From the sequence record MN158212.1: a stretch of 44,592 nucleotides of DNA. One strand, 5' to 3'. Below the pieces are notes generated by a model. It was not told the origin of the DNA. It made no database searches and saw only the letters and a program-made list of their open reading frames with translations. How positions within the stretch are numbered: the stretch's first letter is position 1; every line of letters begins with the position of its first letter. Of this stretch, positions 1 through 44,592 are shown one piece after another. Origin of the DNA: Escherichia phage BEK1-1. The translations under genes were made by a program, and so were the position numbers.

Positions 1-40
1 GCTGTAAACCAAGCATTTAGTGTTATAGTTTTCTAACAAG

Positions 41-68
41 AAAGCCCCGAAAGGGGCTTTATCTTTTA
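41..68. terminator. hairpin plus T-run downstream of ssb
   Basis: AAAGCCCC-GAAA-GGGGCTTT followed by ATCTTTTATC on the plus strand. Confidence 0.5.
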
Positions 69-494
69 TCAGAATGGGATGTCGTCCTCGAAGTTCTGTT
101 GCTGCTGAAGTTGCTGTTGCCGCTGAGGTTGCTGTTGCTGTTGCTGCGGCTGTTGCTGCTTCTGCGGTGCTGAATCACCGCGCTGACTAAACTCAAGTCG
201 CGGATTGTTCATGTTAATGGTTACGTAAGTCTTACCATCTTTATCCCTAACATCTACAGCCAGGCTTTCAGCGCTAACACTAACAACTTTACCTTCTTGA
301 AATGCATCATTGTACCAATCTAACATAGATTCTTTAGCGAATAAGACGGCACGATAATTTGTGTACTGTGATTGACCATCTTTATCTTTGTATCGCTCAC
401 TCAAATCAACTGCGAACATTTTCCAGTTACCATTAGCGTTTACGCCTTCTTTGGTGAATGGAGCGCGGCGAATGTGACCAGTAATTACGTGCAT
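69..494 (-). CDS. ssb: single-stranded DNA-binding protein
   Basis: 141 aa; OB-fold-like N-terminal part, Gln-rich linker, C-terminal acidic tip ...EDDIPF as in bacterial SSB (DDDIPF); RBS-like GAGAGA upstream. Confidence 0.85.
   Translation of the reverse strand: MHVITGHIRRAPFTKEGVNANGNWKMFAVDLSERYKDKDGQSQYTNYRAVLFAKESMLDWYNDAFQEGKVVSVSAESLAVDVRDKDGKTYVTINMNNPRLEFSQRGDSAPQKQQQPQQQQQQPQRQQQLQQQQNFEDDIPF
94..166 (-). repeat. imperfect CTG/TTG-rich (coding-strand CAG/CAA) simple repeat encoding the poly-Gln linker of SSB
   Basis: Direct reading: gctgttgctgttgctgcggctgttgctgcttctg; translates to QQQPQQQQQQPQRQQQLQQQQ. Confidence 0.8.
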
Positions 495-535
495 GTTTTT
501 ATCTCTCTATTGTTGGGGCCGAAGCATCTCTTAAA

Positions 536-1186
536 TTAGAATGTGTCGATTTGTCTTGATTCTACTTCAATCTTTTCTTCAGGACTACTTTTTTCTGCAA
601 CTTTCTTTGGTGTTGCTGGGTTGAAGCCATTCGCTGCATTTGCTTCAATCTCTGCCTTTCGCTCTATGATGTGGGGTTCGAAAACCTTCCATCCTGCTGC
701 ATCAAGTGACTGCTTAGCCTCCTTCCAGACATTGCGAAGCTCATCAAGAGTATTGCATTTCTCTAGCTCTCGCTTAAAGTCCTTAACACCTTTCGCTGCC
801 AGATTACCATCATCATCTGCCTGGCTAAGTCCTAACGCCGCTGTGATTCCGTAACGTCGAGCGTATGTTAAAGCTGAGCCGTAACCTTGTGCATCATTCT
901 TACTGATTGGTACGATCATCAAGAAGCTAACCCACTCTCCAGATTCAGCATGAAACAGTTTTGTCTCAACCTTCATGCGATTGGTTTGTTCATCATCAAG
1001 TACACTCTGGAACATAACAATCCCACACTCATCTAAACCAGGCTCAACGGCCGCCAAAACGTCTTCTAGGGTAGCGTACTTGTTCTTTAAGTGTGAGTTC
1101 TGCTTAGACTTTTCAGCCTTCGCAAATAGCGATTTGGCAGTGTGCAGCGCGTTTAAAATTGATTTGCATGATTCTGAAATTTGCAT
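536..1186 (-). CDS. ERF-family single-strand annealing protein (probable)
   Basis: Track ORF 536..1228; start moved to internal ATG (MQISESC...) preceded by GAGG, since the upstream codons overlap the promoter -10; motif GSALTYARRYGI; lies between ssb and the exonuclease. Confidence 0.5.
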   Translation of the reverse strand: MQISESCKSILNALHTAKSLFAKAEKSKQNSHLKNKYATLEDVLAAVEPGLDECGIVMFQSVLDDEQTNRMKVETKLFHAESGEWVSFLMIVPISKNDAQGYGSALTYARRYGITAALGLSQADDDGNLAAKGVKDFKRELEKCNTLDELRNVWKEAKQSLDAAGWKVFEPHIIERKAEIEANAANGFNPATPKKVAEKSSPEEKIEVESRQIDTF

Positions 1187-1262
1187 ATTTAACCTCGTTC
1201 GTCGTTGATGGGGGTAATCATACTCCACCTTTTAATTTTTTATTTAGCAATTTGTGCTATTT
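1187..1262 (-). promoter_or_regulatory. box promoter (AAATAGCACAAATTGCTAAA, 20 nt, TATGAT, leader ACCCCCATC...) upstream of the annealase gene
   Basis: Direct reading of the reverse complement; same architecture as the other copies. Confidence 0.5.
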
Positions 1263-2226
1263 AAATTTCTTTATACTTCCTCATATCCCACTCAGGAACA
1301 TCTAAGTCGATCTCTGTTGCGCCCATTGCATACCCTGGCCACACGTCATTCTCTTTACACTTCTTGTAAGTGGCAAGCGCCTCTAGATACATTCTGCGGC
1401 CAACCTTCAGTTGCTCTTCTGTAATATTGTAAAGCATTGGTAGGTAAGGCTCCTCTTTCTCGATTGCAAGTAGCCTTACTTTTGTTTTTCTTTTTTCATT
1501 AAAAGCCCTAACAAAAACATCGTGCTGTAGCGCCATTTTTGCAAGATAACCATGCTTGAATGCAAGCCTCCCAAACTCATGAGGTGATGCGCTGGCTGTC
1601 GTCTTCAGGTCGGTAATGCATACCATACCATCAACAACATCGACATGGTCAATTCGGATCTTAACGCCAACGCCAAGAATCTCACCGAAGATAGATAATT
1701 CCTTCTGCGCCGTCTCGCTATTAACGATTGCATTATATGCAGGAATATTGCAAAGAACCTCACGCATCGCGACAACTTTGTCATAGTCTGCTGCGCTAAC
1801 TAGCTCCTTGCCCTCTACAAGAGCCTGTGCGCTCTCCTGCTGCTCAATTAGCCATTTAACAGGCCAATCCTCACCAGATCGATACATCATCTCTACGAGC
1901 TCGCTATAACCCTTCCCGGAAGTGCCAGCCACGCCAACTTTTTTAAGTGCTGAAGCTAAACCTGCCTGGCTTGTAATTAAGCCTTCAATCGCGTCAAGGT
2001 CTGTAGCTCGAAGGTATTCTTTATCGAATACATCTTGCTCCAAAATCATCGTGTGGCTTAGTGTGCCGAACTTAAGCGCCTTGCTATCATTATTTCGCTG
2101 CTTAAATTTCCACTTCGCTGGTGATCCTTGGATAATCTCGACAAGTGAAGAGCCTGAGATGTGGTCAGTTTCAGCGTGGTAAGCCTCGTTGCTTAGTTCT
2201 TCTCGTGTGTAAACTCTGAAAGTCAT
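1261..2226 (-). CDS. PD-(D/E)XK family recombination exonuclease (YqaJ/RecE-like)
   Basis: 321 aa; ...IDHVDVVDGMVCITDLKTT... fits D...(D/E)xK; synteny with annealase and SSB. Confidence 0.55.
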   Translation of the reverse strand: MTFRVYTREELSNEAYHAETDHISGSSLVEIIQGSPAKWKFKQRNNDSKALKFGTLSHTMILEQDVFDKEYLRATDLDAIEGLITSQAGLASALKKVGVAGTSGKGYSELVEMMYRSGEDWPVKWLIEQQESAQALVEGKELVSAADYDKVVAMREVLCNIPAYNAIVNSETAQKELSIFGEILGVGVKIRIDHVDVVDGMVCITDLKTTASASPHEFGRLAFKHGYLAKMALQHDVFVRAFNEKRKTKVRLLAIEKEEPYLPMLYNITEEQLKVGRRMYLEALATYKKCKENDVWPGYAMGATEIDLDVPEWDMRKYKEI

Positions 2227-2420
2227 TTTATCTTAACCTCTACGTTTCTAAGTGATACATCTACAGGTATTTCACTGCATCCCATAATAGCTTTTGATAT
2301 GCCAGAGCATGTTGTTGTTATGTTTATCTCTCTTCCAGTTTCAAATTTTATCCTTATTCTTACCTCTGGATCTGATTCGTCGTTGTATGGTGACTTATTT
2401 ATGTCTATAAAAGCCTTCAT
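2223..2420 (-). CDS. hypothetical protein (65 aa)
   Basis: ORF overlapping the exonuclease start by 4 nt (coupled arrangement). Confidence 0.3.
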   Translation of the reverse strand: MKAFIDINKSPYNDESDPEVRIRIKFETGREINITTTCSGISKAIMGCSEIPVDVSLRNVEVKIK

Positions 2421-2424
2421 ATTT

Positions 2425-2823
2425 TTACTCCTTAACCTTAACTACTTTAACAGACTTCAAATCTTCTTCAGTGAAGTATCCGCTCAGTACATCCCTAGCT
2501 TCCTCTTTAGTCTCGAATCTGTCAGCCTCGCTCTTATTCGTGGTGTATCCAGCTGGGCCACCAAAATAGCAGTCGCCGAACAGTGCGTTGTTTTTCTCTT
2601 TGATAATGTAGTAGGTCATTTCTGCATCTCTCTGGTTGTTTGCTTTGGATGAGGTAACTATATATTCGCAAGTACAGCCAGTCCAATTGGTTTCGCCAAT
2701 CGTTGATTCAAACTTACGCGTGAATATTTGTAATTCTGTGTAGGCATTGGCACTAGTTACGTTTCTTGGCATCTCATCCCAGATATAGCTCAATGTAACC
2801 ATCGTGTATATCGTGTATATCAT
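2425..2823 (-). CDS. hypothetical protein (132 aa; start uncertain)
   Basis: First gene leftward of divergent control region A; no recognisable motif. Confidence 0.35.
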   Translation of the reverse strand: MIYTIYTMVTLSYIWDEMPRNVTSANAYTELQIFTRKFESTIGETNWTGCTCEYIVTSSKANNQRDAEMTYYIIKEKNNALFGDCYFGGPAGYTTNKSEADRFETKEEARDVLSGYFTEEDLKSVKVVKVKE

Positions 2824-2927
2824 TTATTGCTGATGGTGCATTGGTATAGCTGCCGTGCAATACTGTATAAATCCACATGATACTAAAATTATAACCGGAA
2901 CACTCCAGAACAGTAGTTACATGATAT

Positions 2928-2985
2928 ACACAGTAATATATATAATAATAATAATAATATTAAAAGGTTGATATATATAGATATT
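2928..2985. repeat. AT-rich element copy 1: ACACAGTA-(ATA)n-TAAAAGGTTGATATATATAGATATT
   Basis: Near-identical copy at about 29732..29797 with a different number of ATA units; core TATCAACCTTTTA (minus strand) fits the IHF consensus WATCAANNNNTTR. Confidence 0.7.
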
Positions 2986-3104
2986 TTAATGTAACTATTG
3001 CGTAAATTGGCGTAACAGAGCGTATATCATTTTTCGCGGATGGGATTGCATACATCGAGTTACATCGGTTACGTGTAACTGTGATTTGTGGTGAAATTGG
3101 CGAT

Positions 3105-3150
3105 AAATAGCACTAATTGCTAAAGACAACTGACTATCTTTAGGTATATT
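3105..3150 (+). promoter_or_regulatory. box promoter (AAATAGCACTAATTGCTAAA, 20 nt, TATATT) upstream of the Rha-like gene
   Basis: Direct reading. Confidence 0.5.
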
Positions 3151-3222
3151 TAGGCGCATGGCGGCAATGGTGTTGTCTGATCTACCGATTTTCGGTAGAC
3201 ATAAATAACTGGAGAGAATGAA

Positions 3223-3870
3223 ATGAACATTGAAGTGTGCAAAGAACAATCAAAAACCATGATGAGCACAAAGGAAATCGCAGAGTTAACCGGCAAACGT
3301 CATGATCACGTCGTTCGCGACACAAAGGAAATGATCAATGAATTGTTACATTATAACGATGCCCCAGATTTGGGTCATGATGATTATCAACTACTTACAG
3401 ACAATCGAGGCTATACATCTGAGATTTTACTCAACAAGGAACTAACCGAAACGCTAATCACTGGCTACAGTGTCGTACTTCGCCACAAAGTAATCCGCAG
3501 GCTTCATGAACTTGAGGCTTTAGTTAAAAAACAAGCGGAAGTAATCAGCCAGATGGTAAGCATTGATGAGCTTAAAGAGGTTCGAATGATGCTTGGTGTG
3601 GCTAATGCGCAGAATGCACACCTGAGCCAGCGCATTGTTGCAGAGCAAAGAATAAATGAGATCTTACTCATGGATAAGAGTACCGATGAAAAACTAGACA
3701 TGCTGGCTTGTGAGGCTCGCCAGTGTTGGGTTAGTCGATCTGATGAGATGGAGGAAAGATTTAAGTATGAAGCCCAATGCTTCGCCCTTAAAGAAAAGAA
3801 TGATGCGCTGACCGGATTGATTGAGAATAATCTCGGCATTGACATCAAGCTGCTGCTGGAAAAGAAATAG
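3223..3870 (+). CDS. Rha-family phage regulatory protein (antirepressor-like)
   Basis: N-terminal ...STKEIAELTGKRHDHVVRDTKEM... resembles the Rha signature; C-terminal half coiled-coil-like; RBS GGAGAG. Confidence 0.5.
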   Translation: MNIEVCKEQSKTMMSTKEIAELTGKRHDHVVRDTKEMINELLHYNDAPDLGHDDYQLLTDNRGYTSEILLNKELTETLITGYSVVLRHKVIRRLHELEALVKKQAEVISQMVSIDELKEVRMMLGVANAQNAHLSQRIVAEQRINEILLMDKSTDEKLDMLACEARQCWVSRSDEMEERFKYEAQCFALKEKNDALTGLIENNLGIDIKLLLEKK

Positions 3871-3910
3871 CACTAATTGCTAAACACTGATCGCAAGGAT
3901 GCGATACTAT
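3865..3910 (+). promoter_or_regulatory. box promoter (AAATAGCACTAATTGCTAAA, 20 nt, TACTAT, leader ACTCCATCGAAACGAAA) upstream of cor
   Basis: Direct reading; the box overlaps the stop codon TAG of the preceding gene. Confidence 0.55.
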
Positions 3911-3945
3911 TACTCCATCGAAACGAAATTACTAAGGAATACAAA

Positions 3946-4176
3946 ATGAATAACTTCATCAAATCAGCAATCATCGCAGCAGCAGTAATCATGGCAGTTG
4001 GTTGTTCTTCTGGTCCTCGTCCTGATGGTTGGTGTGCAACGTCCTCAAACGGGGTGTGCGTAGCTAAGTGGAAAGGCGGTGTAGTTGTTCCTGCTGGTGA
4101 AATTGACATTCGATACGATGGAATTAAAGGCTCCAGTGGCTCCGTTCGTGATTATGGCTCTAAGGAGTGGAATTAA
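3946..4176 (+). CDS. cor: Cor-like superinfection-exclusion outer-membrane lipoprotein
   Basis: Internal ATG of track ORF 3877..4176; [22 protein letters not shown] = signal peptide plus lipobox; about 76 aa; position next to the tail-tip genes as in T1/phi80-type phages. Confidence 0.65.
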
Positions 4177-5111
4177 TGGCCCAAGGTATATACATAGATC
4201 TTAATGATGGAAGGAATCCAATGACAATTACCGCAGGGATGCGAGCCTTGAACTTTGCTGGAAACTTCAACGTTTCTAGTGGTGGATTTAGTAAGACGTT
4301 CTCAATCCAGGGAAATGAAGGGGCCTCAAGGTTCCTTATCCCTAACAATGGCGCTTATTCATTCGAGCTTGATAGGGGTGTTGAAATTTATTACATAAAT
4401 GGATTTTCATCAACGGCGTCAAGCGGGACTATATCAATTGGTTATGAGAATGGTTATTCTGACCGTATAACTCAATTCTCTGGTACTGTTGTTGAGGTGC
4501 TAAGGGCATCGACTGGACAAGGTATTTATGTTGCGAATAGTACTGATTTTACTTCGATAACCACCACTGACAGGTTGTTGGTGTGCAAGTTTGCCCAGAG
4601 GATATCTTTCACCAACACATACACACTTCCAATTTATGGGATACCATTTGGAAAGTGGAGCAACCCAGGCGTTTCAGTTGAATACAACGGTAGCAACCAA
4701 CTGATATGTACAAACATAAATACTGAAGATACTGGTGACACACCAGGAAGTGTCACTATGGATTTGATTATCTTCCAGATGGTCGCTCCAACCCCTGGTC
4801 CTGGACTTAACATATTTAATTCAAATGGTGCTTGTACGCTATCGACCGTAACTAGGCCATTGGTTGTTTCTGGATTCATAAATCTATCAGGTAGCAACCA
4901 GTACATTGGCGAATCTTACTTCCCAATACTCAGATGTGGATTTAACACAAGGGCAATACGAGCATATAAGGAGTTAAGAAACAAAGGAATTGTAATGAGC
5001 AATGGGTATGTTAGATCTGGCACGGGCTCAAGGATTGTCAGATACGAGATAGGAAATAGGCCTGACGTAACAATATCAACGCCACTTCCTTACCTTCCTG
5101 ATATGTATTAA
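4176..5111 (+). CDS. hypothetical Gly/Ser/Thr/Asn-rich protein (311 aa), possible fibre-like or exclusion protein
   Basis: ATG overlaps the cor stop (TAATG) with AAGGAG RBS; no signal peptide; ends at a bidirectional terminator. Confidence 0.4.
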   Translation: MAQGIYIDLNDGRNPMTITAGMRALNFAGNFNVSSGGFSKTFSIQGNEGASRFLIPNNGAYSFELDRGVEIYYINGFSSTASSGTISIGYENGYSDRITQFSGTVVEVLRASTGQGIYVANSTDFTSITTTDRLLVCKFAQRISFTNTYTLPIYGIPFGKWSNPGVSVEYNGSNQLICTNINTEDTGDTPGSVTMDLIIFQMVAPTPGPGLNIFNSNGACTLSTVTRPLVVSGFINLSGSNQYIGESYFPILRCGFNTRAIRAYKELRNKGIVMSNGYVRSGTGSRIVRYEIGNRPDVTISTPLPYLPDMY

Positions 5112-5115
5112 ATAT

Positions 5116-5141
5116 AAAGCCCCTTTCGGGGCTTTTGTTTT
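5116..5141. terminator. bidirectional intrinsic terminator between convergent genes
   Basis: GCCCC-TTTC-GGGGC with T-runs on both strands. Confidence 0.7.
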
Positions 5142-8100
5142 AGAAAGTACCTACTACAACTCTCCCTCCTCCAGGCAAGTTAACCGTGATTCCGTTTCCG
5201 TTAATCTGTACCGTATTGTTTGTTCCGTTAAAGGCGAATTCACCACTGTTGGCGTACAGTTTGCCGCGAATCTCAGCGTTACCAGACTTATCAATCCTCC
5301 ATCCTGTGCTTCCTGCCACGTAGTTGCTGGACTGAATAAAGTCACCAATCTTCGCGTTAGTAATTGAGCCATCTCCGATTACTGCGCTTTGGATGATTAC
5401 GTTTCCGTTCTCTACAACGAAGGGTAGTTGCCATTGACCGGAGCCAGAACCAATGCCATTACTGATTGCGAATCTGTTTGCGTCAAAAATAAACTGACTG
5501 CGAACATTATCACCAGTGCCAACTAGCTCCATGCTCATGCCGGATGAATAAGTCTGACCATTGTATTTCAGGCCAAGACTAATTCCGTACTGTACACCAG
5601 TTGACGTGGCATTAGAGAAAGCGTCTAACTTCTGGTTTAGAGCCGCCTCGTTTTCGCCAAGTCTTGCTGATAGAGCCGTGTCTGCTGTAGTCCTTGCTTC
5701 TGTCTCTGTGGCTAATGCAGTCTTAACTTCAGTAATCGATGCTACAACTTCATCATCTATCTGCGCTTTAAGGGCCGTTAGAGCCTCTACGCGTGCCTGA
5801 GTTTCATCGGCTATGAGATTCACCGCCTGAACATATTCAGCCTTACGTTTGCCGTTCTCCTTAGTCATGCGACGAACATCAGTGTCATTAGCCAATGCGT
5901 TCTCAAGAATTGACTCTGCCTGATTCTGAATATCCTGATTCTTTTGAATCGCATTCTGCTCCAGGTATTTGAATCCTTCAGAACCCTCAATATCAACCTT
6001 GATGTAATCATTGATAATGTTAGCGTCGTCAGTACTCATGCCTCTAGCAAAATAAGACCAATCAGAGGTATTTCCGATTCTGTCAATCAATCTTGCGCGA
6101 TACCAGATGACCTTACCTGGCTGAATTGGCGTATGCCAGTACTCATAGGCTGGATAAGGTAGTAAAGTCAGCGAGCTTGCGTTATCTGGATTGTAAGTAC
6201 CATCGCCATTATCAGGAACCTGCTGAAGCTCAGTGTAAGCAGTATCACCAGAGCCTTCAGGGAAACCCCACTTAACACGAATGCCGAATACCTCATCTGT
6301 TGATGCCGTGATAACAGTAGGCGCAGATGGGCGACCAATCTTGCCAGTTAGCGATACCGTTACAATGTCAGACCAGGAAGACACGTTTTCAGTATCTGAT
6401 ACGCTGCGAACCCTAACGTCATAGATTCCTGCGTAAATACCTTCGATATCAACCTCTGTGCTAGCTGTTCTGGGTACGTTAATCCAGTTGCCATTCTCTT
6501 TTCTCCACTGAACATTGTAGGTTTTAGCGTATGGAGCTTTATCCCATCCGATAACCATCGTCTCAACCGACAAGCCCTGAACAACCTTGCTATAACTTGA
6601 CACGGTCAAGTTTTCTGGTGGCGACAATCTGTCAGGCTCTACGATTGAAGTCGGGCGGTCAACAATGTTTACGCCATAATCAATCTCGTCATACTTGTTA
6701 GGGTCGTACTCCACTGCTGTAATCGTATACTGGAATGAATCCGATCCATCAGAATCTGCTTTTTGAATCCCGGTCACAACATATTGCTGAAGAGCAAGAT
6801 TGTCCTTATCAATTGCGAACACAGTATCAGGTTGAGCTACAAAGCTAAAAGCAGTATTCAGGTTGATGGTTCTACCGTCTTCCGAAATGCTGGCAATAGT
6901 TCTCGCTTCAGGGCTTCCGTCGGGTTTGTTCAGAAGAATTCTGTCACCTGGAGCTGCGTCAACTTTAAACTGGGTAAAAACCTGCAATCCCTGAACTGAT
7001 TCAATACGACCGGAAAGGTTTAACTGATAGTTACTAGACCATGCCGCGTCATTAACCGCAATGACCTCTCCAATCATCGGAATCATGCCCTCCAACCCAG
7101 TGGTGAAGCTGATAGTTTCGCTTCTCAGGTTGGTTTTCAGGAGCCATCTGCCGCGTCTGTTTGCTTCACTTCTCCGCGTACATCCAATTGCCGTAAGGTC
7201 GACTGGATTAAATCCGAATCTGCGAGTAGCTTCCAGTTCAAATACCGGCTCAACATCCTGCTGATAGTTGTTCTCCACATCATCAAACTGAACGTTCGCC
7301 GTAGTGTAAAGGCTCTTATCACTGGCAAAGGTGCGACTGAACAATCCGTTTACAACGTTATCATTCGTGAAGATGTAAGATGGGTTGCGAGGCTTATCAA
7401 CCACTATACCAATCTTTTCGCCATCATAGAAAGTCAGGCCACGGAAGATTGAGCAGATATCACGAATTAGCGTGTAGGCCTCAACCTTATTCTGTACAAC
7501 CATATCGCACAGGTAGCGCGGCTCCATTCCACCTTTTCCATCAGGAACCATCTGGTCGCAGAATTGCGCAGCCTCGTAAAGACCCCACTTATCAATCTCC
7601 ACGCCCAACTCTCGTTGATCAAGGCCATAGCGACGGTTTGTCACTAAGTCATAAAGAACCCAAGCTGGGTTATTTGACCATGCCATTTTGAACAGTCCAT
7701 TCCATGTTCCGCTGTAAGTTCTTGCTTCCGGGTCGTAGTTGGTTGGGACCTGAATCAGCTTCCAGCGCTTCTTGATAGAGATTGTCGGTATTCCGTTAGG
7801 GAAAAGGTCAGATCCAAACTCAACATAAACCAGAGCCGTAAGCGGATAGCGGAATTTAGCGTCAATTACTTCCTGATAGGTTGTAATCTGCATCCCGTTA
7901 ACCAATGTGCTACTTGTTGAATCCGCTGTAATCTTTCGGATGCGAACCAATGCGCTATCAAATTCAGCCGGAAGGTTCACTCGAATGCTGCGGTCGTAAC
8001 CTGTAGTTGTCTTTCCGTTGGCAACTCCTCGAGTATATTCCTGATAAGCGCCACCATTAACAGAAAGATCAATCGCATACTCGCAGGTTGTTCCGTTCAG

Positions 8101-8511
8101 GTCTCCATTGCTTTCTTGCTTAACCAGTCTAGGCCAATATAGCTTTACACGAATCGCTGATAGCTGAGTATTGTTAACCGCAATGATGTACGGGGTATCG
8201 TTTTTGATTTCCCTGGAGACCTGAACCTCTGAGTTTGCACCATCAAGGCCAGAGATATAGTCCTGATACTGCGTTCCAGGGCGAAACTCAGCCCGAACAC
8301 CTTCGTAGTTGTAGCTACCATCCTGGTTTTGCACCGGAACGTCAGCAAGGTATAAATCCTTCATTGAGAAGTTAGGGTCAACCTCACCATCAGCAACCGC
8401 CAAAAGAACCTTAACCTTGTTAAGTGAAATAAGGTTGTCTTCCTGCTCCACTGGTTGATGCGGCTTCTGACTACCACCCTTAGCACCATAAATCTTAATA
8501 TCTTCAGCCAT
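5140..8511 (-). CDS. tail tip / host-specificity protein (lambda gpJ-like)
   Basis: Track ORF 5140..8550, about 1120 aa from internal ATG (MAEDIKIYGAKGG...) with GAGG RBS; size and position after the I/K/L/M homologues. Confidence 0.8.
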   Translation of the reverse strand: MAEDIKIYGAKGGSQKPHQPVEQEDNLISLNKVKVLLAVADGEVDPNFSMKDLYLADVPVQNQDGSYNYEGVRAEFRPGTQYQDYISGLDGANSEVQVSREIKNDTPYIIAVNNTQLSAIRVKLYWPRLVKQESNGDLNGTTCEYAIDLSVNGGAYQEYTRGVANGKTTTGYDRSIRVNLPAEFDSALVRIRKITADSTSSTLVNGMQITTYQEVIDAKFRYPLTALVYVEFGSDLFPNGIPTISIKKRWKLIQVPTNYDPEARTYSGTWNGLFKMAWSNNPAWVLYDLVTNRRYGLDQRELGVEIDKWGLYEAAQFCDQMVPDGKGGMEPRYLCDMVVQNKVEAYTLIRDICSIFRGLTFYDGEKIGIVVDKPRNPSYIFTNDNVVNGLFSRTFASDKSLYTTANVQFDDVENNYQQDVEPVFELEATRRFGFNPVDLTAIGCTRRSEANRRGRWLLKTNLRSETISFTTGLEGMIPMIGEVIAVNDAAWSSNYQLNLSGRIESVQGLQVFTQFKVDAAPGDRILLNKPDGSPEARTIASISEDGRTINLNTAFSFVAQPDTVFAIDKDNLALQQYVVTGIQKADSDGSDSFQYTITAVEYDPNKYDEIDYGVNIVDRPTSIVEPDRLSPPENLTVSSYSKVVQGLSVETMVIGWDKAPYAKTYNVQWRKENGNWINVPRTASTEVDIEGIYAGIYDVRVRSVSDTENVSSWSDIVTVSLTGKIGRPSAPTVITASTDEVFGIRVKWGFPEGSGDTAYTELQQVPDNGDGTYNPDNASSLTLLPYPAYEYWHTPIQPGKVIWYRARLIDRIGNTSDWSYFARGMSTDDANIINDYIKVDIEGSEGFKYLEQNAIQKNQDIQNQAESILENALANDTDVRRMTKENGKRKAEYVQAVNLIADETQARVEALTALKAQIDDEVVASITEVKTALATETEARTTADTALSARLGENEAALNQKLDAFSNATSTGVQYGISLGLKYNGQTYSSGMSMELVGTGDNVRSQFIFDANRFAISNGIGSGSGQWQLPFVVENGNVIIQSAVIGDGSITNAKIGDFIQSSNYVAGSTGWRIDKSGNAEIRGKLYANSGEFAFNGTNNTVQINGNGITVNLPGGGRVVVGTF

Positions 8512-8557
8512 ATCACAAAGCCTCATGTTTGTTTTGATCATTTGTGCCATTCTACAC

Positions 8558-8584
8558 TAAATAAAAAACCCGCACTAGGCGGGT
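8558..8584 (-). terminator. intrinsic terminator-like hairpin between the I-like and J-like genes
   Basis: Minus strand ACCCGC-CTAGT-GCGGGT followed by TTTTTTATTT. Confidence 0.5.
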
Positions 8585-8591
8585 ATGATAT

Positions 8592-9164
8592 TTAAGCATT
8601 GTCTTCGGCGTAGCTGCCTGCCGAAAATACCGAACCGCCAACCGTTCGATACCCATAAGGAAGACAAACTGGATATCCAGCAGCAACCGTGTTTACGGCT
8701 GAGCCAAATGCGTAAGAGGCCCTGTTACTTGTTTGGTTGCTCTGGGTCTTTAATCCAGTCGCTTGCGGCGAGAGTAATTGAGCAATACCGCCAGCAGCCA
8801 GAGAAACACCAGCACCAACAAGATAAATCTGCCCGGTAAAGATGCCAATCGTGATAAGAGCGGCGCCTAAAATAGTCTGAAACAAGCCGCCAGACTTACG
8901 ACCTAGTGGGATTGGCAAGATGCGTATCTCCTGAACGGCACTAAAATCAGCAATCCTATGCTCGTTCACATTTTTACCATCTACAAATACAGCGTATCTT
9001 GTGTTCTGACCGACATGGCTATTCATGAACTCCTTGAAAGCAGGAATCTGTGAGCAAAGCGCTCGCATAGCCTCTGGCACACTACTTACTGCCATTTGGT
9101 GAATCTTGCCAAACTTACGGCCTAGAGATAGGCCTAACTTAATATCAATCAGTTTCTGGGTCAT
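8592..9164 (-). CDS. tail assembly protein (lambda gpI-like)
   Basis: 190 aa; Gly/Ala-rich hydrophobic C-terminal half; position between K-like and J-like genes. Confidence 0.6.
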   Translation of the reverse strand: MTQKLIDIKLGLSLGRKFGKIHQMAVSSVPEAMRALCSQIPAFKEFMNSHVGQNTRYAVFVDGKNVNEHRIADFSAVQEIRILPIPLGRKSGGLFQTILGAALITIGIFTGQIYLVGAGVSLAAGGIAQLLSPQATGLKTQSNQTSNRASYAFGSAVNTVAAGYPVCLPYGYRTVGGSVFSAGSYAEDNA

Positions 9165-9903
9165 AAATTACATCCTCTGGTAAATCTGTGTGGCGAACGA
9201 TTCGAACTGTGCGCTCTCGCCAGTAATCGGAGTAGATATCAACGGAACTCATTTTACCATAAAGGTGATGAATGAACCTGTTGTTGCCAATGTAGATTCC
9301 TGCGTGGTTTGTCACCTCGCTTTGCACCTGCATCATAATCATCGAGCCAATAGGAATATCTGAAGTTTTTACCAGCTCAAATCCTTCCTTAATCCAGTTG
9401 TCGTCATAGATATTTTCATTGTACCGTTTCTCCCACCACGGGTAATTAACGCGGTAGTCATTCAGTTTGACGCCGCATTTCTTGTGAAATTCCATGACCA
9501 AGCCCCAGCAATCAAAGCTACCAAGACTCCACGGGCGCCCAATCAGTGGCATAGATGATGGCTCAAGAGTCCGCACATCTCCCTCTGGGATGCTTACAAT
9601 AACATAAGGAATCTCGCATTCATTGCAGCTACAGATATCCGCTGGGCTGGGTCTTGTTGTGGCTCCATCACCCGTATGGGAGTGAACTACGTAAACAATT
9701 GACTCATTGTCAGCTAAGCTAAATGCGATACCAGAATACTCATTTGAATCAAGGATAAACTCATTTTCCGGGTCCTTACTGGCGTTTGTGATTTTGTGAT
9801 ACTTCTGCGCCCTACCTTTCTGGGTAACAACCCCACAGCACTCATGCGGGTAAACTTCTTTTGCGTGCTGGAATATCTCAAGTTTAACTTTTGGTGTTAA
9901 CAT
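9145..9903 (-). CDS. tail assembly protein (lambda gpK-like; MPN/JAMM plus NlpC/P60 domains)
   Basis: HECCG...HSHTGDGATTRPSPAD (JAMM-like E...HxH...S..D) and FDCWGL...H (NlpC/P60-like Cys/His). Confidence 0.75.
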   Translation of the reverse strand: MLTPKVKLEIFQHAKEVYPHECCGVVTQKGRAQKYHKITNASKDPENEFILDSNEYSGIAFSLADNESIVYVVHSHTGDGATTRPSPADICSCNECEIPYVIVSIPEGDVRTLEPSSMPLIGRPWSLGSFDCWGLVMEFHKKCGVKLNDYRVNYPWWEKRYNENIYDDNWIKEGFELVKTSDIPIGSMIMMQVQSEVTNHAGIYIGNNRFIHHLYGKMSSVDIYSDYWRERTVRIVRHTDLPEDVIYDPETD

Positions 9904-9916
9904 TAATAAATCCTCT

Positions 9917-10672
9917 TTAACTCTGATTTGCTTTAGCCTGAAGGCTTGCTGCAGCGCAGCCGCCGAAATCTAACTGATTATTCTCACCAAATCTAAGTTT
10001 GCAACTGTTAACAGTTCCTGCACAGAAGTCTAATGAAGGATCCGCCACTGGCTCATCATCCTTATTAAAGTATCTATTTCCAGCATAAGTACACCCATTA
10101 CCGCTACGATACCAACCCCTTGAGGCGAAATAGCAAACAGACTGAACAAGTCTAGCAGGGATGTAAATGCCATCCATATCCATCGGGCTACTTAGTTCAA
10201 ACGAAGCCGTCTTGTAATCAACCTGCTTTGGTCGCTCAATGAAGTAAACGAATCTGCGATAGTCCCCATCAGCAATGCTTCCATCTTCATTGATGTTGTC
10301 TCGCGTAGTAATCCAGATAGTAACCTTAGCCTTAACCAATCCGTTGTATGTGCGAATCAATGCACTGATACGCTGGTCTACGTTTGATACTGTTAGCGTC
10401 ACTTTGTTGGCTTTGCCGTCAGATGTCATATTGATGCCAGAGATACCAAAAGGTCTAGGACCGTACTCTTCACCGCGAAATGTAATTGTCTTTTCTGGTA
10501 GTGGCTCGCCATTCATTTGGGCCAGCATGATTTCCTCTGGCGTGTATGAAATGTTCTCATTGTGGAAGTTGTAAACGAGACTTCCGAAGGAGGTTCCGTC
10601 AACCTGGATTAGTGTCACAATCTCGCCAGGGAAAAGGCTTTGCAACTGATTTTCAAACTTTGGACTTAGCAT
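9917..10672 (-). CDS. minor tail protein (lambda gpL-like)
   Basis: Track ORF 9917..10684 (non-ATG first codon); start moved to ATG (MLSPKF...) after GGAG; C-terminal Cys cluster C..C......C...C as in gpL. Confidence 0.7.
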   Translation of the reverse strand: MLSPKFENQLQSLFPGEIVTLIQVDGTSFGSLVYNFHNENISYTPEEIMLAQMNGEPLPEKTITFRGEEYGPRPFGISGINMTSDGKANKVTLTVSNVDQRISALIRTYNGLVKAKVTIWITTRDNINEDGSIADGDYRRFVYFIERPKQVDYKTASFELSSPMDMDGIYIPARLVQSVCYFASRGWYRSGNGCTYAGNRYFNKDDEPVADPSLDFCAGTVNSCKLRFGENNQLDFGGCAAASLQAKANQS

Positions 10673-10683
10673 ATATTTCTCCA

Positions 10684-10708
10684 ATAAAAAAGCCCCTCAC
10701 AGGGGCTT
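10684..10708 (-). terminator. terminator-like hairpin between the M-like and L-like genes
   Basis: Minus strand AAGCCCC-TGTGA-GGGGCTT followed by TTTTTTATT. Confidence 0.5.
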
Positions 10709-10711
10709 AGT

Positions 10712-11062
10712 TTAACGCATTGAACTAAATACTTCTACGAATTGCATGCTTACAGTTTGAATATCCTTGTTGAGCGGAGTTACGCTAATGCTATCCTGCT
10801 GGATAACAAACATGGATGTGTCACCTTGCGGCGTTGTCCAGAAGAAAGGGGTAATGATGTGGTTGAAGCAGAAATCCATCACATCTCGCCAGTCCTTGTT
10901 GGTGTAGGTCATCTGGTAGCTTCTAGTATTACTACGATACCCCCCCGTTCCCCGTTGGGAATAGCCATTACCAAAGCTAACAATTCGCACGTTGTTCGTA
11001 TTGCTGAATGATGCTGATCCATTTTGTATCTGAGTGCACCAGTTAAATGTATCAATAGCCAT
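10712..11062 (-). CDS. minor tail protein (lambda gpM-like)
   Basis: Start at internal ATG (MAIDTFNW...) after TAAGGA; position between tape measure and L-like gene. Confidence 0.55.
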   Translation of the reverse strand: MAIDTFNWCTQIQNGSASFSNTNNVRIVSFGNGYSQRGTGGYRSNTRSYQMTYTNKDWRDVMDFCFNHIITPFFWTTPQGDTSMFVIQQDSISVTPLNKDIQTVSMQFVEVFSSMR

Positions 11063-11092
11063 AAAAATCCTTAGGGGCCGAAGCCCCACTAA

Positions 11093-14074
11093 TTAGTTAA
11101 ATCCGCGCAGGTAAGCATAAGCACGGCCGCCTTGCTGGAAGGACTGAGCAATCTCTTCCGCTACGATAGCCTTGACGCCGCTCTGCAACGCTTTGGCTTG
11201 CTCTGGGTCGCTACCCACCCCTGAGTTTACGTTAACAGTAATGCCGCTAACATTAACATCAGTTCCACCAGAAACCAAACCTCCATTTGCATAACCAGAA
11301 GGACCACCAACAACACCGCCATTCGCATAACCCTTCATCAGCGCGTATAGGTTCTTAACACCAATTCGGCTTGTCGCTTCTTTTGTGAATACAAACTCGC
11401 CACGGTGTACCGTTCCTGCTGGTTGGTATTTCCCACCATTGCCGGTGTAACCACCATTAGCAAATCCACCACCAACCGCGGATGCGATAGAACCAATAGC
11501 GCCGCCAGTGCCTCCGAAGCTACTCAAGCTAGACTCGATAGCCTTGACAACAAGAAGCTGGGTTGCAATCTTTGCTATCTGCTTCAGGATGCTAACAGTA
11601 AACTCCCTGAAGTTTGTTTCTCCAGTCGTTACAAGGTTGGTAATCTGGTCGGTAATACCTTCGAAGACTGTTGTGGTTAAACTTCCAGCTATTGAAAATG
11701 CATCCGTCGCACTCTCAGCCCAATTGGTAAAGGATTGATTCACGCCAGCAAGCCAGTTTTCACGTAGCGCATCTTCCTGAGCATAAAAGTTACGTCTTGC
11801 CTCCAGTAGTTGCGTGAAATCAACGTCATCAAGTGCTCCTCCAGCATTAACCTGATTGGACTGAAGAGCTTGAATCTCTCTTGCCCTCTGCTGCTCACGA
11901 GAAGACAGGCCAGCCCCCAAATTAATATTGCTTGCCTCATTGTTAATCTGAAGAATCTTCTTGCGGTTATCTTCAGCTAACTTATTAGCTCGCTCCTGCA
12001 AAACAACCTGGTCACCTAGTTCAGCCTTCTGCCTTGCGAGTGCAAGAACTTTATCCTTTTCAATGAGAAGCCTTGCTTGCTCTTTGGTGATTGAGCCATC
12101 AAGTTGCCTCTGCTCAAGAATCCTGAACTTAGCCTCCTCCTGAAGGTACTGCTTGCGCTCATTACTTATTACTGCTCCAATATCCCTGTTTTCCTGAAGT
12201 ACCTTTAGTTGAGCCTGAAGTGCCAGCACGCCAGATTCGTAACAAATTGTAAGGTCTCTTTGCTCTTTAGCCCTACCATTTTCTTCTTTCCTACTCTTCT
12301 TGATCGCATCAAGTTCATCCTGAAGCGCCTTCTTCCTTTTTGCAAACTCCTCATCAGCACCTGACTGCTCATTGGAATTCTGATTTTCCCTGCGTGTAAC
12401 GTAACCAAGTTCTCCTTCTCTGATTCTGGCATCTCTCTCCCTGATAGACTTCTCTAGCTCAAGGTTTTGCTTCTTGGCGGCATCGATAATCTTCTGCTGA
12501 CTCTTGATTACATCATCACCGACACCATCAAGGCCTGGGATATTCTGCAATGCCTGAGTTGCACTAATTACAAACTCACCAATCAGCGCGTCACCTTGGT
12601 TAATGAAGACCTTAATCTGTTCAATTGTCCCGGCTATTACATCAACAAACAGGTTTAGCGCCCCAACCGTTCTGCGACTAATTGCATCCCATACATCAGA
12701 TATGTACTTCCTGAAGTCATTCCAGGCCAATTCAAGAGGAGTAAGCTGGGCTGCAATATCGTTAAGGTTTGCTTCCTGTGATTTGCTAAATATATCAATA
12801 GCAGCAGTTACGGCTTCAACCTCACCCCTAGTCTCTCTCAATCTTTCAATTGTTGTTAACTGCCCCTGTGTAAGGAAGTTAAACCTCTTGTCTAAATCAG
12901 CAAGTCCTTGAATTGGGTCGCTCGCAATCTGGTTATAGTAACCAGTAATTTCCTTTGCATCCTTACCTGTCAACTGCGCCCATCTGGCGGTAGATTTAGT
13001 AATCTTGTCAATCTGCGTCAGCGTAAGGTTCCCTTGCTCAATAAGGCTTGTTGCGATGCTAGTCACAAGTCCTCTGGTTGCACCAGTAGCATCAGAAACA
13101 GAGCTAACCAACTCTCTAACCTGCGAGATTGATGCGATTGTGGAGTTGTTTGAGAACGCAATGGCAGAATTTAATGCTCTGAATTCACTCTCTGCCTGGG
13201 CAGCACCGATACCTAGAGCAACAAGCGCGCCACCCAAAACCCCAACAGCAACATTGAATGGATTTAAGGCTGCAAGCGCGAATCTAAAGGTGTTACCAAT
13301 ACCTCCAAATGCATCCTTAATTTGTCCGCCTTGCTGAATTGCAATAAGCCAAATCGGAATGCCGCCAGCAAGTGATGTCCCAATATCTGTAATCTGCGCT
13401 GGCAATTGAGAGATTGCAGCCTTGTATTGACCTGCGCTTAATCCTGATTTCTGAAAAGCCTTACTCTGAGCAATTAGCTGGGTGTTTGCCTTCTGTGATG
13501 CATCGGCGATTCTGTCAATGATGGGTGCAGCCTGGGAGCTAACTCCAAGCTGGGCCGCTTGTAACTTTAGGTACTCCTCTCTCGTCAATGTCGCCGCCTG
13601 AGCCTGACGCTCAAGTGATGCGATAAATCTATCCGCTTCAGCCTTTGCTTTTGCTTTATCCTTTGCAGCCTGTGCTGCCGATCTCCCCTCTTCAGTTAGC
13701 GCCGCACGTGAACGAGCAAGTTTTGCGTTCTGCGTTTCAAGGGCTTCACCTAAGCGGAAAAACTCCTCATCAGGAACTAATCCAGCCGCGAAAGCCTTAT
13801 CAAGACCTACAGCAGCCTCTTGCAGCTTTCGGAACTTTGCCGCAGTTGGATCAATAGCTGTTTGCAATTTAGCTAAAGATGCTTGCTGTTCAGCCAGTGC
13901 GCGAGCGGTATCTCTAGCCTGGTTTTTAGCTACCTGTTCAGCGTTGACGAACTCACTAATACCGGAAGCAGCCTGCTGGTTTGCCTGTCTGAACTTTTGT
14001 AGGGATTGCGTTCCCCTGTCTACCTGCGAGACGTCTACGGCTAGTGTGATTCCGGCTAATTCATTTGTTGCCAT
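11093..14074 (-). CDS. tail tape measure protein
   Basis: 993 aa; long Ala/Gln/Glu/Lys-rich coiled-coil regions; Gly-rich C-terminus; follows the G/GT chaperone. Confidence 0.85.
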   Translation of the reverse strand: MATNELAGITLAVDVSQVDRGTQSLQKFRQANQQAASGISEFVNAEQVAKNQARDTARALAEQQASLAKLQTAIDPTAAKFRKLQEAAVGLDKAFAAGLVPDEEFFRLGEALETQNAKLARSRAALTEEGRSAAQAAKDKAKAKAEADRFIASLERQAQAATLTREEYLKLQAAQLGVSSQAAPIIDRIADASQKANTQLIAQSKAFQKSGLSAGQYKAAISQLPAQITDIGTSLAGGIPIWLIAIQQGGQIKDAFGGIGNTFRFALAALNPFNVAVGVLGGALVALGIGAAQAESEFRALNSAIAFSNNSTIASISQVRELVSSVSDATGATRGLVTSIATSLIEQGNLTLTQIDKITKSTARWAQLTGKDAKEITGYYNQIASDPIQGLADLDKRFNFLTQGQLTTIERLRETRGEVEAVTAAIDIFSKSQEANLNDIAAQLTPLELAWNDFRKYISDVWDAISRRTVGALNLFVDVIAGTIEQIKVFINQGDALIGEFVISATQALQNIPGLDGVGDDVIKSQQKIIDAAKKQNLELEKSIRERDARIREGELGYVTRRENQNSNEQSGADEEFAKRKKALQDELDAIKKSRKEENGRAKEQRDLTICYESGVLALQAQLKVLQENRDIGAVISNERKQYLQEEAKFRILEQRQLDGSITKEQARLLIEKDKVLALARQKAELGDQVVLQERANKLAEDNRKKILQINNEASNINLGAGLSSREQQRAREIQALQSNQVNAGGALDDVDFTQLLEARRNFYAQEDALRENWLAGVNQSFTNWAESATDAFSIAGSLTTTVFEGITDQITNLVTTGETNFREFTVSILKQIAKIATQLLVVKAIESSLSSFGGTGGAIGSIASAVGGGFANGGYTGNGGKYQPAGTVHRGEFVFTKEATSRIGVKNLYALMKGYANGGVVGGPSGYANGGLVSGGTDVNVSGITVNVNSGVGSDPEQAKALQSGVKAIVAEEIAQSFQQGGRAYAYLRGFN

Positions 14075-14089
14075 CTAAGCCTCCATAAT

Positions 14090-14120
14090 AGAAAACCCGC
14101 CGAAGCGGGTTATTTTTTTC
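14090..14120. terminator. hairpin plus T-run between the chaperone genes and tape measure
   Basis: ACCCGC-CGAA-GCGGGT followed by TTATTTTTTTC on the plus strand; weaker T-run on the minus strand. Confidence 0.45.
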
Positions 14121-14439
14121 TCAGGTTGTCCATCATCTCTAGAGCCTTAGCTTCAAGGATGCGTAAATCGCTGAGCACCAATTCTTCTTCAGAAACATTA
14201 TACACTCTAAAGAGGAAATTTAGCACGTTGTAATCAAGTCCTGTAGCTCCGTTAGCTCCTACTCGCCACTGTGTAGCCATTGAACAATAAATGTCCCACG
14301 CCTTCATCATGTTTTCGTCGAAGTGTAAAACTTCAGGCTCTTCATCTTCGTAATCAGAGCGGCGCATCCCAATAGCTTCCAGTTCGGCATCAGTTGGATC
14401 TGACTGGTACTGTAGATACACCGCTCGTTTTAGTTTTTT
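14110..14439 (-). CDS. -1 frameshift extension giving a G-T-like fusion chaperone
   Basis: The -1 frame is open from the slippery site A_AAA_AAC (about 14433..14439) to the stop at 14110; it matches track ORF 14110..14421. Confidence 0.5.
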   Translation of the reverse strand, partial: KKLKRAVYLQYQSDPTDAELEAIGMRRSDYEDEEPEVLHFDENMMKAWDIYCSMATQWRVGANGATGLDYNVLNFLFRVYNVSEEELVLSDLRILEAKALEMMDNLRKK

Positions 14440-14744
14440 ACTCGCTGACCAGCAAGCGCTTGCATATAAGCGGTAGTCAGTGCAACGGTTGACGCTGGGA
14501 ACAGGTCGCAGAACTCATTAACGTTATCCTCGTTGTATTCTTCTTCCAAATCCCAATCAGAGGCGATTGCCATAATCAATTCTTTAGTGCTCAAGTCTTC
14601 TTTCTGCAAAAGCTCCTGAAGCTCAGATGTTTTCTTATGCTTGACTGTAAAGATAACCTCTACATCCTGGTCGTTAGCCAGCTTGAATTTTACAGGCAAC
14701 TTAAAGTCAGGGAGTGCTGCCAGTGAAAGTTTGAACTTAGCCAT
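14430..14744 (-). CDS. tail assembly chaperone (lambda gpG-like)
   Basis: 104 aa, acidic; directly upstream of tape measure; ends ...GTA AAA AAC TAA with slippery heptamer A AAA AAC. Confidence 0.6.
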   Translation of the reverse strand: MAKFKLSLAALPDFKLPVKFKLANDQDVEVIFTVKHKKTSELQELLQKEDLSTKELIMAIASDWDLEEEYNEDNVNEFCDLFPASTVALTTAYMQALAGQRVKN

Positions 14745-14783
14745 CTTAGTTAATCCTCTTATTGTTTGTGAGTATGTATTCTA

Positions 14784-15032
14784 TTACTTAGTGTTTTCTT
14801 TTGCAATCTTAGCAGCCGAGTCCTTACAAACCTCTTTGCCGTATTTCATGATTTGGTCAACTTTGCCACCTACAAGTTCCTGACATGCTCGCTCAGCCTT
14901 AGCAAATTCAACAGTATATTTGTTTGCCTTGCTATTGGCATCAGCCTCGCCAGTTGGGTTAACAATCTGAACTACCGCATAAAAAGCAACCAGAACCGCA
15001 GTAAGTTTGATGATGTTTTTAACGTTATTCAT
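14784..15032 (-). CDS. small secreted or membrane-anchored protein (82 aa), moron candidate
   Basis: N-terminal hydrophobic segment MNNVKNIIKLTAVLVAFYAVVQIV; has its own box promoter; sits between major tail and chaperone genes. Confidence 0.45.
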   Translation of the reverse strand: MNNVKNIIKLTAVLVAFYAVVQIVNPTGEADANSKANKYTVEFAKAERACQELVGGKVDQIMKYGKEVCKDSAAKIAKENTK

Positions 15033-15065
15033 TTCTTTAGTCTCTCATTTCGTTTCGATGAGTTA

Positions 15066-15111
15066 ACTATACAGCAAAACTGAATAAGTGCTTTATCAAA
15101 AAGTGCTATGC
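15066..15111 (-). promoter_or_regulatory. box promoter (variant box, 20 nt, TATAGT, leader AACTCATCGAAACGAAA) upstream of the 82-aa gene
   Basis: Direct reading of the reverse complement. Confidence 0.5.
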
Positions 15112-15131
15112 AATAAAAAACCCTCCGAAGA
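15105..15131 (-). terminator. intrinsic terminator after the major tail protein gene
   Basis: Minus strand AAACCCTC-TTCGG-AGGGTTT followed by TTTTTATTGC. Confidence 0.7.
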
Positions 15132-15142
15132 GGGTTTGTGTT

Positions 15143-15799
15143 TTAAACTTCGGCCGCCACAGAAGACAGGCGACCACGAATTGATACTGCGATGGATACC
15201 GTTTCGATTTCGTTAACACCAATGGTAGGGGTGTCATTGAAAGCGATAGTACCGGACTGCAAACGCATTTCCTGAGCGCGAGGTACGAACAGACGAATTG
15301 CAACAACCTGGCCAGACTCATCGTACTTACGCAGAACCGGATAGACCGGGTTGGTGTACTCGTGAGCAAAGGTGAAGGTGTTTGTTACCGCAGATTTATA
15401 AGTCGGAATCTGCTGCTCGCGGTCATCGGACAAACACTGGAAGTTAACGAACTGCTGCTCACCGCCGTCAGTAGATACGTCCTGAACGCACGGAACTTCG
15501 AACCAGGAAGTAATCTTGACAACTTCACCAGTTAAACCAGTAGGGAACTTAGTGGTGTCGGAGGTATCAATACCTTCAACTGTTACCGAAGTGCCAGAAA
15601 CTTCAGTTACTCTCACCTGCTTGTCGCTAAGTAGGGTTGAGGTGGAGGCGGTAAACAGAAGGTAGTCACCCTTAGCCAGGTCAGATGCGCTAGATACGGT
15701 TAAAACTGGTTTATCTTTGTTAGAGATTGCAGTTACGGTAATTGGAGCTCCGCGAGTTCCTTCTACGAAGACCTGCGTGCCATTTGATAAATGAGCCAT
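15143..15799 (-). CDS. major tail protein (gpV-like)
   Basis: 218 aa, Thr/Ser/Val-rich; position before the chaperones; followed by a strong terminator. Confidence 0.65.
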   Translation of the reverse strand: MAHLSNGTQVFVEGTRGAPITVTAISNKDKPVLTVSSASDLAKGDYLLFTASTSTLLSDKQVRVTEVSGTSVTVEGIDTSDTTKFPTGLTGEVVKITSWFEVPCVQDVSTDGGEQQFVNFQCLSDDREQQIPTYKSAVTNTFTFAHEYTNPVYPVLRKYDESGQVVAIRLFVPRAQEMRLQSGTIAFNDTPTIGVNEIETVSIAVSIRGRLSSVAAEV

Positions 15800-15814
15800 G
15801 TATTTTTCCTTTTG

Positions 15815-16216
15815 TTAGTCTAGACGAACATAAAAATGAACAGGGATAAACCACCCAGACTTGGATTTGATAACCGGGTTAACAACTCCAGACTCGTAAA
15901 TGGTCCCACTGTCAAGCATTGTACCATCAACGATAGATTCTGCCAATTGATTAGCGATTTGTCTGGGCTTATCAATGCCAGTACCTGGACTGAAGAAGAC
16001 AGAAACCTGCACCATCCCTACATAGTATTTGCACTTCCTGCTCAGCCCGTATGTTACGGTGTCAACCTCGATGTAGTCATACTTTAGCCAGATAGAGCCA
16101 TCTGCTGGAGGAGTGAAAGCAACGTTTTCCCAGGATACTGGATATCTGACTGGGAAGATGCTCACCAGCAAATCATTAACATATTTCCTGGCAGCTATAG
16201 ACAATTCATAGTGCAC
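15815..16216 (-). CDS. tail terminator / tail completion protein (gpU-like, tentative)
   Basis: 133 aa; position immediately upstream of the major tail gene. Confidence 0.4.
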   Translation of the reverse strand: MHYELSIAARKYVNDLLVSIFPVRYPVSWENVAFTPPADGSIWLKYDYIEVDTVTYGLSRKCKYYVGMVQVSVFFSPGTGIDKPRQIANQLAESIVDGTMLDSGTIYESGVVNPVIKSKSGWFIPVHFYVRLD

Positions 16217-16694
16217 GTTTAGCCTCCTCTACTGCTTCCTGGAAGTATCGACCAAGCCGCATCTGAACAATCCTAATAATGCCGTTTGGCGCCTGACCCG
16301 AGCCGCCATACTCAAGGTGAATTGAGTAATCAAGCCTGTTTGTTATGTAAATGACCTTTGTTCCCTTTGCTCTGGCTACCGCCCTTGCCTGTCTTGCGAG
16401 TGCTCTTTTGGTCTCTGTTCCAAGTTTATCATAGTCAATTACTGACTGCTGAGCCGGGGAGTTTGCTGTTATTTGCCAGTTGGCTTTAAATCTACCAGTG
16501 TCAACTGGTGACTGATCTACCAGGCCATTAGCTGTCTTGATAATGGTTCCTGCAACAACCTCATCAACTCCAGATTCAACCTTATCTATCCATTCAGAAA
16601 TGGAGCGGCTAAATTCAATAACCCCGCCATTAGCCTTCGGTATAAAACTAGCCATAAGTAGCCACCCTACGAAGAATCGGTCTATAACCAACAA
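16206..16694 (-). CDS. head-tail joining protein (HK97 gp10-like, tentative)
   Basis: 162 aa; ...PVDTGRFKANW... resembles the gp10-type motif; position. Confidence 0.45.
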   Translation of the reverse strand: MLVIDRFFVGWLLMASFIPKANGGVIEFSRSISEWIDKVESGVDEVVAGTIIKTANGLVDQSPVDTGRFKANWQITANSPAQQSVIDYDKLGTETKRALARQARAVARAKGTKVIYITNRLDYSIHLEYGGSGQAPNGIIRIVQMRLGRYFQEAVEEAKRAL

Positions 16695-17019
16695 CTGTTC
16701 CGGTTGGCTTTACAGGGCGCGGATCAACAACAACAAAAGTATCACCATCTACTTTAATCTGATAGCCCTGCTTGATTTCAACCTGTGCCGTGAAGATTCC
16801 GCGCTTATCGCCAAACTGGATAAACTCGCCATCGATATCTCGCGTCTTGATTTCTCGCACCAAGCCTTTTAGCTGAAATGTTTGCGAAGGAACTTCAACT
16901 TCAACGCCGTTAACGATTTCAATATATCCATCACCAGTACTCATTTCATAAACGCCATTGGCATCACTAAAGAAGTTAATGCCAGAGCGAGTGATTGATT
17001 CGATTTCGTTGTAGTTCAT
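16648..17019 (-). CDS. head closure / head-tail adaptor protein (tentative)
   Basis: Start at internal ATG (MNYNEIES...) overlapping the upstream stop as ATGA; position. Confidence 0.4.
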   Translation of the reverse strand: MNYNEIESITRSGINFFSDANGVYEMSTGDGYIEIVNGVEVEVPSQTFQLKGLVREIKTRDIDGEFIQFGDKRGIFTAQVEIKQGYQIKVDGDTFVVVDPRPVKPTGTVVGYRPILRRVATYG

Positions 17020-17417
17020 CGGCAACCGCACCCGCCGCCACCAGCGGAAGTAATTAAACCGAAGCCGCCACCTTTCTTGCGGAGAAGCGCCTTGTACATA
17101 CGGCCCCATGAGGAAGATGACAAATCACCCTGTATTGCTGATTGGTTATCATAGGTGATAGAGAATTCACCGCTCAGTGCATAACTTGACATTCTACGAC
17201 TATACGTTTCAAGACCTTCATTCTCACCCTTAAATGCGCCATCAGCAAGCATCAGGTGTAGCGCATAAAGGCCGACAGCCTTGTCTTTGTCTGCACCAAA
17301 TTTGCTTTCACATACGTATAGGCGTGCCAAATCAATCCATACATTAATTGATTCGTCATCCACTGCCTTGAGCGCCGGAACAAGTGATCGCATAAACGCC
17401 AAAATTGCATCATTCAT
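17016..17417 (-). CDS. head-tail connector protein (tentative)
   Basis: Start at internal ATG (MNDAILAF...) after GGAG; Gly-rich C-terminus; position. Confidence 0.4.
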   Translation of the reverse strand: MNDAILAFMRSLVPALKAVDDESINVWIDLARLYVCESKFGADKDKAVGLYALHLMLADGAFKGENEGLETYSRRMSSYALSGEFSITYDNQSAIQGDLSSSSWGRMYKALLRKKGGGFGLITSAGGGGCGCR

Positions 17418-17458
17418 ATTAGCTCCATACAATAAAGGACGCCGAAGCGCCCTGTTTG

Positions 17459-17704
17459 TTATTTGTACTCGTTGCCAGTCTCAGCTTCGGAGATGGTTTT
17501 CGGTTCTTTGCGCTTTTTCTTGCTAACAATTTCTTGCGCGATTTGCTTGGTTGCTTTAGCGTCACCTTCAATAGTGAGTTTACCCTCTGCGATTAAACGC
17601 TTGAGTCCGTCGCAAATTACATCAACCTCGAAAGTGTCACCAGGCAAATATTTCTCACCCTTGTAAACGACAAGGCAAGCACCAGTGTGTTCTAAACGAA
17701 TCAT
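17459..17704 (-). CDS. hypothetical protein (81 aa)
   Basis: ORF between the capsid terminator and connector genes; Lys-rich C-terminus. Confidence 0.35.
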   Translation of the reverse strand: MIRLEHTGACLVVYKGEKYLPGDTFEVDVICDGLKRLIAEGKLTIEGDAKATKQIAQEIVSKKKRKEPKTISEAETGNEYK

Positions 17705-17766
17705 TTTTGTCTCCTTTGTTTATCTGATTGAGTGATTATAACCCAATAATTCCATTTGGTACAGAC

Positions 17767-17793
17767 GTAAAAAAAAGCCCTCCGAAGAGGGCC
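17767..17793 (-). terminator. intrinsic terminator after the major capsid gene
   Basis: Minus strand GCCCTC-TTCG-GAGGGC followed by TTTTTTTT. Confidence 0.75.
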
Positions 17794-17798
17794 ATTTA

Positions 17799-18743
17799 TT
17801 AGATTAAGGTAATACCTTTGATTACGGCCATCGTCAGAGGGCGATAAACGATCAAACCTGTAGCTTTTGATGTTACAGGGTACTTAAAGTGCAAGTCCTT
17901 AGGTTGTCCTGGAAGAACGTTGGTAGCTTCCGGAATCTCGATAGACATATTGAGTGGACTCTTCTCAAACGCCAGAGCAGCCTTACCACCTGCGCCATCG
18001 TAGTTGTCCAGGAACTGCAAGAAACGAATGGTCAAACCTGGGTTATTACGAGTGAACAGTTCACCGTAGCTCAAATTTGTCTGCGGAACCAGTTGCTGCA
18101 TAATTCGACGAGCAGAGGCCGGAAGCAGAATGTCAGTCACATGATGGAGGCCCTGTGTTGAAGTCTCAACTGCGTCAATCATCGCGGTGATATCATCAAT
18201 TGCGTTGTCCGGAATATTCCAACTTGGAGTTGCAACAACGTTGTTGATGTTCGGCTGGTCGAATACGCTCACGATGCCGTGCGGGGCGGAACCAGACCAC
18301 ACCAGTTTATCCAGCAGGTTGTCGTGCGCTTCGAAAGCCAGGGCTTGCTTGCGAGTCGACAGGGACTGACCAGTTGCGGCGCCAGCTTTAATTTCATCAA
18401 TAGAAATCAGGAATGCGTTACCGAAACGGAACACTTTGCCTTGTTTCTCGTTCATAAACGCATCAACCAGCGGCAAGTCGTCAGAGTAATCAGCGATAAT
18501 CTGAGCAATGCCAGCACCATCAAATTCTGGGTATTCGAAATACTTCGCGTGACCAGGAATTTCATTTGTTACAGGGAAGATATTAACAACTGAGTTTTCT
18601 GCGTATTCTTTTTCGTAAGCACGGTTCAGAGCAGCGGTAAGCTGGCTAACGGTCCAGATACCAGCGGCATCAGCTTTTTCTACGCCCATTTGCTCGAGGT
18701 GAGCAGTGATTTTTGCTTGTTCTGCGTCAAATTTAATGGCCAT
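17799..18743 (-). CDS. major capsid protein
   Basis: 314 aa; position after scaffold and decoration-like genes; flanked by terminators and a TATAAT-containing promoter. Confidence 0.65.
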   Translation of the reverse strand: MAIKFDAEQAKITAHLEQMGVEKADAAGIWTVSQLTAALNRAYEKEYAENSVVNIFPVTNEIPGHAKYFEYPEFDGAGIAQIIADYSDDLPLVDAFMNEKQGKVFRFGNAFLISIDEIKAGAATGQSLSTRKQALAFEAHDNLLDKLVWSGSAPHGIVSVFDQPNINNVVATPSWNIPDNAIDDITAMIDAVETSTQGLHHVTDILLPASARRIMQQLVPQTNLSYGELFTRNNPGLTIRFLQFLDNYDGAGGKAALAFEKSPLNMSIEIPEATNVLPGQPKDLHFKYPVTSKATGLIVYRPLTMAVIKGITLI

Positions 18744-18759
18744 TCTTTATTGTTCCTTT

Positions 18760-18800
18760 TCAGTTATGTGTCTACGGATTCATTATACACGAGTTTTTAA
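18760..18800 (-). promoter_or_regulatory. sigma70-like promoter (TTGCGT, 16 nt, TATAAT) in front of the capsid gene
   Basis: Reverse complement reads TTGCGTGGGTTAAAAACTCGTGTATAATG. Confidence 0.45.
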
Positions 18801-18813
18801 CCCACGCAATGGT

Positions 18814-18840
18814 GTAAAAAAACCTCCCGAAGGAGGCTTT
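18814..18840 (-). terminator. intrinsic terminator upstream of the capsid promoter
   Basis: Minus strand CCTCC-TTCG-GGAGG followed by TTTTTTT. Confidence 0.65.
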
Positions 18841-18854
18841 ATATATCTTAATTG

Positions 18855-19349
18855 TTAAGCTGCAGCAGTTGATTTTGCGGATTGAGTAAGCTGAACTTCA
18901 ACTAGTGCGCCATCAACGCTAAGGTCTTGCGGGTGTGTGCCAGTGTTTTTGATGTAACCACCCGCAAAAGTCCATCCAGTGTCAATCGTGCCTGAATCTT
19001 CAACCAATCCAGTGGTAGAAACTTTAACTGGTTGGCCAAACGTTGGTGCAGAAGTAAGTTTTGAGCGAACCCAGATTCTACCGTGAGTCATTACGTTAAC
19101 CGCTTCATTTACGCGAGCAGTTCCATCCGGGGTCTCATAATGAGAGCGAACAACCACACCGAGAGCATTACCCGCAGTGAGGCCGGTCGCTTCCACAAGC
19201 TTGTGGCCATCTACAGACTGAGCGGTTGTGAATTTAACAACAGTGCCAGCAGGAATTGGTGCTGCACCGCCAACCACACAAGCACCGTCGATGTTATAGA
19301 GCGAAGTATCAGAAATCATACCAGCCAGTGCTACGGAACGAATTGCCAT
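18855..19349 (-). CDS. head decoration-like protein (tentative)
   Basis: 164 aa, Gly/Thr/Val-rich; lies between scaffold and capsid genes, as lambda D does. Confidence 0.35.
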   Translation of the reverse strand: MAIRSVALAGMISDTSLYNIDGACVVGGAAPIPAGTVVKFTTAQSVDGHKLVEATGLTAGNALGVVVRSHYETPDGTARVNEAVNVMTHGRIWVRSKLTSAPTFGQPVKVSTTGLVEDSGTIDTGWTFAGGYIKNTGTHPQDLSVDGALVEVQLTQSAKSTAAA

Positions 19350-19361
19350 GTTTATAACTCC

Positions 19362-20447
19362 TTATTTCTTAATTTTAGCTAAACGAGCTCGTGGGTCTAA
19401 TTTCTTAGGCTCATCGGCGCTGTCAGATTTGTCGGAAGCGGTAGTCGCTTTACGTACTTCAGCCATTTTATCAGATTCTTTGGCAATGTCGAACGCTGCG
19501 TCGATGTACGCGTCAGACTTCTCGGAAACATCAAGGCCGGAGATTTCTTTAACGTAAGCCACTTTAATGCCTTTAGCATCCAGACCGTCAGCCTTAACAC
19601 CAGCTTCAGCAGCAACAGCAATCAGGGCGGCCAGGGCATCAGCGTCAGCTTTCGCTTTAGCAACGGCAGCTTCGATTTCAGCAGGCATTGCATCAACTTT
19701 AGCTTTCAGTGCATCGCGCTCAGCAATTGCAGTGTCAGCCTTTGCGTTCAGTGCTTCGATGTGAGAGGCGACTTCAGGGGCGACCTCAAATTCCTGTGCG
19801 CCGTCGAGTTTAATCTTAATCATTTCCTGTTTATCCTCTTTATTGATATCAACGTCAGTAGTATACGGGTTTTCCTGCTCACCGTCCATATTCAATTTGG
19901 CAATGCCTGCTCTACCTCGATATACCATTGCGATATGGTTCACTTTAATGTCACGCTGAATTGCGTCGAACTCCTGCCAACCCTCTGGCGCATCGAATTG
20001 ATCACCATCAGATTTAAGTACGTACTCACCAGTAATGGGGTCACCCCAGCCAGGGGTTTCGTCAAGAATTGCAGAGTAACCAACGGATAACTCTTTAGCG
20101 TTACCTGCCCTAGCTTCCTGAATGGCTTTGTTATCGTAAACAACAATTGGGGCAACTACCGAGCTACCTAATGGTTCAGCCTTGCCAGTAACGGAACCCA
20201 CCACTACATCTTTAGCATTCTCCGAGTTAACGAAAACATGTTCTAGAGTCATTGGTTTACCCTGGTAACTAGCGAGGGATTCATCCTTGAAGACTTCCTC
20301 GGCTGGGCGAAACTCTCGAACCGTTCGACCGTCTTCCATGTAGTAGACTTGCACGCCTAGGCGTGCGACTACTGGTGTGTCGACTAGAAATCCATTCTCG
20401 TCTATTGTCGCCTTGAACTTTGCGCTGTCATAGCGGATTTTACTCAT
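19362..20447 (-). CDS. prohead scaffolding / maturation protein (tentative)
   Basis: 361 aa; C-terminal third is Ala/Lys/Asp/Glu-rich coiled coil typical of scaffolds; position between Mu-F-like and capsid genes. Confidence 0.45.
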   Translation of the reverse strand: MSKIRYDSAKFKATIDENGFLVDTPVVARLGVQVYYMEDGRTVREFRPAEEVFKDESLASYQGKPMTLEHVFVNSENAKDVVVGSVTGKAEPLGSSVVAPIVVYDNKAIQEARAGNAKELSVGYSAILDETPGWGDPITGEYVLKSDGDQFDAPEGWQEFDAIQRDIKVNHIAMVYRGRAGIAKLNMDGEQENPYTTDVDINKEDKQEMIKIKLDGAQEFEVAPEVASHIEALNAKADTAIAERDALKAKVDAMPAEIEAAVAKAKADADALAALIAVAAEAGVKADGLDAKGIKVAYVKEISGLDVSEKSDAYIDAAFDIAKESDKMAEVRKATTASDKSDSADEPKKLDPRARLAKIKK

Positions 20448-20456
20448 CTAATTCTC

Positions 20457-21188
20457 CTATTGTGATTCCCAATCTGGAACCGACCAGCAACGACAGCCGT
20501 ATTCTTGGCCTGGAAATATATCGTTACCACCTAGTTTAAAGCTAAGGCCCTCTCTCGCTATATGCGATTGGCGCTCCCTATCATCCAGCATGCCATGCCA
20601 GATGTAACGGCTAACACCAGCATCCTCAAGTCTGCGTCTCATAAGTGTGGAATTCAGACTTGAAACAATCCCAGACGCGATGTTTGCCGTTCGCTTTCTG
20701 TATGTTTTGTACCTATCTGATAACTTAACGTAATCCCCATTCTGTATTGTTGCGGCCGTCTGCAAGAAATCATCTTTAATGTTATTCAGTAATTTAATCA
20801 CTGACTTATCCGTGGTGTAAATCCACTGATTAAGGTCATCATTATACCACGGCTCACCACCATTGATGCCGTTAACCTCAAGGTTCAGAACGCTAGGATT
20901 GGACCTTCCTCCGGTCTTTATTGCAAGCGCAAGAAATTGCGAGCTATTGTATCTGTATATCGCCGCCCCTATAGCCGGGATGGTTGATATAAATGACGCC
21001 ACCAATGCAGAAATTATCCCCTCAAGATATCCATCCTCCTCCCCTAGCTCCTCTGCAGTATCAATTCTAAGCCTTGTTGCTGACTCCTTCATTGCTGAAA
21101 TTAACTCAGTTACCGCAATGCTGAGATTGCGGTTAACCTGGCTCTCAATTGTCTGCGGATACTTCCAGCGGGTCGTTACTGGTTTCAC
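20457..21188 (-). CDS. minor head protein (Mu gpF / SPP1 gp7-like head morphogenesis)
   Basis: 243 aa; position immediately after portal; C-terminal ...WHGMLDDRERQSHIAREG...YGCRCW. Confidence 0.5.
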   Translation of the reverse strand: MKPVTTRWKYPQTIESQVNRNLSIAVTELISAMKESATRLRIDTAEELGEEDGYLEGIISALVASFISTIPAIGAAIYRYNSSQFLALAIKTGGRSNPSVLNLEVNGINGGEPWYNDDLNQWIYTTDKSVIKLLNNIKDDFLQTAATIQNGDYVKLSDRYKTYRKRTANIASGIVSSLNSTLMRRRLEDAGVSRYIWHGMLDDRERQSHIAREGLSFKLGGNDIFPGQEYGCRCWSVPDWESQ

Positions 21189-22413
21189 TAATCGTCACCT
21201 CTGTCTCTACTGAACCGTCACTAATCTTAACCTCTGGAGCGATTGCGCGCAATGTATCTCTCGCTTCGTCAATATCCATAGCGCCAGATGCAATTAGCGT
21301 CGCGATGCTGCTTACGTTCTTCTCCAGAATATCCGCTTTACCCTTGCTGGACTCTTGCGCTAAAGGATTAAACTCAACTGACCATTTGTCAACGTTAACA
21401 ATGAACGGAATCAGGAACCCGAGAATCGGCAGTAGTTCAGCGTTACGCTTGCGATCGACTAGCTTATGGAATGTCTCTAGCGCCGTATTCTGGCTGGATG
21501 ACACACCACCAACGTTCTTGTTCTTTAGGATGATTTCATGAATACCGCTCAGAGCAACGATTCTGTCAAACTTCTTATCCAGGAACGCATCAATCCCGCC
21601 AATATCAGAGTTCAGAACGCTGTATTCTTCAGACTCTGCATCAATGCCAATCGCCTGGCCAACGCCGCTATTGTTATCAACCTGTGCAAGTCGTAATCGA
21701 GCAGCGCCAAATCCCTCACTATCGTCACATAACTCAGCCAGTCCTTTCGCTTTCCATACCGCTTGCTGCTTGCGCTTCAGTAACTGCGTAGCAAGTCGTT
21801 CGCAGTTGGTGTAATCCTTAATTGAGTCAAGAATGTCACTGGAGAGAACGCTGCGGCCCCAGCCATCATTCTGCCGACGCATTGCGTTAGGTACTCGCTC
21901 ACCGTCAATGATGTGAATGCGACTGTAATGCACATCGTAGAACATATCTCTTTCGTTTGTGGTGATGCGATAGGTTAGCGGCTTACCAAAGCGCGCGTTG
22001 CGTGGGTTCTCCTCGCGAGTTTGTACTTTTACTTGCGTGCGGTCGTAAACGCGGACAGTTTCAAGTTCGGAACCCTCTCTGACCGGACTTGTTAGCGCCC
22101 TATTGTCCTTAACGATAGCGACAATTGCCGCCCCACCGAATAATCTAGCCCACGACCAGGCTTCATTGATGTGCTTTGTTAGTTCTAGATAGTCCCAGCG
22201 CGACCAGAATGCAGGCTCATCATCAATACCATCAATGTGGAATCCTGCCGCTAATGCTGTTTCCGGGATTGTATCAACGATTCGACGCACCAGCGCATTA
22301 TCCGCATAAAGCGAAGCCAGAATTGTAGGGGATTGGCTCTGCAAACTCCCGTAAATCTCACTACCATCACTGCCGCCTAGAAAGATACTGGCGTAGCTGT
22401 CTGTCTTAACCAT
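21145..22413 (-). CDS. portal protein
   Basis: Start at internal ATG (MVKTDSY...) after GGAG; about 422 aa; directly downstream of terminase large subunit. Confidence 0.75.
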   Translation of the reverse strand: MVKTDSYASIFLGGSDGSEIYGSLQSQSPTILASLYADNALVRRIVDTIPETALAAGFHIDGIDDEPAFWSRWDYLELTKHINEAWSWARLFGGAAIVAIVKDNRALTSPVREGSELETVRVYDRTQVKVQTREENPRNARFGKPLTYRITTNERDMFYDVHYSRIHIIDGERVPNAMRRQNDGWGRSVLSSDILDSIKDYTNCERLATQLLKRKQQAVWKAKGLAELCDDSEGFGAARLRLAQVDNNSGVGQAIGIDAESEEYSVLNSDIGGIDAFLDKKFDRIVALSGIHEIILKNKNVGGVSSSQNTALETFHKLVDRKRNAELLPILGFLIPFIVNVDKWSVEFNPLAQESSKGKADILEKNVSSIATLIASGAMDIDEARDTLRAIAPEVKISDGSVETEVTISETSNDPLEVSADN

Positions 22414-22429
22414 GTTTTTCTCCAATAGA

Positions 22430-22450
22430 AAAGCCCCATATAGGGGCTTA
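22430..22450 (-). terminator. hairpin with short T-run between terminase and portal genes (weak)
   Basis: Minus strand AAGCCCC-TATAT-GGGGCTT followed by TTCTATT. Confidence 0.3.
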
Positions 22451-22461
22451 GTTTATCACGG

Positions 22462-24027
22462 CTATTTAATTCCCGCTATGCGCATTAGTCGCGCTTTAGG
22501 ATCATCAGCAATGTTAAGCACCAGGTTTATTGCCATTGTCATGGTATCAATTTGGTCGTCGTGTTTGTGTGAGTCGTCAGCAGTAAAAGACGCAATCTCC
22601 GTAAGCAATCCATTTAGCCACGGCGCAGACTCCGGTAGAACCACGTTACCAGCCTTAATCTGCGGCAGGGCGCTCATCACCCTGGTTAGCTTGTCGCTAT
22701 CCGGAGCGTATGGCTCTATCGGTGTTCGCATAACCCTGCCAGCTGATTGAATCAGGCCGATACCAGAGGCTTTCTTCTCGATAATAATCTTTCGGAGGAT
22801 GCCATCCGACTGACTGGTTGCCCTTGATTTCTTCTCGAAGTCCAGTAATTCAGCCTCTAATTCTGGAGCCTCCCATTTACCCCTACGCTGGTCTATCAGG
22901 TAAATCTTAGCATCCTTATAGCCCCACAACTGAAGTACAGAGAAGTCACTATAACTCTTCGTGGTCATCGCAGTATCGCAAGTTATGAATCTATAATCGT
23001 ACTTGGCTGGAGGCCTGAATGTATCACTAAGACGCTGGAACCAGTCTACGTTAATCAGGTTGCCACCAAGTGCCACTGGTTCTTGTTGATACTGGCTGAG
23101 AAAAGTGTACGGGTCACTATCCCACATCGCAACCAGGTCGTTTACTGACTCCTTTTTTGGGAAGTAACTATAGTACTTTACGCCATCTCTCTCAATGCAC
23201 TCACTGCTTAAAACGTCTTCCGCAAACTGGTCTTTAATCCAGTCAGGTAGCGAGTCGATGTAATCCTCAGTAACTAGCGCTGGTATCTTAATCAAGTCAA
23301 AATCGATGCCCATCCCACCTTCCATCATGAACCATGTTGAGTCATTGACGTGCAAGCGCTGCTGTATAGAAATGATTGGTGTTGCCTTTCCTTTTACAGA
23401 GCTAGCGCGACGTGATCGAATTGTGTTCTTAAGCATTACGTGGTTGTTAGCTCGATAAACCGGAGAAAGCATATCTGCGGGCTTATCGAAATCATCTAAC
23501 AACACCGCACCACTGTAATTTTCAGTTATGTAGCCACCGCGAGCACCAGTAATCTGGCCTCCAGCCGCCTTTGATATTGACTCAAACCTAACCTTTCCGC
23601 TCTCATCAAGAACCTGAAGCTCATCATCCTTGCATGTGCCAAACTTGCAAGGCCAGAGTGATTGAAATTCTTGAGACTTGATAAGGTCACGTACGCGCTT
23701 CGAGTTACGCTTTACCAGTGAGTCTGCAAATGAGATGTTAAGGTTTCTAACCTTCTTCAGCTTAACCATTGAGTAGGCTGGAAAGTGTATCGATGCAATC
23801 TCTGTCTTGCCGCTACCAGGCGCTATATTGATAATAGTGTCCTTACGTTCTCCTGCGATAATCTCGTCAATGATTCTGCACAAGTACTTGTGATGCCAGT
23901 TAGGGATGTATCGCTCGCCTTGCGTGATCTGGAACCAACAACGAAGGAAACCCTCGAAGCTGTGTTCTGATATCGCCTTGACGGCCATCTTTTCCTGAAT
24001 GGTCATTTCTTCCCATACCAAAGACAT
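22462..24027 (-). CDS. terminase large subunit
   Basis: 521 aa; P-loop-like ...IAPGSGKT..., Walker-B-like ...VLLDDFDK..., acidic C-terminal nuclease-like region; position. Confidence 0.8.
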   Translation of the reverse strand: MSLVWEEMTIQEKMAVKAISEHSFEGFLRCWFQITQGERYIPNWHHKYLCRIIDEIIAGERKDTIINIAPGSGKTEIASIHFPAYSMVKLKKVRNLNISFADSLVKRNSKRVRDLIKSQEFQSLWPCKFGTCKDDELQVLDESGKVRFESISKAAGGQITGARGGYITENYSGAVLLDDFDKPADMLSPVYRANNHVMLKNTIRSRRASSVKGKATPIISIQQRLHVNDSTWFMMEGGMGIDFDLIKIPALVTEDYIDSLPDWIKDQFAEDVLSSECIERDGVKYYSYFPKKESVNDLVAMWDSDPYTFLSQYQQEPVALGGNLINVDWFQRLSDTFRPPAKYDYRFITCDTAMTTKSYSDFSVLQLWGYKDAKIYLIDQRRGKWEAPELEAELLDFEKKSRATSQSDGILRKIIIEKKASGIGLIQSAGRVMRTPIEPYAPDSDKLTRVMSALPQIKAGNVVLPESAPWLNGLLTEIASFTADDSHKHDDQIDTMTMAINLVLNIADDPKARLMRIAGIK

Positions 24028-24044
24028 GTTATACCCTCTTATTG

Positions 24045-24551
24045 TTATAGCTTACCAATCACAGACTCCAGCGCTTCCTTCATGCTATCAACGTCGTTAG
24101 CTGTGGAGTTATTGCTAATTGTAATCTCCTGCGGCTTATCAATCCCTAACTCTTTACCAACGATTGTGGAGCTGATGATGCCTGCAACGCCAAGCTGATA
24201 CTTCTGCTCATAAATTACGTTATCAATGAATTCCATCACATCAGAGTATCCAGCCTCAGTACGCCAGCGTGCGAATCTATTTATATTAACTCCCATGAAT
24301 AGCGCCAGCCCGGTTAATGTGAACACTCGCGGCTTGTGTACAAGGTTTTCACTAACAACGCCCTGGAAAGCCGCCGTCTCAATAGCTTTGATTGCCTCAC
24401 TCTCTGCCCATGAGAAGTATCGAACAGCGAAATCAAAAACTTCCTCGGGAGTGTACTTGCGGTTGATTGCCACCATGGCAATATCGCCATACTTCTTGTT
24501 GTATAGCGCCTTGAAATTTCCCTCACCCATTTTTAATGCTGCTTTGCTCAT
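24045..24551 (-). CDS. terminase small subunit (probable)
   Basis: 168 aa immediately upstream of the large subunit; ...FTLTGLALFMGVNINRFARW... resembles the helix-turn-helix DNA-binding region of small subunits. Confidence 0.6.
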   Translation of the reverse strand: MSKAALKMGEGNFKALYNKKYGDIAMVAINRKYTPEEVFDFAVRYFSWAESEAIKAIETAAFQGVVSENLVHKPRVFTLTGLALFMGVNINRFARWRTEAGYSDVMEFIDNVIYEQKYQLGVAGIISSTIVGKELGIDKPQEITISNNSTANDVDSMKEALESVIGKL

Positions 24552-24564
24552 AAATCCTCCTTTG

Positions 24565-24590
24565 TTGAGGTCAGATTATACCATATTACA
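24565..24590 (-). promoter_or_regulatory. TATAAT -10 element upstream of the small-terminase gene
   Basis: Reverse complement reads ...GTAATATGGTATAATCTGACC... just downstream of a terminator. Confidence 0.35.
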
Positions 24591-24593
24591 TAC

Positions 24594-24618
24594 GAAAAAA
24601 AGCCCTCAAGCGAGGGCT
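24594..24618 (-). terminator. intrinsic terminator between the early small gene and the terminase genes
   Basis: Minus strand GCCCTC-GCTT-GAGGGC followed by TTTTTTTCG. Confidence 0.7.
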
Positions 24619-24662
24619 AAAAACAACGAGAGAAACGAAACTTAACAGGGGTATAACACTTT

Positions 24663-24845
24663 TTACTTTCGCTCACGAACGTAAGCTACAAGGAATTTGT
24701 GAGTATCAGGGTCAGCGCCTGACATCTCTTTTACTTTCGCTACCGCATCCTCAGCGCTGATTGCGGCAACTGACGCGATATAATCTTGAGTACAATTCTT
24801 GCACAAGCGGCCCATTAAGCGAATGGACAACTTCACATCCCACAT
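24663..24845 (-). CDS. hypothetical protein (60 aa)
   Basis: AAGGAG RBS 7 nt before the ATG; begins 16 nt after the tRNA 3' end. Confidence 0.45.
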   Translation of the reverse strand: MWDVKLSIRLMGRLCKNCTQDYIASVAAISAEDAVAKVKEMSGADPDTHKFLVAYVRERK

Positions 24846-24860
24846 AATGAACTCCTTTAT

Positions 24861-24938
24861 TGGCGCTCCGCACTGGATTCGAACCAGTAACCTACGACTT
24901 AGAAGGTCGTTGCTACTATCCTATTGAGCTAGCAGAGC
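24861..24938 (-). tRNA. tRNA-Arg (anticodon UCU)
   Basis: Minus strand reads GCTCTGC...TAGCTCAATAGGATAG...ACGACCTTCTAAGTCGT...CTGGTTCGAATCCAG...GCGGAGC-G-CCA; acceptor stem pairs 7/7 (one G-U); anticodon loop CT-TCT-AA; T-loop GGTTCGAATCC. Confidence 0.85.
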
Positions 24939-25161
24939 CTTGAATGAGTCCCGGTTACGGCTCCGGGGCTGCCTGATACAGCCGATTAATCTGCCTATTT
25001 GCGCTAGGTCTTAATGCCGCATGCGCTACTTAATGAGCAGCGGACTTAGTAGTTGCGCTCCGTGCGCCGTTACCACTTGGTGGTCTCGTTTGTCTACGAA
25101 ATTAATATTAGATACTTCCACTCAGAGATGCAAGTCCTTTTTAACAATTGCGGTCTGACTG

Positions 25162-25416
25162 TTAGTTTTTTGAGCTTCTAATCCTTTGAAGCCTTTCGTA
25201 TGCAATCTCATCGAGCAGGCCACGACAAATCATCATATCCACCTTGCTGTTCTCGACGTGCTTGCATTTCTTGCATATTAGCTTCGTTTTGGAGCCATCC
25301 AAACAGTAAGCATCCTCGAACCATTTAATATCACGAAAGTAAACGTAATGATGCTTCTTGCAACCGTGCAAAATCTGCCTAAATGTTCTCATGCTGCCAC
25401 CATAAAGTAAGCCCAA
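25162..25416 (-). CDS. hypothetical Cys/His-rich small protein (possible zinc ribbon)
   Basis: HGCKKHH...C...CKKCKH...C pattern. Confidence 0.35.
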   Translation of the reverse strand: MGLLYGGSMRTFRQILHGCKKHHYVYFRDIKWFEDAYCLDGSKTKLICKKCKHVENSKVDMMICRGLLDEIAYERLQRIRSSKN

Positions 25417-25449
25417 GTAATCAGCCCCGCGATAAACCAGATAGTAAAT

Positions 25450-25689
25450 TCACTCATAAAGACTATTCCCATTCTCGTCATGACCGACACGACCCTTAAG
25501 ATATCCACTAGTCCAAACAAAGCGATCTCGACTAATGATTGTAAAAACCGGTTCCCACATCTTAGAAATCAACGTCGCAACATGCTTATCGTCCTTACGC
25601 TGCTTTGGCGATAGCTTGCTGTACTCTTCGTTCAACTTTGCGGCCTGACGTTTAACTGCGTTGAAGTGTGCTTCTGATAATCCGAACAT
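25450..25689 (-). CDS. hypothetical protein (79 aa)
   Basis: ORF in the early small-gene array. Confidence 0.35.
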   Translation of the reverse strand: MFGLSEAHFNAVKRQAAKLNEEYSKLSPKQRKDDKHVATLISKMWEPVFTIISRDRFVWTSGYLKGRVGHDENGNSLYE

Positions 25690-25886
25690 TATAATACTCC
25701 ACCAGCAAAGACGCAGCGAGACTCAAAGCCAATAACTGGTTTAGCTATAACGCAGCGAGAATGAAAACCCATGATTCCGTTAACAACTACTTTTCTTGAA
25801 TTGAAAACTAAACCCAAAGACTCATCGTAATTATTTTCTGCGATATGTGATTTAACTTTGGTCACTTCATTTGATTTGTTGTTCAT
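25689..25886 (-). CDS. hypothetical protein (65 aa)
   Basis: Start moved to internal ATG (MNNKSNEV...), because the track start codon lies inside the promoter -10 (GGCATATAATC). Confidence 0.4.
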   Translation of the reverse strand: MNNKSNEVTKVKSHIAENNYDESLGLVFNSRKVVVNGIMGFHSRCVIAKPVIGFESRCVFAGGVL

Positions 25887-25919
25887 TTGCTCTATCTCTC
25901 TCATTGTGCTGATGTGGTG

Positions 25920-25965
25920 ATTATATGCCATCCATGGCGACTGCGTTTAGCAATTCGTGCTATTT
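25920..25965 (-). promoter_or_regulatory. box promoter (AAATAGCACGAATTGCTAAA, 20 nt, TATAAT)
   Basis: Direct reading of the reverse complement. Confidence 0.55.
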
Positions 25966-26276
25966 ATAGAATGACTTAACAAAAGCCTCAGGTGTCACGC
26001 CTTGCTTGTACGGCTTGATTAAATCCTTAATGATGAACCAGTGGAAAGTCTTCATATCAAAGACCAGTCGTTCACATGCGATAACATATTCAGTGAAGAT
26101 CATTGTTTCTTCTCCCGTTCCATCCATATTTGCGCCAGCTCGTAGTAAGCCATGGCCTCTTCGCCAGTTTTGGCTTCGTCCTGCATTCGCTTACACCACT
26201 CTACTGGGCTTTCTTGTGCTTCCATGATGAATCACCTTACTTAAATTATCGTTCGTTAGAATGCGTTTTAGGCGCG

Positions 26277-26678
26277 TTAAATCTTGTTCAATTGCTCTAG
26301 GATTTCGTACGCCATCTCTCTGGCCTGCTCCTCGGTTAAGTGGATGGTGTGAACCTGCGGCTCGTCACGCATCCCGCAAGCCTGGGCAATGATGAATGTT
26401 GCGTAGCCGTCGAAATTGTTGACTTGAAGTTTCGGCTGTGATTGGTTGAATTTTGTTTCTTTAGCAGACAAATCCACCTTAACCTCTCTCCATTGCCAAA
26501 GTAGACCATTTAATGGAACTCGTTCCCCAACCTTAAACTTTGGTTCACCATTATCAGAAAGGCAATCGCTGGTGTCTTTGCTTACAATAAATTCGCCATC
26601 TTCAGATGCGAGGCCATATACCGTCTGACCAATAGGAACTGAATCAGTGTAACTTCCTGTGCAAGTAAACTTAGTCAT
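26277..26678 (-). CDS. hypothetical protein (133 aa)
   Basis: ORF with box promoter upstream. Confidence 0.4.
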   Translation of the reverse strand: MTKFTCTGSYTDSVPIGQTVYGLASEDGEFIVSKDTSDCLSDNGEPKFKVGERVPLNGLLWQWREVKVDLSAKETKFNQSQPKLQVNNFDGYATFIIAQACGMRDEPQVHTIHLTEEQAREMAYEILEQLNKI

Positions 26679-26699
26679 TGTTGTAACCTCATATCGTTT

Positions 26700-26755
26700 C
26701 GATGGGGTAACTATAACAAATTACCCCAATACAGTTTTAGCAATTCGTGCTATTT
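26700..26755 (-). promoter_or_regulatory. box promoter (AAATAGCACGAATTGCTAAA, 20 nt, TATAGT, leader ACCCCATCGAAACGA)
   Basis: Direct reading of the reverse complement. Confidence 0.55.
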
Positions 26756-26900
26756 AGCATTCTTTGACAACTTCACACCACTTAATAGTTCCCCCAAGAA
26801 CCCTCTGCTGATCAAATGTTTTATGAAACCCATCGTACACTCGAACATGCTTAACGCTATTGAACTTTCCTGTGTAGTATGTGTGAACGTAAATCATTTG

Positions 26901-27128
26901 TTAGTCGCCTTGTGCTGATATTTTTGAGAATGCTACCATTGCTTCACCAGACATTGATCTGATAAAAACTCTTCCGCCATTTTCTTTTACGTGCATATGC
27001 ACGCCAGTCTTCGGTGACTTAACTGTAAGGATTCCGCGTTCGTTTACTACAGCAATCAACTTCATGCCTCGTCGGAATCCAAAAATATTACAAGCTCTGT
27101 AGCTTGCAAAATCAACATTTAGAATCAT
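26901..27128 (-). CDS. hypothetical protein (75 aa)
   Basis: ORF; overlaps the next gene as ATGA. Confidence 0.35.
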   Translation of the reverse strand: MILNVDFASYRACNIFGFRRGMKLIAVVNERGILTVKSPKTGVHMHVKENGGRVFIRSMSGEAMVAFSKISAQGD

Positions 27129-27352
27129 TTCTTTGTAGCCTTATCCCAATTATTAAGGTATGCCGCATTGACGCTGAATGCCTCGTACTGACGTGATGAC
27201 TCGAAGTCGCTAACGTCGAACTGCTGGTTTTTGATTTGGCCGCGAACCTCATCCACCACACTGCGTTGGCCGTCGCAGCGTGTTGGCATGAATGAGTTCA
27301 TCATGGACTTCAGCTCTGCTGCTTGCTTGTCTGACAGGTTAATAGTAATCAT
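27125..27352 (-). CDS. hypothetical protein (75 aa)
   Basis: ORF with variant box promoter upstream. Confidence 0.35.
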   Translation of the reverse strand: MITINLSDKQAAELKSMMNSFMPTRCDGQRSVVDEVRGQIKNQQFDVSDFESSRQYEAFSVNAAYLNNWDKATKK

Positions 27353-27380
27353 TTTCTATCCTCTCGTTTGGTGTGAACTA

Positions 27381-27427
27381 ACTATAACAAAACCCGCCGT
27401 AGCTGGTTATGCAAAAGGTGCTATTTA
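27381..27427 (-). promoter_or_regulatory. box promoter, half-box variant (AAATAGCACCTTTTGCATAA, about 20 nt, TATAGT)
   Basis: Direct reading of the reverse complement. Confidence 0.4.
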
Positions 27428-27681
27428 CCAACCTGAATTGATTTAGACGATTCATGAATCATCTTCTGCCCGTAAAGCTCTTTAGCCTTCTGTAGTGACT
27501 CAATAGAGTCATTAAGATCAGTTAAGTAATCCTTGTGGCCACGCAATCCAGTACAAAGCATCTTCTTTAATGCGTGCTGAGTGGCCGGGTCAGATACGCC
27601 AAACGCATCAAGAACGCGATAAACATCTACTGTTGTTACCGTGCCATCAATGCCAATAATTTCTCGCTCGTACTTGCTCAT
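27421..27681 (-). CDS. hypothetical protein (86 aa)
   Basis: ORF with GAGGA RBS. Confidence 0.4.
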   Translation of the reverse strand: MSKYEREIIGIDGTVTTVDVYRVLDAFGVSDPATQHALKKMLCTGLRGHKDYLTDLNDSIESLQKAKELYGQKMIHESSKSIQVGK

Positions 27682-27873
27682 ATATCAATCCTCGTCACTG
27701 TGCCGCCATGCGTCTTAAGCATGAGGTTTGCGTATTTTTCGTCTACATAGTGCAGGAACATATCAATTCCCCTGCTGCTGAATTTATGTTCGTATATCGT
27801 CACTTAACTTACACTCGTGTGGTTGATGTGGGGATTATACCAGTCAGGATGAATCCCCTTTTAACAATTATTG

Positions 27874-28092
27874 CTATTTGATAACCCCGTACTTAACCGC
27901 GTTGGCGAGGGTAATATACTCCTTAGCCGTCAGCGTTGAGTGAAAGGTGAAGATTCCGGCCTGGATACCCTTAACCAGCGATTCAGTCTTGATCCCTGAA
28001 ATGTTGACGATCCCGAGACCGCCAACAGTGCGAAGAACCACTCCGGAAACCACACAAAACTCCACACCATTACTATTCGTATACACCTGCAT
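27874..28092 (-). CDS. hypothetical protein (about 72 aa)
   Basis: Start at internal ATG (MQVYTNSNG...) after AAGGAG. Confidence 0.4.
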   Translation of the reverse strand: MQVYTNSNGVEFCVVSGVVLRTVGGLGIVNISGIKTESLVKGIQAGIFTFHSTLTAKEYITLANAVKYGVIK

Positions 28093-28105
28093 TATAATTT
28101 CTCCT

Positions 28106-28363
28106 TCATTGCCTCTCCGCCTCTTCCGCCGCAAGGATTAATGCCGCCGCCAGCTTGCGTGCTTGCTCAGGACTGTATTGCATAATCGTCTGACAATCTC
28201 CGCATTCATCCGGGTCGAAATCCAGACATACAACGGGACCTCGATCTCTTTTTGTAATGCTTATCTCAGCTTGGTCTAAGTAAAGATCTTCAATACGAAC
28301 AGCTTCCATATTCATTTCCTCTTTGTTTTCGATTGGGTAATCATAGCTAACTACCCGATCCAT
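28106..28363 (-). CDS. hypothetical acidic protein (85 aa)
   Basis: ORF with box promoter immediately upstream. Confidence 0.4.
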   Translation of the reverse strand: MDRVVSYDYPIENKEEMNMEAVRIEDLYLDQAEISITKRDRGPVVCLDFDPDECGDCQTIMQYSPEQARKLAAALILAAEEAERQ

Positions 28364-28385
28364 TGTTTAGCAATTCGTGCTATTC
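28340..28385 (-). promoter_or_regulatory. box promoter (AATAGCACGAATTGCTAAA, 20 nt, TATGAT, leader ACCCAATCGAAAACA)
   Basis: Direct reading; the box overlaps the TAG stop of the upstream gene. Confidence 0.55.
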
Positions 28386-28904
28386 GCCGATAATAAGCGA
28401 TTTAGCTTTCCGGTAGAAATCGACAGCCCTCTCCACCTCTTCCTCATTGTACCGCAAGTGGTATGGTAGTCTACTAGCGTGCTCACCTTCGTAAGTTTTG
28501 AAGTTAGGTTGCCAGTACTCATCAATGATAGCTGGGTGGACGTAAATCTTATCCCCAATGAGGAAAACTAGATTCATTTCCTCTAGATCAGGGATTAGTT
28601 CGTCCTTAATGCGAGCTATGATATCAAGGCATCCTACGAACGGCTTAATCTTTCGAGCCTCCTCGTGTACAGACTTGACACCCACCACTCCCCTTCCGTT
28701 TCTTGCCATCTTCCTGATCAGCTTAATCAGAACTCCCAGCGCTTCATCTCTGTAGACTTCCGATGCATCAGGCTGGCCCCATAGGTGCTGAACATGCCGA
28801 TAACCGTTAGCATTGATTGCAACCCGCAGTGGCGGTAGCCCATCCTGGATAGCAATATTCATAATCTGCTCGTCCGTCAGTTTCTCTTCATCGAAATTAA
28901 ACAT
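28380..28904 (-). CDS. hypothetical protein (174 aa), short paralogue of the 527-aa P-loop protein
   Basis: N-terminus MFNFDEEKLTDEQIMNIAIQDGLPPLRVAINANGYR and C-terminus ...NGRGVVGVKSVHEEARKIKPF...LIGDKIYVHP align with the ends of ORF 31388..32971. Confidence 0.5.
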   Translation of the reverse strand: MFNFDEEKLTDEQIMNIAIQDGLPPLRVAINANGYRHVQHLWGQPDASEVYRDEALGVLIKLIRKMARNGRGVVGVKSVHEEARKIKPFVGCLDIIARIKDELIPDLEEMNLVFLIGDKIYVHPAIIDEYWQPNFKTYEGEHASRLPYHLRYNEEEVERAVDFYRKAKSLIIGE

Positions 28905-29452
28905 CAGTTAGTCTCCTTAATCATTTCATAGTAACGGGCCAGGGCAATGAGAGCGCCTTCTTTCTGCTCGCCTTGCAGGTCGATAACGTTAGGTGTGATC
29001 TTGAGTAACCGAGCCTTGAACCTTTCAATGATGGCGGCCTCCTTCTCTGCTTCCTGCTTCTTCTTCTCACGATTTCCAGTCCAGTGAGCGCCGTTCTCAA
29101 TATAGATTACCAGGTATTTATCAGCACCATCGCCGTCGAAATTACCCGGCCTGGTTTGCTCGCCTTCATCGTCAATCCAGATGAACTTGTAGCGCGCTCG
29201 CTTGTTGGCGTCTCGTAGTTCAGTCATTCGCGATACGGTATTGTAGATGTACGAGTTCTTGAGTTCAGGCATCGACCTGTCTGCCAGGTTTAGGATCTCG
29301 TCAGTCTCTTCGTCATACTCCATTTCGGGATATGGCTTGCCGCGAACAAGTTTGAATATCTGGCTTACCGGAACTTTGAACTCGCCGTTCTCAGACGCCA
29401 TTGCGTTACGGACCATCTCACGGATAACTTCGCCAAGTGTTAATTTCTGCAT
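28904..29452 (-). CDS. hypothetical protein (182 aa)
   Basis: First gene leftward of divergent control region B. Confidence 0.4.
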   Translation of the reverse strand: MQKLTLGEVIREMVRNAMASENGEFKVPVSQIFKLVRGKPYPEMEYDEETDEILNLADRSMPELKNSYIYNTVSRMTELRDANKRARYKFIWIDDEGEQTRPGNFDGDGADKYLVIYIENGAHWTGNREKKKQEAEKEAAIIERFKARLLKITPNVIDLQGEQKEGALIALARYYEMIKETN

Positions 29453-29731
29453 GTTGATACCTCGTTTCGTTTACTTCGTTTCAGTGATTGCCATCTTGCC
29501 ACTTGTTTACGTGTCGGTCAACGTATTTTTATGTCTATTTCATCGCGGATACGTTTTTCGGCCTCCAAGTTAGCGTCAGCACTGGTTGTAAACGTGCCGT
29601 ATCCCCTGTGTACAGTTTTGTAGGGTACTTTCCTATATATGTGCCTTTTTATTCCTACAATGTCATCCCATTCTGACAAGTGTCAGAATATCTGCACGGA
29701 ACATATCAACTATTGCCTCCGTGAGCGGTAT

Positions 29732-29797
29732 ACACAGTATACATATATATAATAATAATAATAATAATAAAGTAAAAGGTTGATATATATAGATATT
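29732..29797. repeat. AT-rich element copy 2: ACACAGTA-(ATA)n-TAAAAGGTTGATATATATAGATATT
   Basis: Near-identical to 2928..2985, with a longer ATA run. Confidence 0.7.
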
Positions 29798-29983
29798 ATA
29801 TTGTATATCGTGTGTATATCTCGCGTAAAAACGTAGGTTAGTGGTCACTAACTTTTGTGACGACACTGAGTATACGGAGGATACGCGTATATCGATGAGA
29901 ACCTTACCGATTGGTAAAAAATCAACTTGTATGGTAGTCCATCCATCTTTCATTCACTCACTCACCACTTTATTTTACTTTTC

Positions 29984-30069
29984 GCAACAATCAAAGACAT
30001 CATTGCATCTGAAGCAATATTGCTGTATATGCAATAATCATGTGAATCATTGCAATATCTGCAACAATC
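29984..30069. repeat. iteron-like cluster (GCAACAATC x2, ATCATTGCA x2, palindrome GCAATATTGC)
   Basis: Direct reading of gcaacaatcaaagacatcattgcatctgaagcaatattgctgtatatgcaataatcatgtgaatcattgcaatatctgcaacaatcc. Confidence 0.5.
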
Positions 30070-30085
30070 CATAAATCTGACGAAT

Positions 30086-30129
30086 GGCACTTTTTGCTAA
30101 AGACACTGGAGGTCATGGAGGATATAGTT
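30086..30129 (+). promoter_or_regulatory. box promoter, half-box variant (CACTTTTTGCTAAA, about 20 nt, TATAGT, leader AACTCATCAAAACGAGG)
   Basis: Direct reading. Confidence 0.45.
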
Positions 30130-30154
30130 AACTCATCAAAACGAGGAGATAGAA

Positions 30155-30334
30155 ATGAAGATTGATAAAGATGAACTTCGTAACGAATGCGCACTGATTG
30201 GGCTTAATGAAGATTACACGAAACTTGTGGTGCGCGGAAAGTTAGACATTGACTTGGCTAAGCAATTCCAGTCAGAAGATGAATTCATGTGCTGTGATGG
30301 GCTTGGCTGCGCAGAATGTTTACCATTTATTTGA
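30155..30334 (+). CDS. hypothetical Cys-rich small protein (59 aa)
   Basis: Below the track cutoff; GAGGAG RBS; C-terminal CCDGLGCAEC cluster. Confidence 0.4.
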   Translation: MKIDKDELRNECALIGLNEDYTKLVVRGKLDIDLAKQFQSEDEFMCCDGLGCAECLPFI

Positions 30335-30344
30335 GGATTGAGAC

Positions 30345-30584
30345 ATGAAAACTCGCTGTACCAATTGCATTACAAGTACCGGCAAGAAGGTATTAACTCC
30401 ATTCGTTAAAGGCTCTGTATACGACGCTGAGCCGCTAATCATTAACGGTAAGGCAATCCCGAACGAATGGTTGATTAATGGCGCTGAGAGACCGCACAAG
30501 CACGATTCTGGATGGATTGCTATCGCTGGCTGGAAGGTTGGGATGTTTATTCCTGGGATTGCAACTTTTGACGAGGTGAAGTGA
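30345..30584 (+). CDS. hypothetical protein (79 aa)
   Basis: ORF with RBS-like GAGG; second gene of the rightward early operon. Confidence 0.4.
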   Translation: MKTRCTNCITSTGKKVLTPFVKGSVYDAEPLIINGKAIPNEWLINGAERPHKHDSGWIAIAGWKVGMFIPGIATFDEVK

Positions 30585-30745
30585 TGCTGCTGCCATCTGA
30601 GATAAATTATTTCGATCTTGAAGTCATAAGCGCATACAGCTGGAAGGGTTGGCCTTGCGGGGACTGGTTTCGCGAAGACTTACTTGAGAGTCATGAAATT
30701 ATGCTCAAGGCCATAGAAAAAGCACGAAATAGCACTAATTGCTAA
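30584..30745 (+). CDS. hypothetical protein (53 aa)
   Basis: ATG overlaps the upstream stop (TGATG); 3' end AAT AGC ACT AAT TGC TAA coincides with the box. Confidence 0.35.
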   Translation: MLLPSEINYFDLEVISAYSWKGWPCGDWFREDLLESHEIMLKAIEKARNSTNC

Positions 30746-30772
30746 ACACTGATCGCAAGGATGCGGTATTAT
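30727..30772 (+). promoter_or_regulatory. box promoter (AAATAGCACTAATTGCTAAA, 20 nt, TATTAT)
   Basis: Box and spacer nearly identical to the cor promoter (CACTGATCGCAAGGATGCG). Confidence 0.5.
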
Positions 30773-30798
30773 CTTTACATCAAAACGGGAGATAAGAA

Positions 30799-30963
30799 AT
30801 GTTCGACAACTTTCATGACGCGATAGAAGAGGCATTGTACCGCGCGTCACTTGATGGGAAGATTTACGGTTTAGTTCAGAAGGTTGACAAGATTGTTGTG
30901 CGAATCGTGCGCAAATCAGTACCTAACAAATTCATGTGGACAACTAAGAGAGTAACAAAATGA
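30799..30963 (+). CDS. hypothetical protein (54 aa)
   Basis: GGGAG RBS; below the track cutoff. Confidence 0.35.
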   Translation: MFDNFHDAIEEALYRASLDGKIYGLVQKVDKIVVRIVRKSVPNKFMWTTKRVTK

Positions 30964-31313
30964 CCAATACGATTACCAAAAACTGGATCAGCAACGAAAA
31001 TGTACTCTATAAAGCTCGCGTTAAAGATGGAGTAGAGCAAATCAAGAAAGATGGAAAATGGATTAACCTTGAAGAGCGCGGCAAGTACATCAAGACAAAG
31101 ACAATTTACTGCACAAATGTTAATCATCGCTCATCCATTCGTAAATACTTCACTGAAGGGAAGAGGTATCAAGTAGATCTCCATGCTGGACTTGGTCAGT
31201 TCGCTGGATACATTTACGATAAAGAGGGCAGCGCATGGCAGGTATATCGTGACGAAGATGTTGGCTTTGTTACAGTTTGCGGCGACTACCGCTTTGAGGC
31301 TCAATACCGATAA
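30960..31313 (+). CDS. hypothetical protein (117 aa)
   Basis: ATGA overlap with the upstream gene. Confidence 0.4.
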   Translation: MTNTITKNWISNENVLYKARVKDGVEQIKKDGKWINLEERGKYIKTKTIYCTNVNHRSSIRKYFTEGKRYQVDLHAGLGQFAGYIYDKEGSAWQVYRDEDVGFVTVCGDYRFEAQYR

Positions 31314-31387
31314 TAAGCACAAATTGACAATGAATTATAAGCGGCCGTTGATATAATGGCCGCTCAGAAACAATACGGAGACAAGTA

Positions 31388-32971
31388 ATGTTCGATTTCA
31401 ACGAAGATAAACTATCTGTTGAACAGGTTATGGCAATTGCTGCCGCAGAAAACCTCCCGCCCCTGCGCGTCGCCATTAATGCTAATGGCTATCGCCAGTC
31501 CCAGTCATTCTGGAAAGCACCAGTCGAGATTGATGCAGCTAATGACAAGTATCCAGTAATCTCACTAGGTAATGACATTGATGTTGTTGGTAAGCTGTCA
31601 GCTAATATTGCCCGATCTGTTCAGTTCCCTGAGTCGTCAGCTTACATGCACTTCCTGGGGTGTATTTCCGCTGCAATGCTGGGTCGATTTACTGTTGAGT
31701 ATCACGGAACGCAGCAACCGACTTCGCTTTACGTCGTAACAAGCCAGCCACCATCCACTGGTAAATCAGCCATTAACTCGCTATCGATTGCTCCAATGAT
31801 TGCTGAGACTCAGCGACTAAATGAAGTTAGAAAGCGTGAGCGCAAGAAAATTATGGCAAAACTATCTGCATTATCGAAAGAGATGAAACAGGAAAAATCT
31901 CCGTCAGAGATGGCCTCTCTTTTTGAGGAGAAGGAGGAGTTGGAGGAAAAACTCGAGAAACTATGCGATATCGTTTTCCCAGTATCAGATACCACACCAG
32001 AAGGTCTGGCCCGAATCAACAACCGCCAGGGCAACTTTGCTGTAATCTCTGATGAGGCAACGAGTGTAAACTCACTACTTGGCATGACCTATGGTGACGG
32101 CTCAAAGAAAACGAACAGCGAACTGGTACTGAAGGCATGGGATGCTGGTAACGTATCTATCGCTCGCGCTAACGCTGAAAACAACATGAGTTTTGTTGCT
32201 ATGGGTTGCATCTCTGTAATTGCGCAGGATGAGACAATCAACGCTATCATGAACGCTGGCGCGCGTGGTATCGGTGTATCTGAGCGTTTCCTGCTTGTAC
32301 GTGAAAAGTCATTCCTTGGCGAGCGTGTATTCGTTGATGAAAATGGCGAATCGACTTATGAACCAATTGATGCCGGGTTGAAGGCTGATTACTTCCGTTT
32401 AGTTCACGAAATCATGAATGAGCAAGATGTAAAGTTGACGGTGAGCAACTCAGCGATGAAATATCTCAACCGTGCACGTCAGGAAATGGAGCCTCATCTT
32501 GCTGACGGCGGTAAGTATTCCCACACAATGTTGCGCGGCGCGCTGGGTAAGTTCGATAAACAGGCTATAAGGATTGCAGCCGTTCTTCACACAGTTCGCA
32601 ACTGGTTCAACCCTAACGGTGGGAGTCCACAGAAGTCCAGAGAAATCGAGCTCGACACCATGCAAGAGGCTGTGATTATGTTCCAGGAACTGAGTAAGAC
32701 TTATTTGTCATCTGCCAACGCTGCGGGTCACGCTGGCGACAATGCAGAGATGAATAAGCTGATTGATATCCTGATTAAGCAAGGCAAAAACGGGAAAGGA
32801 GTAGTAGGTATTCGTTCGCTATATGAAGCGGCTCGCAAGGTTAAGCCATTCGAGGCTCAGGCTGGAGTGATGACGAAGATTAAAGATCACCTGCTGCCAA
32901 TGCTTGATGAGAAAAACTATACGTGCCTGATTGGTGATAAGGTTTACATTAATCCGCGACTTCTGGGGTGA
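31388..32971 (+). CDS. P-loop NTPase-like protein (527 aa), long paralogue of ORF 28380..28904
   Basis: Walker-A-like ...TSQPPSTGKSAI..., Walker-B-like ...FAVISDEAT... about 100 aa later; N- and C-terminal about 45 and 65 aa match the 174-aa protein. Confidence 0.5.
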   Translation: MFDFNEDKLSVEQVMAIAAAENLPPLRVAINANGYRQSQSFWKAPVEIDAANDKYPVISLGNDIDVVGKLSANIARSVQFPESSAYMHFLGCISAAMLGRFTVEYHGTQQPTSLYVVTSQPPSTGKSAINSLSIAPMIAETQRLNEVRKRERKKIMAKLSALSKEMKQEKSPSEMASLFEEKEELEEKLEKLCDIVFPVSDTTPEGLARINNRQGNFAVISDEATSVNSLLGMTYGDGSKKTNSELVLKAWDAGNVSIARANAENNMSFVAMGCISVIAQDETINAIMNAGARGIGVSERFLLVREKSFLGERVFVDENGESTYEPIDAGLKADYFRLVHEIMNEQDVKLTVSNSAMKYLNRARQEMEPHLADGGKYSHTMLRGALGKFDKQAIRIAAVLHTVRNWFNPNGGSPQKSREIELDTMQEAVIMFQELSKTYLSSANAAGHAGDNAEMNKLIDILIKQGKNGKGVVGIRSLYEAARKVKPFEAQAGVMTKIKDHLLPMLDEKNYTCLIGDKVYINPRLLG

Positions 32972-32974
32972 TGA

Positions 32975-33310
32975 ATGTTCATTTTGGATTTATACCGCTT
33001 CTGTGAGTCGTATTCATACTTTACGCGTCAGCATTTGGCGCGATTCATCTACCAACATAAGGACTCCCAGAGATTCAGTAAAGCGGCGGGGTTATCTCAT
33101 AGAGAGTTTTGCAGCGCGGCTTCAAAGGAGTTTTGCGCAAAGATGTTAACTGCTGGATACATTGATGGTAAGTGTGGTGAGTTTGTTAGCAAGGGGAGTT
33201 TGAAAAGGCCATTTGATTTCAACTTCGAGGCGCTTGGCGGGTATCAGAGCAAGTACATAAAGGAGATGATGAATATAGGAACAATGACTGACGATGAGTT
33301 ATTTGGGTAA
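32975..33310 (+). CDS. hypothetical protein (111 aa)
   Basis: ORF directly after the P-loop gene; followed by a terminator. Confidence 0.4.
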   Translation: MFILDLYRFCESYSYFTRQHLARFIYQHKDSQRFSKAAGLSHREFCSAASKEFCAKMLTAGYIDGKCGEFVSKGSLKRPFDFNFEALGGYQSKYIKEMMNIGTMTDDELFG

Positions 33311-33315
33311 AAATA

Positions 33316-33338
33316 TAGCCTCCATTAGGAGGCTTTTT
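33316..33338. terminator. bidirectional intrinsic terminator between convergent genes
   Basis: AGCCTCC-ATTA-GGAGGCT followed by TTTTTTACG; A/T run on the other strand. Confidence 0.7.
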
Positions 33339-33714
33339 TACGCCTTAAGATTAAGGTCAGGAGAATCAGAACAAGCAACCCCATAGCTCCTGTTCCAACC
33401 CACGGAAGCGCTGATGATTCGTTATTGGTAATTTCAATCTTTTCGGCAGTGATTGTTGAGGCCTTAATCGAATTGTCGGCAGTCTTTTTTCCGCTCGAGC
33501 TATCCAGAGAGCCTACGCTAGAATCCTTAACGGAAGCATCGCTGGAGTTACTGGAGTCAACCCTGTTCGTTAACCCGACACCAACCTTATTGTTCTCTGC
33601 ACCAGCTTGAGCGCTAATCTCTGGCTTACTGCCAATTAAACCAGTCAGCGCAGATGTTGCTGAACATCCAGATAAAGCTACGCACATTACTAACGCTGCA
33701 ATCCGCTTAAGCAT
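33325..33714 (-). CDS. unimolecular spanin (u-spanin, T1 gp11-type)
   Basis: N-terminal lipoprotein signal with lipobox LSGC and C-terminal transmembrane helix plus RRKKAS; Ser-rich middle; overlaps the endolysin gene end. Confidence 0.65.
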   Translation of the reverse strand: MLKRIAALVMCVALSGCSATSALTGLIGSKPEISAQAGAENNKVGVGLTNRVDSSNSSDASVKDSSVGSLDSSSGKKTADNSIKASTITAEKIEITNNESSALPWVGTGAMGLLVLILLTLILRRKKAS

Positions 33715-34175
33715 AACTTAATCTCCTCATTCCTGCGGTTTACCAAGCCCTTAACCACAACCCTCTTGCCATTAACGGTGGCTTTATTCCACATCCCGAG
33801 AGCCTTGCAGCCCTGCTCAATCTTACCCTGGTTAATTAACTTAACGGCAGTGGATCTCCTCATTGCAGAGCCACCAACATTATAGCTAAAGCTGATTAAC
33901 GCAGCTCTTGTCTGCGGTGCTATGGGGTAGGTAACCGCATCCTGAACATACTTAGCATGAATCTGGATGTGCTTCTCCAGCAGATTGCGGCACTCCCTGT
34001 TGCTGTATGTTTTACCCCAGACCACATCTGGACCGGTAATACCTGAACAAACTGTAGGTATTCCGGCAATGTCCATGTACGGCTTGTTCTCCACGCCCTC
34101 AACGAGCTCAATAAGCGGCGCTGCGATGTATATTGCTGCAGCCGTAGCCGAGCTAATTAGCAGCTTCTGCTTCAT
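33690..34175 (-). CDS. SAR endolysin (T4-type lysozyme fold, GH24-like)
   Basis: N-terminal weakly hydrophobic segment LLISSATAAAIYIAAPLI followed by E-x8-D-x5-T (E..VENKPYMD.IAGIPT). Confidence 0.7.
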   Translation of the reverse strand: MKQKLLISSATAAAIYIAAPLIELVEGVENKPYMDIAGIPTVCSGITGPDVVWGKTYSNRECRNLLEKHIQIHAKYVQDAVTYPIAPQTRAALISFSYNVGGSAMRRSTAVKLINQGKIEQGCKALGMWNKATVNGKRVVVKGLVNRRNEEIKLCLSGLQR

Positions 34176-34391
34176 TTACTTGCTCCTTATATTGATTGCT
34201 GTTTTCAAGTCTCCCGATTCAAGAGCCCGCCTGATAGCTTGACTATCCTTATACTTCCAGTAAGCACCCCAAACTCCAAAAATGATTAGAGCGATAAGGC
34301 TGATTATTGCTATAGTCATTTGACCAGTTGCTGCGCCAGTTACCGCAGCACCTCCTGTTGATGCCGTAGCGGCGTTAATTACTTCCCTCAT
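34176..34391 (-). CDS. holin (pinholin-like, two hydrophobic segments)
   Basis: Start at internal ATG (MREVIN...) after GGTGGA; Gly/Ala-rich first segment then AIISLIALIIFGVWGAYW; immediately upstream of the endolysin. Confidence 0.55.
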   Translation of the reverse strand: MREVINAATASTGGAAVTGAATGQMTIAIISLIALIIFGVWGAYWKYKDSQAIRRALESGDLKTAINIRSK

Positions 34392-34467
34392 GTGATCCAC
34401 CTTTATGTATTTGTCAATGTTTAAGTTAATAAAAGAATGATACATTAGCACCGCTCGGAAAAGAAGC

Positions 34468-34495
34468 ATAAAAAAAGGGAGCCAAAAGGCTCCCC
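34468..34495 (-). terminator. intrinsic terminator upstream of the lysis cassette
   Basis: Minus strand GGGAGCC-TTTT-GGCTCCC followed by TTTTTTTATGC. Confidence 0.7.
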
Positions 34496-34521
34496 GCTTG
34501 TAACACTATGTTTTAGATACA

Positions 34522-34698
34522 CTAGTCAGCGATAATAAATTCAACTAACGAGCCATCAATCGGCGCTAAAATGTGCGTCATATCGTCGCCATAAATCTTG
34601 TAGTATCCATCGCCCTGGTACTCTGCGTTGTACGGCTGGTTAACTGTAAATGGCAGTGTCTTGGAATTGTTTTTGGTGCAATAAATCATTTTAGTCAT
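34522..34698 (-). CDS. hypothetical protein (58 aa)
   Basis: Below the track cutoff; RBS GAGGAAACACAAAATG; box promoter upstream. Confidence 0.35.
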   Translation of the reverse strand: MTKMIYCTKNNSKTLPFTVNQPYNAEYQGDGYYKIYGDDMTHILAPIDGSLVEFIIAD

Positions 34699-34739
34699 TT
34701 TGTGTTTCCTCGTTTAGTTTATCTCGTTTCGATGTGGTG

Positions 34740-34786
34740 ATTATGCCGCATTTCTACGGCATTAGTTAGGCAAAAAGTGCTATTTA
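34740..34786 (-). promoter_or_regulatory. box promoter, half-box variant (AAATAGCAC..., 20 nt, CATAAT, leader ACCACATCGAAACGAG)
   Basis: Direct reading of the reverse complement. Confidence 0.45.
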
Positions 34787-35265
34787 CCGTGCCTCTCTGT
34801 GAATTCTGGGTTACCCTCGTAAACTGACTTCGCATATGATACTGCTTCTTCTTTTGTGTAGAAGGTTTTGTAAACCCTGTTTTTATCAATCTGAATTTGA
34901 ACAAGCCACGGCTTTCCATCCCTTTTTATCTTATTTATGAAGTAAACACCTGTAACTCCTGATGTGTTATCCTTTCTCATAGCTGCATTCTTGCAGTTAA
35001 CCCATCTATCTACGCATCTCAAATTCTCTATCCGATTATCGTGCTTAACTCCATTAATGTGATCGATTTCCATACCTTTAGGGACTTCTCCGTTATGCAT
35101 TTCCCATATTACTCGATGGGCAAAAGTCATCTTTGAAAACAGTTTAGTCCTAACGTACCCCCTCAAATCAATATACCCAGCCTTAACTCCGTTATAAGAT
35201 GATACCCTGTGGTTCTTTCTGTACAAATCACCATTTGAATATTCGTAATAATCGTGCCAATTCAT
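34780..35265 (-). CDS. HNH homing endonuclease with AP2-like DNA-binding domain
   Basis: ...AHRVIWEMH...EIDHINGVKHDNRIENLR... (HNH) and ...SGVTGVYF...KPWLVQI...KTFYTKEEA... (AP2-like). Confidence 0.7.
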   Translation of the reverse strand: MNWHDYYEYSNGDLYRKNHRVSSYNGVKAGYIDLRGYVRTKLFSKMTFAHRVIWEMHNGEVPKGMEIDHINGVKHDNRIENLRCVDRWVNCKNAAMRKDNTSGVTGVYFINKIKRDGKPWLVQIQIDKNRVYKTFYTKEEAVSYAKSVYEGNPEFTERHGK

Positions 35266-35293
35266 TTCAATCTCCTCTCGTTTCTATAAAACA

Positions 35294-35339
35294 ATAATAG
35301 CCGCTTTCGCGGCTACTGTTTTAACAAAAGGTGCTATTA
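35294..35339 (-). promoter_or_regulatory. box promoter, variant, with hairpin TAGCCGC-GAAA-GCGGCTA inside the 20-nt spacer
   Basis: Direct reading; the hairpin may also terminate transcripts from the upstream phosphoesterase gene. Confidence 0.4.
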
Positions 35340-36491
35340 GTATTTGGATCCAGGGTTTGCGTCACGAAGCATTTCAACAGGAATGCTCACTCGACTAACT
35401 TCTCCATACTTCTTGTGATACGTAATAACGTTTGCACTACGCCCAGAGAAGTACCCGCCCTTGGATGAGTACTCATCTTTTGCAGCAAGTGTCTGGTGTT
35501 GCTCAATAATCATCAAGCTAGTTTCCTTAACCGCTCTGTGGTGCAGGTGGCCTAGGTGCGTGTATGCGAACTTGGATTTACCAAACATCTCACGATACTT
35601 AGCAATTATTGCTGATTCAACTCTGGAGAAGTTAGCGCAATGCCCGTGATGCATGGCAATCATAACGTCTCCAAATTCATATGCGTAGTAAGGGGAAACT
35701 TCGCGATTCACTTCAACTCGCTCATTTTCAATAAATACTTCATGAAACATCTCGCGCAACCATAATGAAGATACCGGGTTGTGATTTCCCTCACAAATCA
35801 ATAGCTTAACCTTTTTATGTTTAACCAGGCACATGCTTATGGCTGCCTTGATTAATTTAATCTGAGTCCGAATCATTCGGAATAATCTAGTATCAGCAGA
35901 AAGAATGTGACCACTCATTGGGGTTACAGCTTTCATTGAGTCGTAGTGAGCCTCATCCCCTAAAAAGTTAATTATGCATTCATCGCTGTTCGGGCTCATT
36001 GCCACGGCGCTGCTGAACCAGTCCAATGCTAATTTCTCAGCAATCTTGGTGTCATAATTGTCACCACCTTCCTCTGCGCAAGCAAGCATTCCAATGTGAT
36101 GGTCTGTGATGGTGTAGAGGTTGAGAATGTCAGAATTAGTTATCTCACCTGAGTGGTTAACAGCATCGTACTTAGGTAGCTCTTTCTTAAGCTCCTCAAC
36201 AACAATTTGCATCAGCTCTTGCTGTCGCTCCTTGTCAACTTCTGATTTAACCCACTGACCTTTAATCTCACCATCGGCACCAATTAAGCTAGACACACCT
36301 TTGACAGCGTAACCTTGAGGAATTAGGTTGCTTACATCACGGCCGTGCCCCTCACCCCGTTTTGCCAGCTTACTACGACGCAATTCAACGTTGCGAATGT
36401 TCATTCCGTACTTCTCTGCGATTGCCTTGTTGGTCATTCCATTCGCCAGCTCTTCGCGTAGTTGTTCGTTGGTGATTTTTGCAGTTGCCAT
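35337..36491 (-). CDS. calcineurin-like metallophosphoesterase with N-terminal helix-turn-helix domain
   Basis: N-terminal ...MTNKAIAEKYGMNIRNVELRR... (HTH-like); phosphoesterase-like motifs ...ITDHHIG..., ...GDEAH..., ...EGNHN..., ...MHHGH..., ...GHLHH... Confidence 0.55.
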   Translation of the reverse strand: MATAKITNEQLREELANGMTNKAIAEKYGMNIRNVELRRSKLAKRGEGHGRDVSNLIPQGYAVKGVSSLIGADGEIKGQWVKSEVDKERQQELMQIVVEELKKELPKYDAVNHSGEITNSDILNLYTITDHHIGMLACAEEGGDNYDTKIAEKLALDWFSSAVAMSPNSDECIINFLGDEAHYDSMKAVTPMSGHILSADTRLFRMIRTQIKLIKAAISMCLVKHKKVKLLICEGNHNPVSSLWLREMFHEVFIENERVEVNREVSPYYAYEFGDVMIAMHHGHCANFSRVESAIIAKYREMFGKSKFAYTHLGHLHHRAVKETSLMIIEQHQTLAAKDEYSSKGGYFSGRSANVITYHKKYGEVSRVSIPVEMLRDANPGSKY

Positions 36492-36574
36492 TATATAAGT
36501 TCCTTAATTCATTACGATAAAGTATAAGATAGTAAAGCTAAACAGTGGGGCTAATGCTACTAGTATCAGGCCCT

Positions 36575-36832
36575 TCATTCAACTTCTTTCAACCAGTAGT
36601 CAATCAAATCAGCACTAATTGCTAATTTCTGGTCAAGGTCAGTCATACAAAGGTCTCCGCATGCTGGGGAGTAGTAAATCTGAACCCACTTCCCGTCTTT
36701 AGTTTTTGCGTTCACATCCACATAATCTGGAGGAAACCAGTCAGAGATGGGTATCGCTCTAAACTTTGCACCACTTTGACCATATACTAAATCGTAATGA
36801 TCTGGCTGAAAATCTAAACCCAACATACTCAA
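36575..36832 (-). CDS. hypothetical protein (85 aa)
   Basis: ORF; ATGA-type overlap with the upstream gene. Confidence 0.35.
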   Translation of the reverse strand: MSMLGLDFQPDHYDLVYGQSGAKFRAIPISDWFPPDYVDVNAKTKDGKWVQIYYSPACGDLCMTDLDQKLAISADLIDYWLKEVE

Positions 36833-37077
36833 TCCTTAGGCTTCGTTATCTTAAACTTGAATCCCTCAGATTTAAGGAACTCGTTAACATCAATTCTAAC
36901 ACCCGGCTTAACTCTTACGTATTTTCTTGGGCGCTCATCCATATAAGAGAATTTACCATTGAAAACAACGCTGATGTCTTTTATATCAAAGAAGCGGGAT
37001 ATCTGCTTAATGTCATCCTGTAACCCCGCCTCACCACAATGTGCCCAAACTGCGGCGCGTCCGGTTTCAACTATCAT
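36829..37077 (-). CDS. hypothetical protein (82 aa)
   Basis: ORF in a translationally coupled chain. Confidence 0.35.
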   Translation of the reverse strand: MIVETGRAAVWAHCGEAGLQDDIKQISRFFDIKDISVVFNGKFSYMDERPRKYVRVKPGVRIDVNEFLKSEGFKFKITKPKD

Positions 37078-37198
37078 AATCCGTAAGCCATTTTCAGGTA
37101 TTCTTTAGCGCACATCCAACAATATTCTGAGTCTGTTTTAACTGCTTCATTTGCATATGTCTGTGCAATTTCGAACATCTCTTTGTCTACGATTTTCA

Positions 37199-37420
37199 TT
37201 ATTCAAAATCCTCTGGGCAATCTTTCTTCATTTCTGCAATGTCTGCAACCATACGGTCACGCCATGTTTCTACATCTGTGTTCAGGTAATCTTCTTCAAA
37301 GCTCATATCCAGGCAAAATGCTAAGTCCCAGGGGTTTTTGTTAAATCCAGACTTCTTTAGTTCCTCAACTGCCATTAGCTTAAAGACTTCCCATTGATTT
37401 TCAAATGTAAAGATTGCCAT
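37199..37420 (-). CDS. hypothetical acidic protein (73 aa)
   Basis: ORF in a translationally coupled chain. Confidence 0.35.
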   Translation of the reverse strand: MAIFTFENQWEVFKLMAVEELKKSGFNKNPWDLAFCLDMSFEEDYLNTDVETWRDRMVADIAEMKKDCPEDFE

Positions 37421-37662
37421 TATTCTGATACCTCATCAAATTTTTCGCCAAATGCGTTTTTAACAGTTTCCAGGTCATCTTTGTAAGTCGGGCTAACTTC
37501 GAAAGCATAACCCTCACCATCGTCAAGAACATAGCCATCAGGGGTGATTACCAATTCATACTCATAACCAGTTTTGCGTGATTCGTAGAATTTTCCAGTG
37601 TAGATAGTAGCCATTTTGTTTCTCTCTCTGTGTTTCGTTTCGATGGAGTAACTATACCCCAA
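37420..37662 (-). CDS. hypothetical protein (80 aa)
   Basis: ORF with box promoter upstream. Confidence 0.4.
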   Translation of the reverse strand: MGYSYSIETKHRERNKMATIYTGKFYESRKTGYEYELVITPDGYVLDDGEGYAFEVSPTYKDDLETVKNAFGEKFDEVSE

Positions 37663-37696
37663 TCTTTAAAATCGTCTTTAGCAATTCGTGCTATTT
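37651..37696 (-). promoter_or_regulatory. box promoter (AAATAGCACGAATTGCTAAA, 20 nt, TATAGT, leader ACTCCATCGAAACGAAA)
   Basis: Direct reading of the reverse complement. Confidence 0.55.
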
Positions 37697-38110
37697 TGAA
37701 ATCATTTCTTCAAATGCTGCCAGGAAGCCCTCTCTACCGTAGGCAACTCCAGCGAAACCTCCTGATTCTCTCACGCTTTTAAGGAAGGACTTCTGTTCGT
37801 CACTGACTGGACTAGCTTGAGTTTTTCCCGCCCTCTTTAGCTCTATGGCCCCAAAAGGGTACTTTCCTCTAAGTGATTCAGGTATCAGGAATAAGCAGTC
37901 CGAAACCCCCTTAAGCAATCCTTTGGCCTGGTCCTTCCTTGCTTGTCCAATGGTCTTCTTACCCTCATTCACGCAGTGGAAAAATACCATCTCTGGATAG
38001 TTATACTTAACCCAATCAGAGCAAAAGATTTGTTCGTCATCCTCTTTCGGGCATGACTTAACCGGGCCAGGGTAAAACTCAATGTAATCAACTTTGTCTG
38101 TAATGTTCAT
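37691..38110 (-). CDS. VRR-NUC domain nuclease
   Basis: ...GVSDCLFLIPE...GAIELKRAGKTQASPVSDEQKSFL...GGFAGVA fits the VRR-NUC PD-(D/E)XK pattern; coupled to the helicase gene. Confidence 0.6.
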   Translation of the reverse strand: MNITDKVDYIEFYPGPVKSCPKEDDEQIFCSDWVKYNYPEMVFFHCVNEGKKTIGQARKDQAKGLLKGVSDCLFLIPESLRGKYPFGAIELKRAGKTQASPVSDEQKSFLKSVRESGGFAGVAYGREGFLAAFEEMISK

Positions 38111-40101
38111 AACAATTCTCCAAAATTCTTAAAAGCTATTATATCATTTCCTTTGCCATTCTTGCGGTGTGTCACCTGGACTGGCGCACGAAACTTATCT
38201 GCGTTAGTCATAATCATTCTGGCATTCTTCAGTCTGCCAATTCGTGCTGCTTCAGCTCGATTTTCAATGTGAGCAAGGCAAAAGTTTTTCCAAAGCACAC
38301 TACAAACCCTGTGGTCAGATTCTGGATTGAAGAACTCCCAAGCATTAAACCGCTCTCCGTTGTGCGCCATGATATTGTACTTAACAACAATTCCCGTTTG
38401 GTTCTTACTTAAGCCAACCTGAAAATCATAAACACGAAGGTAATCACCACGTCGATACATTTTTCCAGTAAGATTGGCATTCGGGTCTTTAAGCATTTCT
38501 CCGCATTCACGACAAACTTTTGCTGCTATGTCATTTTTAGTTCCACAACCTTTCTTGATTACCGCCTTTGTTTGTTGGTCGGTAATATCATCACATGTCG
38601 TGAACTGGAAAAAGTGATCGCATCTAACACCATCAATCTTATTGCTACAGCGTCTAGCAAATGGCGAGTTCTCATATCCACATTTCGGACACTGGCGAAC
38701 CTCATCACCACCTTTTCTTGAGGATTTAAACTTCTCAGCCTGAATCTCCTCAATTATTGGGTCAAAGTAAAGCTCTGCCATGTCATCAAGCGCCCCGGCA
38801 AAGTCTAATACCAAGTGGTCCTCCTTCTTGAACCCAGCATCTATGTGCGCCTTTTTTAGTTTTCGCATGCCACGACCAAGAAGCTGAATCATTAAGGTTA
38901 TACTGCCAATCTTGCGTAGTATGACGCTAGTATCCCACAGTGGTTGGTTTACGCCCGTGGTTAGACATCCAATCTGAAAGATAATCTTGTACTTTCCAGT
39001 CTGGCAATCAGCAAGAATCTCCCTGCGCTTCTTCTCCCCCGTAGAATCAGTAATGATAGCGTAAGGGTATCCATCTGGGAGTGCCTCGGCGGCTTCATCA
39101 CAATGTAGTTTGCCAGCGCATGTTACCAATGCGGCATTGCGAGTCTCAAGTATTTTTACAACAAAACCCATTATCTTTTGAGTCATGGATTGGTTGTCGT
39201 GAATCTTTGCAGCCATTGCGTCCATTTCTTTCTTGCTGAAATCCTTCACGCCATCGCTTCCGTCTGGCGCAAACTCACTAAGGTCATAACCAAGGTCACC
39301 AACCTCGCCGTAAACAGTTGGTACCACGAATCCCAAATCAACAAGGTAATTTGTTGGAACCTGAATCACAGTTTTTCGCCAGAACCCACGGATGTTTGGA
39401 TTGCTAACGACGATATGGTCATTATTTCGATAAGGGCTACCAGTAAGGCCGAATATACGAAGCTCCCGCCCGTATTTTTCACGGCAGCGACGCTTCATCT
39501 CAGTGATTATTAACGTGTACTGCGCGCGACCAGTGCCAAGCAACCCTGTGTTTACGCCATCCTTAAAAACCATCTCGCCTTTCTTTGTGCTCATCTGCTC
39601 AAATGTTTCTTCATTCTCTTCGGCTTCCACGATATCCATGTGATCGACCATGTGGCATTCATCTATAGCTATAACGGCAGGAACATAGTCACCAAGCCCC
39701 TTAAACAAGCCGTTAGCTGCCGTGCCCTCACTAGCAACTATGGTTGGGTAGTAAACTGATTTAACGTTAAGTCCGGCGCAATAGACGCTGTTGCGGATGC
39801 CGAAATTACGAAGTTCTTCTGAGTTCTGGCTTATTATCTCTGACTGGCGAGAAAGAACCATGTAAGGCAACCCTAATTGCTCCATTCGCTTTCCAATCAT
39901 GGCGAGAATGATTGTCTTACCAGCAGATACTGAAAGGTCTGCGATAAATGGGGCCTCGTACTTCCCAATAGCCTTTCCGATAGCATCAAATGTAACGCAC
40001 TGGAACTCGTAAGGAGTTATCTCTCCAAACTGATAATCTTTCTGAATCTGTTTAATTCTTTCTTTATCAAAGTTTGCAACCTGCTTCTCGATAGGCAACA
40101 T
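38107..40101 (-). CDS. DExH-box (SF2) helicase with C-terminal Cys-rich zinc-ribbon region
   Basis: Motif I-like ...SVSAGKTIIL..., motif II ...IDECHMV...; C-terminal ...CPKCGYEN...C...C... cluster. Confidence 0.7.
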   Translation of the reverse strand: MLPIEKQVANFDKERIKQIQKDYQFGEITPYEFQCVTFDAIGKAIGKYEAPFIADLSVSAGKTIILAMIGKRMEQLGLPYMVLSRQSEIISQNSEELRNFGIRNSVYCAGLNVKSVYYPTIVASEGTAANGLFKGLGDYVPAVIAIDECHMVDHMDIVEAEENEETFEQMSTKKGEMVFKDGVNTGLLGTGRAQYTLIITEMKRRCREKYGRELRIFGLTGSPYRNNDHIVVSNPNIRGFWRKTVIQVPTNYLVDLGFVVPTVYGEVGDLGYDLSEFAPDGSDGVKDFSKKEMDAMAAKIHDNQSMTQKIMGFVVKILETRNAALVTCAGKLHCDEAAEALPDGYPYAIITDSTGEKKRREILADCQTGKYKIIFQIGCLTTGVNQPLWDTSVILRKIGSITLMIQLLGRGMRKLKKAHIDAGFKKEDHLVLDFAGALDDMAELYFDPIIEEIQAEKFKSSRKGGDEVRQCPKCGYENSPFARRCSNKIDGVRCDHFFQFTTCDDITDQQTKAVIKKGCGTKNDIAAKVCRECGEMLKDPNANLTGKMYRRGDYLRVYDFQVGLSKNQTGIVVKYNIMAHNGERFNAWEFFNPESDHRVCSVLWKNFCLAHIENRAEAARIGRLKNARMIMTNADKFRAPVQVTHRKNGKGNDIIAFKNFGELL

Positions 40102-40149
40102 ATCTGAATTCCTATAAAAATTGTCTTGTAGCGTTTAATTGAGTACAAT

Positions 40150-40191
40150 ATTACCATCAAATCATGATGACTTTTAACAAAAAATGCTATT
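40150..40191 (-). promoter_or_regulatory. box promoter, half-box variant, upstream of the helicase gene
   Basis: CAATAGCATTTTTTGTTAAA, 20 nt, AATATT on the reverse complement. Confidence 0.35.
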
Positions 40192-40202
40192 GAGGTAATA
40201 AG

Positions 40203-40688
40203 ATGAATGCAGTCGACAAGCGAACCATTAACGGTAATAACGGAACCATCCGCACTGAAGACAAAAAGCAACGGAAACGACCTTCAGGTTACTACGTTTT
40301 GAAAGATGAGGTAAGGGCGGGTTTACGTGCGCGGCTGGAAATTGTTCTTGATTTCTTCGGCACAAAGGCAAATATGGCAAAGCAATTAAAGGTAACACCA
40401 CAGGCTGTAGAGGAATGGTTTAAGCGCGGCATGATTTCTGCGCGCGGGGCTCAACTCTCACACAACTACTACAAGCGAACCGGGGAAGGCTTTCGCGCCA
40501 CATTCTGCCGACCAGATCTGCAATTCGACGGCAACGGCAAGCCTCTTACTCTACGTTGCAAAAAGCGTCACATGCTGCGTGTTGTTACTGAGGCTGAATT
40601 AGCCACCAAGCCAGAGTGTCGATCATGGCGCAAGATTAAGGAAGAGAATCGCAAAAAGCGAGAAGCAGAGAAAAATAGCACGAATTGA
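40203..40688 (+). CDS. putative HTH DNA-binding regulator (161 aa)
   Basis: ...FGTKANMAKQLKVTPQAVEEWFKRGMIS... resembles a Cro/CI-type helix-turn-helix; basic N- and C-termini. Confidence 0.45.
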   Translation: MNAVDKRTINGNNGTIRTEDKKQRKRPSGYYVLKDEVRAGLRARLEIVLDFFGTKANMAKQLKVTPQAVEEWFKRGMISARGAQLSHNYYKRTGEGFRATFCRPDLQFDGNGKPLTLRCKKRHMLRVVTEAELATKPECRSWRKIKEENRKKREAEKNSTN

Positions 40689-40725
40689 TAAACAATGGCG
40701 CTATGCATTGTGTATAGTGCCTTTA
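40673..40725 (+). promoter_or_regulatory. box promoter (AAATAGCACGAATTGATAAA, 20 nt, TATAGT) upstream of the second HNH gene
   Basis: The box overlaps the last codons (NSTN-stop) of the HTH gene. Confidence 0.5.
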
Positions 40726-40738
40726 TTGTTTATGGAGG

Positions 40739-41269
40739 GTGTATATGAAAGTTAATGATTTTGTTTATGTTGATGATGAATTTAAATTAAGATGGAAGAG
40801 TAGAGGTGTTGAATTCTTCAAAACAGAGAGGTCATCAAAGATCTGGAATAGTAGGTTTGCAAACAAGGAATGTGGATACATTAGGGATGACGGCTATCTT
40901 TCTTTTGAGTTCAATGGTCGAGCATACAGAAATCACAGGGTGATATGGGAAATTGTAACTGGTAATGAAATAGATGATAACATGGAGATTGACCATATAG
41001 ATCATAATACAACAAACAACAATACTGAAAACCTTAGACTTGTTGACAGGAAAGAGAATTGCAAAAACCAATCCATGATGCCCCATAACTCGAGTGGCTT
41101 CACAGGTGTTCACTGGTGGTCAGCAAGAAACAAATGGAGAGCCCGCATCGAATGTGATGGCAGAGTGAAAACAAAAACATTTGAAGACTTTAATGACGCC
41201 GTCGAGTGGAGAAAAGAAATGAACATAAATCTTGGCTTTCACAAGAATCATGGAGATAAGAAAAAATGA
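40739..41269 (+). CDS. HNH homing endonuclease with AP2-like domain (paralogue of 34780..35265)
   Basis: ...YRNHRVIWEI...EIDHIDHNTTNNNTENLR... and ...SGFTGVHW...KWRARIECDGRVKTKTFEDFNDAVEW... Confidence 0.7.
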   Translation: MYMKVNDFVYVDDEFKLRWKSRGVEFFKTERSSKIWNSRFANKECGYIRDDGYLSFEFNGRAYRNHRVIWEIVTGNEIDDNMEIDHIDHNTTNNNTENLRLVDRKENCKNQSMMPHNSSGFTGVHWWSARNKWRARIECDGRVKTKTFEDFNDAVEWRKEMNINLGFHKNHGDKKK

Positions 41270-42189
41270 AATTTTATGATAAGAAAGAGGTATTGCCAAG
41301 AATGATGGGGATGTGGAAGGATGCCCTCATAAACATTTGTGATGCGCCTGAGAGCTTCTTTAATGGCAAGCACCAGCCATGCCTATATTGTGGAGGTCGG
41401 GATCGGGCTAGATGGACTGATAACCTATCTATAAAAGGTGACGGCGGAAATATATGCAATCAGTGCGGAAACGACACTGGAATAGGGTTGATGATGAGGC
41501 TTACTGGAATGAACTACAATGAGGCCATAAATGTATTAGGTGACTGGCTCAACCTTATACCTACAGAGGCTATATCAAAAGCAAACAAAAGAGCTTCAAG
41601 AACATCACCATACAAAATGGGAGCACAGATCGACCACGAAAGATGCCTGGAGATAATGGAAAGAACTGAAAGAGTAGAATCAACCCCACTCAGCACATAT
41701 GAGGGTATCTATAGTGAGTTTGGTTTTGATGTTGGCAGGACAAAATCAGGCGAACTAATACACGCAATACCGTGTTTTATGGCTTATAGTGACGGCATAT
41801 CGGAAGAAATGTGCAATGTAATGTTTATCAATGAAGATGGAGATGTTAGTTATGCTGCAAAAGATTATACTCGCCAATCTGTCGCTGTTATTGGTGCCTT
41901 TAAAAGTGATGAGTACGCTTATCTGGTCGATAATCTCATTGACGGCTATCGTGTTCACATTGCTACTGGGAGCCGCTGTGTGCTTGTTTGCTACTCTAGT
42001 TACAACATGGAAATGGTTGCTTATGCGCTTAGAAACCACAAGCTGAGAGTGGCTTGTACTCGCCACGATTTTGATTTACTCGCCGTTGCTGATGATCGCA
42101 ATCTTGATGTGGTAATGCCAAATGATGATAATTTTTTCAAGTCAGGCATAAGAAAGCGAATATACAAAGCAAGCGAATTACTAGACTAA
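41266..42189 (+). CDS. putative DNA primase (N-terminal Zn-ribbon)
   Basis: ...CLYCGGRDRARW...CNQCGN... resembles the primase zinc-ribbon; lies next to the helicase block; ATGA overlap with the HNH gene. Confidence 0.5.
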   Translation: MKFYDKKEVLPRMMGMWKDALINICDAPESFFNGKHQPCLYCGGRDRARWTDNLSIKGDGGNICNQCGNDTGIGLMMRLTGMNYNEAINVLGDWLNLIPTEAISKANKRASRTSPYKMGAQIDHERCLEIMERTERVESTPLSTYEGIYSEFGFDVGRTKSGELIHAIPCFMAYSDGISEEMCNVMFINEDGDVSYAAKDYTRQSVAVIGAFKSDEYAYLVDNLIDGYRVHIATGSRCVLVCYSSYNMEMVAYALRNHKLRVACTRHDFDLLAVADDRNLDVVMPNDDNFFKSGIRKRIYKASELLD

Positions 42190-42211
42190 CCTCCTTCGGT
42201 AGGTTTTTTTA
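42188..42211 (+). terminator. intrinsic terminator after the primase gene
   Basis: AACCTCC-TTCG-GTAGGTT followed by TTTTTTT. Confidence 0.65.
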
Positions 42212-42276
42212 TGCCTGAAAGATGATACAATCCAATTTAGCAATTCTTGCTATTTTACAAATGGAGACTTTACACA

Positions 42277-44592
42277 ATGGCAATTTATGACTTAGGAACC
42301 GCCTCGCTGGCCGCAAATGGCGAGGTAACTGGCGTGGGGACAACATGGAAAGCACCTCTTACACTGATCAGGGTTGGTGCAACTATCATTTTTAAAACTA
42401 ACCCACTAAAAATTTACACCATCTCTGAAATCATCAGTGATACGCAGATTAATGTTTACAATCCTAATTCTGAAACAGTTCCGGCTGGTACGGGTTATGC
42501 GATTCTTGCGCACGATGGTATTACGGTTCAGGGTTTGGCTCAGGATGTTGCGGAGACACTTCGTTATTATCAGAGCAAGGAAACTAGCATTCAGAGCCTT
42601 CTTGATTTCATTGGTCAAGATTCTTTTGACTGGCCTAGATTCGAACAATTAGCAAAGCAGTCAGTAACAGGTGCTGCCGAGGCTTTAGCTAGCCAGATTG
42701 TCGCAGCAGAGAGCGCCGCTACTGCTGTTAGTGCAAGAAACATAACTACAGCCGCAAGAGATGCAACTATCGCGGCCATTGATAGCGCTGGGGACGCGGG
42801 TACTATGGTTGCTCTCGCCGGGATGGGAATTAGCGGAACAACGCCACTTCTAACATCGCTTGACTGGGATACATTTAATTTCAACTCTGGCTCTCGTTAC
42901 CTATGCCGGGTATCATCGATGACCAACGCCCCGGAGGTGATAACATCAACCTTCCCATCTGAGGCAGTTTGCATAATTGAAGTGAAATCAAACAGAGGGA
43001 TCAATGGTCAGAAAAACTTCCAGATTTCAGCAAACACGTCATCTGATAACCTGTACAGGGTCATTGACTTAAACCAGATTGTAACGGGCGGTGTGCGCTC
43101 CTATGTATCTAGGGAGGCTCTGTATGTTGCTTCTGGCTCTAATGCTGGTGGCGCAAGCGCAGAACGAGTAAGGGGGTTGCTTGATGTTTATTCAAAAAAT
43201 GAGACTTTTCAAAAATCATTGAATTTCTCTGACGTTGAAAATAAAGCCACAGCAAGAAATAATCTTGATGTTTACTCAAAGTTAGACATTAACTCAAGAG
43301 ATGGCTATTCAACTAATCTTGCGGAAGTTACTTCAGGGCTATCAAGCGGTATGGCAACTATATCTAAGTCCTTGGTTATCTCCGATGGGCTTTCGGTGCC
43401 TTCATTTGCTGAAATATCAGGCGATAAAAACTTTAGGGCTGGTTTTATTGGAGTTGATTATAGAAAGAACAAGACGATAAGGAAAAGTTCAAACTCTACA
43501 GTTACATTATCAAATCAGGATTCCAACGCAGGCAGTCAGGTTGTTGACGCAGTTCTTTACCAGGACCCAGCGTGGCCTTTTGCTTCTGTTTACCCGCAGA
43601 AGACAACAATAAAAAATCTAACAATTGAGGGTAACTCGGCTGCAAGCAAGAATCAGGCAGCGATTTACATCCTACAGGCAGGCGTTGCTGAAATTGATGG
43701 CGTAGATACTATTAACTGTAAGTATTCAGTGTGGTCAAAGGATATTTTTCAGACGCGCATTAATCGCGTTTTCTCTAACGACGGAAAGATAAGGCTGGAT
43801 AACGGAACATCAGTTGTGATTTCTAACTGCGGGCTTGCATCATCAGACACGGAGAGAACTGGAGCCTTTGACCTTACCGGAATGAAGTACTCAACAATGA
43901 TTAGCTGCACTTCAGACCACACGACAAATACCGCTTATTCAATCAATGCGTGTGAGGGTTTAAGCATGATTTCATGTGGGTGTGAAGCATCAGGAACAAC
44001 TACACCAAATTCAGGAACGGCGATTGCATTTAGGGATAACAATAGGAATATCTTTGTTAGTGGATTCTCATGCTTACCTGTACCAGATCAAGGGCCTGCA
44101 TTGGTTAGCTTCGGATCTAACAATGATATCAACCTTACTAACTTTCAAGTCATACCAGGAATAAACTACTCATCTGACTTCTATATTGCTGGCCCTGGAA
44201 ACAACATCGTTATCAATGGCGGTCGTTTTGGGCGTTCTGGCGGCTTGATGCCTGTTGTGACAGCTAGTGGAAGCGCAATTGGATCAAGGATTACATACAA
44301 CGCATCAAACGGCGTAACTTATGATTACGTAGTTTCCGCGCCTGGAGTTGTAAATCCAGTGCCGAGAAAAAGCGCAATAACTTCTATTCTAGTAAATGCT
44401 GAAGGTAATGTGATTAGAGGGTCCGGGGCTTCATGCGTGAGAGAGGCTAATGGAACGTACCTTGTAACTCTTGATTATTCAAATGGAATTACTGGCGCAT
44501 CAGTTGATTTGTATGGTTACATTGGTTTATCTTCATTTGTGTTTGTTGATAACAACAAGATTAGGGTTAGCGTAACAAATACAGGAGGAACA
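42277..44592 (+). CDS. tail fibre / tailspike-like protein, 3'-truncated by the window end
   Basis: Frame checked open over 42277..43200 and 43201..44592 by manual translation (at least 772 codons); N-terminus MAIYDLGTASLAANGEVTGVGTTW...; C-terminal part Gly/Ser/Asn/Thr-rich with repetitive short beta-strand-like segments. Confidence 0.5.
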   Translation, partial: MAIYDLGTASLAANGEVTGVGTTWKAPLTLIRVGATIIFKTNPLKIYTISEIISDTQINVYNPNSETVPAGTGYAILAHDGITVQGLAQDVAETLRYYQSKETSIQSLLDFIGQDSFDWPRFEQLAKQSVTGAAEALASQIVAAESAATAVSARNITTAARDATIAAIDSAGDAGTMVALAGMGISGTTPLLTSLDWDTFNFNSGSRYLCRVSSMTNAPEVITSTFPSEAVCIIEVKSNRGINGQKNFQISANTSSDNLYRVIDLNQIVTGGVRSYVSREALYVASGSNAGGASAERVRGLLDVYSKNETFQKSLNFSDVENKATARNNLDVYSKLDINSRDGYSTNLAEVTSGLSSGMATISKSLVISDGLSVPSFAEISGDKNFRAGFIGVDYRKNKTIRKSSNSTVTLSNQDSNAGSQVVDAVLYQDPAWPFASVYPQKTTIKNLTIEGNSAASKNQAAIYILQAGVAEIDGVDTINCKYSVWSKDIFQTRINRVFSNDGKIRLDNGTSVVISNCGLASSDTERTGAFDLTGMKYSTMISCTSDHTTNTAYSINACEGLSMISCGCEASGTTTPNSGTAIAFRDNNRNIFVSGFSCLPVPDQGPALVSFGSNNDINLTNFQVIPGINYSSDFYIAGPGNNIVINGGRFGRSGGLMPVVTASGSAIGSRITYNASNGVTYDYVVSAPGVVNPVPRKSAITSILVNAEGNVIRGSGASCVREANGTYLVTLDYSNGITGASVDLYGYIGLSSFVFVDNNKIRVSVTNTGGT

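Follow-up and report, generated by a model that had tools for sequence, protein, structure and literature searches.

The tail gene region of Escherichia phage BEK1-1, a T1-like (Drexlerviridae, Braunvirinae) siphophage of E. coli, very probably contains a -1 recoding site at the end of its tail assembly chaperone gene, the use of which would yield a GT fusion protein. This reading is drawn from the sequence of record MN158212.1 (44,592 nt, referred to here as the window) and from its comparison with related phages. The G/GT frameshift is long established in long-tailed phages and has already been noted for T1-like phages; biologically, the site is nothing new.

Slip site and organization of the reading frames

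The chaperone locus and its neighbours have the following components:

14744..14430, minus strand: G-type tail assembly chaperone gene (104 aa, 11.8 kDa), the ordinary translation product
14439..14433, minus strand: slippery heptamer A_AAA_AAC in X_XXY_YYZ phase, with Lys AAA in the P site and Asn AAC in the A site
14432..14430, minus strand: TAA stop codon of G (0 frame), adjoining the heptamer on its 3' side
14433..14110, minus strand: T-type extension, 107 codons and a stop codon in the -1 frame, which would be reached only via the slip
15799..15143, minus strand: major tail tube gene, upstream (Phage_tail_3, 1.2e-68; phrog_584)
14074..11093, minus strand: tape measure gene (993 aa), directly downstream (TMP_2, 4.7e-49; Tape_meas_lam_C, 1.5e-19; phrog_24)

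On the minus strand the 3' end of G reads ...CAG CGA GTA AAA AAC TAA, with the heptamer A_AAA_AAC on the last two sense codons of the gene. This ending and the in-phase heptamer had been reported in the initial annotation, and both are present, the heptamer at 14439..14433. The same annotation held that the -1 frame continues open to a stop at 14110, which was borne out: the frame is open on this strand from 14514 to 14113, ends with a stop codon at 14112..14110, and contains ORF 14110..14421. It overlaps G by 85 nt, and its translation reads ...KKLKRAVYLQYQSDPTD.... Counted from the heptamer, the -1 ORF comprises 107 codons, 106 of which lie past the 0-frame stop. The GT fusion, given by join(14744..14433, 14433..14110), has 211 aa and a mass of 24.3 kDa.

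In the mechanism that we propose, most ribosomes would stop at the TAA of G, producing the 104-aa chaperone, while a small fraction would slip back one base on A_AAA_AAC (14439..14433). Peptidyl-tRNA-Lys would re-pair from AAA to AAA and tRNA-Asn from AAC to AAA, and the slipped ribosomes would read 107 further codons in the -1 frame to give the 211-aa GT protein. Straight -1 translation gives KKLKR at the junction; a tandem slip after decoding of the Asn codon gives ...QRVKN-LKRAVYL.... The predicted Asp-N junction peptide of GT is DLFPASTVALTTAYMQALAGQRVKNLKRAVYLQYQS. If the two products act as they do in phage lambda (PMC5009743), the G domain common to both would form a coat on the tape measure protein, the rarer T (DUF1799) domain would bring in the tail tube protein, and G and GT would both be absent from the virion.

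Protein families and position among the tail genes

Over its full length G matches the Pfam family Phage_TAC_4 (PF08748; E=5.4e-34, 117.5 bits against a cut-off of 21.1), and T matches DUF1799 (PF08809; E=2.9e-16, 59.9 bits against a cut-off of 26). The gp40 and gp39 proteins of T1 match the same two families, Phage_TAC_4 and DUF1799, respectively. Among the PHROG profiles, G was matched by phrog_569 and phrog_17368, and T by phrog_17368 (positions 108-210) and phrog_680; the single profile phrog_17368 covers the G and T halves together. The start codon of G is preceded by the Shine-Dalgarno sequence AAGAGGA, placed 9 nt before the ATG (-5.8 kcal/mol).

The tail tube gene and the tape measure gene flank the G/T pair, and the genes of the region are arranged much as in lambda, in the order tail terminator, tube, G, T, tape measure, and then homologues of M, L, K and I. 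In the BEK1-1 clade (Braunvirinae) an additional 82-aa ORF is inserted between the tube gene and G. No NCBIfam model matched G, T or this ORF, and a PDB sequence search with the GT fusion (E up to 1) gave no match. An AlphaFold model of G, built from the single sequence without an alignment, reached a mean pLDDT of 50, too low for use. The initial annotation had also proposed a G/GT-like arrangement immediately upstream of the tape measure gene; position, protein families, conservation and the frame switch described below all agree with this proposal.

Conservation of the motif and of the frame switch

A tblastn search with the GT fusion matched 1135 phage records, and among the matches listed, every one spanning both halves of the fusion consisted of two pieces, i.e. 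two reading frames. We compiled a comparative set of 14 annotated relatives and 80 IMG/VR loci. T, with 102-106 codons, lies in the -1 frame in every annotated relative and in all but one of the loci, and the slip motif begins 7 nt ahead of the G stop in the same 14/14 and 79/80 proportions. The -1 layout and the position of the motif are kept down to approximately 28% protein identity. At a fixed distance the motif is followed by a stop codon, TAA in 79/80 IMG/VR loci; Pseudomonas phage R656 has TGA instead.

The sequence of the motif varies. Among the 80 IMG/VR loci, 46 carry A_AAA_AAC, 28 carry A_AAA followed by GTT, GTC or GCC, and five carry A_AAG; the two shorter motifs belong to two clades. 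The heptamer A_AAA_AAC also occurs at the equivalent place in T1 and in the Dhillonvirus Opt212 (28% amino acid identity), and Pseudomonas phage R656 has a different canonical heptamer, G_GGA_AAC. In Opt212 a stop codon in the -1 frame lies just 5' of the motif and the two frames overlap by only 10 nt, so the shift must fall inside this 10-nt segment.

Protein conservation and third-position variation change frame exactly at the motif. Up to the motif, the 0-frame peptide Y-x-x-A-L-A-G-x-R-x-K is conserved, and the -1 frame is unconserved, with stop codons in some relatives. Right after the motif, the -1-frame peptide LKRAVYL is conserved, even where a relative lacks a start codon at this place. 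In the clade alignment, 64 of the 81 variable columns of G fall at codon position 3, and within the G/T overlap 20 of 24 variable sites are at position 3 of the G frame. Past the motif the variation follows the other frame: of 43 variable columns, 35 are third positions of -1-frame codons, which indicates purifying selection on T.

These data bear directly on the possibility that the heptamer and the open -1 frame coincide by chance and that T is a non-functional remnant. In-frame slippery heptamers are indeed common; ORFs of at least 100 aa in the window contain 36 of the X_XXY_YYZ type, approximately one per 356 codons. A long -1 ORF follows a single one of them, the G site, the remaining 35 giving at most 27 codons. 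Together with the selection acting on the T frame, its match to DUF1799 and its presence in the 1135 phage records, the fixed position of the motif across the family argues against coincidence. This reading is practically negligible and may be regarded as already effectively refuted by the comparative data.

The motif variants also help to distinguish a ribosomal slip from transcriptional slippage, in which RNA polymerase would add one A at the run of six A residues, and the resulting subset of mRNA would encode GT in one continuous frame, with the junction ...VKKLKR.... The slip site of BEK1-1 does contain such a run. Moreover, two public records (phage 2725-N35 and IMG/VR locus L064) have A5 instead of A6 at this place, so the run is indel-prone, at least during sequencing. 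However, six residues make a short run for this process, since efficient transcriptional slippage in E. coli requires about nine or more A. Relatives keep the recoding arrangement where no usable homopolymer exists, with GCA AAG GTC (A3), GCA AAA GTT (A4) or G_GGA_AAC at the site, and these homopolymer-poor motifs still obey the rules of tRNA re-pairing. Although transcriptional slippage is a known route of frame change in bacteria (PMC5009743), we consider it very improbable here, and we infer that the slip is ribosomal.

Possible independent translation of T

Another possibility is that T is produced as a separate protein of 103 aa, by termination-reinitiation or from a weak ribosome-binding site of its own, the heptamer being incidental. 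The sole candidate for an independent start of T is the following codon:

14421..14419, minus strand: candidate GTG start codon, 8 nt past the G stop, coinciding with the Val codon of the conserved KRAVYL

This GTG is conserved in the BEK1-1 clade (GTG at +11 in 8 of the 80 loci), and a separate T ORF starting from it is called in most GenBank records examined. In addition, a note in the annotation of phage OzMSK states that the frameshifted product 'also has independent RBS', and the spacer in some relatives reads AGAGGG, which resembles a Shine-Dalgarno sequence. Against this, the Shine-Dalgarno pairing of the GTG (-2.2 kcal/mol, with a 1-nt spacing) is the weakest among 10 tail-gene starts. 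In other clades the codon is replaced by GTT, GTA or CTG, and the first T-frame start is found there only 20-245 nt on, within the conserved peptide; over all clades its position ranges from +11 to +245 nt, and none is conserved. The residues L-K-R-A, which precede the GTG, are conserved as protein, and a separately translated T leaves the slip motif, fixed 7 nt before the G stop throughout the family, without explanation. Furthermore, the function of lambda T requires its fusion to G (PMC5009743). Production of T solely as a separate protein is therefore unlikely. With the GTG 8 nt from the G stop, re-initiation may nevertheless give some free T in the BEK1-1 clade, in addition to the fusion that we favour.

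Predicted downstream RNA structure

At stimulated -1 sites of the dnaX or IS3 type, an RNA structure follows the heptamer at a distance of 5-9 nt. In BEK1-1 a candidate frameshift stimulator was predicted downstream of the slip site:

14426..14357, minus strand: predicted RNA hairpin, beginning 6 nt past the heptamer

The outer helix of this hairpin comprises 18 pairs, formed by the 5' arm GAGCGGUGUAUCU-CAGUA and the 3' arm UAUUG-GGGAUGCGCCGCUC. Its minimum free energy is -32 kcal/mol (z = -4.6 relative to 200 dinucleotide-shuffled sequences). When 100-nt windows along 16 kb of this strand were folded, approximately 3% did equally well or better. The initial annotation had recommended a search for a downstream stimulatory structure; a stable predicted hairpin is present 6 nt on, but support from covariation was not obtained within Braunvirinae. 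The predicted hairpin is kept in all Braunvirinae relatives examined, with no pair changed on both sides, and phage BEK3 has one uncompensated change in it. No other 70-nt stretch of the alignment of G and T varies as little as the hairpin. Third positions are variable at 4/23 sites within it versus 31/84 in the rest of T, a depletion that is not significant (Fisher p = 0.086) and reaches p = 0.003 only after pooling with the more divergent G region.

In Braunvirinae the predicted hairpin is long-range (70 nt) and the 82-aa ORF is present between tube gene and G; in the T1 and TLS clades, by contrast, the predicted hairpin is another one, short and local (GGCGGUUU/AAACCGCC), whose covariation is weak (two pairs, both from one sequence). 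No downstream hairpin was detected in the Sf12 clade (z about +0.4). Rogunavirinae have no hairpin, and carry the better tetramer A_AAG instead. A search against Rfam gave no match, the two sub-threshold rsmX-like hits falling by chance on terminator hairpins, and inspection by eye of GCTGGTCAGCGAGT showed no Shine-Dalgarno-like stimulator 5' of the slip site. We hypothesize that the adjacent stop codon and the predicted hairpin may raise the rate of slipping.

Relationship to known recoding systems

The arrangement G/GT was defined by Xu, Hendrix and Duda (2004), and the lambda system has been described by Levin, Hendrix and Casjens (1993) and by Xu, Hendrix and Duda (2004, 2013, 2014), as summarised in PMC5009743. 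BEK1-1 resembles lambda in having two ORFs between the tube and tape measure genes, the second of which is in the -1 frame without a start of its own, in the surrounding order V-G-T-H-M-L-K-I, and in its expected output, namely much of the short chaperone and little of the fusion. In contrast to lambda, whose G and T belong to Phage_TAC_2 and Phage_tail_T, the BEK1-1 proteins belong to Phage_TAC_4 and DUF1799; moreover, the lambda heptamer is G_GGA_AAG, placed 5 codons upstream of the stop, whereas A_AAA_AAC of BEK1-1 abuts it. An hhalign comparison of an 11-sequence alignment of G with lambda G revealed no similarity (probability 0.1%). Given this result, and the different Pfam families, we rejected membership of the pair in the lambda G/T sequence families. 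Judging by these sequence comparisons, the BEK1-1 pair is 'G/GT-like' by arrangement and mechanism, without detectable homology to lambda G or T.

The T1-type chaperones (T1 gp40/gp39) are orthologous to those of BEK1-1, with approximately 51% protein identity to T1, and the recoding site of BEK1-1 does not differ substantively from theirs. Escherichia phage OzMSK (PQ659294.1; 94% DNA identity) has an annotated joined frameshift CDS of equal length, and both OzMSK and T1 carry A_AAA_AAC TAA at the identical position. A joined frameshift CDS is also annotated in Klebsiella phage Sushi (NC_028774.1), and phages of this type carry the tetramer A_AAA only. The lengths of the joined CDSs of OzMSK and Sushi fit a one-base re-read. 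Genome papers on two T1-like phages, Citrobacter phage Stevie (PMC4319613) and E. coli phage U136B (PMC8104045), also refer to the conserved frameshift. In the literature searched we found no demonstration of the fusion protein for T1-type phages, the support there being annotation.

In most phage records examined, G and T are annotated as separate genes, and most GenBank records examined for this phage group list two separate hypothetical proteins or a mislabelled 'tape measure protein'. A better annotation would give G together with a joined GT product.

The identical heptamer also serves as a natural -1 site, proven in the same host, E. coli, in insA-insB' of IS1 (Escoubas et al. 1991, as cited in PMC4066793). 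IS1 resembles the phage site in its low efficiency, the small amount of fusion and the lack of an established stimulator. It differs in that the product is an insertion-sequence transposase rather than a phage morphogenesis protein, and the two share no homology.

Strength of the slip site

A_AAA_AAC is among the weakest heptamers measured in E. coli. Reporters lacking a stimulator showed 0.163% frameshifting at this heptamer; the value was 0.189% when the IS911 stimulators were present and 0.739% when the IS3 pseudoknot was, over a background without the motif of 0.046% (PMC4066793, Table S3). The lambda heptamer G_GGA_AAG gave 0.28/3.8/43%, versus 0.16/0.19/0.74% for A_AAA_AAC (PMC4066793). 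Because the latter gave only 0.16-0.74% in E. coli reporters, the slip rate at the BEK1-1 site is probably well below the roughly 1:30 of lambda, and with so weak a heptamer the amount of GT could be very small.

How such a heptamer, which hardly responds to stimulators, might serve the family is suggested by the location of the motif 0-1 codon from the stop. Slow termination could aid the slip: with the stop codon in the A site, the tRNAs of the E/P or P site would be the ones to slip. The hairpins of particular clades may add to this effect, and motif and stimulator might turn over while the output ratio stays constant. We offer this model tentatively and regard it as rather doubtful. The natural variation at a single position (heptamer, tetramer, presence or absence of a hairpin) could serve as a comparative series, addressing the control of a very low frameshift ratio in a family that relies on a very weak heptamer.

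Other features of the T-tape measure junction

The T frame ends with A_AAA_AAA. A second slip at this place, into the frame of the tape measure gene, was considered and rejected, as the tape measure ATG is immediately preceded by a TAG that closes this frame. The end of T also carries the following element:

14111..14094, minus strand: terminator-like hairpin with a UUCG loop and a U-rich tail, which overlaps the stop codon of T and precedes the start of the tape measure gene

The records of T1, CEB_EC3a, Sushi and AKS96 have a rho-independent terminator annotated at the equivalent position.

Probable slip site and reading frames

The initial annotation had read the end of the upstream chaperone ORF as a slippery heptamer followed by an open -1 frame, and its sequence and coordinates proved exact:

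14744..14430, minus strand: G ORF, 104 aa, with the 3' end ...CAG CGA GTA AAA AAC TAA
14439..14433, minus strand: slippery heptamer A_AAA_AAC, in the X_XXY_YYZ phase of the G ORF
14514 to 14113, stop at 14112..14110, minus strand: open -1 frame, which includes the reading KKLKRAVYLQYQSDPTD...

The TAA stop of G lies directly 3' of the heptamer, and the mechanically listed ORF 14110..14421 (minus strand) is contained in the open -1 frame. A slippery heptamer by itself is weak evidence; we counted 36 in-frame X_XXY_YYZ heptamers in window ORFs of at least 100 aa, approximately one per 356 codons. A long -1 ORF opens from only one of them, the A_AAA_AAC of G; it spans 107 codons, of which 106 lie past the 0-frame stop. 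The -1 ORFs of the other 35 have at most 27 codons. The T ORF ends in AGA AAA AAA TAA, and thus has an in-frame A_AAA_AAA (14113..14119, minus strand) adjoining its own stop. A -1 slip at this site would enter the frame of the tape measure gene, but that frame runs for only 12 codons, up to a TAG just 5' of the tape measure ATG, so that a GT-tape measure fusion is impossible.

Protein families and gene neighbourhood

G matches Pfam Phage_TAC_4, "phage tail assembly chaperone", over its full length (E = 5e-34), and the T extension matches DUF1799 (E = 3e-16). A single profile, phrog_17368 (213 positions), covers G with positions 1-107 and the T extension with positions 108-210; fused versions of the pair are therefore already present in phage protein collections. 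Genes for a tail terminator and the tail tube lie 5' of G, and homologues of lambda M, L, K and I lie beyond the tape measure gene, so that the gene order is of the lambda type, V-G-T-H-M-L-K-I. The neighbouring features are as follows:

15799..15143, minus strand: tail tube gene (Phage_tail_3)
15118..15137, minus strand: terminator-like hairpin with a UUCG tetraloop and then a U-rich tail, after the tail tube gene
14784..15032, minus strand: ORF of 82 aa between tail tube gene and G, hydrophobic helix at its N-terminus
14094..14111, minus strand: terminator-like hairpin with a UUCG tetraloop and then a U-rich tail, overlapping the T stop, before the tape measure start
14074..11093, minus strand: tape measure gene (TMP_2 and Tape_meas_lam_C), 3' of T

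The tape measure gene follows the T stop at 14110, as the initial annotation had it. T1, CEB_EC3a, Sushi and AKS96 have annotated terminators at the corresponding positions. Termination between T and the tape measure gene could contribute to setting the ratio of chaperone to tape measure. The 82-aa ORF, which is preceded by a terminator-like hairpin, matched solely phrog_22925 (unknown function), with no match in Pfam or NCBIfam. T1, unlike the window, has no such ORF between the tube gene and G, and it resembles a clade-specific "moron" insertion in the tail operon. The window is from a T1-like phage (Drexlerviridae, Braunvirinae), and approximately 80 E. coli phage records share 92-94% DNA identity with this region.

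Conservation of the proposed frameshift architecture

With the predicted fusion as query, tblastn matched 1135 phage records. Among the matches listed, all those spanning both fusion halves were in two pieces, i.e. in two reading frames, and no in-frame GT fusion occurred in the sampled matches. We compared 14 annotated relatives and 80 IMG/VR loci: in 14/14 and 79/80, respectively, T occupies the -1 frame, with 102-106 codons beyond the G stop, and the start of a slip motif is exactly 7 nt 5' of that stop. The motif at this position is A_AAA_AAC TAA in 46 of the 80 IMG/VR loci, GCA AAA GTT/GTC/GCC TAA (tetramer A_AAA) in 28, and GCA AAG GTC TAA (tetramer A_AAG) in five; the one exception has A5 for A6. 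The tetramers replace the canonical heptamer in Rogunavirinae (loci L020, L113 and L039-L043 of the compared relatives) and Webervirus (L022, L023 and L071-L099), in the contexts GCA AAG GTC TAA or GCA AAA GTT TAA. The family therefore swaps heptamer and single-tRNA slip motifs at a constant distance to the stop. Of the annotated relatives, Pseudomonas phage YMC11/02/R656 (33% identity) has another canonical heptamer at this position, G_GGA_AAC. In Dhillonvirus Opt212 (28% identity) the heptamer is A_AAA_AAC, and a -1-frame stop close to its 5' side confines the shift to an overlap of 10 nt.

A frame change could also arise by transcriptional slippage on the A6 run. However, this run is short, and the architecture is kept in relatives with A3, A4 or GGGAAAC, all of which still obey the tRNA re-pairing rules, which makes ribosomal slippage a much better explanation.

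The 0-frame peptide Y-x-x-A-L-A-G-x-R-x-K is conserved as far as the motif, and the -1 frame 5' of the motif is unconserved and in some relatives contains stops; beyond the motif, the conserved peptide is LKRAVYL of the -1 frame. In the close-relative alignment, 64/81 variable sites before the motif (20/24 within the overlap) fall at G-frame codon position 3, and 35/43 after it at -1-frame position 3. As judged from these alignments, the coding signal shifts frame at the motif.

A5 at the slip site occurs in two unrelated public records, phage 2725-N35 (MN840485.1, ~2162..2168) and IMG/VR UViG_2974632794 (~1209..1213). It places T in the +1 frame, and extends the called G ORF of 2725-N35 to 117 aa. 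Homopolymer sequencing errors are the probable cause; if the A5 is genuine, T would be reachable solely by a +1 slip.

In the clade of the window, some T may conceivably be made by re-initiation at GTG 14421, the Val codon of KRAVYL, 8 nt past the G stop. T is called from this codon in most GenBank records examined, and the record of Escherichia phage OzMSK mentions an "independent RBS". Its anti-Shine-Dalgarno pairing (-2.2 kcal/mol, 1-nt spacing), however, is the weakest of 10 tail-gene starts, compared with -5.8 for G and -9.3 kcal/mol for the tape measure gene. Moreover, T has no conserved start: the Val codon is GTT, GTA or CTG in other clades, and, according to clade, the first ATG/GTG/TTG of the T frame lies +11 to +245 nt past the G stop. 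Re-initiation at this GTG is not the conserved mechanism.

The programmed -1 frameshift proposed in the initial annotation is supported by the protein families, gene order, -1 conservation and the frame switch at the motif.

Predicted downstream RNA structure and expected efficiency

The check for a stimulatory structure suggested in the initial annotation yielded a predicted hairpin: folding of the 100 nt that begin with the heptamer gives 14426..14357 (minus strand), starting 6 nt past the heptamer (MFE -32 kcal/mol, z = -4.6 versus dinucleotide shuffles). Of the 100-nt windows across 16 kb of this strand, ~3% have a fold at least as stable. It is kept in all Braunvirinae relatives examined, among which there were no compensatory changes in its pairs (BEK3 has one uncompensated change), and no other 70-nt stretch of the G-T alignment varies so little. 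Third positions are not significantly depleted of variation relative to the rest of T (4/23 versus 31/84 variable, p = 0.086). The T1, TLS and Hanrivervirus clades have another, short local hairpin, GGCGGUUU...AAACCGCC, starting 7 nt past the heptamer, with weak covariation (two pairs, both from one sequence). No notable structure was found 3' of the motif in the Sf12/Rogunavirus clade (folding z ~ +0.4), and an Rfam search for the downstream structure gave no match. The predicted hairpin 14426..14357 is a possible frameshift stimulator. In reporter assays, A_AAA_AAC responds little to stimulators (PMC4066793).

Frameshifting (-1) per heptamer in E. coli reporters (Sharma et al. 2014, PMC4066793, Table S3): no stimulator; IS911 stimulators; IS3 pseudoknot
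A_AAA_AAC (window): 0.163%; 0.189%; 0.739%
G_GGA_AAC: 0.164%; 0.222%; 0.888%
G_GGA_AAG (lambda): 0.277%; 3.80%; 43.0%
Background without motif: 0.046%

A_AAA_AAC is nonetheless the proven natural frameshift site of IS1 (PMC4066793). Given its low reporter rates, a low GT:G ratio is expected, perhaps 1:100 to 1:500 if nothing in the local context boosts it; the lambda ratio is ~1:30 (PMC5009743).

Relation to known systems

The lambda G/GT system works alike but does not share sequence families: lambda G and T belong to Phage_TAC_2 and Phage_tail_T, those of the window to Phage_TAC_4 and DUF1799, and hhalign of the two G proteins revealed no similarity. The lambda heptamer is positioned five codons 5' of the G stop, whereas that of the window abuts it. 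T1 gp40 and gp39 are orthologues of the window G/T and likewise match Phage_TAC_4 and DUF1799. Annotations of OzMSK (PQ659294.1, 94% identical) and Klebsiella phage Sushi (NC_028774.1) already include the joined product, with feature lengths that fit a one-base re-read, and a conserved frameshift is mentioned in T1-like phage genome papers (PMC4319613; PMC8104045); the literature searched contained no experimental demonstration in the T1-type family. This is a known kind of feature at an orthologous site already annotated. Of possible specialist interest are the use of a weak heptamer throughout an E. coli phage family and the way in which both the slip motif and the predicted downstream hairpin turn over between clades.

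In many RefSeq records of the T1-like group, both chaperone ORFs carry the name "tail length tape measure protein", which PHROG also gives to phrog_569, phrog_680 and phrog_17368. This is a propagated annotation error; the ORFs are chaperones.

Follow-up and report, generated by a model that had tools for sequence, protein, structure and literature searches.

A small gene with export signals occupies a variable slot in the tail gene block of Escherichia phage BEK1-1

Results

ORF82 is a real gene confined to one phage subfamily

The stretch of DNA analyzed here (44,592 nucleotides; hereafter the window) is the entire genome of Escherichia phage BEK1-1 (MN158212.1), a virulent phage of the Drexlerviridae, subfamily Braunvirinae. 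Proteins of phage Rtp mapped on the window by tblastn, which revealed a collinear, complete T1/Rtp-like genome. On the minus strand the gene map runs from the major capsid protein and the connectors to the tail terminator (15815..16216), the major tail protein (15143..15799; PF08813, E 1e-68), an 82-codon open reading frame that we call ORF82 (14784..15032 including the stop codon), the tail assembly chaperones G (14430..14744; PF08748, E 5e-34) and T (14110..14421; DUF1799) and the tape measure (11093..14074). The 2.3-kb region around ORF82 is 94% identical to that of Escherichia phage vB_EcoS_FP and 93.6% identical to that of Veterinaerplatzvirus isolates (Drexlerviridae, Braunvirinae). An earlier, sequence-only reading of this DNA had described an 82-aa ORF between the major tail gene and the chaperone genes; the ORF is present at 14784..15032 on the minus strand with the sequence given for it, and the PF08813 and PF08748 genes on its two sides establish its position.

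ORF82 is a real gene under purifying selection. Synonymous changes are numerous in comparisons with eight relatives, and dN/dS is 0.04-0.32; of the 53 columns of the mature region, 16, those of both cysteines included, are invariant across alleles down to 45% identity. PHROGs places the protein in phrog_22925, a family of unknown function (E 3e-55), and scans of Pfam (E up to 1), NCBIfam and PADLOC gave no meaningful match; a profile search of the PDB returned 0 matches. A word-indexed search of 5.8 billion proteins recovered 39 matches, all of them 82-aa phage proteins or fragments, and when 1.84 billion cluster representatives were searched exhaustively with a profile, no relatives appeared beyond the protein's own cluster. 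One candidate for an additional relative, P0040, proved spurious, as it matched the hydrophobic stretch only. ORF82 thus represents an uncharacterised family confined to one phage subfamily, an ORFan without a characterised homologue, and its function therefore has to be read from its context.

The alleles group at about 95%, 83%, 57% and 50% identity to that of the window, and some of the divergent ones lie in neighbourhoods that are otherwise 91-99% identical. In phage ACG-M12, for example, ORF82 is 48% identical to the window's protein, as against 95% for G and 99% for T. The GC content of the gene is 40.6% (GC3 38.6%) compared with 44.4% for the genome and 43-49% for its neighbours, a small difference over 249 nt.

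ORF82 carries predicted export signals and a basic helical domain

Codons 1-32 (14937..15032, minus strand) encode a predicted Sec-type signal peptide or signal anchor that reads MNNVKNIIK, then LTAVLVAFYAVVQIV, then NPTGEADA. The hydrophobic core, L10-V24, is uninterrupted over its 15 residues (Kyte-Doolittle mean 2.39), with K5 and K9 upstream of it and N25-P26 and then A30-D31-A32|N33 downstream, features that bear out the N-terminal hydrophobic signal or anchor proposed earlier. By inspection, this N-terminus fits the criteria for Sec export and signal peptidase I: a basic n-region, an h-region, a helix breaker and small residues at -3 and -1. In the alignments that we inspected, residue -1 is Ala in all alleles but one (ADT|N) and residue -3 is A, S, T or V, with E in ACG-M12. 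The first Cys of the protein is residue 50 and L-x-x-C does not occur, and hence there is no lipobox. The positive-inside rule predicts a topology with the N-terminus in and the C-terminus out.

Whether the segment would be cleaved or retained is evenly balanced. Between deep alleles, identity is 78-81% over the first 32 residues and 44-46% over the remainder, and a better-conserved N-terminal segment of this kind is unusual for a cleaved signal peptide. Because the segment is long and better conserved than the mature part, a retained anchor is as possible as cleavage. When dN/dS was calculated separately for the signal and mature parts, the 5' part of the gene also showed lower synonymous divergence, which suggests an intragenic recombination boundary; since synonymous divergence differs as well, this comparison is not decisive between the two.

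Codons 33-82 (14787..14936, minus strand) encode a 5.5-kDa basic domain (pI 9.2; 11 K+R versus 7 D+E) that is lysine-rich and amphipathic. AlphaFold2 predicted a helical hairpin for residues 30-82, with a mean pLDDT of 87 and a turn at G54-G55; the full-length model was poor (pLDDT 64, a single long helix) and was set aside. On inspection, the invariant residues recur with the periodicity of a helix and line one face of each of the two helices. A Foldseek search of BFVD and the PDB with the hairpin model gave nothing below E = 2.6, a result that is uninformative because the model consists of two helices. The two cysteines that the sequence-only reading had seen in the mature part are C50 and C69, both invariant in 18-19 homologues. 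As judged from the helix boundaries of the model they do not face each other in the hairpin register, and an intramolecular C50-C69 disulfide is therefore not supported; the two residues could instead form a disulfide-linked dimer or have another role.

The gene lies in a cassette between a terminator and the remains of a chaperone promoter

The upstream edge of the slot that holds ORF82 is an intrinsic terminator after the major tail gene (15115..15137, minus strand; AAACCCTC-TTCG-GAGGGTTT plus a U-tract). It has an 8-bp stem (15137..15118), a TTCG loop and a U-tract that extends to 15115 (-11.5 kcal/mol, z -3.7), and it is invariant in 12 aligned relatives. A strong terminator before ORF82 had been proposed at 15105..15131; the terminator is there, and these coordinates are a few bases off. 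It is followed on the same strand by a near-palindromic box, TAGCAC-TTTTT-GATA(AA) (15092..15108; palindrome 15108..15094), centred about -42 from a predicted transcription start at 15059. The -10 hexamer TATAGT (15071..15066) lies 22 nt past the box and is not accompanied by a -35 element. The predicted 5' UTR (15033..15059) begins with ATCGAAACGA (15059..15050) and contains a Shine-Dalgarno sequence, GAGAG (15046..15042).

The box belongs to a repeated promoter type. With up to 1 mismatch allowed, TAGCA-N5-TGCTAAA occurs 15 times in the window versus 0.38 expected, and 0 of 100 shuffles reached 15. Every copy is directed toward a gene that lies downstream of it. Most copies have a TATAGT-like -10 exactly 22 nt later, and many of these are followed by the conserved ATCGAAACGA with a gene start 19-36 nt downstream. 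We also considered the box as a -35 element and ruled this out, the spacing to the -10 being a constant 22 nt. In an alignment of 12 phages the terminator is invariant, the box is conserved, a 17-nt spacer is variable, and CTGTATAGTT and the leader are conserved to the ATG; the leader upstream of ORF82 and the leader upstream of rtp34, an unrelated gene found in the same place in other phages (see below), are identical right to the ATG. This pattern of conservation favours a functional promoter and a fixed socket whose cargo can be exchanged. The box promoter and conserved leader of the sequence-only reading were thereby substantiated, and ORF82 has a predicted promoter and leader of its own that are phylogenetically conserved across the 12 phages. 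Within the 19 kb of structural genes, the copy at ORF82 is the sole complete box promoter. The others precede early small genes, recombination genes, replication genes, the lysis cassette and a gene pair for an exclusion lipoprotein and the receptor-binding protein.

A residual sigma-70-like promoter for the chaperone operon, TTGCAA-17-TAGAAT (14778..14806, minus strand), overlaps the 3' end of ORF82: the degenerate -10, TAGAAT (14783..14778), lies directly after the stop codon and TTGCAA lies 17 nt upstream, inside the ORF. It matches the extended -10 TGcTATAAT of phages in which the slot is empty (SU57 and Rogue1), and a promoter is annotated at this position in CEB_EC3a. The order in SU57 and Rogue1 is terminator, extended -10, leader CTCA(C/A)AAACAA...GAGGATTA and chaperone ATG, and the window keeps this leader. 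Since the window retains both the chaperone leader and a degenerate -10 after ORF82, the cassette of box, -10, leader and ORF (about 15110..14784) sits between the terminator and the old promoter. Comparison with SU57 indicates that the span originally singled out, 14784..15111, coincides almost exactly with the inserted cassette.

A terminator scan and folding of the 39-nt spacer between ORF82 and the chaperone gene found no terminator; the spacer is unstructured (-1 kcal/mol, z 0.1). ORF82 is therefore predicted to head the chaperone transcription unit rather than to form a self-contained moron, and transcription of the unit would continue across G and T as far as a hairpin, AACCCGC-TTCG-GCGGGTT (14094..14111, minus strand; -11.8 kcal/mol), which has a weak U-tract and lies just before the tape measure start. 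This hairpin is likely a partial end of the ORF82-G-T unit. The arrangement, in which ORF82 replaces the simple promoter of empty-slot phages and no terminator precedes the chaperone gene, would also be expected if the protein were functionless and the ORF a translated leader or spacer that tunes chaperone expression. The low dN/dS and the 16 invariant columns of the mature region argue against this explanation, and so does the finding that the alternative cargoes of the slot are bona fide exported proteins as well; we regard it as barely credible.

The slot is polymorphic among related phages

The earlier reading had proposed that the gene be looked for at this position in related genomes. 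This comparison gave the most informative result of the analysis: the slot is polymorphic, holding ORF82, other cargo or nothing. ORF82 is present in the slot in 81 phage records. The slot is empty in T1, Rogue1, JohannLBurckhardt, BrunoManser, KPN N141, SU57 and six relatives from IMG/VR, where 72-113 nt are all that lies there, in agreement with the proposal that ORF82 falls outside the canonical tail gene order. The gene is missing from every sampled phage of other Drexlerviridae subfamilies, and sampling of IMG/VR yielded no further slot states.

Phage SU57 is itself a member of the Braunvirinae. Its slot contains the terminator, TGcTATAAT, the leader and then the chaperone ATG, with no cargo, and its tape measure is 92-99% identical to that of the window over residues 1-700 and 71-98% identical beyond. 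ORF82 is thus not conserved wherever its cognate tail genes occur: the chaperones and tape measure of SU57 are similar and the gene is missing. The combination of a highly similar tape measure and an empty slot argues that ORF82 is not needed for building this tail.

At the place of ORF82, Rtp, MM01, AugustePiccard, RobRod40, TR1 and the metagenomic contig L038 encode the exported rtp34 family (126-131 aa). In the first four of these it is a 128-aa lipoprotein (MKAIIAIMATLLLAGC...). TR1 carries a lipoprotein allele that is 31% identical, and the allele of L038 is 50% identical, has lost the lipobox Cys and keeps a hydrophobic N-terminus. Both families lie in this slot with the same elements upstream (terminator, box, -10 and leader), and both are exported, lineage-restricted ORFans. 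They differ in that rtp34 is unrelated in sequence (no homology to ORF82; BLASTP E 0.1), is longer, usually has a lipobox (LLAGC, LTGC) and goes with a different central domain of the tape measure. In TR3 and CY1 an extra 46-aa ORF that is largely hydrophobic (two stretches by eye) precedes the ORF82 allele. Since ORF82, rtp34 and the 46-aa ORF are all hydrophobic or exported, all of the slot cargo seen appears to be envelope-directed.

Cargo and tape measure are associated at the level of families

The tape measures of the window and Rtp are 76-77% identical at both ends and unrelated over residues about 300-585. All six rtp34-family carriers (Rtp, MM01, AugustePiccard, RobRod40, TR1 and L038) have an Rtp-type tape measure center, and every ORF82 carrier examined has a window-type center. 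At a threshold of at least 60% identity, the window-type center occurs in 82 records, a number that agrees with the 81 ORF82 carriers plus SU57. TR1 and TR3 are 99% identical in G and 96% identical in T, yet they differ in both cargo and tape measure center, and such a joint switch is the pattern expected of a factor matched to the tape measure. A co-variation of ORF82 with the tape measure center at the level of alleles was rejected on the evidence of ACG-M12, in which ORF82 is about 50% identical and the center 94-99% identical. We consider the family-level association a lead and not evidence of mechanism, as it reflects very few independent events; with essentially one informative recombinant pair (TR1/TR3), it may be only linkage or shared ancestry.

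The same association, along with the location of ORF82 in the tail module upstream of the chaperones with which it is predicted to be co-transcribed, raises the alternative that the protein assists, at the membrane, in assembling the tail or the tape measure, or that it is a minor component of the virion or an ejection protein matched to the type of tape measure. SU57, however, builds its tails around a window-type tape measure with an empty slot, and the gene is missing from all other Drexlerviridae subfamilies sampled. The positive-inside N-terminus and the hydrophobic core predict export out of the cytoplasm, the site of tail assembly, and the lipoprotein cargo of Rtp cannot be a cytoplasmic assembly factor. 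For these reasons we consider an assembly or virion role improbable.

ORF82 differs from the receptor-blocking lipoproteins

The sequence-only reading likened ORF82 to Cor, which it described as also beginning with MNN and having a box promoter. The window's 'Cor' gene (3946..4176) does have these features; its product is a member of the Rtp45 family of LptD-blocking lipoproteins (84% identical to Rtp45) rather than Cor. Rtp45 binds LptDE from the periplasm and blocks attachment of the receptor-binding protein, as determined by cryo-EM (bioRxiv 10.1101/2025.07.07.663478), and receptor-blocking exclusion lipoproteins are encoded beside the receptor-binding protein and co-vary with it (PMC8594841). 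Like Rtp45, Llp of phage T5 and Cor, ORF82 is a small exported protein of a siphophage, a group that includes both virulent and temperate members, and it has the same box promoter and leader as the window's Rtp45 homologue. These resemblances, together with the shared MNN, are what could make ORF82 a Cor-like factor that masks the outer-membrane receptor of the phage. A common box promoter with an exclusion lipoprotein says little, however, because recombination, replication and lysis genes use boxes too.

Several observations weigh against such a function. Rtp45, T5 Llp and Cor are lipoproteins encoded next to the receptor-binding protein gene, whereas ORF82 lacks a lipobox and is not next to J or the receptor-binding locus, with about 10 kb between it and the Rtp45-homologue/receptor-binding locus. 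Only phrog_22925 matched ORF82, with Cor (phrog_1119) unmatched at E up to 1, and comparison with the window's Rtp45 homologue showed no similarity beyond the MNN. Co-variation of ORF82 with the receptor-binding protein was considered and rejected. In DTL, IME542 and EC3a the identity to the window is at least 95% for ORF82, as against only 40-45% for the receptor-binding protein, and Rtp has a receptor-binding protein 79% identical to the window's, yet rtp34 replaces ORF82 there. Phages with near-identical ORF82 alleles and such divergent receptor-binding proteins include IME253, which has been reported to use FepA (PMC8594841), and LptD-type phages. The phage also already encodes a dedicated protein of the Rtp45 type. 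As ORF82 is distant from the receptor-binding protein and does not track it, receptor masking is unlikely; we would give a Cor-like role very little weight, and the analogy with Cor did not survive these comparisons.

Discussion

Our results lead us to conclude with considerable confidence that ORF82 is a real accessory gene, inserted as a cassette and equipped with a conserved promoter and export signals. Comparison with empty-slot relatives suggests that it is dispensable for building the virus, and its product probably modifies the envelope of the infected cell. As an extra gene in a tail operon whose product is a small envelope protein, ORF82 is of a kind already known. In siphophages, small envelope proteins encoded within the tail operon or close to it stop DNA injection in a manner that depends on the tape measure (PMC3594210, PMC10883804). 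The accessory status of the gene, its predicted export, the envelope-type alternatives in the same slot, the independence from the receptor-binding protein, the place at the front of the chaperone and tape measure unit and a promoter of the class used by non-structural genes together form the basis of the explanation that we tentatively prefer, namely that ORF82 is a periplasmic or inner-membrane-tethered helical hairpin that excludes superinfecting phages after adsorption.

Sequence comparison shows ORF82 to be the cargo of a small accessory cassette that one Braunvirinae lineage has gained between the terminator of the major tail gene and the -10 of the chaperone promoter. In the scenario that we envision, host RNA polymerase would start near 15059, with the palindromic box at about -42 as the place for a dimeric activator, and the transcript would carry ORF82 and continue into chaperone genes G and T. 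The protein would be inserted into the inner membrane by Sec, N-terminus in and C-terminus out, and would either be cleaved after A32 or stay anchored; in both cases the 50-residue basic helical hairpin with its two conserved cysteines would end up in the periplasm. There it could disturb the trans-envelope delivery of DNA by incoming siphophages, for which the tape measure would provide the conduit, and such a block would complement the receptor-level block by the phage's own Rtp45-type lipoprotein. ORF82 would be found outside the virion and would be unneeded in tail assembly. An extension of this model, which we consider doubtful, is that Braunvirinae maintain a fixed socket with unrelated envelope-directed cargo as a second, receptor-independent layer of self-exclusion that is matched to the center of their own tape measure.

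As functional precedents, HK97 gp15, TP-J34 Ltp and T4 Imm and Spackle come closest; all are small envelope proteins that act after adsorption to stop the injection of DNA. Gp15 of HK97 is an inner-membrane superinfection exclusion protein encoded in the tail operon, and phages that escape it have mutations in tail or tape measure genes (PMC3594210). Unlike ORF82, for which no Pfam family was found at E up to 1, gp15 is YebO-like, and it belongs to a temperate phage, is expressed from the prophage and has its own promoter and terminator; its gene lies between the chaperone and the tape measure, whereas ORF82 precedes the chaperones. Ltp of phage TP-J34 is an exported exclusion lipoprotein that blocks DNA injection and is escaped through tape measure mutations (PMC10883804). 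Ltp parallels rtp34, the lipoprotein cargo of the same slot in Rtp, and differs from ORF82 in its Gram-positive host and its fold of helix-turn-helix repeats, with no homology between the two. ORF82 has no sequence or fold match to Spackle and Imm of phage T4, the PDB profile search having returned 0 matches and Foldseek nothing below E = 7; the T4 proteins also represent a different biology, since T4 has a contractile tail with the gp5 lysozyme and the phage of ORF82 is a siphophage. Spackle and Imm are small, early-expressed proteins of a virulent phage, and Spackle, which is made with a cleaved signal peptide and whose small periplasmic domain is entirely helical, stops the incoming tail from penetrating the envelope.

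Exclusion is not the only function that an exported accessory protein could have. ORF82 might play another part in the envelope, for example as a lysis-timing or antiholin-like sensor, by inhibiting a defence or a protease of the host periplasm or outer membrane, or by protecting against colicins or lysis from without. RI of phage T4, with an N-terminal signal-anchor and a small periplasmic domain, illustrates the first of these. The same export features and accessory status fit such a role, as does the lysine-rich, basic, amphipathic mature domain. The protein co-varies neither with the receptor-binding protein nor, at the allele level, with the tape measure, and the divergent alleles in near-identical neighbourhoods suggest an arms race with a partner in the host or a competitor. 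On the other side, the lysis cassette is unlinked, 19 kb from ORF82 and behind its own box promoter; ORF82 resembles neither RI and other lysis regulators nor known defence and anti-defence families; and the features of the protein indicate no specific target. We view a non-exclusion role as somewhat unlikely, and retain post-adsorption exclusion as the explanation that we tentatively prefer.

The proposal that ORF82 is a moron holds in part. As morons are defined in PMC3594210, the gene is an extra one that is absent from relatives, and it lacks a downstream terminator of its own, the 39-nt spacer being unstructured. Because the phage is virulent, ORF82 would not be expressed from a prophage, and expression from a repressed prophage, another hallmark of morons, probably does not apply here, as Drexlerviridae are described as virulent T1-like phages. 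A virulent phage, a gene without a terminator and a constant socket with swappable cargo are the departures from a classical moron.

In siphophages of E. coli, the step from receptor binding to DNA entry is poorly understood, and the few inhibitors known to act there, HK97 gp15 and Ltp, have been the chief means of studying it genetically. A small periplasmic protein encoded by an abundant and tractable group of phages, as ORF82 may be, would add one more. The BASEL collection includes both JulesPiccard, which carries ORF82, and AugustePiccard, which carries rtp34; SU57, with its empty slot, is outside the collection. Cross-exclusion among T1-like phages would bear on phage cocktails as well as on fermentation contaminants, which makes ORF82 relevant to both. 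If the socket serves self-exclusion matched to the tape measure, its cargoes would directly probe the passage of a siphophage tape measure across the periplasm and inner membrane of Gram-negative cells. If ORF82 has another role in the envelope, it is still a compact, selected, lineage-specific ORFan (phrog_22925).

The box promoters deserve a comment of their own. The architecture is family-wide, with 15 copies in Rtp and 21 in T1 in the same 22-nt geometry, and it is unannotated in the T1 and Rtp records. The box sequences did not turn up in the literature that could be searched, and a survey of publications on Drexlerviridae transcriptomics and Braunvirinae virion proteomes yielded nothing of relevance. 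The palindrome occupies the position at which class II activators bind, in a promoter without a -35 element. A conserved helix-turn-helix regulator of the window (40203..40628, homologue of rtp52 and T1 gp23) is the first candidate for the factor that binds the box. In T1 and BrunoManser, the same box is placed much as an operator would be, after an extended -10 and before the start codon of the chaperone gene. This promoter architecture is possibly worth separate attention.

Slot cargo and the tape measure

The central domain of the Braunvirinae tape measure comes in two types that are unrelated to each other; we located it in the window at 12323-13075 (-), residues about 334-584, and the Rtp region compared was 18454-18978. 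In all genomes examined, the cargo family found between the major tail terminator and the chaperone genes (ORF82, the 82-aa putative exported protein, vs the rtp34 family) tracks the type of this domain, and this includes TR1 and TR3, whose chaperones are 99% and 96% identical to each other. TR3 carries an additional 46-aa ORF (1505-1645; phrog_16572, E 1e-4) between the box-promoter leader and its ORF82 allele; the product is mostly hydrophobic (MILIGMLTAFFYYATGLTFWVSLGAAIGTYFVSAVLALIVIALRNR), with two hydrophobic stretches by eye, and a 46-aa ORF is placed in the same way in CY1. An rtp34 allele on the metagenomic contig L038 (1848-2243) is 50% identical and has VLAAIGHN in place of the lipobox LLAGC. 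As this replacement indicates, the predicted mode of membrane attachment switches within the rtp34 family, from a lipoprotein in some alleles to a signal peptide or anchor in another.

Near-identical phages and proteins also appear under the labels Campylobacter jejuni, Pseudomonas syringae and Nitratidesulfovibrio liaohensis (phage records H36 and H42 from the ORF82 search, protein record P0036); coliphage contamination or wrong host assignment probably accounts for these entries.

Box promoters

Promoters across the family share a layout in which the palindrome TAGCAC-N5-TGCTA(AA) is followed, after exactly 22 nt, by a TATAGT-like -10 and then by a conserved transcript start, ATCGAAACGA, predicted from sequence. 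No -35 element forms part of this architecture in the window, Rtp or T1, and the records of Rtp and T1 leave these promoters without annotation. The window holds 15 boxes vs 0.38 expected, among them those at 3868-3884 (+), 15092-15108 (-), 26736-26752 (-) and 37677-37693 (-); Rtp also has 15, and T1 has 21. Because the box is centred at about -42, the layout suggests that a dimeric activator may act at these promoters. The box sequence had no match in the searchable literature.

In Tunavirinae the same box is found in inverted orientation, preceded by an extended -10 (TGTAAAAT or TGTAGAAT) and followed by the start codon of the chaperone gene (T1, about 18830-18850; BrunoManser, 1440-1475), a position that reads as operator-like, unlike the -42 position in Braunvirinae. 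T1 has a further box directly upstream of its major capsid gene, at 15085 (-).

This virulent phage encodes a 215-aa anti-repressor-like ORF (3223-3870, +; phrog_8235, E 4e-84) with its own box promoter at 3108. None of the Rtp proteins mapped onto the window falls on this interval.

Repeats and hairpins

GC-rich hairpins with TTCG/CGAA tetraloops (repeat families D3, D6 and D7) follow individual genes along the structural operon, with sites after the major tail gene, after chaperone T and in the capsid region (14094-14111, 15118-15137, 17430-17450, 17771-17795 and 18816-18840). An AT-rich element (TATACACAGTA...ATAATAATAATAA...TAAAAGGTTGATATATATAGATAT) occurs twice, 26.8 kb apart (2918-3007 and 29722-29819), both times in a divergently transcribed region, and one copy matches the position of the Rtp genome ends. 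Two promoter regions, 3864-3925 and 30726-30787, are 89% identical.

Follow-up and report, generated by a model that had tools for sequence, protein, structure and literature searches.

Evidence for a separate transcription unit of the major capsid gene in the late region of a T1-like phage

The major capsid gene of Escherichia phage BEK1-1 very probably constitutes a transcription unit of its own, to judge from its sequence context. On the minus strand of the analyzed DNA, a stretch of 44.6 kb referred to here as the window, the order terminator, TATAAT promoter, capsid gene, and terminator was found by inspection of the sequence and by folding, in agreement with the original prediction. The reading that we prefer, with a probability of about 75%, is that of a largely monocistronic capsid unit inside a late region composed of successive terminator-bounded modules. 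The insulation ascribed to the unit in the original prediction is leaky rather than absolute: the gene has its own promoter and flanking terminators, conserved family-wide, but the unit is not sealed, as other late terminators need read-through.

The phage represented by the window is a T1-like siphophage and belongs to the subfamily Braunvirinae of the Drexlerviridae. Its nearest relative, Veterinaerplatzvirus vB_EcoS-12210I, showed 97.8% identity across the capsid region. The late module is carried by the minus strand and comprises terS (24551-24045), terL (24027-22462), and the genes for the portal (22425-21145), a MuF-like head protein (21188-20457), the prohead protease (20447-19362), a decoration-like head protein of 164 aa (19349-18855), and the major capsid protein of 314 aa (17799-18743). 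An 81-aa gene (17704-17459) and the connectors come next, followed by the genes for the major tail protein (15799-15143) and the tape measure (14074-11093). The capsid protein matched PHROG 264 'major head protein' (E 1.4e-90) and is homologous to T1 gp47. The gene preceding the capsid promoter, previously taken for a scaffold gene, was found to encode the decoration-like head protein.

Terminator 1 (AAAGCCTCCTTCGGGAGGTTTTTTT, 18816..18840, minus strand) ends the head-assembly unit that extends from terS to the decoration-like gene. It has a stem at 18837-18823 with a UUCG loop and is followed by seven U; its folding energy was -12.3 kcal/mol (z -3.1 versus shuffled controls). The minus-strand terminator scan did not call it, and it was read by eye and then folded. 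Six nucleotides separate terminator 1 from the -35 hexamer TTGCGT (18804..18809), which matches TTGACA at 3/6 positions, i.e., in the TTG core. The -35 is followed by a spacer of 16 nt (18803-18788) and by the -10 hexamer TATAAT (18782..18787), identical to the consensus at 6/6 positions. The original prediction had recognized TATAAT, TTGCGT, and the 16 nt between them, but the range that it quoted for the promoter (18760..18800) left the -35 at 18809-18804 just outside. An extended -10 was ruled out, as GTG and not TGn precedes TATAAT. Given the position of the -10 and sigma-70 geometry, transcription is predicted to start at about 18775 and to produce a 5' leader of approximately 32 nt (18744..18775). 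The AAGGA Shine-Dalgarno motif (18758-18754) lies within the 38-nt stretch between the -10 and the capsid gene. Terminator 2 (GGCCCTCTTCGGAGGGCTTTTTTTT, 17769..17793, minus strand) starts 5 nt past the capsid stop codon and consists of a 7-bp stem, a UUCG loop, and eight U (-14.0 kcal/mol, z -3.7 versus shuffled controls). Both elements have what defines an intrinsic terminator, namely a GC-rich hairpin and a U-run of at least 6 on the coding strand in an intergenic position. The seven top-scoring minus-strand terminator-like sites of the scan were all located on the coding strand in the intergenic gaps of the late operon.

The third perfect TATAAT of the region (17740-17735, minus strand), omitted from the original prediction, lies 28 nt past terminator 2 and ahead of the 81-aa gene. 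Its -35 is poor and TG is lacking, which makes it a candidate for a promoter that relies on the -10 only. It is kept in the Braunvirinae and Rogunavirinae and absent from the T1-type phages, in which the next gene abuts the terminator. The one match in the search against Rfam was a tRNA (24938-24864); within the capsid unit and its surroundings, no known RNA element was found. Folding of the whole predicted capsid mRNA revealed nothing informative.

The strongest argument for the capsid promoter comes from its conservation. With the capsid protein as the query, we collected 80 Drexlerviridae loci (capsid identity 51–99%). Each of the 70 distinct sequences upstream of the capsid gene had as its best sigma-70-type site the same homologous TTGnnn-16 nt-TATnnT (17 nt in two of them), placed 36–53 nt before the ATG. 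The TTG and TATnnT motifs were invariant (70/70) among 11 different -35 hexamers and six different -10 hexamers, so that the variation was confined to positions weakly read by sigma-70 and the strongly read ones were fixed. In the DTL-type phages, the sequence above the -10 is unrelated, yet TTGATT is present at exactly 16 nt. The promoter also remains with the capsid gene despite the genes inserted after the decoration gene in DTL, phiJLA23, and Phleasolo. The stretch separating the decoration-like gene from the capsid promoter is a hot spot of insertion and carries 1–3 kb of additional genes in several relatives (7070-8472 in DTL, locus L007; 7018-8011 in phiJLA23, L008; 3978-7055 in Phleasolo, L009). 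Among the inserted genes are ORFs annotated as DNA polymerase and an SGNH hydrolase.

The flanks of the gene were conserved as well. Among the Braunvirinae, the 66 nt from the -35 to the ATG and the 94-nt gap downstream of the capsid gene were each 92–100% identical, versus 67–81% at the four-fold sites of the capsid gene. Both non-coding flanks of the capsid gene evolve slower than synonymous sites and are under purifying selection. A hairpin with a U-run was present at most 80 nt past the capsid stop codon in 65/65 distinct downstream sequences, which use more than ten unrelated stems, versus 1/800 control windows. A terminator ahead of the capsid -35 was detected in 43 of the 77 distinct sequences of the family, again with unrelated stems. 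The record of phage EC3a annotates both terminators flanking the capsid gene. In EC3a and ACG-M12, an extra 12 nt lie between terminator 1 and the capsid promoter, and this insertion excludes the terminator T-run as a fixed-distance UP element of the promoter.

A similar arrangement was noticed ahead of terS, as the original prediction had stated. A terminator (24618-24595, minus strand, dG -12.5) closes the early/tRNA unit and is followed, 14 nt past its T-run, by an extended -10 TGgTATAAT without a -35 (24583-24575), which serves terS and terL. The junction is conserved out to T1: the position of the terminator is shared by Rtp, JLA23, and T1, where the stems differ, and the extended -10 is kept from the Braunvirinae to T1 as TGgTATAAT, TGgTACAAT, and TGgTAAAAT. 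The tRNA gene (24864-24938, minus strand), annotated as tRNA-Arg tct in relatives, lies inside the unit closed by this terminator. The terminator that follows the major tail gene (15137-15115, minus strand) presents a contrasting case, with a promoter of the box type next to it (box 15109-15091, TATAGT 15071-15066). In the Rogunavirinae, a terminator T-run past the major tail gene abuts an extended -10 (GGGGCTTTTTTTATGTTATAAT; about 11600-11640 in L008 and about 10630-10670 in L009), and the same position in the Braunvirinae is occupied by the box promoter.

According to the preferred reading, host RNA polymerase with sigma-70 would start at the terS extended -10 and transcribe the head-assembly genes, and terminator 1 would stop much of this transcription. 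Fresh initiation would take place 40 bp downstream at the capsid promoter, at the predicted start, and would give a monocistronic capsid mRNA of about 1 kb ending at terminator 2. The hairpin of this terminator should also shield and stabilize the 3' end of the capsid mRNA, and the post-capsid TATAAT would restart transcription for the 81-aa gene. The expected effect is a capsid mRNA level uncoupled from that of the neighbors, since a head would take several hundred capsid subunits versus small numbers (a dozen copies or fewer) of portal, protease, terminase, and connectors. We infer the capsid start site, the termination efficiencies, and the independence of an activator; a literature search found no mapping of transcript 5' or 3' ends for T1-like phages.

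Codon use agrees with the uncoupling of the capsid mRNA from the low-copy genes. The Fop of the capsid gene was 0.63 versus a genome mean of 0.50 ± 0.08, which places it among the top five codon-optimized genes (Fop 0.63–0.71) together with the major tail gene, the decoration-like gene, the 81-aa gene, and an 82-aa gene (14784-15032) that follows the major tail gene. Four of these five genes are directly upstream of a terminator. As both small genes are among the five highest, their products are probably abundant virion or assembly proteins. The original prediction had assigned the box-less promoters to a second class devoted to highly expressed genes. The distinct architecture (TTG at 16 nt, no box) was upheld but the specificity for expression was not: box-less promoters also drive the terminase genes, and the major tail gene, the most codon-optimized of all, lacks its own promoter and is followed by a box-driven unit.

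The genome-wide box (aaATAGCACnnnTTGnTAAA) is the 21-nt repeat already known from TLS, T1, Rtp, and Rogue1, the function of which was left open in a 2024 paper (PMC11447400). As expected from the original prediction, no match to the box was found in 18744-18854 on either strand, and by our own comparison the homologous spacer in the window keeps just 2 + 2 of the 10 box core positions. A motif of the T4-late type (TATAAATA) had no match either. When the definition of the E. coli marbox, 5'-gcannwwntgnnaaa-3' (PMC12052159), was applied to the window, 15 perfect matches were found versus 0.83 ± 0.93 expected. In the approximately 16 box sites, the first bases of the 15-mers are at 3110, 3870, 30087, 30732, 31317, and 40678 on the plus strand and at 1257, 15106, 25960, 26750, 27421, 27874, 28380, 35334, 37691, and 40187 on the minus strand. 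These sites all point forward, toward the downstream gene; a TAnnnT lies 19–21 nt past the 15-mer, at exactly 20 nt in 14 cases, and a -35 is absent from all. The box class may be defined by ATAGCACnnnTTGnTAAA lying 20 nt upstream of the -10 in the forward orientation, a definition into which the capsid promoter does not fall. About 20 perfect marbox matches with the geometry seen in the window are present in T1. Most box promoters of the window and of T1 carry, after their -10, the conserved initial transcribed sequence TAcyCCATCGAAACGA (e.g., 3911-3927 on the plus strand and 37650-37634, 26709-26693, and 15065-15049 on the minus strand). A weaker version of it follows the post-capsid TATAAT (CACTCAATCAGATAAAC).

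The geometry of the box sites is that of micF, a structurally characterized class II Rob/MarA/SoxS promoter of E. coli, in which the marbox GCACTGAATGTCAAA lies exactly 20 nt from the -10. The box promoters of the window resemble class II MarA/SoxS/Rob promoters, whereas the capsid, terS, and post-capsid promoters have no marbox. The box is asymmetric, as would suit an AraC-family protein bound as a monomer better than a dimer bound to a palindrome; for such an element, which is also always forward, a dimer operator of the form TAGCA-N5-TGCTA was less favored. Pfam searches of 20 of the larger non-structural ORFs detected no AraC/MarA-like phage protein, and the box activator would for this reason be host-encoded. 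We tentatively propose that the phage has promoters of two classes, one dependent on a host activator and one not: the approximately 16 boxes would act as class II marboxes of the MarA/SoxS/Rob type, and the terS, capsid, and post-capsid promoters would be activator-independent. This proposal is given somewhat less than even odds. In the literature searched, no paper joined the marbox with a phage genome, and Rob is reportedly held in inactive aggregates without an inducer, a caveat to the marbox reading, which may be regarded as a lead and not as a result.

The alternative that survives best, although we consider it unlikely, accepts the capsid promoter as real but makes it a regulated, true late promoter, delayed or boosted by a phage or host factor or by replication of the template. 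The head proteins of T1 are classically late, which speaks for such regulation, and a sigma-70 promoter without an evident regulator leaves the late timing unexplained by itself, a point that counts against the preferred reading. The phage also encodes regulators, the same Pfam scan having identified a Cro-like HTH protein (40203-40688) and a Rha-like protein (3223-3870). Further support comes from relatives outside the Braunvirinae and Rogunavirinae. In the Tunavirinae, the Webervirus-like phages, and other subfamilies, a reverse marbox exactly fills the 16-nt spacer of a capsid promoter with a weaker -10, e.g., TTGACC-GTTTAGCAATTCGTGC-TATTCT. This spacer marbox abuts both the -35 and the -10. 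The region in question spans 15062-15089 in T1 (locus L010; spacer site 15069-15083) and lies about 40–70 nt upstream of the capsid ATG in loci L022-L090. In T1, a further marbox is placed shortly past the terS -10 (8360-8380). In E. coli, a marbox in the spacer represses pbpG (PMC12052159). The spacer box thus suggests that the capsid promoters of the sister subfamilies are regulated. What argues against extending the regulation to the window is that here and in all Braunvirinae and Rogunavirinae the spacer is boxless on both strands and the -10 is consensus, and that the 111-nt gap before the capsid gene showed no further conserved repeat of the operator type. The capsid spacer marbox of the window has decayed. 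In the sister subfamilies, one factor could activate most units while keeping the capsid promoter off, and if replicating phage DNA titrated such a factor, expression could in this way switch from early to late.

Considerably less probable is the view that the late region yields a single long transcript, in which the hairpins would act as attenuators, processing sites, or stability elements, the TATAAT would be unused, and the capsid mRNA would arise from read-through and be enriched through stabilization by its 3' hairpin. This view draws on the terminators at 22449, 17453, 14111, and 8584. The first of them, a short-U terminator between terL and the portal gene (22429..22449), and those at 17453-17431 and 14111-14087 (all on the minus strand) have no promoter after them; at all four sites the next gene follows directly and leaves no space for a promoter, and therefore late transcription must read through. 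The U-runs of three of the four are only 3–4 long. Such obligatory read-through elsewhere counts against the preferred reading, as both capsid terminators may likewise be weak in vivo. The rule that a strong terminator is always accompanied by a promoter was considered and dropped: it was followed by 4/5 long-U and 0/3 short-U terminators, with the one at 8584-8563 as the exception, and these numbers are too small. The ordinary PWM score of the capsid promoter is also compatible with a long transcript. A promoter left unused, however, would explain neither the invariant TTG-16-TATnnT in 70/70 diverged sequences, nor the -35 rebuilt from unrelated DNA in the DTL-type phages, nor the promoter staying by the capsid gene past the upstream insertions.

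The sequence match alone does not distinguish the capsid promoter. In the genome-wide PWM scan it ranked about 17th of 40 sites scoring at least 9.5; its score was 10.5, and the best of 240 coding control windows of 120 nt each reached 9.5. The consensus scan did not list it because its -35 matches TTGACA at 3/6 positions only. In the 426 nt of the large sense-strand gaps of the late module, three perfect TATAAT were present versus approximately 0.13 expected (Poisson P ~3e-4, our own calculation). The PWM score does not carry the case for the promoter; conservation does. Although promoter-like sites in an 18-kb scan were as numerous as in shuffled sequences (29 vs 27.9), a chance juxtaposition of promoter- and terminator-like sequences in AT-rich intergenic DNA is extremely improbable and effectively refuted by the comparative data, i.e., by the conservation in the family, the control rates, and the slower-than-synonymous evolution.

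Several other features of the window were recorded. An AT-rich element of about 90–100 bp occurs in two direct copies (2925-3015 and 29729-29828, plus strand) 26.8 kb apart; it has the form TATACACAGTA..ATATATATAATAATAATAAT..AAAAGGTTGATATATATAGATATT with an (ATA)n run and is a possible origin or early control region. A perfect extended -10, TGaTATAAT, at 38146-38138 (minus strand), in coding sequence about 30 nt before the start of the VRR-NUC gene at 38110, may be an internal promoter. A second one, TGgTATAAT, within the MuF-like gene (20849-20841, minus strand) may be due to chance.

Altogether, these results provide a comparative and testable map of the late transcription units of T1-like phages, in which terminators with re-initiation are told apart from those with read-through. 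The map may be of use in the engineering of T1-like phages, which are widely used in therapy or are an industrial nuisance, and the capsid unit may serve as a natural, compact terminator-promoter-gene-terminator cassette. Of greater weight is the contrast with the box promoters. Should the box prove to function as a marbox, the transcription program of the whole phage family would depend on a stress regulator of the host, and the long-unexplained temporal control of T1 would become directly testable.

Promoter-coupled terminators of bacteria offer one point of comparison. These are tandem terminators and promoters in short intergenic regions between functionally related genes, defined by termination at most 35 bp upstream of the next start and by dual use of the DNA (bioRxiv 10.64898/2026.08.19.745784). 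The terS junction falls within this distance, with about 26 bp from the predicted 3' end to the predicted start. The predicted distance at the capsid junction, about 41 bp, is beyond the limit, and the hairpin is clear of the -35; the capsid elements are adjacent and not overlapping, and their spacing varies by 12 nt in EC3a and ACG-M12. The post-tail junction of the Rogunavirinae, with the T-run abutting TGtTATAAT, represents the canonical coupled form.

The arrangement of terminators and promoter around the capsid gene is not new, having been described in outline for T1. The late region of T1 was presented as terminator-flanked 'transcriptons' with RpoD promoters in the 2004 T1 genome paper, as far as the account of it in PMC11447400 goes. 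The capsid unit of the window answers to the same description, both being defined in silico. The T1 record annotates syntenic terminators before terS, between terL and the portal gene, after gp49, gp47 (capsid), gp46, and the major tail gene, and before the tape measure gene. There are differences, however. In T1, the unit consists of gp48 and the capsid gene, the capsid -10 is weaker (TATTAT), and a box is in the spacer, whereas the window has a consensus -10 and no box. In T1, a hairpin with a U-run is placed between the -10 and the ribosome-binding site, whereas in the window the terminator directly precedes the promoter. In the T1-type phages, this hairpin begins 0–5 nt after the capsid -10, so that the predicted start is contained in its 5' arm (hairpin at 15094-15118 in T1, L010; also in L045, L065, L069, L074, and L079-L090); it is absent from the annotation of the T1 record. 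Such a hairpin could end read-through from upstream and yet be missing from the transcripts of the capsid promoter.

The cassette of phage T7 composed of the phi10 promoter, gene 10, and Tphi is another known case: gene 10 has a strong promoter of its own and the main terminator after it, and gives the most abundant late mRNA. T7 transcribes the cassette with an RNA polymerase of its own from a phage-specific promoter, and no terminator lies immediately upstream. The capsid gene of the window is alike in having its own promoter and terminator, and differs from the T7 cassette in that its elements are of the host type.

Follow-up and report, generated by a model that had tools for sequence, protein, structure and literature searches.

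The locus between hub B and the terminase genes raises two questions: what a long run of very small genes is doing there, and whether the short boxes that recur between them are promoters. A sequence-only reading of the same DNA took the array for an early host-takeover and anti-defence region with several box promoters. Positions below refer to the window, the whole 44,592-nt stretch that was analysed. We put at about 70% the probability that this is the accessory-gene block that T1/Rtp-like phages (Drexlerviridae, Braunvirinae) typically have upstream of terminase, here divided into six predicted transcription units.

Gene content and boundaries of the array

ORF listing and strand reading gave 17 co-directional small genes (g1–g17) and one tRNA-Arg on the minus strand between 24663 and 29452 (Table 1). 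Sixteen genes occupy the interval from hub B to the tRNA, and g17 alone lies between the tRNA and the gene for the terminase small subunit. The earlier claim of at least 12 minus-strand ORFs of 40 to 180 aa is thus borne out with a larger number and a wider range (22–182 aa). Junctions were checked base by base and seven overlap: TGATG at g1/g2, ATGA at g5/g6, g7/g8, g11/g12 and g15/g16, TAATG at g13/g14, and 8 nt at g14/g15. The first two types had been claimed before; the last two are additions. Three tiny genes that had been proposed (g9, g11 and g12) are also present, with slightly shifted coordinates, PHROG matches and pN/pS values of 0.08–0.38.

Table 1. Predicted features of the array and its boundary, in order of transcription (box modules are numbered from the terminase side; pN/pS is pooled against eight relatives)
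Feature	Coordinates	Strand	Description
g1	28904..29452	-	182 aa; Pfam DUF7174; first after hub B, no box upstream
g2	28380..28904	-	174 aa; N-terminal segment and winged helix
Box module 5	28323..28385	-	Box 28366-28385, containing the g2 TAG stop; -10 TATGAT 28340-28345; predicted start ~28333; upstream of g3, 76 nt from box to g3 ATG
g3	28106..28309	-	67 aa; phrog_13316, E 1e-13; pN/pS 0.48
g4	27874..28092	-	72 aa; phrog_34564, E 2e-42; in 2/8 relatives
Box module 4	27817..27879	-	Box 27860-27879; TGgTATAAT, -10 at 27834-27839; 7-bp hairpin GGGGATT/AATCCCC
g5	27678..27803	-	41 aa; GTG start; phrog_12148 full-length, E 3e-28
g6	27421..27681	-	86 aa; pN/pS 0.16
Box module 3	27364..27426	-	Box 27407-27426; -10 at 27381-27386; terminator-like hairpin, then TTTTGTTATAGT
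g7	27125..27352	-	75 aa; Pfam DUF7180; pN/pS 0.29
g8	26901..27128	-	75 aa; cassette absent from 8 close relatives
g9	26754..26897	-	47 aa; phrog_3955, E 7e-21; pN/pS 0.38
Box module 2	26693..26755	-	Box 26736-26755; TGtTATAGT, -10 at 26710-26715; hairpin GGGGTAA/TTACCCC, then CATCGAAACGA
g10	26277..26678	-	133 aa; two-module protein
g11	26100..26225	-	41 aa; phrog_1312, E 5e-15; pN/pS 0.25
g12	25960..26103	-	47 aa; phrog_22596, E 7e-37; pN/pS 0.08
Box module 1	25903..25965	-	Box 25946-25965; -10 TATAAT 25920-25925
g13	25689..25886	-	65 aa; start uncertain, alternatives 25904 or 25931
g14	25450..25689	-	79 aa; phrog_303; pN/pS 0.19
g15	25389..25457	-	22-aa hydrophobic peptide MSEFTIWFIAGLITWAYFMVAA; coupled both sides; pN/pS 0.30
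g16	25162..25392	-	76 aa; Cys/His-rich (CxxH ... CxxC); variable cassette
tRNA-Arg (anticodon TCT)	24861..24938	-	
g17	24663..24845	-	60 aa; phrog_2919; pN/pS 0.14
Intrinsic terminator	24601..24618	-	AGCCCTCgcttGAGGGCT plus T7

The genes were judged to be real from their family matches, their pN/pS values and a g5 frame that is intact in 104 phage records (60–95% identity). PHROG families of unassigned function are matched by 13 of the 17, and Pfam families by g1 (DUF7174, E 1.6e-49) and g7 (DUF7180, E 7e-21), so the earlier statement that nothing belongs to a recognisable family holds only in part. All 16 genes with homologues in the eight relatives have pN/pS values of 0.08–0.48, compared with 0.04 for the terminase small subunit; g8 was left out, having no homologue among those eight.

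A strong predicted terminator insulates the array from the terminase genes, and T1 has one at the equivalent place. Past it, and immediately ahead of the gene for the terminase small subunit, lies a further TGgTATAAT.

Comparison with T1, Rtp and other relatives

Judged by its sequence, the source phage is Veterinaerplatzvirus-like (Drexlerviridae); phages of that genus are 90.9% identical to it over the array region. The array corresponds to T1 orf77–orf55 and Rtp rtp1–rtp18 in position, orientation and closing terminator; arrays of this kind are well known, and this one is ordinary. In T1, 23 small genes lie from the hub to the terminase small subunit, seven box modules are scattered among them, and the array is longer (7.8 kb versus 4.8 kb here). 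Genes shared with T1 are g9 (orf4, found beyond the hub in the T1 genome; 70% identity to T1 47636-47776), g14 (orf59, E 3e-18) and g17 (orf56, E 2e-12). Shared with Rtp are g5, g6, g7, g11, g12 and g14. Neither g1 nor g2 has a separate-gene counterpart in T1, and the array lacks the polynucleotide kinase, deoxynucleotide kinase, HNH endonuclease and Stp-like peptide.

Gene content is mosaic among relatives, and the cassettes g4, g8, g13 and g16 are missing from most of the eight close ones compared. Homologues of g8 (59–80% identity) occur in 45 other records, often adjoining a polynucleotide kinase gene; g8 has no match in PHROG or Pfam. The g13 gene, which carries an internal GFxSRCV duplication, is found in three of the eight relatives and g16 only in JeanPiccard, with 26 phage records overall. 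There is no PHROG match to g16, some homologues of which are auto-annotated “transcriptional repressor”. For g10, phrog_18786 covers residues 1–67 and phrog_7411 residues 75–133; only the C-terminal 59 aa are common to most relatives. The products as a whole are small, fast-evolving accessory proteins without assigned function.

By alignment, g6 is a free-standing version of a domain that is widespread in phages and is otherwise C-terminal in proteins annotated “ATPase / P-loop NTPase”: it aligns to positions 151–229 of 235 in phrog_2452 and 172–243 of 246 in phrog_17613, and the domain is present in 770 phage records. For g3, the short start is preferred because the 85-aa version would run through the predicted promoter module; the short form has a Shine-Dalgarno sequence (AGAGG) 8 nt upstream, and the CEB_EC3a homologue is 66 aa.

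We think it improbable that some of the smallest ORFs (g5, g15 and the beginning of g13) go untranslated and are conserved as leader or spacer sequence. The GTG start of g5 has weak Shine-Dalgarno support, its synonymous divergence is low (pS 0.14) and its pN/pS reaches 0.95 in single comparisons, while g15 has only 22 codons and is usually omitted from annotations. Against this, all 41 g5 codons stay in an open frame in those 104 records, even at 60–80% identity, and the 41-residue phrog_12148 profile is matched end to end. The g15 ORF is kept in all seven Braunvirinae relatives, with ATGA coupling downstream and the pooled pN/pS given in Table 1.

Are the genes early inhibitors?

“Early” and “anti-defence” roles for the array are plausible. 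Four observations lend the early or accessory reading indirect support: the terminator at the end of the array, a box module held in common with the replication and recombination regions and nearly absent from the structural block, the mosaic content, and the genes that relatives have in this slot. The stronger proposal, that most of the array encodes early inhibitors for host takeover and anti-defence, we consider rather unlikely, though it deserves the most weight among the alternatives. The array is hub-proximal, terminator-insulated, mosaic and fast-evolving, and in T4, T5 and T7 inhibitors of this kind are found among the small early genes. Relatives have genes for an Stp-like peptide (rtp6, Stevie gp66), a polynucleotide kinase and a deoxynucleotide kinase at this site; rtp6 is a clear Stp homologue, and with the polynucleotide kinase it recalls the T4 Stp / PrrC / Pnk-Rnl counter-defence module. 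The BASEL authors put differences in restriction sensitivity among Drexlerviridae down to “unknown factors”. However, Stp and Pnk are both missing from this phage, no array ORF resembled a known anti-restriction, anti-defence or host-takeover family in PHROG or Pfam, and none matched a solved structure. Only g5 among the array peptides has Stp-like size and position. It was considered as an Stp-like protein and rejected, there being no meaningful similarity; Rtp, moreover, encodes the g5 orthologue in a separate ORF.

Structure prediction covered two array proteins, g1 and g2. The AF2 model of g1 (pLDDT 78.5) has an alpha/beta N-domain followed by a C-terminal helical hairpin, with no significant match in the PDB; DUF7174 was found in 62 of 62 g1 homologues, and every named or long-contig match is a T1-like phage. 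Model quality for g2 is moderate, with a pLDDT of 74.5 in a set of five that spans 44 to 74.5. The protein looks like a winged-helix mini-paralogue, without the ATPase part, of the 527-aa DUF3987 ATPase encoded by this phage, and resembles a replication-linked, DNA-binding paralogue and not an inhibitor. It probably modulates that ATPase or the DNA sites of the ATPase. AAA+ initiators of the ORC/Cdc6 type carry a C-terminal winged-helix DNA-binding domain; g2 differs in having no ATPase core. The origin-binding domain of phage P4 alpha and its regulator Cnr provide another comparison.

Box modules

Allowing up to 3 mismatches, AAATAGCACGAATTGCTAAA has 11 matches in the whole window, where 0.01 are expected. 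A looser scan gave 17 copies accompanied by a -10-like hexamer, 16 of them strong and one weaker. Five lie in the array. The four boxes proposed previously, near 25946, 26736, 27408 and 28366, are all among them; that list was incomplete, the box of module 4 having been overlooked.

The spacer between box and hexamer is 22–23 nt in 15 of the 16 strong copies and 21 nt in the other; in the weaker copy (31314) it is also 22 nt. A 22-nt spacer is present in 15 of the 23 box copies found in T1, and in 42 of 50 copies in the arrays of eight relatives (23 nt in four more). Every copy with a -10-like hexamer reads in the same direction as the gene downstream. The five array boxes lie 74–79 nt from the next start codon, and CATCGAAACGA is conserved at the expected transcription start. 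Module 4 is 91–96% identical to a module in T1, IME347 and LeonhardEuler; module 2 has conserved counterparts in TLS, LL5 and Citrobacter phage Stevie, and is annotated in Stevie as a repeat_region.

The boxes are not special to the array: they are genome-wide, family-wide and an already published repeat. The replication and recombination regions use the same module, and the 19-kb structural block, 43.5% of the genome, contains 1 of 17 modules (P = 8.5e-4). The 21-nt direct repeats of TLS, aaATAGCACnnnTTGnTAAAA, are the published Drexlerviridae repeat (PMC11447400), and they agree with the array box in consensus, intergenic site, direction and distance to the start codon (“approximately 76” nt).

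Promoter model and alternatives

Our literature search turned up neither mapped transcript starts nor other expression or timing data for any member of the Drexlerviridae, and “promoter”, “early” and “activator-dependent” are for this reason used here as inferences. Under the promoter model, unit 1 (g1–g2) would be read from hub B with no box, and g3–g4, g5–g6, g7–g9, g10–g12, and g13–g16 with the tRNA and g17 would be box units with one module each. Genes inside each unit would be translationally coupled, and the strong terminator would end the array ahead of the terminase genes. Each module would consist of the box at about -52 to -33, the 22-nt spacer, a TATAnT -10 element and a start at the A of CATCGAAACGA.

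Direct reading of all module sequences in the window found no -35 element at 17±1 nt. The modules may be promoters dependent on a dimeric DNA-binding factor bound to the TAGCA-N5-TGCTA dyad, whose centre at about -42.5 would be a class-II-like activator position. At lambda PRM, cI binds OR2 at about -42; class II CRP/FNR promoters have their site at -41.5, and T4 MotA-dependent middle promoters a MotA box at -30. By analogy, the modules resemble these promoters in a good -10 without a usable -35 and in a conserved putative factor site overlapping the -35 region; the 10-bp centre-to-centre spacing of the dyad is what a helix-turn-helix dimer would be expected to need. The box sequence itself is unrelated to CRP, FNR or cI operators, and its position near -42 differs from that of the MotA box.

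The boxes might instead be operator or roadblock sites (“stoperators”), or RNA processing or 3'-end elements, with TATAnT incidental or part of a hairpin loop; we rate this as unlikely. The TLS report (PMC11447400) proposes stoperators, enhancer sites or UP-like elements for the repeat and gives just three sigma-70-like promoters. With 22 nt between box and hexamer, the box cannot serve as a sigma-70 -35 element. Hairpins are significantly enriched from box to predicted start (present in most spacers; mean z -2.4 in the window and -2.8 for T1), and they might act at the RNA level or as cruciforms. A -10 partner is missing from some boxes (T1 120, 8362, 25021 and 34902; window 42253, followed by a terminator hairpin), and two modules, at 27424 and 35337, share sequence with terminator-like stems that have a U-tract. 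In favour of promoters, however, the 22 nt between box and hexamer are constant whether the hairpin encloses the hexamer or lies upstream of it. A TGn extended -10 motif precedes the hexamer in 5 of 17 window copies, and a CAT start context follows 6–7 nt past it, then a Shine-Dalgarno sequence and ATG at a fixed distance. Moreover, almost no promoters would be left for the phage's non-structural genes without the modules (PMC11447400).

If the modules are factor-dependent promoters, the putative factor is most likely phage-encoded, in which case g1–g2 would be immediate-early and the box units delayed-early. A candidate is the Cro/C2-like HTH gene at 40203-40685, which is divergent from the helicase gene and, in this phage as in T1, has a box beside it in the gap separating the two. 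This candidate counts against host Lrp as the box-binding protein, an idea that would tie phage expression to the nutritional state of the host and that we consider distinctly improbable. To our knowledge, a single Lrp site at -42.5 would also be an atypical geometry for Lrp activation. The Lrp consensus, yAGhAwATTwTdCTr (PMC5554404), shares its arms (yAGhA / TdCTr) and a 5-bp centre with the box, and the five array boxes fit it at 11 of 15 positions, both arms included. But that consensus is degenerate, the invariant C of GCAC in the box mismatches position 6, and a chance resemblance is likely because the box was compared with a list of transcription-factor consensus sequences.

Modules as possible junctions between phages

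Distant phages match the window at the modules only. Homology breakpoints cluster there (10 of 44 breakpoint clusters, versus 9.5% expected; p = 0.007), an enrichment that is inflated by cross-hits between paralogous modules. The modules may thus double as conserved linkers for cassette exchange between phages. New here are the invariant distance of 22 nt from box to TATAnT hexamer, the conservation of CATCGAAACGA around the expected start, the hairpin in most spacers and the clustering of recombination breakpoints at modules, none of which is described for the TLS repeat in the available part of its source (PMC11447400), together with the near-exclusion of the modules from the structural block.

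Genome setting and gene content

Some 40 Escherichia phages belonging to the species Veterinaerplatzvirus vv12210I (Drexlerviridae, Braunvirinae) match the segment 24600–29600 of Escherichia phage BEK1-1 at 90.9% identity and cover 90% of it; the matches to Rtp, CEB_EC3a, JeanPiccard and others are patchier. On a simple ORF map this segment belongs to a single long minus-strand block, which runs from 29452 down to ∼5140 in the order small genes, terminase small subunit, terminase large subunit, and head and tail genes. The array itself (24663–29452) comprises a tRNA gene and 17 genes of 22 to 182 amino acids, designated g1 to g17 from the side of hub B (the divergent gap beside g1) towards the terminase small subunit gene. 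Seven junctions overlap (four by ATGA, one by TGATG, one by TAATG and one by 8 nt), and a recognisable Shine-Dalgarno sequence precedes most genes.

PHROG family matches were obtained for 13 of the 17 genes, every one to a family of unknown function. Pooled pN/pS values were 0.08–0.48 for all 16 genes with a homologue in the eight relatives and 0.04 for the terminase small subunit; the comparisons across these relatives are mutually non-independent and uniform in direction. All 16 genes are under purifying selection. The g5 ORF (41 aa, GTG start) was intact in 104 phage records, and g8 and g16, both missing from close relatives, were matched by homologues in a further 45 and 26 phage records, respectively. 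There is no orphan among the 17 genes. Because the ORFs are intact and conserved, mostly match PHROG families and have pN/pS values uniform in direction, the co-directional small-gene array described in the sequence-only reading is confirmed, including its three tiny genes (g9, g11 and g12); the number of genes had been undercounted.

The 220 nt between g16 and the tRNA gave no convincing ORF and no Rfam match; around 25150 they contain half of a box in degenerate form, CAATTGTTAAAA. In CEB_EC3a, a 44-aa gene is annotated in the equivalent gap. The g1 leader (∼300–350 nt) contains no box, and relatives annotate no gene there. An AT-rich element made up of (TAA)n and then AAAAGGTTGATATATATAGATATT is common to the two divergent hubs (83% identity across 47 nt), and Rtp, G8 and CEB_EC3a also conserve the copy at hub B. 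Early promoters, an origin of replication or a packaging signal could lie in this shared element. Note that “Campylobacter phage A110b” (MG065688.1, UNVERIFIED) has a coliphage-type genome of the Braunvirinae, and that gp06 of CEB_EC3a (NC_047812.1), an 86-aa g6 homologue, is annotated “terminase large subunit”.

Coordinates of features in and around the array, with the transcription units that each box would drive
Feature	Coordinates	Strand	Remarks
Terminator	24601–24618		intrinsic; AGCCCTCgcttGAGGGCT + T7; 7-bp stem with 5 G-C pairs, 4-nt loop
Terminase small subunit	24045–24551	−	phrog_606 and Pfam GP3_package
tRNA-Arg(TCT)	24861–24938	−	sole Rfam match
g16–tRNA gap	24939–25161		
Box 25965	25946–25965	−	would drive g13–g16, tRNA and g17
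g12	25960–26103	−	tiny gene
g11	26100–26225	−	tiny gene
Box 26755	26736–26755	−	would drive g10–g12
g9	26754–26897	−	tiny gene
Box 27426	27407–27426	−	would drive g7–g9
Box 27879	27860–27879	−	would drive g5–g6
Box 28385	28366–28385	−	would drive g3–g4
g2	28380–28904	−	
Hub B	∼29453–30154		AT-rich divergent gap; no gene annotated there in relatives
g1 leader	29453–29830		
AT-rich hub elements	2918–3007; 29722–29819		
DUF3987 ATPase gene	31388–32968	+	527 aa
Helicase gene	38107–40101	−	
Helicase/HTH gap	40102–40202		box at 40190 (−)
Cro/C2-like HTH gene	40203–40685	+	
Box lacking a −10 hexamer	42236–42255	−	AAATAGCAAGAATTGCTAAA

The box is a family-wide repeat

The box is a promoter-like repeat of ∼20 nt. 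Scanning the window with the 20-mer AAATAGCACGAATTGCTAAA at up to three mismatches gave 11 matches against 0.01 expected, and a looser scan gave 16 strong copies and one weaker copy with a −10-like hexamer downstream. The five boxes of the array are all on the minus strand, intergenic, oriented along transcription and 74–79 nt from the next start codon, and each of them contains or abuts the stop codon that ends the preceding gene. Four of these had been listed in the sequence-only reading and all four are present; the one at 27860–27879 had been overlooked.

A 2024 reannotation of phage TLS described 18 intergenic 21-nt repeats, consensus aaATAGCACnnnTTGnTAAAA, located ∼76 nt upstream of start codons and oriented along transcription, and mentioned “similar repeats” for T1, Rtp and Rogue1 (PMC11447400). 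Its authors considered a stoperator, an enhancer-binding site or an UP-like element without deciding among them, located only three sigma-70-like promoters in TLS and gave no explanation of the 21-nt repeats (PMC11447400). The array boxes share the consensus, direction and start-codon distance of the TLS direct repeat: all 13 specified consensus positions are matched in three of the five, 12 in the copy at 27877 and 11 in that at 27424. In Citrobacter phage Stevie the same elements are annotated as repeat_region.

Box modules (box, spacer, −10-like hexamer and predicted start) are unevenly distributed: the structural part, 43.5% of the genome, holds only 1 of the 17 (P = 8.5e-4), and the other 16 are placed ahead of small accessory genes and of genes for replication or recombination. 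A further, near-perfect box (Table) has a terminator-like hairpin, AAACCTACCGAAGGAGGTT, downstream in place of the −10 hexamer; T1 likewise has boxes lacking a −10, one of them 17 nt upstream of the terminase small subunit ATG.

Architecture of the box module

The spacer from the TTGnTA end of the box to the TATAnT hexamer was 22–23 nt in 15 of the 16 strong window copies, 21 nt in the remaining one and 22 nt in the weaker 17th copy. A 22-nt spacer was also measured in 15 of the 23 copies found in T1 and in 42 of 50 copies in the arrays of the eight relatives, where another 4 have 23 nt. The hexamers of the five array modules (TATAAT, TATAGT, TATAGT, TATAAT and TATGAT, with TGn before three) are of the sigma-70 −10 type. 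At 6–7 nt past the hexamer is a conserved CATCGAAACGA-like motif whose A occupies the expected transcription start position, followed by a Shine-Dalgarno sequence and ATG.

The TTG-containing end of the box might be taken for a sigma-70 −35 element. This was ruled out, since TTGCTA sits 22 nt upstream of the −10; the modules have no TTGACA-like hexamer at 16–18 nt and carry AAAAnn or TAAAAn at 17–18 nt. A generic sigma-70 consensus scan gave 14 promoter-like sites against 13.9 expected from shuffled sequence, and so no excess. Sigma-54 promoters have the consensus TGGCAC-N5-TTGCW, in which one helical turn separates the GG element from the GC element. The box resembles this as TAGCAC-N3-TTGC, but with AG for GG and a spacing shorter by 2 bp, and a sigma-54 promoter was ruled out.

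The dyad TAGCA-N5-TGCTA within the box has its centre at about −42.5 relative to the predicted start, a geometry shared with class II activators and with lambda cI at PRM. A hairpin is present in most spacers, its stem differing among copies and often enclosing the −10 hexamer; compared with shuffles, its mean z is −2.4 for the window and −2.8 for T1. In two module types (27381–27405 and 35290–35320) the hairpin and a T-run resemble an intrinsic terminator with the −10 hexamer as its tail.

A gene for a Cro/C2-like HTH protein, with a weak Pfam P22_Cro match, and a helicase gene are transcribed away from each other across a 100-nt gap with a box in it; T1 has the same regulator-box-helicase arrangement (35979–36431, box 36444, helicase from 36525). 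Because a box adjoins its gene in both phages, the HTH protein is put forward weakly as the first candidate box-binding factor, in an autoregulatory layout. Host Lrp was also compared: all five array boxes agree with the consensus yAGhAwATTwTdCTr (PMC5554404) at 11 of 15 positions, both arms matching and the centre mismatching; this consensus is degenerate, and Lrp came from a list of transcription-factor motifs compared with the box.

Putative cassette boundaries and predicted transcription units

The alignment of the closest relative is broken into five pieces over the array (90.9% identity, 90% coverage) and runs in one piece, at 93.1%, over a structural 5-kb segment. Genes g3, g4, g6, g8, g13 and g16 and the N-terminal half of g10 vary in presence among the eight relatives. 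T1, TLS, Stevie and IME347 matched the window at box modules only (52–57 nt, 88–96% identity). Homology breakpoints fell in module zones in 10 of 44 clusters, these zones covering 9.5% of the region (p = 0.007, a value inflated by cross-matches between paralogous modules). Given the module-only distant matches and the clustering of breakpoints, the modules look like conserved linkers at which cassettes are swapped.

No box lies between hub B and g1, and hub B would itself drive g1–g2; two sigma-70-like sites point to g1 (29829–29800 and 29776–29749). The predicted units of the boxes are listed in the Table. The array is followed by an intrinsic terminator and then TGgTATAAT, just before the terminase small subunit gene. 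The layout in T1 is the same, with 23 small genes, seven box modules and a terminator ahead of the terminase small subunit. Should the box depend on a phage-made factor, g1–g2 would be immediate-early and the box units delayed-early. Our literature search found no transcriptome or gene-essentiality data for any Drexlerviridae.

Array proteins and the anti-defence question

To our knowledge, about half of T1-family genes have no known function. Against a Pfam gathering cut-off of 27, g1 matched DUF7174 with 167.9 bits and g7 matched DUF7180 with 75.1 bits; no paper mentioning either domain was found in the literature search. DUF7174 is present in all 62 g1 homologues, and every named or long-contig match was a T1-like phage. 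The AF2 model of g1 (pLDDT 78.5) has an alpha/beta N-domain and a helical hairpin, and fold searches with g1 were uninformative.

Residues 1–55 of g2 are ∼40% identical to the N-terminus of the phage's DUF3987 ATPase and residues 59–127 are ∼46% identical to its last 69 residues; the whole ATPase core is absent. The two genes flank opposite sides of hub B, and T1's putative ATPase shows the same match pattern to g2. By the alpha1-beta1-alpha2-alpha3-beta2-beta3 topology of its predicted structure and fold similarity to solved winged helices, g2 retains the C-terminal winged helix of the ATPase in addition to the N-terminal 55 residues. As its termini match the ATPase and the core is missing, g2 is probably a DNA- or partner-binding mini-paralogue that modulates the DUF3987 ATPase, a function inferred from these matches.

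Among the other proteins, g6 is a stand-alone domain found in 770 phage records, and elsewhere forms the C-terminus of “ATPase / P-loop NTPase” PHROGs; a Pfam search of its full-length “ATPase” relative, Pq0 gp39, gave no domain. Two PHROG modules are fused in g10, only the second being present in most relatives. The 22-residue g15 is a hydrophobic peptide, and g16 is Cys- and His-rich.

The array had been proposed as the likeliest location of undescribed inhibitors of host defence, to be checked, among other ways, by remote homology and structure prediction. PADLOC and NCBIfam searches of the array proteins gave nothing meaningful, and PDB searches with single sequences (g1, g2, g6, g10, g14 and g16) and profiles (g1 and g2) gave no match below E = 0.05. 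No similarity to a characterised anti-defence protein or host-takeover inhibitor was found, in sequence for any array protein or in fold for g1 and g2. The peptide g5 was considered as an analogue of T4 Stp and ruled out, since BLASTP against rtp6 gave only 4 identities over 13 residues and Rtp carries a g5 orthologue in addition to the true Stp-like rtp6; the array offers no other Stp-like candidate. The arrays of Rtp, Stevie and T1 contain an Stp-like peptide and/or a polynucleotide kinase and deoxynucleotide kinase, whereas that of BEK1-1 contains none of these. The early/anti-defence proposal should be considered a reasonable prior of which, in BEK1-1, the early/accessory part is supported indirectly and the anti-defence part is not.

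Interpretation

BEK1-1 carries here the accessory array that is standard for T1/Rtp-like phages, and the family-wide repeat within it has already been published; the finding is real but ordinary. A joint reading can be formulated, to which as a whole we give roughly one chance in five. The box-N22-TATAnT-CATCGAAACGA modules would be Drexlerviridae-specific promoters requiring an activator near −42.5 (the Cro/C2-like HTH protein, another phage factor or host Lrp) and also recombination linkers that shuffle cassettes; g2, with a winged helix and no ATPase of its own, would act as a decoy or regulator of the DUF3987 replication ATPase; and at least one of g4, g8, g13 and g16 would be an undescribed inhibitor of host defence.

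Three points are new as far as the literature found, each a modest addition: the box module with its fixed, promoter-like architecture, the part it would play as a cassette boundary, and the winged-helix mini-paralogue g2. The variable cassettes are sensible first targets for an anti-defence screen, yet not above the generic prior. The fixed architecture turns the puzzle of the TLS repeats into a directly testable model, and it marks cassette boundaries that are of use in engineering or gene deletion in T1-family phages.

Follow-up and report, generated by a model that had tools for sequence, protein, structure and literature searches.

Leader RNAs by which phages reprogram the transcription of their hosts are textbook biology, and to our knowledge very few kinds exist in the record: nut, put, and the qut site of the Q system. 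The PeSL elements of T4 and the boundary sequences of lambdoid phages are mobile regulatory cassettes located at mosaic junctions. The tRNA cluster of T4 comprises the stable species 1 and 2 RNAs. For phages of the T1 family neither an antiterminator protein nor a phage-encoded RNA polymerase is known to us. The put RNA of HK022 acts in cis on RNA polymerase, at the zinc-binding domain of beta', and needs no phage protein. By itself it enables the host enzyme to pass terminators located many kb further downstream (PMC9378689). The Stx phages produce from pR' the small RNA StxS, which ends at a terminator and binds Hfq (PMC7547250).

The late leader of the Stx phage 933W is arranged in the order Q, pR', terminators, ileZ-argN-argO, stx2. 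The window, i.e., the whole stretch of 44,592 nt analyzed here, belongs to an Rtp-like Escherichia coli phage (Drexlerviridae, Braunvirinae), and the genes at the locus in question are on the minus strand. Here the order is promoter, leader, tRNA-Arg(UCU), ORF, terminator, small terminase gene, which is that of a late-leader tRNA cluster of the 933W type. In both phages tRNAs for rare Arg (and Ile) codons reside in an untranslated stretch which connects a late-type promoter or leader to late genes. Relatives of the window phage pair Arg(UCU) with Ile(UAU), as 933W pairs Arg and Ile tRNAs. A Q protein, a qut site and a tRNA promoter of its own set 933W apart.

The transcription unit ahead of the small terminase gene

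The evidence strongly supports that positions 24939-25161 supply a small minus-strand transcription unit with its control region and its 5' leader. With the same strength of support, this unit consists of a sigma-70 promoter (25133-25105), a leader of about 159 nt (approximately 25097-24939), the tRNA-Arg(UCU), a 60-aa ORF and a terminator (24618-24594; Table 1). Homologues of the ORF are present in 789 phage records across Drexlerviridae. The annotations of phages EC3a and MM01 place a terminator at the position equivalent to 24594..24618.

A generic promoter scan did not report this promoter because its -35 hexamer matches TTGACA at only three of six bases. Position and spacing are conserved across genera. 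At the -35 position TTGAC(A/G/C) is found in phages ES, 50EP, ISF001, F115, HazelMika, tonn, and KOX1. The -10 hexamer reads TATAAT in ACG-M12 and JulesPiccard, TACATT in ES, and TATCTT in 50EP and KOX1, in all instances 7 nt upstream of a conserved GUAGAC start; in ES a promoter closer to consensus has replaced it in the same place. The subsequent single strand, with the consensus (C)GU(A/U)NACANA(A/C)GAG, is retained across the genera of Drexlerviridae even where the remaining leader has diverged. From the sequence we infer a transcript start near 25097 and that leader and tRNA are transcribed together.

The preliminary description had reported 24939..25161 to be devoid of an ORF. This is correct insofar as only short frames of 31-45 aa are found, none of which is conserved among relatives; a conserved reading frame is absent because relatives differ in this stretch by indels of 4 to >100 nt. 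Genome annotators should refrain from calling ORFs in the leader.

Table 1. Features of the locus, all on the minus strand, in the numbering of the window.
Feature	Position	Strand	Basis or remark
-35 hexamer TTGCAT, preceded by the A/T-rich tract aattgttaaaaag (25149-25137)	25128..25133	-	seen in sequence; near-invariant in Braunvirinae
-10 hexamer TAATAT, 17 nt past -35	25105..25110	-	position kept in relatives
Inferred transcript start and conserved 5' single strand GUAGACAAACGAG	25085..25097	-	cross-genus conservation
Helix Ha, ACCAC-CAA-GUGGU (25084-25072) plus two outer C-G/G-C pairs	25068..25088	-	covariation
Helix Hb, GCGC-ACGGA-GCGC	25055..25067	-	RNAalifold prediction
Helix Hd, G.CCGC ... 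GCGGC around highly conserved UGCUCAUUAAGUA (25039-25027)	25016..25045	-	covariation
Hairpin CCUA-GCGCAAA-UAGG	24994..25008	-	conserved in most Braunvirinae, no variation for covariation
Two-hairpin module, last 45 nt of the leader	24945..24989	-	covariance model R1, covariation
h1, GCUGU-AUCAG-GCAGC	24982-24968	-	part of two-hairpin module
h2, CCCGG-AGCCGUAA-CCGGG	24967-24950	-	part of two-hairpin module
11-nt G-poor spacer ACUCAUUCAAG, module to tRNA	24939..24949	-	sequence
tRNA-Arg, anticodon UCU, CCA encoded	24861..24938	-	ARAGORN; Rfam tRNA model 57.1 bits, E 3.5e-11
Ribosome-binding site AAGGAG of the 60-aa ORF	24857-24852	-	4 nt past tRNA 3' CCA
60-aa ORF, phrog_2919	24845-24663	-	ORF list; PHROGs match E 1.9e-28
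Intrinsic terminator AGCCCUCGCUUGAGGGCU + U7, closing the transcription unit	24594..24618	-	terminator scan
Candidate extended -10 promoter TGGTATAAT, just 5' of the small terminase gene (24551)	24575..24583	-	sequence inspection only

The tRNA and the folded leader

ARAGORN identifies a single tRNA, the tRNA-Arg(UCU) already recognized in the preliminary description, and the ribosome-binding site which had been placed within 10 nt of its 3' end is where it was said to be. The proposed rare-codon logic holds as well: in the long ORFs of the phage AGA is used 11.6 times per 1000 codons, several times the E. coli norm, and accounts for 23% of Arg codons. In phages Rtp and DTL the tRNA-Arg is present, yet unannotated.

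A second, degenerate tRNA had been suggested for the non-coding stretch, in part since the segment GCGCTCCGTGCGCC seemed to resemble the 3' half of a tRNA. In 24939-25161 ARAGORN and the Rfam tRNA model detected nothing tRNA-like on either strand, neither a second tRNA nor a tmRNA, even when the 171-nt stretch was searched by itself with E up to 10. The Rfam model is sensitive enough to detect the odd Ile-like gene of relatives (39.4 bits). GCGCTCCGTGCGCC is simply the 4-bp hairpin Hb on the minus strand, without a tRNA match. One may point out that Hb is a short GC hairpin, that tRNAs were repeatedly swapped at this locus, and that some relatives carry here the said tRNA-like Ile(UAU) gene; however, this extra gene is located downstream of tRNA-Arg and is absent from the window, the supported helices form no cloverleaf, and the same leader exists in phages which never had a tRNA there. 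To a tRNA remnant in 24939-25161 we accord next to no probability.

All Drexlerviridae genera checked share the promoter, the 5' start, hairpin A, an AACG and hairpin B, and all except KOX1 (Webervirus) possess a terminal GC-rich hairpin with CCGUAA(G) in its loop. This architecture precedes small genes upstream of terminase. In 50EP, T1, ISF001, F115 and KOX1 a tRNA is absent at this position; the two-hairpin module is there in all but KOX1. In different phages the slot is occupied by three different tRNA-Arg genes and one tRNA-Ser, and the leader is better conserved than the tRNA behind it. Judged by these genome comparisons, the leader predates the tRNA; the tRNA of Braunvirinae is a later insertion between the last module and the first ORF, because T1, ISF001 and 50EP have promoter and leader without it. 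Further, the leader is not there for the sake of the tRNA because in these three phages it precedes protein genes. The initial suggestion of a small RNA or the processing context of the tRNA was partly right, in that the stretch is probably transcribed along with the tRNA as a structured 5' leader. The tRNA appears as cargo in an old, highly transcribed leader slot which has captured at least four different tRNAs across lineages, and the history of this slot can help to explain tRNA acquisition by phages.

On comparative grounds the leader is a conserved folded RNA. The real support does not come from folding of the single sequence, which is marginal (z = -1.97 for the minus strand, -0.75 for the plus strand). 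In 18 related phages 98.8% of the cells in the leader helices are paired, 23 cells carry two-sided changes, and the covariation score was reached by none of 500 shuffles. Ha shows two-sided changes at four of its five pairs (ACCAC/GUGGU, GCCAC/GUGGC, CCAUC/GAUGG, GCUAG/CUAGC). Hd is 100% paired in the 18 sequences with exchanges from G-C to A-U and from U.G to C-G to U-A. Hb is invariant among relatives, i.e., covariation speaks neither for nor against its pairing. The hairpin CCUA-GCGCAAA-UAGG is missing in ES, replaced in TR2, and flanked by large insertions in Rtp, AugustePiccard, JulesPiccard and OzMSK. The stretch UGCUCAUUAAGUA inside Hd, which we take to resemble a boxA, is invariant in most Braunvirinae, absent from other Drexlerviridae genera, and partly paired.

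Both inverted repeats initially quoted for this region are present in the sequence and fare differently in this comparison. CCCGGAGCCGTAACCGGG (24967-24950, minus strand) is conserved and covaries across >100 sequences. The long repeat GCGCTACTTAA...TTAGTAGTTGCGC is without comparative support: as a helix it is 87% paired, a value matched by 223 of 500 shuffles, displays no covariation and competes with helices which are comparatively supported. A search of Rfam 15 with the leader, at gathering score and at permissive E-values, gave only a chance match of 12.8 bits on the wrong strand. The leader is unmatched in 5,426 complete E. coli genomes, and in the literature on Drexlerviridae tRNAs, T1 transcription and antitermination RNAs we found no description of it.

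The terminal two-hairpin module

The leader ends in two abutting hairpins. In our covariance model R1 h1 has 4-7 bp and a variable loop, and is directly followed by h2 with 5 bp and the loop A-N-N-C-G-U-A-A; the motif has a 5' C-G and a 3' A. Positions 24989-24945 of the window score 56.1 bits (E 1.7e-15) and are a member of this motif. It is present once in the 44.6-kb window and once in T1, the two complete genomes scanned, and is duplicated in JulesPiccard. Across 50 sequences 95.6% of the structure is paired, with exchanges of the CG/UA and GC/CG type, and folding for minimum energy yields the same structure as the comparison. Although the search pattern left out the 3' strand of h2, this strand pairs in virtually every viral match. 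T1, ISF001 and F115 have compensated h2 variants beyond this pattern (GCCGC/GCGGC, GCGGG/CCCGC).

The module reaches far beyond this family. About 100 viral contigs carry strongly covarying matches, as do about 28 bacterial genomes, and high-GC beta- and gammaproteobacteria predominate; carriers include T1-like phages and prophages of Pseudomonas, Comamonas, Delftia, Massilia and others. In a search of two collections the module was located exclusively in phage- or prophage-like DNA, and matches in other DNA failed the structure test. In a scan of viral contigs with a pattern without the loop chance matches dominated; only a few single-base loop variants were among the matches listed. The motif is absent from Rfam 15. 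Eight prophage loci yielded nothing at the Rfam gathering score, and locus L039 solely terminator-type matches. A literature search by sequence string gave a single match, by chance, inside EF-Tu genes. The prophage contexts have no BLAST match to isolated phages.

The module also occurs in unrelated prophages which have no tRNA in its vicinity. In one group of contigs a gene matching the Pfam Q antiterminator family ends about 290 nt ahead of the module, and HNH/terminase genes follow closely behind it; other groups have lysis genes immediately downstream. Further positions are within early/recombination operons and beside capsid genes. We considered the module as the 3' domain of a larger prophage RNA and rejected this, as coding sequence extends to within 16 nt in one group and upstream regions differ between groups. 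A tie to the 60-aa ORF family was likewise rejected: the family is absent from the prophage loci which carry the module.

Identical modules are joined to differing flanks on both sides in different prophages, i.e., they mark mosaic junctions, and in Drexlerviridae the module is near the terminase genes. Such observations would suit a site in DNA, either a recombination boundary sequence or a palindrome for packaging, replication or protein binding, with covariation arising from symmetric DNA. Against this, G.U pairs outnumber A.C pairs in the module (18 vs. 5) and a U.G pair is kept at Hd of the leader, which are mismatches on the other strand or in DNA. Further, the strand of the module is that of the adjacent homology-identified gene in every context examined, the two hairpins are separate and one has an asymmetric conserved loop, so that there is no symmetric palindrome, and many contexts are far from packaging genes. 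We consider a DNA-level site very improbable.

The flank 3' of the module is G-poor in 116 contexts; in 92 of these its first base is A, and sequences of the ..AUUC.. type are frequent. In the window h2 is followed by ACUCAUUCAAG, a terminator scan finds none there, and the module is therefore not an intrinsic terminator or attenuator at this locus. A U-tract directly after the hairpin exists in Tempevirinae homologues (U6) and in a few prophage copies, e.g., L112 and L042. The composition of the flank recalls RNA processing: stacked hairpins might mark or shield an RNA end by blocking exonucleases or by guiding RNase E to the AU-rich, G-poor stretch downstream. Neighboring segments of a polycistronic RNA would then have differing half-lives, and in this phage the 5' leader end of the tRNA precursor would be set, the module being 11 nt from the 5' end of the tRNA. 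The module is intergenic, often with a stop codon 12-35 nt upstream or a start codon 20-30 nt downstream, and its neighbors are highly expressed (capsid, SSB-like and lysis genes). Yet for plain stabilization the 8-nt loop need not be invariant, nor need the flanking C and A be conserved, and a stabilizer should be expected at many gene junctions instead of once per genome in the two genomes scanned; the restriction to phage- and prophage-like DNA in the two collections also disagrees. We regard a function in processing or stability as unlikely.

Hairpins recognized by proteins classically keep their loop while the stems covary freely, and the module shows this pattern. The module could be the operator for a phage regulator, of the boxB/N or MS2-operator kind, or bind another RNA; alternatively, a leader freed by RNase P might itself act in trans as a small RNA or decoy which ties up a host factor, e.g., a defense nuclease. 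The module is often about 10 nt upstream of a ribosome-binding site. Its duplication in JulesPiccard and a leader that is better preserved than its tRNA speak for binding, and the ..YGUAA of the h2 loop resembles the anticodon loop of tRNA-Tyr. However, we found no protein common to Drexlerviridae and the module-carrying prophages, the 60-aa ORF family being confined to the former in this comparison. A function in binding appears decidedly unlikely.

A possible role in transcript elongation, and the known systems

Our preferred but tentative reading, to which we give somewhat less than even odds, is that the leader of this promoter/leader unit, chiefly its module, is a put- or nut-like, cis-acting signal controlling elongation. 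The RNA would fold as it is made and act on host RNA polymerase or on termination factors, as does HK022 put or lambda nut. Transcripts would escape an early stop in the long untranslated leader and run on into the terminator-rich late block. The tRNA would sit in a highly transcribed, untranslated slot from which RNase P releases it, and the cut would leave a free structured leader RNA of about 160 nt.

Several observations point to a role in elongation. The late block starts behind the module. The window has 5 co-oriented intrinsic terminators upstream of the module and 15 downstream; for T1 the respective counts are 1 and 25, and the T1 annotation lists at least 12 terminators. In Tempevirinae a homologous CCGUAAG loop is on a 9-bp hairpin followed by U6. 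A terminator is found within 160 nt 3' of the module in 17% of contexts compared with 6% of control positions. In one group of prophage contigs the module follows a Q-family gene and precedes HNH/terminase genes, and in other groups it precedes lysis genes.

Other observations speak against it. The module of the window has no U-tract behind it, and 83% of module contexts are without a nearby terminator. As a test of antitermination, terminator counts are supportive for Drexlerviridae and contrary for high-GC prophages, where co-oriented terminators amount to 0.27 per kb downstream vs. 0.53 per kb upstream. Read-through is not obviously required because the small terminase gene appears to own an extended -10 promoter past the terminator. 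Loci with a Q protein would have no need of an additional RNA antiterminator. Locations inside early/recombination operons and beside capsid genes do not fit easily, the boxA-like sequence is confined to Braunvirinae, and stems that vary beneath a constant loop would be just as expected of a protein-binding site.

More specifically, the 45-nt module might be a processive antiterminator or anti-Rho RNA of a new class, one that requires no protein, does the job of put without being related to it and is far more widespread; this we deem somewhat unlikely. If true, it would explain how phages of the T1 family transcribe through a late block with a dozen or more intrinsic terminators, and why the element is at operon heads in many beta- and gammaproteobacterial prophages. 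The motif is short, easily synthesized, strongly covarying and not in Rfam, which makes it a candidate for a new class of regulatory RNA. It is common to the classic phage T1, to therapeutic-type E. coli and Klebsiella phages (Drexlerviridae) and to prophages.

How does the leader compare with the known systems? The two-hairpin module is absent from the late leader of 933W. StxS and the stable RNAs of T4 resemble the leader in being short structured RNAs which derive from phage leaders or tRNA clusters and may have functions in their own right; the 3' end of the leader would be generated by RNase P, whereas that of StxS is generated by a terminator. PeSLs, boundary sequences and the module are all short conserved intergenic elements between otherwise unrelated gene modules, yet PeSLs combine an early promoter with a stem-loop and are multi-copy, whereas the module lacks a promoter and occurs as a single copy.

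The lambda-type nut site (boxA and boxB) and the rrn leader likewise combine a short conserved single strand with a hairpin that has a conserved loop. The rrn boxA is UGCUCUUUAACAA, and UGCUCAUUAAGUA of Braunvirinae resembles it; the G-poor flanks of the module recall the rut/boxB arrangement. The boxB of nut has a GNRA-like pentaloop, whereas the loops of the leader have 7-8 nt (GCGCAAA, AGCCGUAA), and no N-like protein was identified. In the HK022 genome the module core had no match within two mismatches at PL or PR; identity or homology with put was thus rejected. The likeness is one of design: putL and putR and the module are phage-encoded pairs of stem-loops in a leader downstream of a promoter, with cis-action proposed for the module. 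HK022 put has about 70 nt, long stems and an RNA triplex in stem I (PMC9378689), whereas the module has 45 nt, two 5-bp stems and a conserved 8-nt loop.

The tRNA locus and its non-coding flank

Around the tRNA/leader locus the window is 86-94% identical to Rtp-like E. coli phages, its matches being DTL, Rtp, EC3a and the Veterinaerplatzvirus group (Drexlerviridae, Braunvirinae). On the minus strand, small early-type ORFs are followed by an 84-aa ORF, the non-coding stretch 24939-25161, the tRNA, a 60-aa ORF with a terminator behind it, and then both terminase genes, small before large. The tRNA-Arg(UCU) named in the preliminary description was confirmed by ARAGORN, which calls a single tRNA in the entire window, and the Rfam tRNA model concurs. 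The proximity of a ribosome-binding site to the tRNA was also borne out: the AAGGAG of the 60-aa ORF starts 4 nt past the tRNA CCA. Homologues of this ORF are found in 789 phage records across Drexlerviridae. In the long ORFs of the phage AGA accounts for 23% of Arg codons, at a frequency of 11.6 per 1000 codons, several times that of E. coli; thus the rare-codon reasoning holds. ARAGORN also finds the tRNA-Arg in DTL (L002 1762-1839) and Rtp (L013 1091-1167), where both GenBank records leave it unannotated; a published comparison describes DTL and Rtp as being without tRNA-Arg (PMC8421802). The extended -10 sequence past the terminator may give the packaging genes a promoter of their own.

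Features of the locus in the window
Feature	Position	Strand	Remarks
84-aa ORF	end at 25162	minus	directly before the non-coding stretch
-35 TTGCAT	25133-25128	minus	after an A/T-rich tract; from sequence and comparison
-10 TAATAT	25110-25105	minus	17 nt past the -35
Two-hairpin module	24989-24945	minus	UUAAUC-G-(GCUGU AUCAG GCAGC)-(CCCGG AGCCGUAA CCGGG)-ACUCA; 45 nt, 3' end of the leader
tRNA-Arg, anticodon TCT	24861-24938	minus	ARAGORN; Rfam tRNA model 57.1 bits
60-aa ORF	start 24845	minus	phrog_2919
Terminator	24618-24594	minus	after the 60-aa ORF
Extended -10 promoter (putative)	24583-24575	minus	TGGTATAAT; immediately past the terminator, 24 nt upstream of the small terminase start codon
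Co-oriented strong intrinsic terminators	24618 to about 5116	minus	starts ~24618, 22449, 17793, 17453, 15137, 14111, 10708, 8584, 5135

The non-coding stretch lacks an ORF, as originally noted: the longest is at most 45 aa, and insertions and deletions of 4 to >100 nt in relatives show that it is not coding. Neither ARAGORN nor Rfam detects a second tRNA or another RNA family in 24939-25161, also when 171 nt are searched alone at E up to 10, and a second, degenerate tRNA is therefore not supported. What was taken for a resemblance to a tRNA 3' half proves to be a short hairpin of 4 bp, GCGC-ACGGA-GCGC, and the supposed long inverted repeat pairs across relatives no better than shuffles. A second tRNA-like gene does exist in PCEc3 (L001 1765-1863, minus; 99 nt), EC3a and BEK6, between tRNA-Arg and the 60-aa ORF; it is missing from the window. 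Its anticodon, UAU, is that of a tRNA-Ile reading AUA, for which its long variable arm is unusual. It scores 39.4 bits with the Rfam tRNA model; ARAGORN missed it.

A promoter, a structured leader and a tRNA slot

A generic promoter scan of the window did not call the TTGCAT/TAATAT promoter because its -35 agrees with TTGACA at only three of six positions. Both hexamers are nearly invariant among Braunvirinae. The -10 reads TATAAT in ACG-M12 and JulesPiccard, and in ES the entire promoter is swapped, at the identical position, for TTGACA-17-TACATT. TTGAC(A/G/C)-17-TAnnnT is present in 50EP, ISF001, F115, HazelMika, tonn, aaroes, pSf-1 and KOX1. In each compared phage the -10 is followed by 7 nt and then by a conserved start, (C)GU(A/U)NACANA(A/C)GAG. 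This comparison across phages argues convincingly that the promoter at 25133-25105 is real, and from the conserved sequence we infer a transcript start near 25097. The first 13 nt of this putative transcript (25097-25085; also L027, L369-L375) are kept across Drexlerviridae genera despite divergence of the rest of the leader.

When 18 distinct Braunvirinae leaders were aligned and the 5' 86 nt folded, three helices emerged: Ha, extended by two outer pairs; Hb; and Hd, which contains a small inner helix. In this structure 98.8% of cells are paired and 23 cells are altered on both sides; the covariation score is reached by 0 of 500 shuffles, and shifting the partners abolishes pairing. Ha occurs as ACCAC/GUGGU, GCCAC/GUGGC, CCAUC/GAUGG and GCUAG/CUAGC. 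One Hd position retains U.G, C-G or U-A; the U.G pair would leave the opposite strand mismatched. In relatives, optional hairpins and large insertions lie 3' of the Ha-Hd domain; ES has neither, and its 5' domain abuts the terminal module directly.

The leader is better conserved than the tRNA behind it. 50EP (Nouzillyvirus) has the same promoter and leader and a module variant, CCGG-ACUCCGUAA-CCGG, followed directly by a ribosome-binding site and ORF, with no tRNA. The slot is likewise devoid of a tRNA in T1 and ISF001 (GCCGC-AGACCCGUAA-GCGGC). This variant and that of F115 (GCGGG-AACCGUAA-CCCGC) are compensated, fall outside the search pattern and were recovered by a covariance model. In Tempevirinae (tonn, aaroes, pSf-1) a 9-bp hairpin carries CCGUAAG in its loop and, with the U6 that comes after it, has the look of a terminator. 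Elsewhere the slot straight after the module (window 24939-24860; L017, L018, L021, L022, L369) is filled by different tRNAs: two unrelated tRNA-Arg(UCU) genes, the second in T145P1 and BEK2, tRNA-Arg(CCU) in TR2 and ES, all behind the same leader, and tRNA-Ser directly past the module copy of HazelMika. Judging from these occupants, the slot is one filled several times independently. Since leader and module occur in relatives lacking a tRNA, the tRNA of the window is cargo between an old leader and the first ORF. The region is very probably a promoter plus conserved structured leader into which a tRNA was inserted later, not a tRNA remnant.

The two-hairpin module and its distribution

An exact-match scan with the module core returned two high-GC viral contigs, both without a tRNA. 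A degenerate pattern that placed no constraint on the 3' arm of the second hairpin (h2) matched 105 viral contigs, in essentially all of which this arm pairs. Pairing reaches 95.6% across 50 diverse sequences and is equalled by 0 of 500 shuffles; the exchanges seen are CG/UA at two pairs of the first hairpin (h1) and GC/CG and CG/UA within h2. Conservation extends beyond the pattern: a C two bases 5' of h1 (48/50), an A after h2 (42/50), and a third loop position that is never U. G.U pairs outnumber A.C pairs 18 to 5, and in all contexts examined the module lies on the strand of the adjacent homology-identified gene; both facts indicate an RNA-level rather than a DNA-level element. The module alone folds as predicted in three unrelated members. 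A covariance model trained on the aligned sequences detects a single copy in the window (56.1 bits) and usually one in each prophage locus. JulesPiccard has two tandem modules (L026 1089-1133, 1159-1202), the second with the loop AAUCAUAA and an h1 of the high-GC prophage type.

In 185,579 species genomes the degenerate pattern gave 113 matches, of which 30 pass the pairing test; the remaining 83, including coding sequence common to several phyla, fail it. After removal of two or three doubtful matches and one contaminant contig, about 28 copies look genuine, mainly in Pseudomonas, Comamonas, Delftia, Massilia and Chromobacterium. A sulfate-reducer assembly contig (L180, Nitratidesulfovibrio liaohensis XJ01 NODE_2) holds IME542-like E. 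coli phage sequence, and sequence places INPHARED PP134917 (labelled a "Pseudomonas" phage) and several entries named "Campylobacter phage" among E. coli Drexlerviridae; a wrong host label or contamination is likely.

In prophage-type contigs the module lies about 290 nt past a gene matching the Pfam Q antiterminator family and just upstream of HNH/terminase genes; upstream of genes for lysozyme or amidase, from which an intrinsic terminator separates it; before or after the major head protein gene; or after RecE-like, RecT or SSB-like genes. The same module sequence is joined to differing flanks on both sides and so marks mosaic junctions. No protein common to these loci and Drexlerviridae was found.

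Proposed elongation control, its rivals and known systems

The module or leader RNA would control transcript elongation into the late block in the manner of put (HK022) or nut (lambda). Several observations argue for this. The module is single-copy in the window and in T1 and heads the packaging and structural block, which is unusually rich in co-oriented intrinsic terminators (upstream versus downstream of the module, 5 versus 15 in the window and 1 versus 25 in T1, whose GenBank record annotates 12 or more, L377 8322-29628). An RNA processing or stability element, the first rival, would be consistent with copies lying between genes and with a G-poor flank of the ..AUUC.. type, yet leaves both the single copy and the invariant loop unexplained. 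Elongation control further gains from the terminator-like homologous hairpin of Tempevirinae, from the prophage group whose copies follow Q genes, and from terminators being three times commoner after the module than at control positions; moreover, we know of no antiterminator protein in the T1-like family (Drexlerviridae). Against it, 83% of module contexts are without a nearby terminator, co-oriented terminators in high-GC prophages are rarer downstream than upstream, some copies lie inside early operons, and the small terminase gene apparently has its own promoter past the terminator. A put/nut-like mechanism is graded as doubtful; the overall explanation, identity and mechanism taken together, is a compromise between the two assessments and remains tentative, somewhat short of probable. 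A candidate protein- or RNA-binding site would account for a loop that stays constant while its stems vary, though it has no known partner. The h2 loop (24962-24955), with its conserved end ..C-G-U-A-A on a 5-bp stem, resembles the tRNA-Tyr anticodon stem-loop (CUGUAAA). Some anticodon nucleases target tRNA-Tyr, and the loop could conceivably act as a decoy.

In layout the locus matches Stx phage 933W, whose late leader likewise carries tRNAs for rare codons (Q, pR', terminators, ileZ-argN-argO, stx2); the module itself is absent from 933W. Its proposed action is like that of HK022 put (PMC9378689) and lambda nut, yet the module does not match put in sequence or structure, and HK022, which bears put, has no copy. 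Its likeness to a nut site is doubtful: most Braunvirinae leaders have an invariant boxA-like stretch, and the hairpin loops are of 7-8 nt, not pentaloops. The family is absent from Rfam 15, and the motif is not described in the literature searched by topic or by sequence string. The module is best filed as a phage cis-acting leader RNA, a known kind of element, with a motif new to that database.

Follow-up and report, generated by a model that had tools for sequence, protein, structure and literature searches.

What is the function of a gene-free stretch of about 700 bp that lies between two divergent genes of Escherichia phage BEK1-1? T1-like phages are widespread as contaminants of laboratories and fermentations; they also act as generalised transducers and are candidates for phage therapy. 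The 44,592-bp sequence analyzed here over its full length (the window) is an essentially complete T1-like siphophage genome (Drexlerviridae; Braunvirinae, Veterinaerplatzvirus-like). The stretch in question, positions 29453 to 30154 (termed hub B), had been read in a first-pass annotation as a candidate replication origin or early control region, an interpretation from which packaging was absent. We find that a role as the starting point of packaging is the most likely one for this stretch, which is placed between two early promoters and beside an AT-rich element. We read hub B as a composite region lying at the left physical end of the T1-like genome, with a cluster of short repeats, the GCAA array, that is probably the pac site.

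Hub B is a conserved noncoding region of T1-like phages

Between positions 28900 and 31400, the window shares 93% identity with Escherichia phage vB_EcoS-12210I (44,219 bp; Veterinaerplatzvirus), whose homologous gap carries no annotation. Besides the genes listed below, the genome carries one tRNA-Arg, and a truncated paralogue of the DUF3987 helicase (N plus C terminal) is encoded just left of hub B.

28904 to 29452, minus strand: left neighbor of the hub B gap (DUF7174, phrog_4841)
30155 to 30334, plus strand: right neighbor of the gap (phrog_9053), with its ATG at 30155
31388 to 32971, plus strand: DUF3987 SF3-type helicase, 1.2 kb right of hub B
24045 to 24551, minus strand: small terminase (matches to Pfam GP3_package and phrog_606)
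22462 to 24027 and 21145 to 22425: large ORFs downstream of the small terminase, located where relatives have their large terminase and portal genes
69 to 2226, minus strand: RecE/Erf/SSB module
38107 to 40101, minus strand: helicase gene
40203 to 40688: conserved transcriptional regulator gene
41266 to 42189, plus strand: P4-alpha-like primase

The two ORFs that can be traced in the gap (29663 to 29953 and 29841 to 30074) are interrupted in all six relatives compared, by 1 to 6 stops or frameshifts, which bears out the first-pass description of a divergent gap of about 700 bp without a convincing ORF. The only frame of at least 30 aa that is intact in the six relatives is a TTG-started one of 36 codons with no Shine-Dalgarno sequence. 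A hidden gene is ruled out by this disruption of the ORFs in relatives. Nor was there a sign of a noncoding RNA: the Rfam search of hub B returned no family at threshold (best E values of 0.13 to 0.19, far below the gathering scores), and the 293-nt leftward leader RNA folded no better than its shuffles (z = -1.2). The GCAA array, folded as single-stranded DNA, was also unremarkable compared with shuffles (z = -0.3).

The equivalent divergent gap measures 672 to 713 bp in 15 Drexlerviridae belonging to four subfamilies or genera; it is longer in Rtp and PH1062 and reaches 783 bp in TLS. Not only the length but also the layout is maintained among the 16 Drexlerviridae examined, the order being a leftward gene, a moderately conserved left part, the AT module, the CAAAATCAACTTGTATGGTAGTCCATCC..TTCATTCACTCAC block, the GCAA array, a box promoter, and rightward small genes. 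In distant Drexlerviridae, the sole part of the gap detectable by blastn is the segment from 29981 to 30105, comprising the array and the box (82 to 87% identity), and the spacer and leader sequences that flank this segment diverge. The AT element, CTCA repeats, direct repeats, palindrome, and box promoter reported in the first-pass annotation are all present at the positions it gave, and they exceed what chance would produce.

Virion ends of relatives map to hub B

Many GenBank records of Drexlerviridae start or stop within the homologous gap, and we therefore examined the origin of these genome ends. The relatives are reported to have headful packaging, terminal redundancy, and no cos ends, and the small terminase of BEK1-1 is of the pac type (GP3_package). 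For TR1, PhageTerm placed the packaging site at 3,615 bp (PMC10450929), which corresponds to 29941|42 of the window. The PhageTerm start of MSK, at 36,862 on the forward strand (p=1.6e-9) (PMC8421802), falls on the opposite strand, at 29934|35, and packaging therefore heads to lower window coordinates. The record start of SU57 was set by PhageTerm together with an abrupt change in coverage (PMC7718038) and falls at 29914|15. Finally, the deposited sequence of the Rogunavirus UDF157lw is the version reorganised by PhageTerm (PMC10838988), and its end falls at 29940|41. The four termini, determined in different laboratories and covering at least 3 genera and 2 subfamilies (three Braunvirinae and one Rogunavirus), span 28 bp and define the following zone.

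29914 to 29942, minus strand: zone in which packaging would first cut (pac terminus), in the conserved block CAAAATCAACTTGTATGGTAGTCCATCC, from the termini of relatives

The position of this zone in the window is transferred from the relatives, and PhageTerm positions can be imprecise for pac phages; BEK1-1 would be cut where its relatives are.

Several records open slightly further to the right. The T1 record, which has a 2.8-kb terminal repeat from position 1, starts inside a copy of the GCAAC|AATC element, at the position matching 30018|19; the Rogue1 record opens at the same point and that of Rtp at 30024|25. These three record starts may reflect convention rather than precise end mapping, and the four PhageTerm results are independent of them. 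The pac of TLS was mapped by means of a submolar restriction fragment (PMC11447400), and the TLS record begins at the corresponding point of the 783-bp hub of that phage, between the AT module and the last box promoter. Placed on the homologous positions of the window, the ends of relatives thus fall at 29914 to 29942 (read-based termini) and at 30018 to 30025 (starts of the T1, Rogue1, and Rtp records).

The read-based termini lie 40 to 70 bp left of the GCAA array, outside it. The block around the cut zone could itself be the recognition element instead; it is not conserved in Rogunavirinae, which counts against this possibility.

The GCAA array is a candidate recognition site for the small terminase

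The repeats of hub B that lie next to the cut zone are as follows.

29953 to 29964, plus strand: TTCA-CTCA-CTCA repeats, flanked by the cut zone and the GCAA array
29984 to 30069, both orientations: GCAA array of 8-bp GCAAYRAT elements, candidate small-terminase recognition site

The CTCA region is conserved as TTCATTCACTCAC in Braunvirinae, and CTCACTCAC is present in TLS too. In the array, GCAACAATC is found at 29984 and 30061, GCAATAATC at 30031, ATCATTGCA at 29999 and 30046, and GCAATATC at 30052, with the perfect palindrome GCAATATTGC at 30014 to 30023. The centers of the six elements are at 29987.5 (plus), 30002.5 (minus), 30018.5 (the palindrome), 30034.5 (plus), 30049.5 (minus), and 30064.5 (plus), so that they succeed each other every 15 to 16 bp in alternating orientation, with dyad symmetry about 30018|19. 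The extra sixth element on the right side makes the array asymmetric.

Over the whole genome, GCAAYRAT is at the level of chance (13 copies for 9.8 expected), and yet 5 of the 13 copies lie inside 85 bp, a length in which about 0.02 would be expected. Three of the four genome copies of GCAAYAATC are in the array, as are both copies of ATCATTGCA; because ATCATTGCA and GCAATATTGC are confined to hub B, the array is a site present once per genome. It is also the most conserved noncoding block across Braunvirinae, Rogunavirinae, and Nouzillyvirus. The T1 array has the same alternating 15-bp spacing (ATCATTGC, GCAACAAT, ACAGTTGC, GCAACAAT) with different intervening bases, and many relatives carry a further TCATTGC element 15 bp left of the array. 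The sequence of the array is not universal in the family, as the TLS pac region contains AATCA-type repeats and no GCAA elements. A scan of IMG/VR for GCAACAATC-N6-ATCATTGCA yielded few new T1-like loci; the remaining matches came from unrelated families, including an island of about 10 kb that bears an integrase and has no protein similarity to the window, and were taken as chance.

Judged by its sequence, this geometry fits a recognition site of a small terminase better than origin iterons. We propose that the P22-gp3-type small terminase encoded at 24045 to 24551 (minus strand) recognizes the dyad-symmetric array at 29984 to 30069, and that the large terminase would make the first cut about 45 to 100 bp to the left, at about 29914 to 29942; some cuts might fall as far right as about 30024. 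Packaging by the headful mode would then proceed to lower coordinates, through the leftward early genes and then the terminase and head genes, and the cuts would lie on the side of the array that is packaged first. We infer that the multimeric small terminase would contact one face of the wrapped DNA along the 15- to 16-bp array. Covariation with the small terminase did not discriminate between readings, since the identity of the protein (95 to 99% within Braunvirinae, about 65% for Rogunavirinae, and about 50% for others) tracks phylogeny.

A duplicated AT module has origin-like features

Left of the cut zone, hub B contains two further elements.

29722 to 29840, plus strand: AT module of hub B (TATACACAGTATA, (TAA)7, IHF core on the minus strand, four YGTAW units)
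29887 to 29893, plus strand: third hub B copy of GTATATC, within the conserved block TACGCGTATATC

The (TAA)7 tract occupies 29750 to 29770 within a TA-rich stretch at about 29729 to 29808, and a perfect IHF core consensus, TATCAACCTTTTA, is located at 29773 to 29785 on the minus strand (consensus WATCAANNNNTTR); the TA-rich stretch is 165 bp from the GCAA array. The module has a second, direct copy 26.8 kb away, at about 2905 to 3030, where the recombination operon and an Ant/Rha-like gene diverge (termed hub A). Common to both copies are TATACAcAGTA, a (TAA)n tract, the identical perfect IHF core, and four YGTAW units with a 10-bp period. We conclude that the AT module is a separate, duplicated element that is dispensable for the packaging reading.

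It could nevertheless have a function of its own. We hold it possible, as a tentative second reading which is compatible with pac, that the module at 29722 to 29840, with its phased repeats and IHF site, is an origin or unwinding element beside pac and that the hub A copy is a second origin or a cis-acting partner. The two modules are the two least stable 60-bp duplexes of the genome (dG of -54 versus a mean of -81, sd 4.7; the next is at -65), and T1 and TLS likewise have two such sites, at about 214 and 30010 and at about 216 and 28823, respectively. In all three phages, the AT modules are the two stretches of lowest duplex stability, about 5 to 6 sd from the mean. In hub B, the stretch from 29729 to 29808 is a candidate AT-rich unwinding element; it adjoins the GCAA array at a distance of 165 bp and is duplicated in hub A. 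The four YGTAW units follow the AT tract in both hubs and in all phages examined, and with their 10-bp period and common orientation they have the geometry of iterons, which the GCAA cluster does not have. GTATATC, present at 29803 and 29814 in the module and once more at 29887, is overrepresented genome-wide (11 copies versus 4.25 expected), with 7 of the 11 in the two hubs. By eye, the corresponding repeats of T1 (GTGTTAATC/GTGTAAC) and TLS (TGTTCAC) differ, as if protein and site had coevolved. Taken together, the candidate unwinding element, the phased repeats, and the IHF core consensus give the module an origin-like appearance.

Other findings weigh against an origin. Both modules sit in divergent promoter regions, one module is annotated as a promoter in AKS96, and they could equally be promoter elements (UP elements included) or architectural ones. 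The IHF core, found 7 times genome-wide versus 3.2 expected (7 of 100 shuffles reach 7), is absent from some relatives, k-mer support in T1 and TLS is weak, and GC skew is uninformative as an origin indicator, as it tracks gene strand only. DnaA boxes and GATC clusters were rejected as origin marks: relaxed DnaA-like words number 3 in the 702 bp of the gap versus 1.6 per kb in the genome, which is no enrichment, and the gap contains no GATC. Our search of the Drexlerviridae literature found no origin-mapping or transcriptome paper, and no origin was identified in SU57 (PMC7718038) or TLS (PMC11447400). A more elaborate version, which we regard as unlikely, is that the two modules, as a pair of unwinding elements, together form the T1-like replication origin, in the manner of P4 ori plus crr: their phased, phage-specific repeats would be recognized by the DUF3987 SF3-type helicase and/or its truncated paralogue, and hub B would be coupled, within 200 bp, to a pac whose 15-bp alternating array wraps a small-terminase ring.

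A box promoter and a putative leftward promoter flank the array

The transcription signals of hub B are as follows.

30084 to 30128, plus strand: box promoter of the rightward small-gene operon (box ATGGCACTTTTTGCTAA at 30084 to 30100, -35-like AAGACA at 30100 to 30105, -10 TATAGT at 30123 to 30128)
30129 to 30157, plus strand: leader CATCAAAACGAGGAG, with the ribosome-binding site GAGGAG at 30143 to 30148 and the ATG of 30155 to 30334
29493 to 29521, minus strand: putative sigma-70-type promoter of the leftward operon (-35 TTGACC at 29521 to 29516, 17-nt spacer, -10 CAAGAT at 29498 to 29493)
29652 to 29689, no strand: two adjacent dyad sites, operator-like (imperfect TTCCTACAATGTCAT; perfect palindrome ATTCTGACA-AG-TGTCAGAAT at 29669 to 29689)

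The half-box promoter noted at 30086 to 30129 in the first-pass annotation is genuine: scanning for ATAGCAC-N3-TTGnTAA, with a -10 hexamer about 22 nt later and then a leader, a ribosome-binding site, and an ATG, identified 17 box-promoter units in the genome, of which 30084 to 30128 is one. Its box has a single mismatch to ATAGCACNNNTTGNTAA, and 30084 to 30104 has a single mismatch (the third base of ATAGCAC being G in place of A) to the 21-nt repeat aaATAGCACnnnTTGnTAAAA, which is present in TLS, T1, Rtp, and Rogue1 and whose function the TLS authors count among open questions (PMC11447400). The box starts 71 nt before the ATG at 30155, in the direction of transcription, with TATAGT at the fixed distance of the family, and leaders of the CATCGAAACGA type also follow the other box promoters. 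A sigma-54 promoter suggested by TGGCAC-N5-GC at 30085 was ruled out by eye, as the GG-to-GC spacing is 8 nt, not 10.

On the left, a sigma-70-like promoter, followed by a leader with GAAACGA before the leftward ATG at 29452, was missed by the promoter scan because its -10 matches the consensus at 3 of 6 positions. We infer this promoter from its sequence and from the conservation of its position, relatives having better hexamers there (TTGATA-N16/17-TAATAT or TATAGT). The dyad site between this promoter and the AT module occurs once in the genome, and its counterpart in relatives is TTCCTACA..TGTAGGAA, so that the two half-sites have changed in concert (2 pairs, with 8 cells altered on both sides; 95% paired).

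Of the two roles suggested in the first-pass annotation, early control stands, with the box promoter on the right and the sigma-70-like position on the left; a replication origin built on GCAA iterons does not. Being immediately upstream of the rightward promoter, the array may have a transcriptional role. It could even be an operator or enhancer cluster for a phage regulator of the rightward (perhaps also the leftward) early promoter, with the pac cut being incidental. A distance of 14 bp separates the end of the array from the box promoter, the two are kept together even in phages with a replaced leader (Rtp and PH1062), BEK1-1 encodes the conserved transcriptional regulator at 40203 to 40688, and a separate operator-like dyad is found in the same gap. 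However, none of the 16 other box promoters has such an array, six to seven sites spread over -20 to -105 relative to the box would be unusual for an operator, transcription crosses the array in T1, where a second box promoter lies upstream of it, and the virion termini map to hub B. We consider this explanation improbable.

Least probable is a scheme in which the GCAA repeats are iterons for a phage initiator, with the AT element unwinding, IHF bending the DNA, and replication starting in hub B: the repeats are clustered and conserved, a highly unstable AT-rich stretch and a perfect IHF core lie 165 bp off, the SF3-type helicase gene and its truncated paralogue flank the gap, and no T1-like phage origin was found in the literature searched, but the elements are 8 bp long, alternate at a 15- to 16-bp spacing rather than being helically phased in the same orientation, lie no more than about 100 bp from the mapped termini of seven relatives, are separable from the AT module (hub A has the module without the array), and come with DnaA-like words at chance rate and no GATC.

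Implications for T1-like phages

Since termini from several laboratories align on one conserved block, T1-like phages now have a testable candidate for pac recognition, the GCAAYRAT array, together with a cut zone. Both could be of use for choosing consistent genome starts, for predicting transduction, and for engineering. Separating the pac module from the duplicated AT module also narrows where the origin should be sought. For hub B itself, the result is mainly clarifying. Modestly new are the alignment of independent termini on one block, the proposal of the GCAAYRAT array for recognition by terminase, and the pair of AT modules seen across the family.

Comparison with known systems

In SPP1 pac (pacL/pacC/pacR), P1 pac, and lambda cosB, the small-terminase repeats are located beside the cut and not at it, and in P1 and lambda an IHF site lies near pac or cosB. 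Hub B resembles these systems in outline, with short repeats beside the cut, one site per genome, and directional packaging, and we claim no homology with them. It has no sequence similarity to them and differs in having 8-bp elements that alternate every 15 to 16 bp, an IHF consensus placed about 150 bp away in a separate, duplicated module, and, unlike P1, no GATC/Dam sites.

The likeness to P22 pac (GAAGATTTATCTGAAGTCGTTA) lies in the small terminase, which belongs to the same Pfam family (GP3_package). P22 pac is inside gene 3, whereas the hub B site is 5.4 kb from the terminase gene. The 8-mer ATCTGAAG at 30007 to 30014 also occurs in the P22 pac core; we rejected this similarity, as about 0.3 such 8-mers are expected by chance in the gap and it is not kept in Rogunavirinae or T1.

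Compared with origins that combine iterons and an AT-rich element (lambda ori, P4 ori/crr, and SaPI ori), the AT module shares a stability minimum and phased repeats, and BEK1-1 encodes a P4-alpha-like primase and an SF3-type helicase. Unlike in those origins, the repeats of the module are 5 to 7 bp long and the module occurs twice in the genome. The GCAA repeats, read as iterons in the first-pass annotation, are not of this type.

As for the promoter, the box resembles the 21-nt repeat of TLS in being oriented with transcription and in its distance to the start codon (71 nt before the ATG versus about 76 nt in TLS). It departs from the published repeat in that the BEK1-1 box is followed by a -10 hexamer at a fixed distance, and we hence read it as part of a promoter.

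The closest counterparts are the pac regions of the T1-like phages themselves (T1, Rtp, TLS, TR1, SU57, MSK, and UDF157lw), where homologous sequence occupies the same position in a divergent gap of about 700 bp, the ends map to this gap, and headful packaging goes together with a P22-gp3-type small terminase, as in BEK1-1. For TLS, pac was assigned by its resemblance to P22 pac (AGATTT) (PMC11447400), and for SU57 it was given as "not identified" by the authors (PMC7718038). The GCAAYRAT array, which is not a published feature of these phages, is suggested by its sequence and placement as a candidate recognition element; TLS lacks GCAA elements. Hub B is an expected feature of the T1-like phage family and not a new kind of element.

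Paired AT modules and a palindromic site

We found two copies of an AT module in each of three genomes (the window, T1 and TLS), a pattern that is kept in three subfamilies:

Window: 2905-3030 in hub A, and 29722-29840 within hub B (the divergent noncoding gap of ∼700 bp)
T1: ∼214 and ∼30010
TLS: ∼216 and ∼28823

The module is made up of a (TAA)n tract, an IHF core consensus that is identical between the copies, and YGTAW units, four in number, with a 10-bp period. In all three genomes the lowest duplex stability falls, without exception, on both modules. They could act as an origin/DUE, as promoters or as architectural elements.

Hub B also contains a site that occurs once in the genome:

29652-29689: ATTCTGACA-AG-TGTCAGAAT, a perfect 9+9 palindrome with an imperfect copy before it

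Its counterpart in relatives is TTCCTACA..TGTAGGAA, which indicates that the half-sites were altered jointly. The site suggests a tandem operator, to which a dimeric regulator would bind, more than an RNA hairpin.

Box promoter family

The box, a 21-nt repeat, is already known, and the literature gives no explanation of its role (PMC11447400). Across the whole window, we counted 17 units of the form ATAGCAC-N3-TTGnTAA:

Units 1 to 6: 1260, 3107, 3867, 15109, 25963, 26753
Units 7 to 12: 27424, 27877, 28383, 30084 (in hub B), 30729, 34783
Units 13 to 17: 35337, 37694, 40190, 40675, 42253

A -10-like hexamer lies ∼22 nt after the box in all units except that at 42253 (16/17), followed in most by a CATCGAAACGA-type leader. 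Since the distance from the TTG to the -10 is too great for normal -35 function, this arrangement suggests activator-dependent promoters, middle or late.

Truncated helicase paralogue

Two gene products from this part of the genome are related:

28380..28904 (-): 174-aa protein, beside hub B
31388..32971 (+): DUF3987 SF3-type helicase, 527 aa

The shorter protein joins the two ends of the helicase, sharing ∼40% identity with its N-terminal part and 46% over 69 aa with its C-terminal part, and lacks the ATPase core. It may regulate the helicase or compete with it.

Matches in other records

The 143-kb Herelleviridae record of Enterococcus phage vB_EfeBG-143 (PQ433353) holds two T1-like pieces. 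In the first, at 2501-2656, 62 nt nearly match window 29918-29979, the probable pac cut block; the second, at 1662-1742, is an 81-nt fragment of the SSB gene (window 375-454). The record is likely a chimera that acquired contaminating T1-like phage DNA, genuine transfer being the less likely source. Near-identical T1-like genomes also appear in the database under the names "Campylobacter phage A110b" (with 91% identity across the entire gap) and "Pseudomonas phage PsgS01F"; these host labels are probably wrong, in agreement with T1-like phages being common contaminants.

The motif GCAACAATC-N6-ATCATTGCA occurs in a divergent intergenic region of a family of ∼10-kb integrase-bearing islands (L040, ∼21 IMG/VR loci that resemble it, and L042). 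The islands have no protein similarity to the window. We took the motif as chance or an unrelated operator, although L042, a diverged member, retains it.

Comparison with T1

A paralogous pair of HNH endonuclease genes (phrog_99) sits inserted within the replication and lysis region, as HNH endonuclease genes likewise do in T1:

34780..35265 (-): HNH endonuclease
40739..41269 (+): HNH endonuclease

The beginning of gene 2425..2823 (-) is overlapped by a tandem CGTGTATAT-CGTGTATAT (2803-2822), which is similar to the GTGTTAATC repeats, three in tandem, next to the hub-B AT module of T1.
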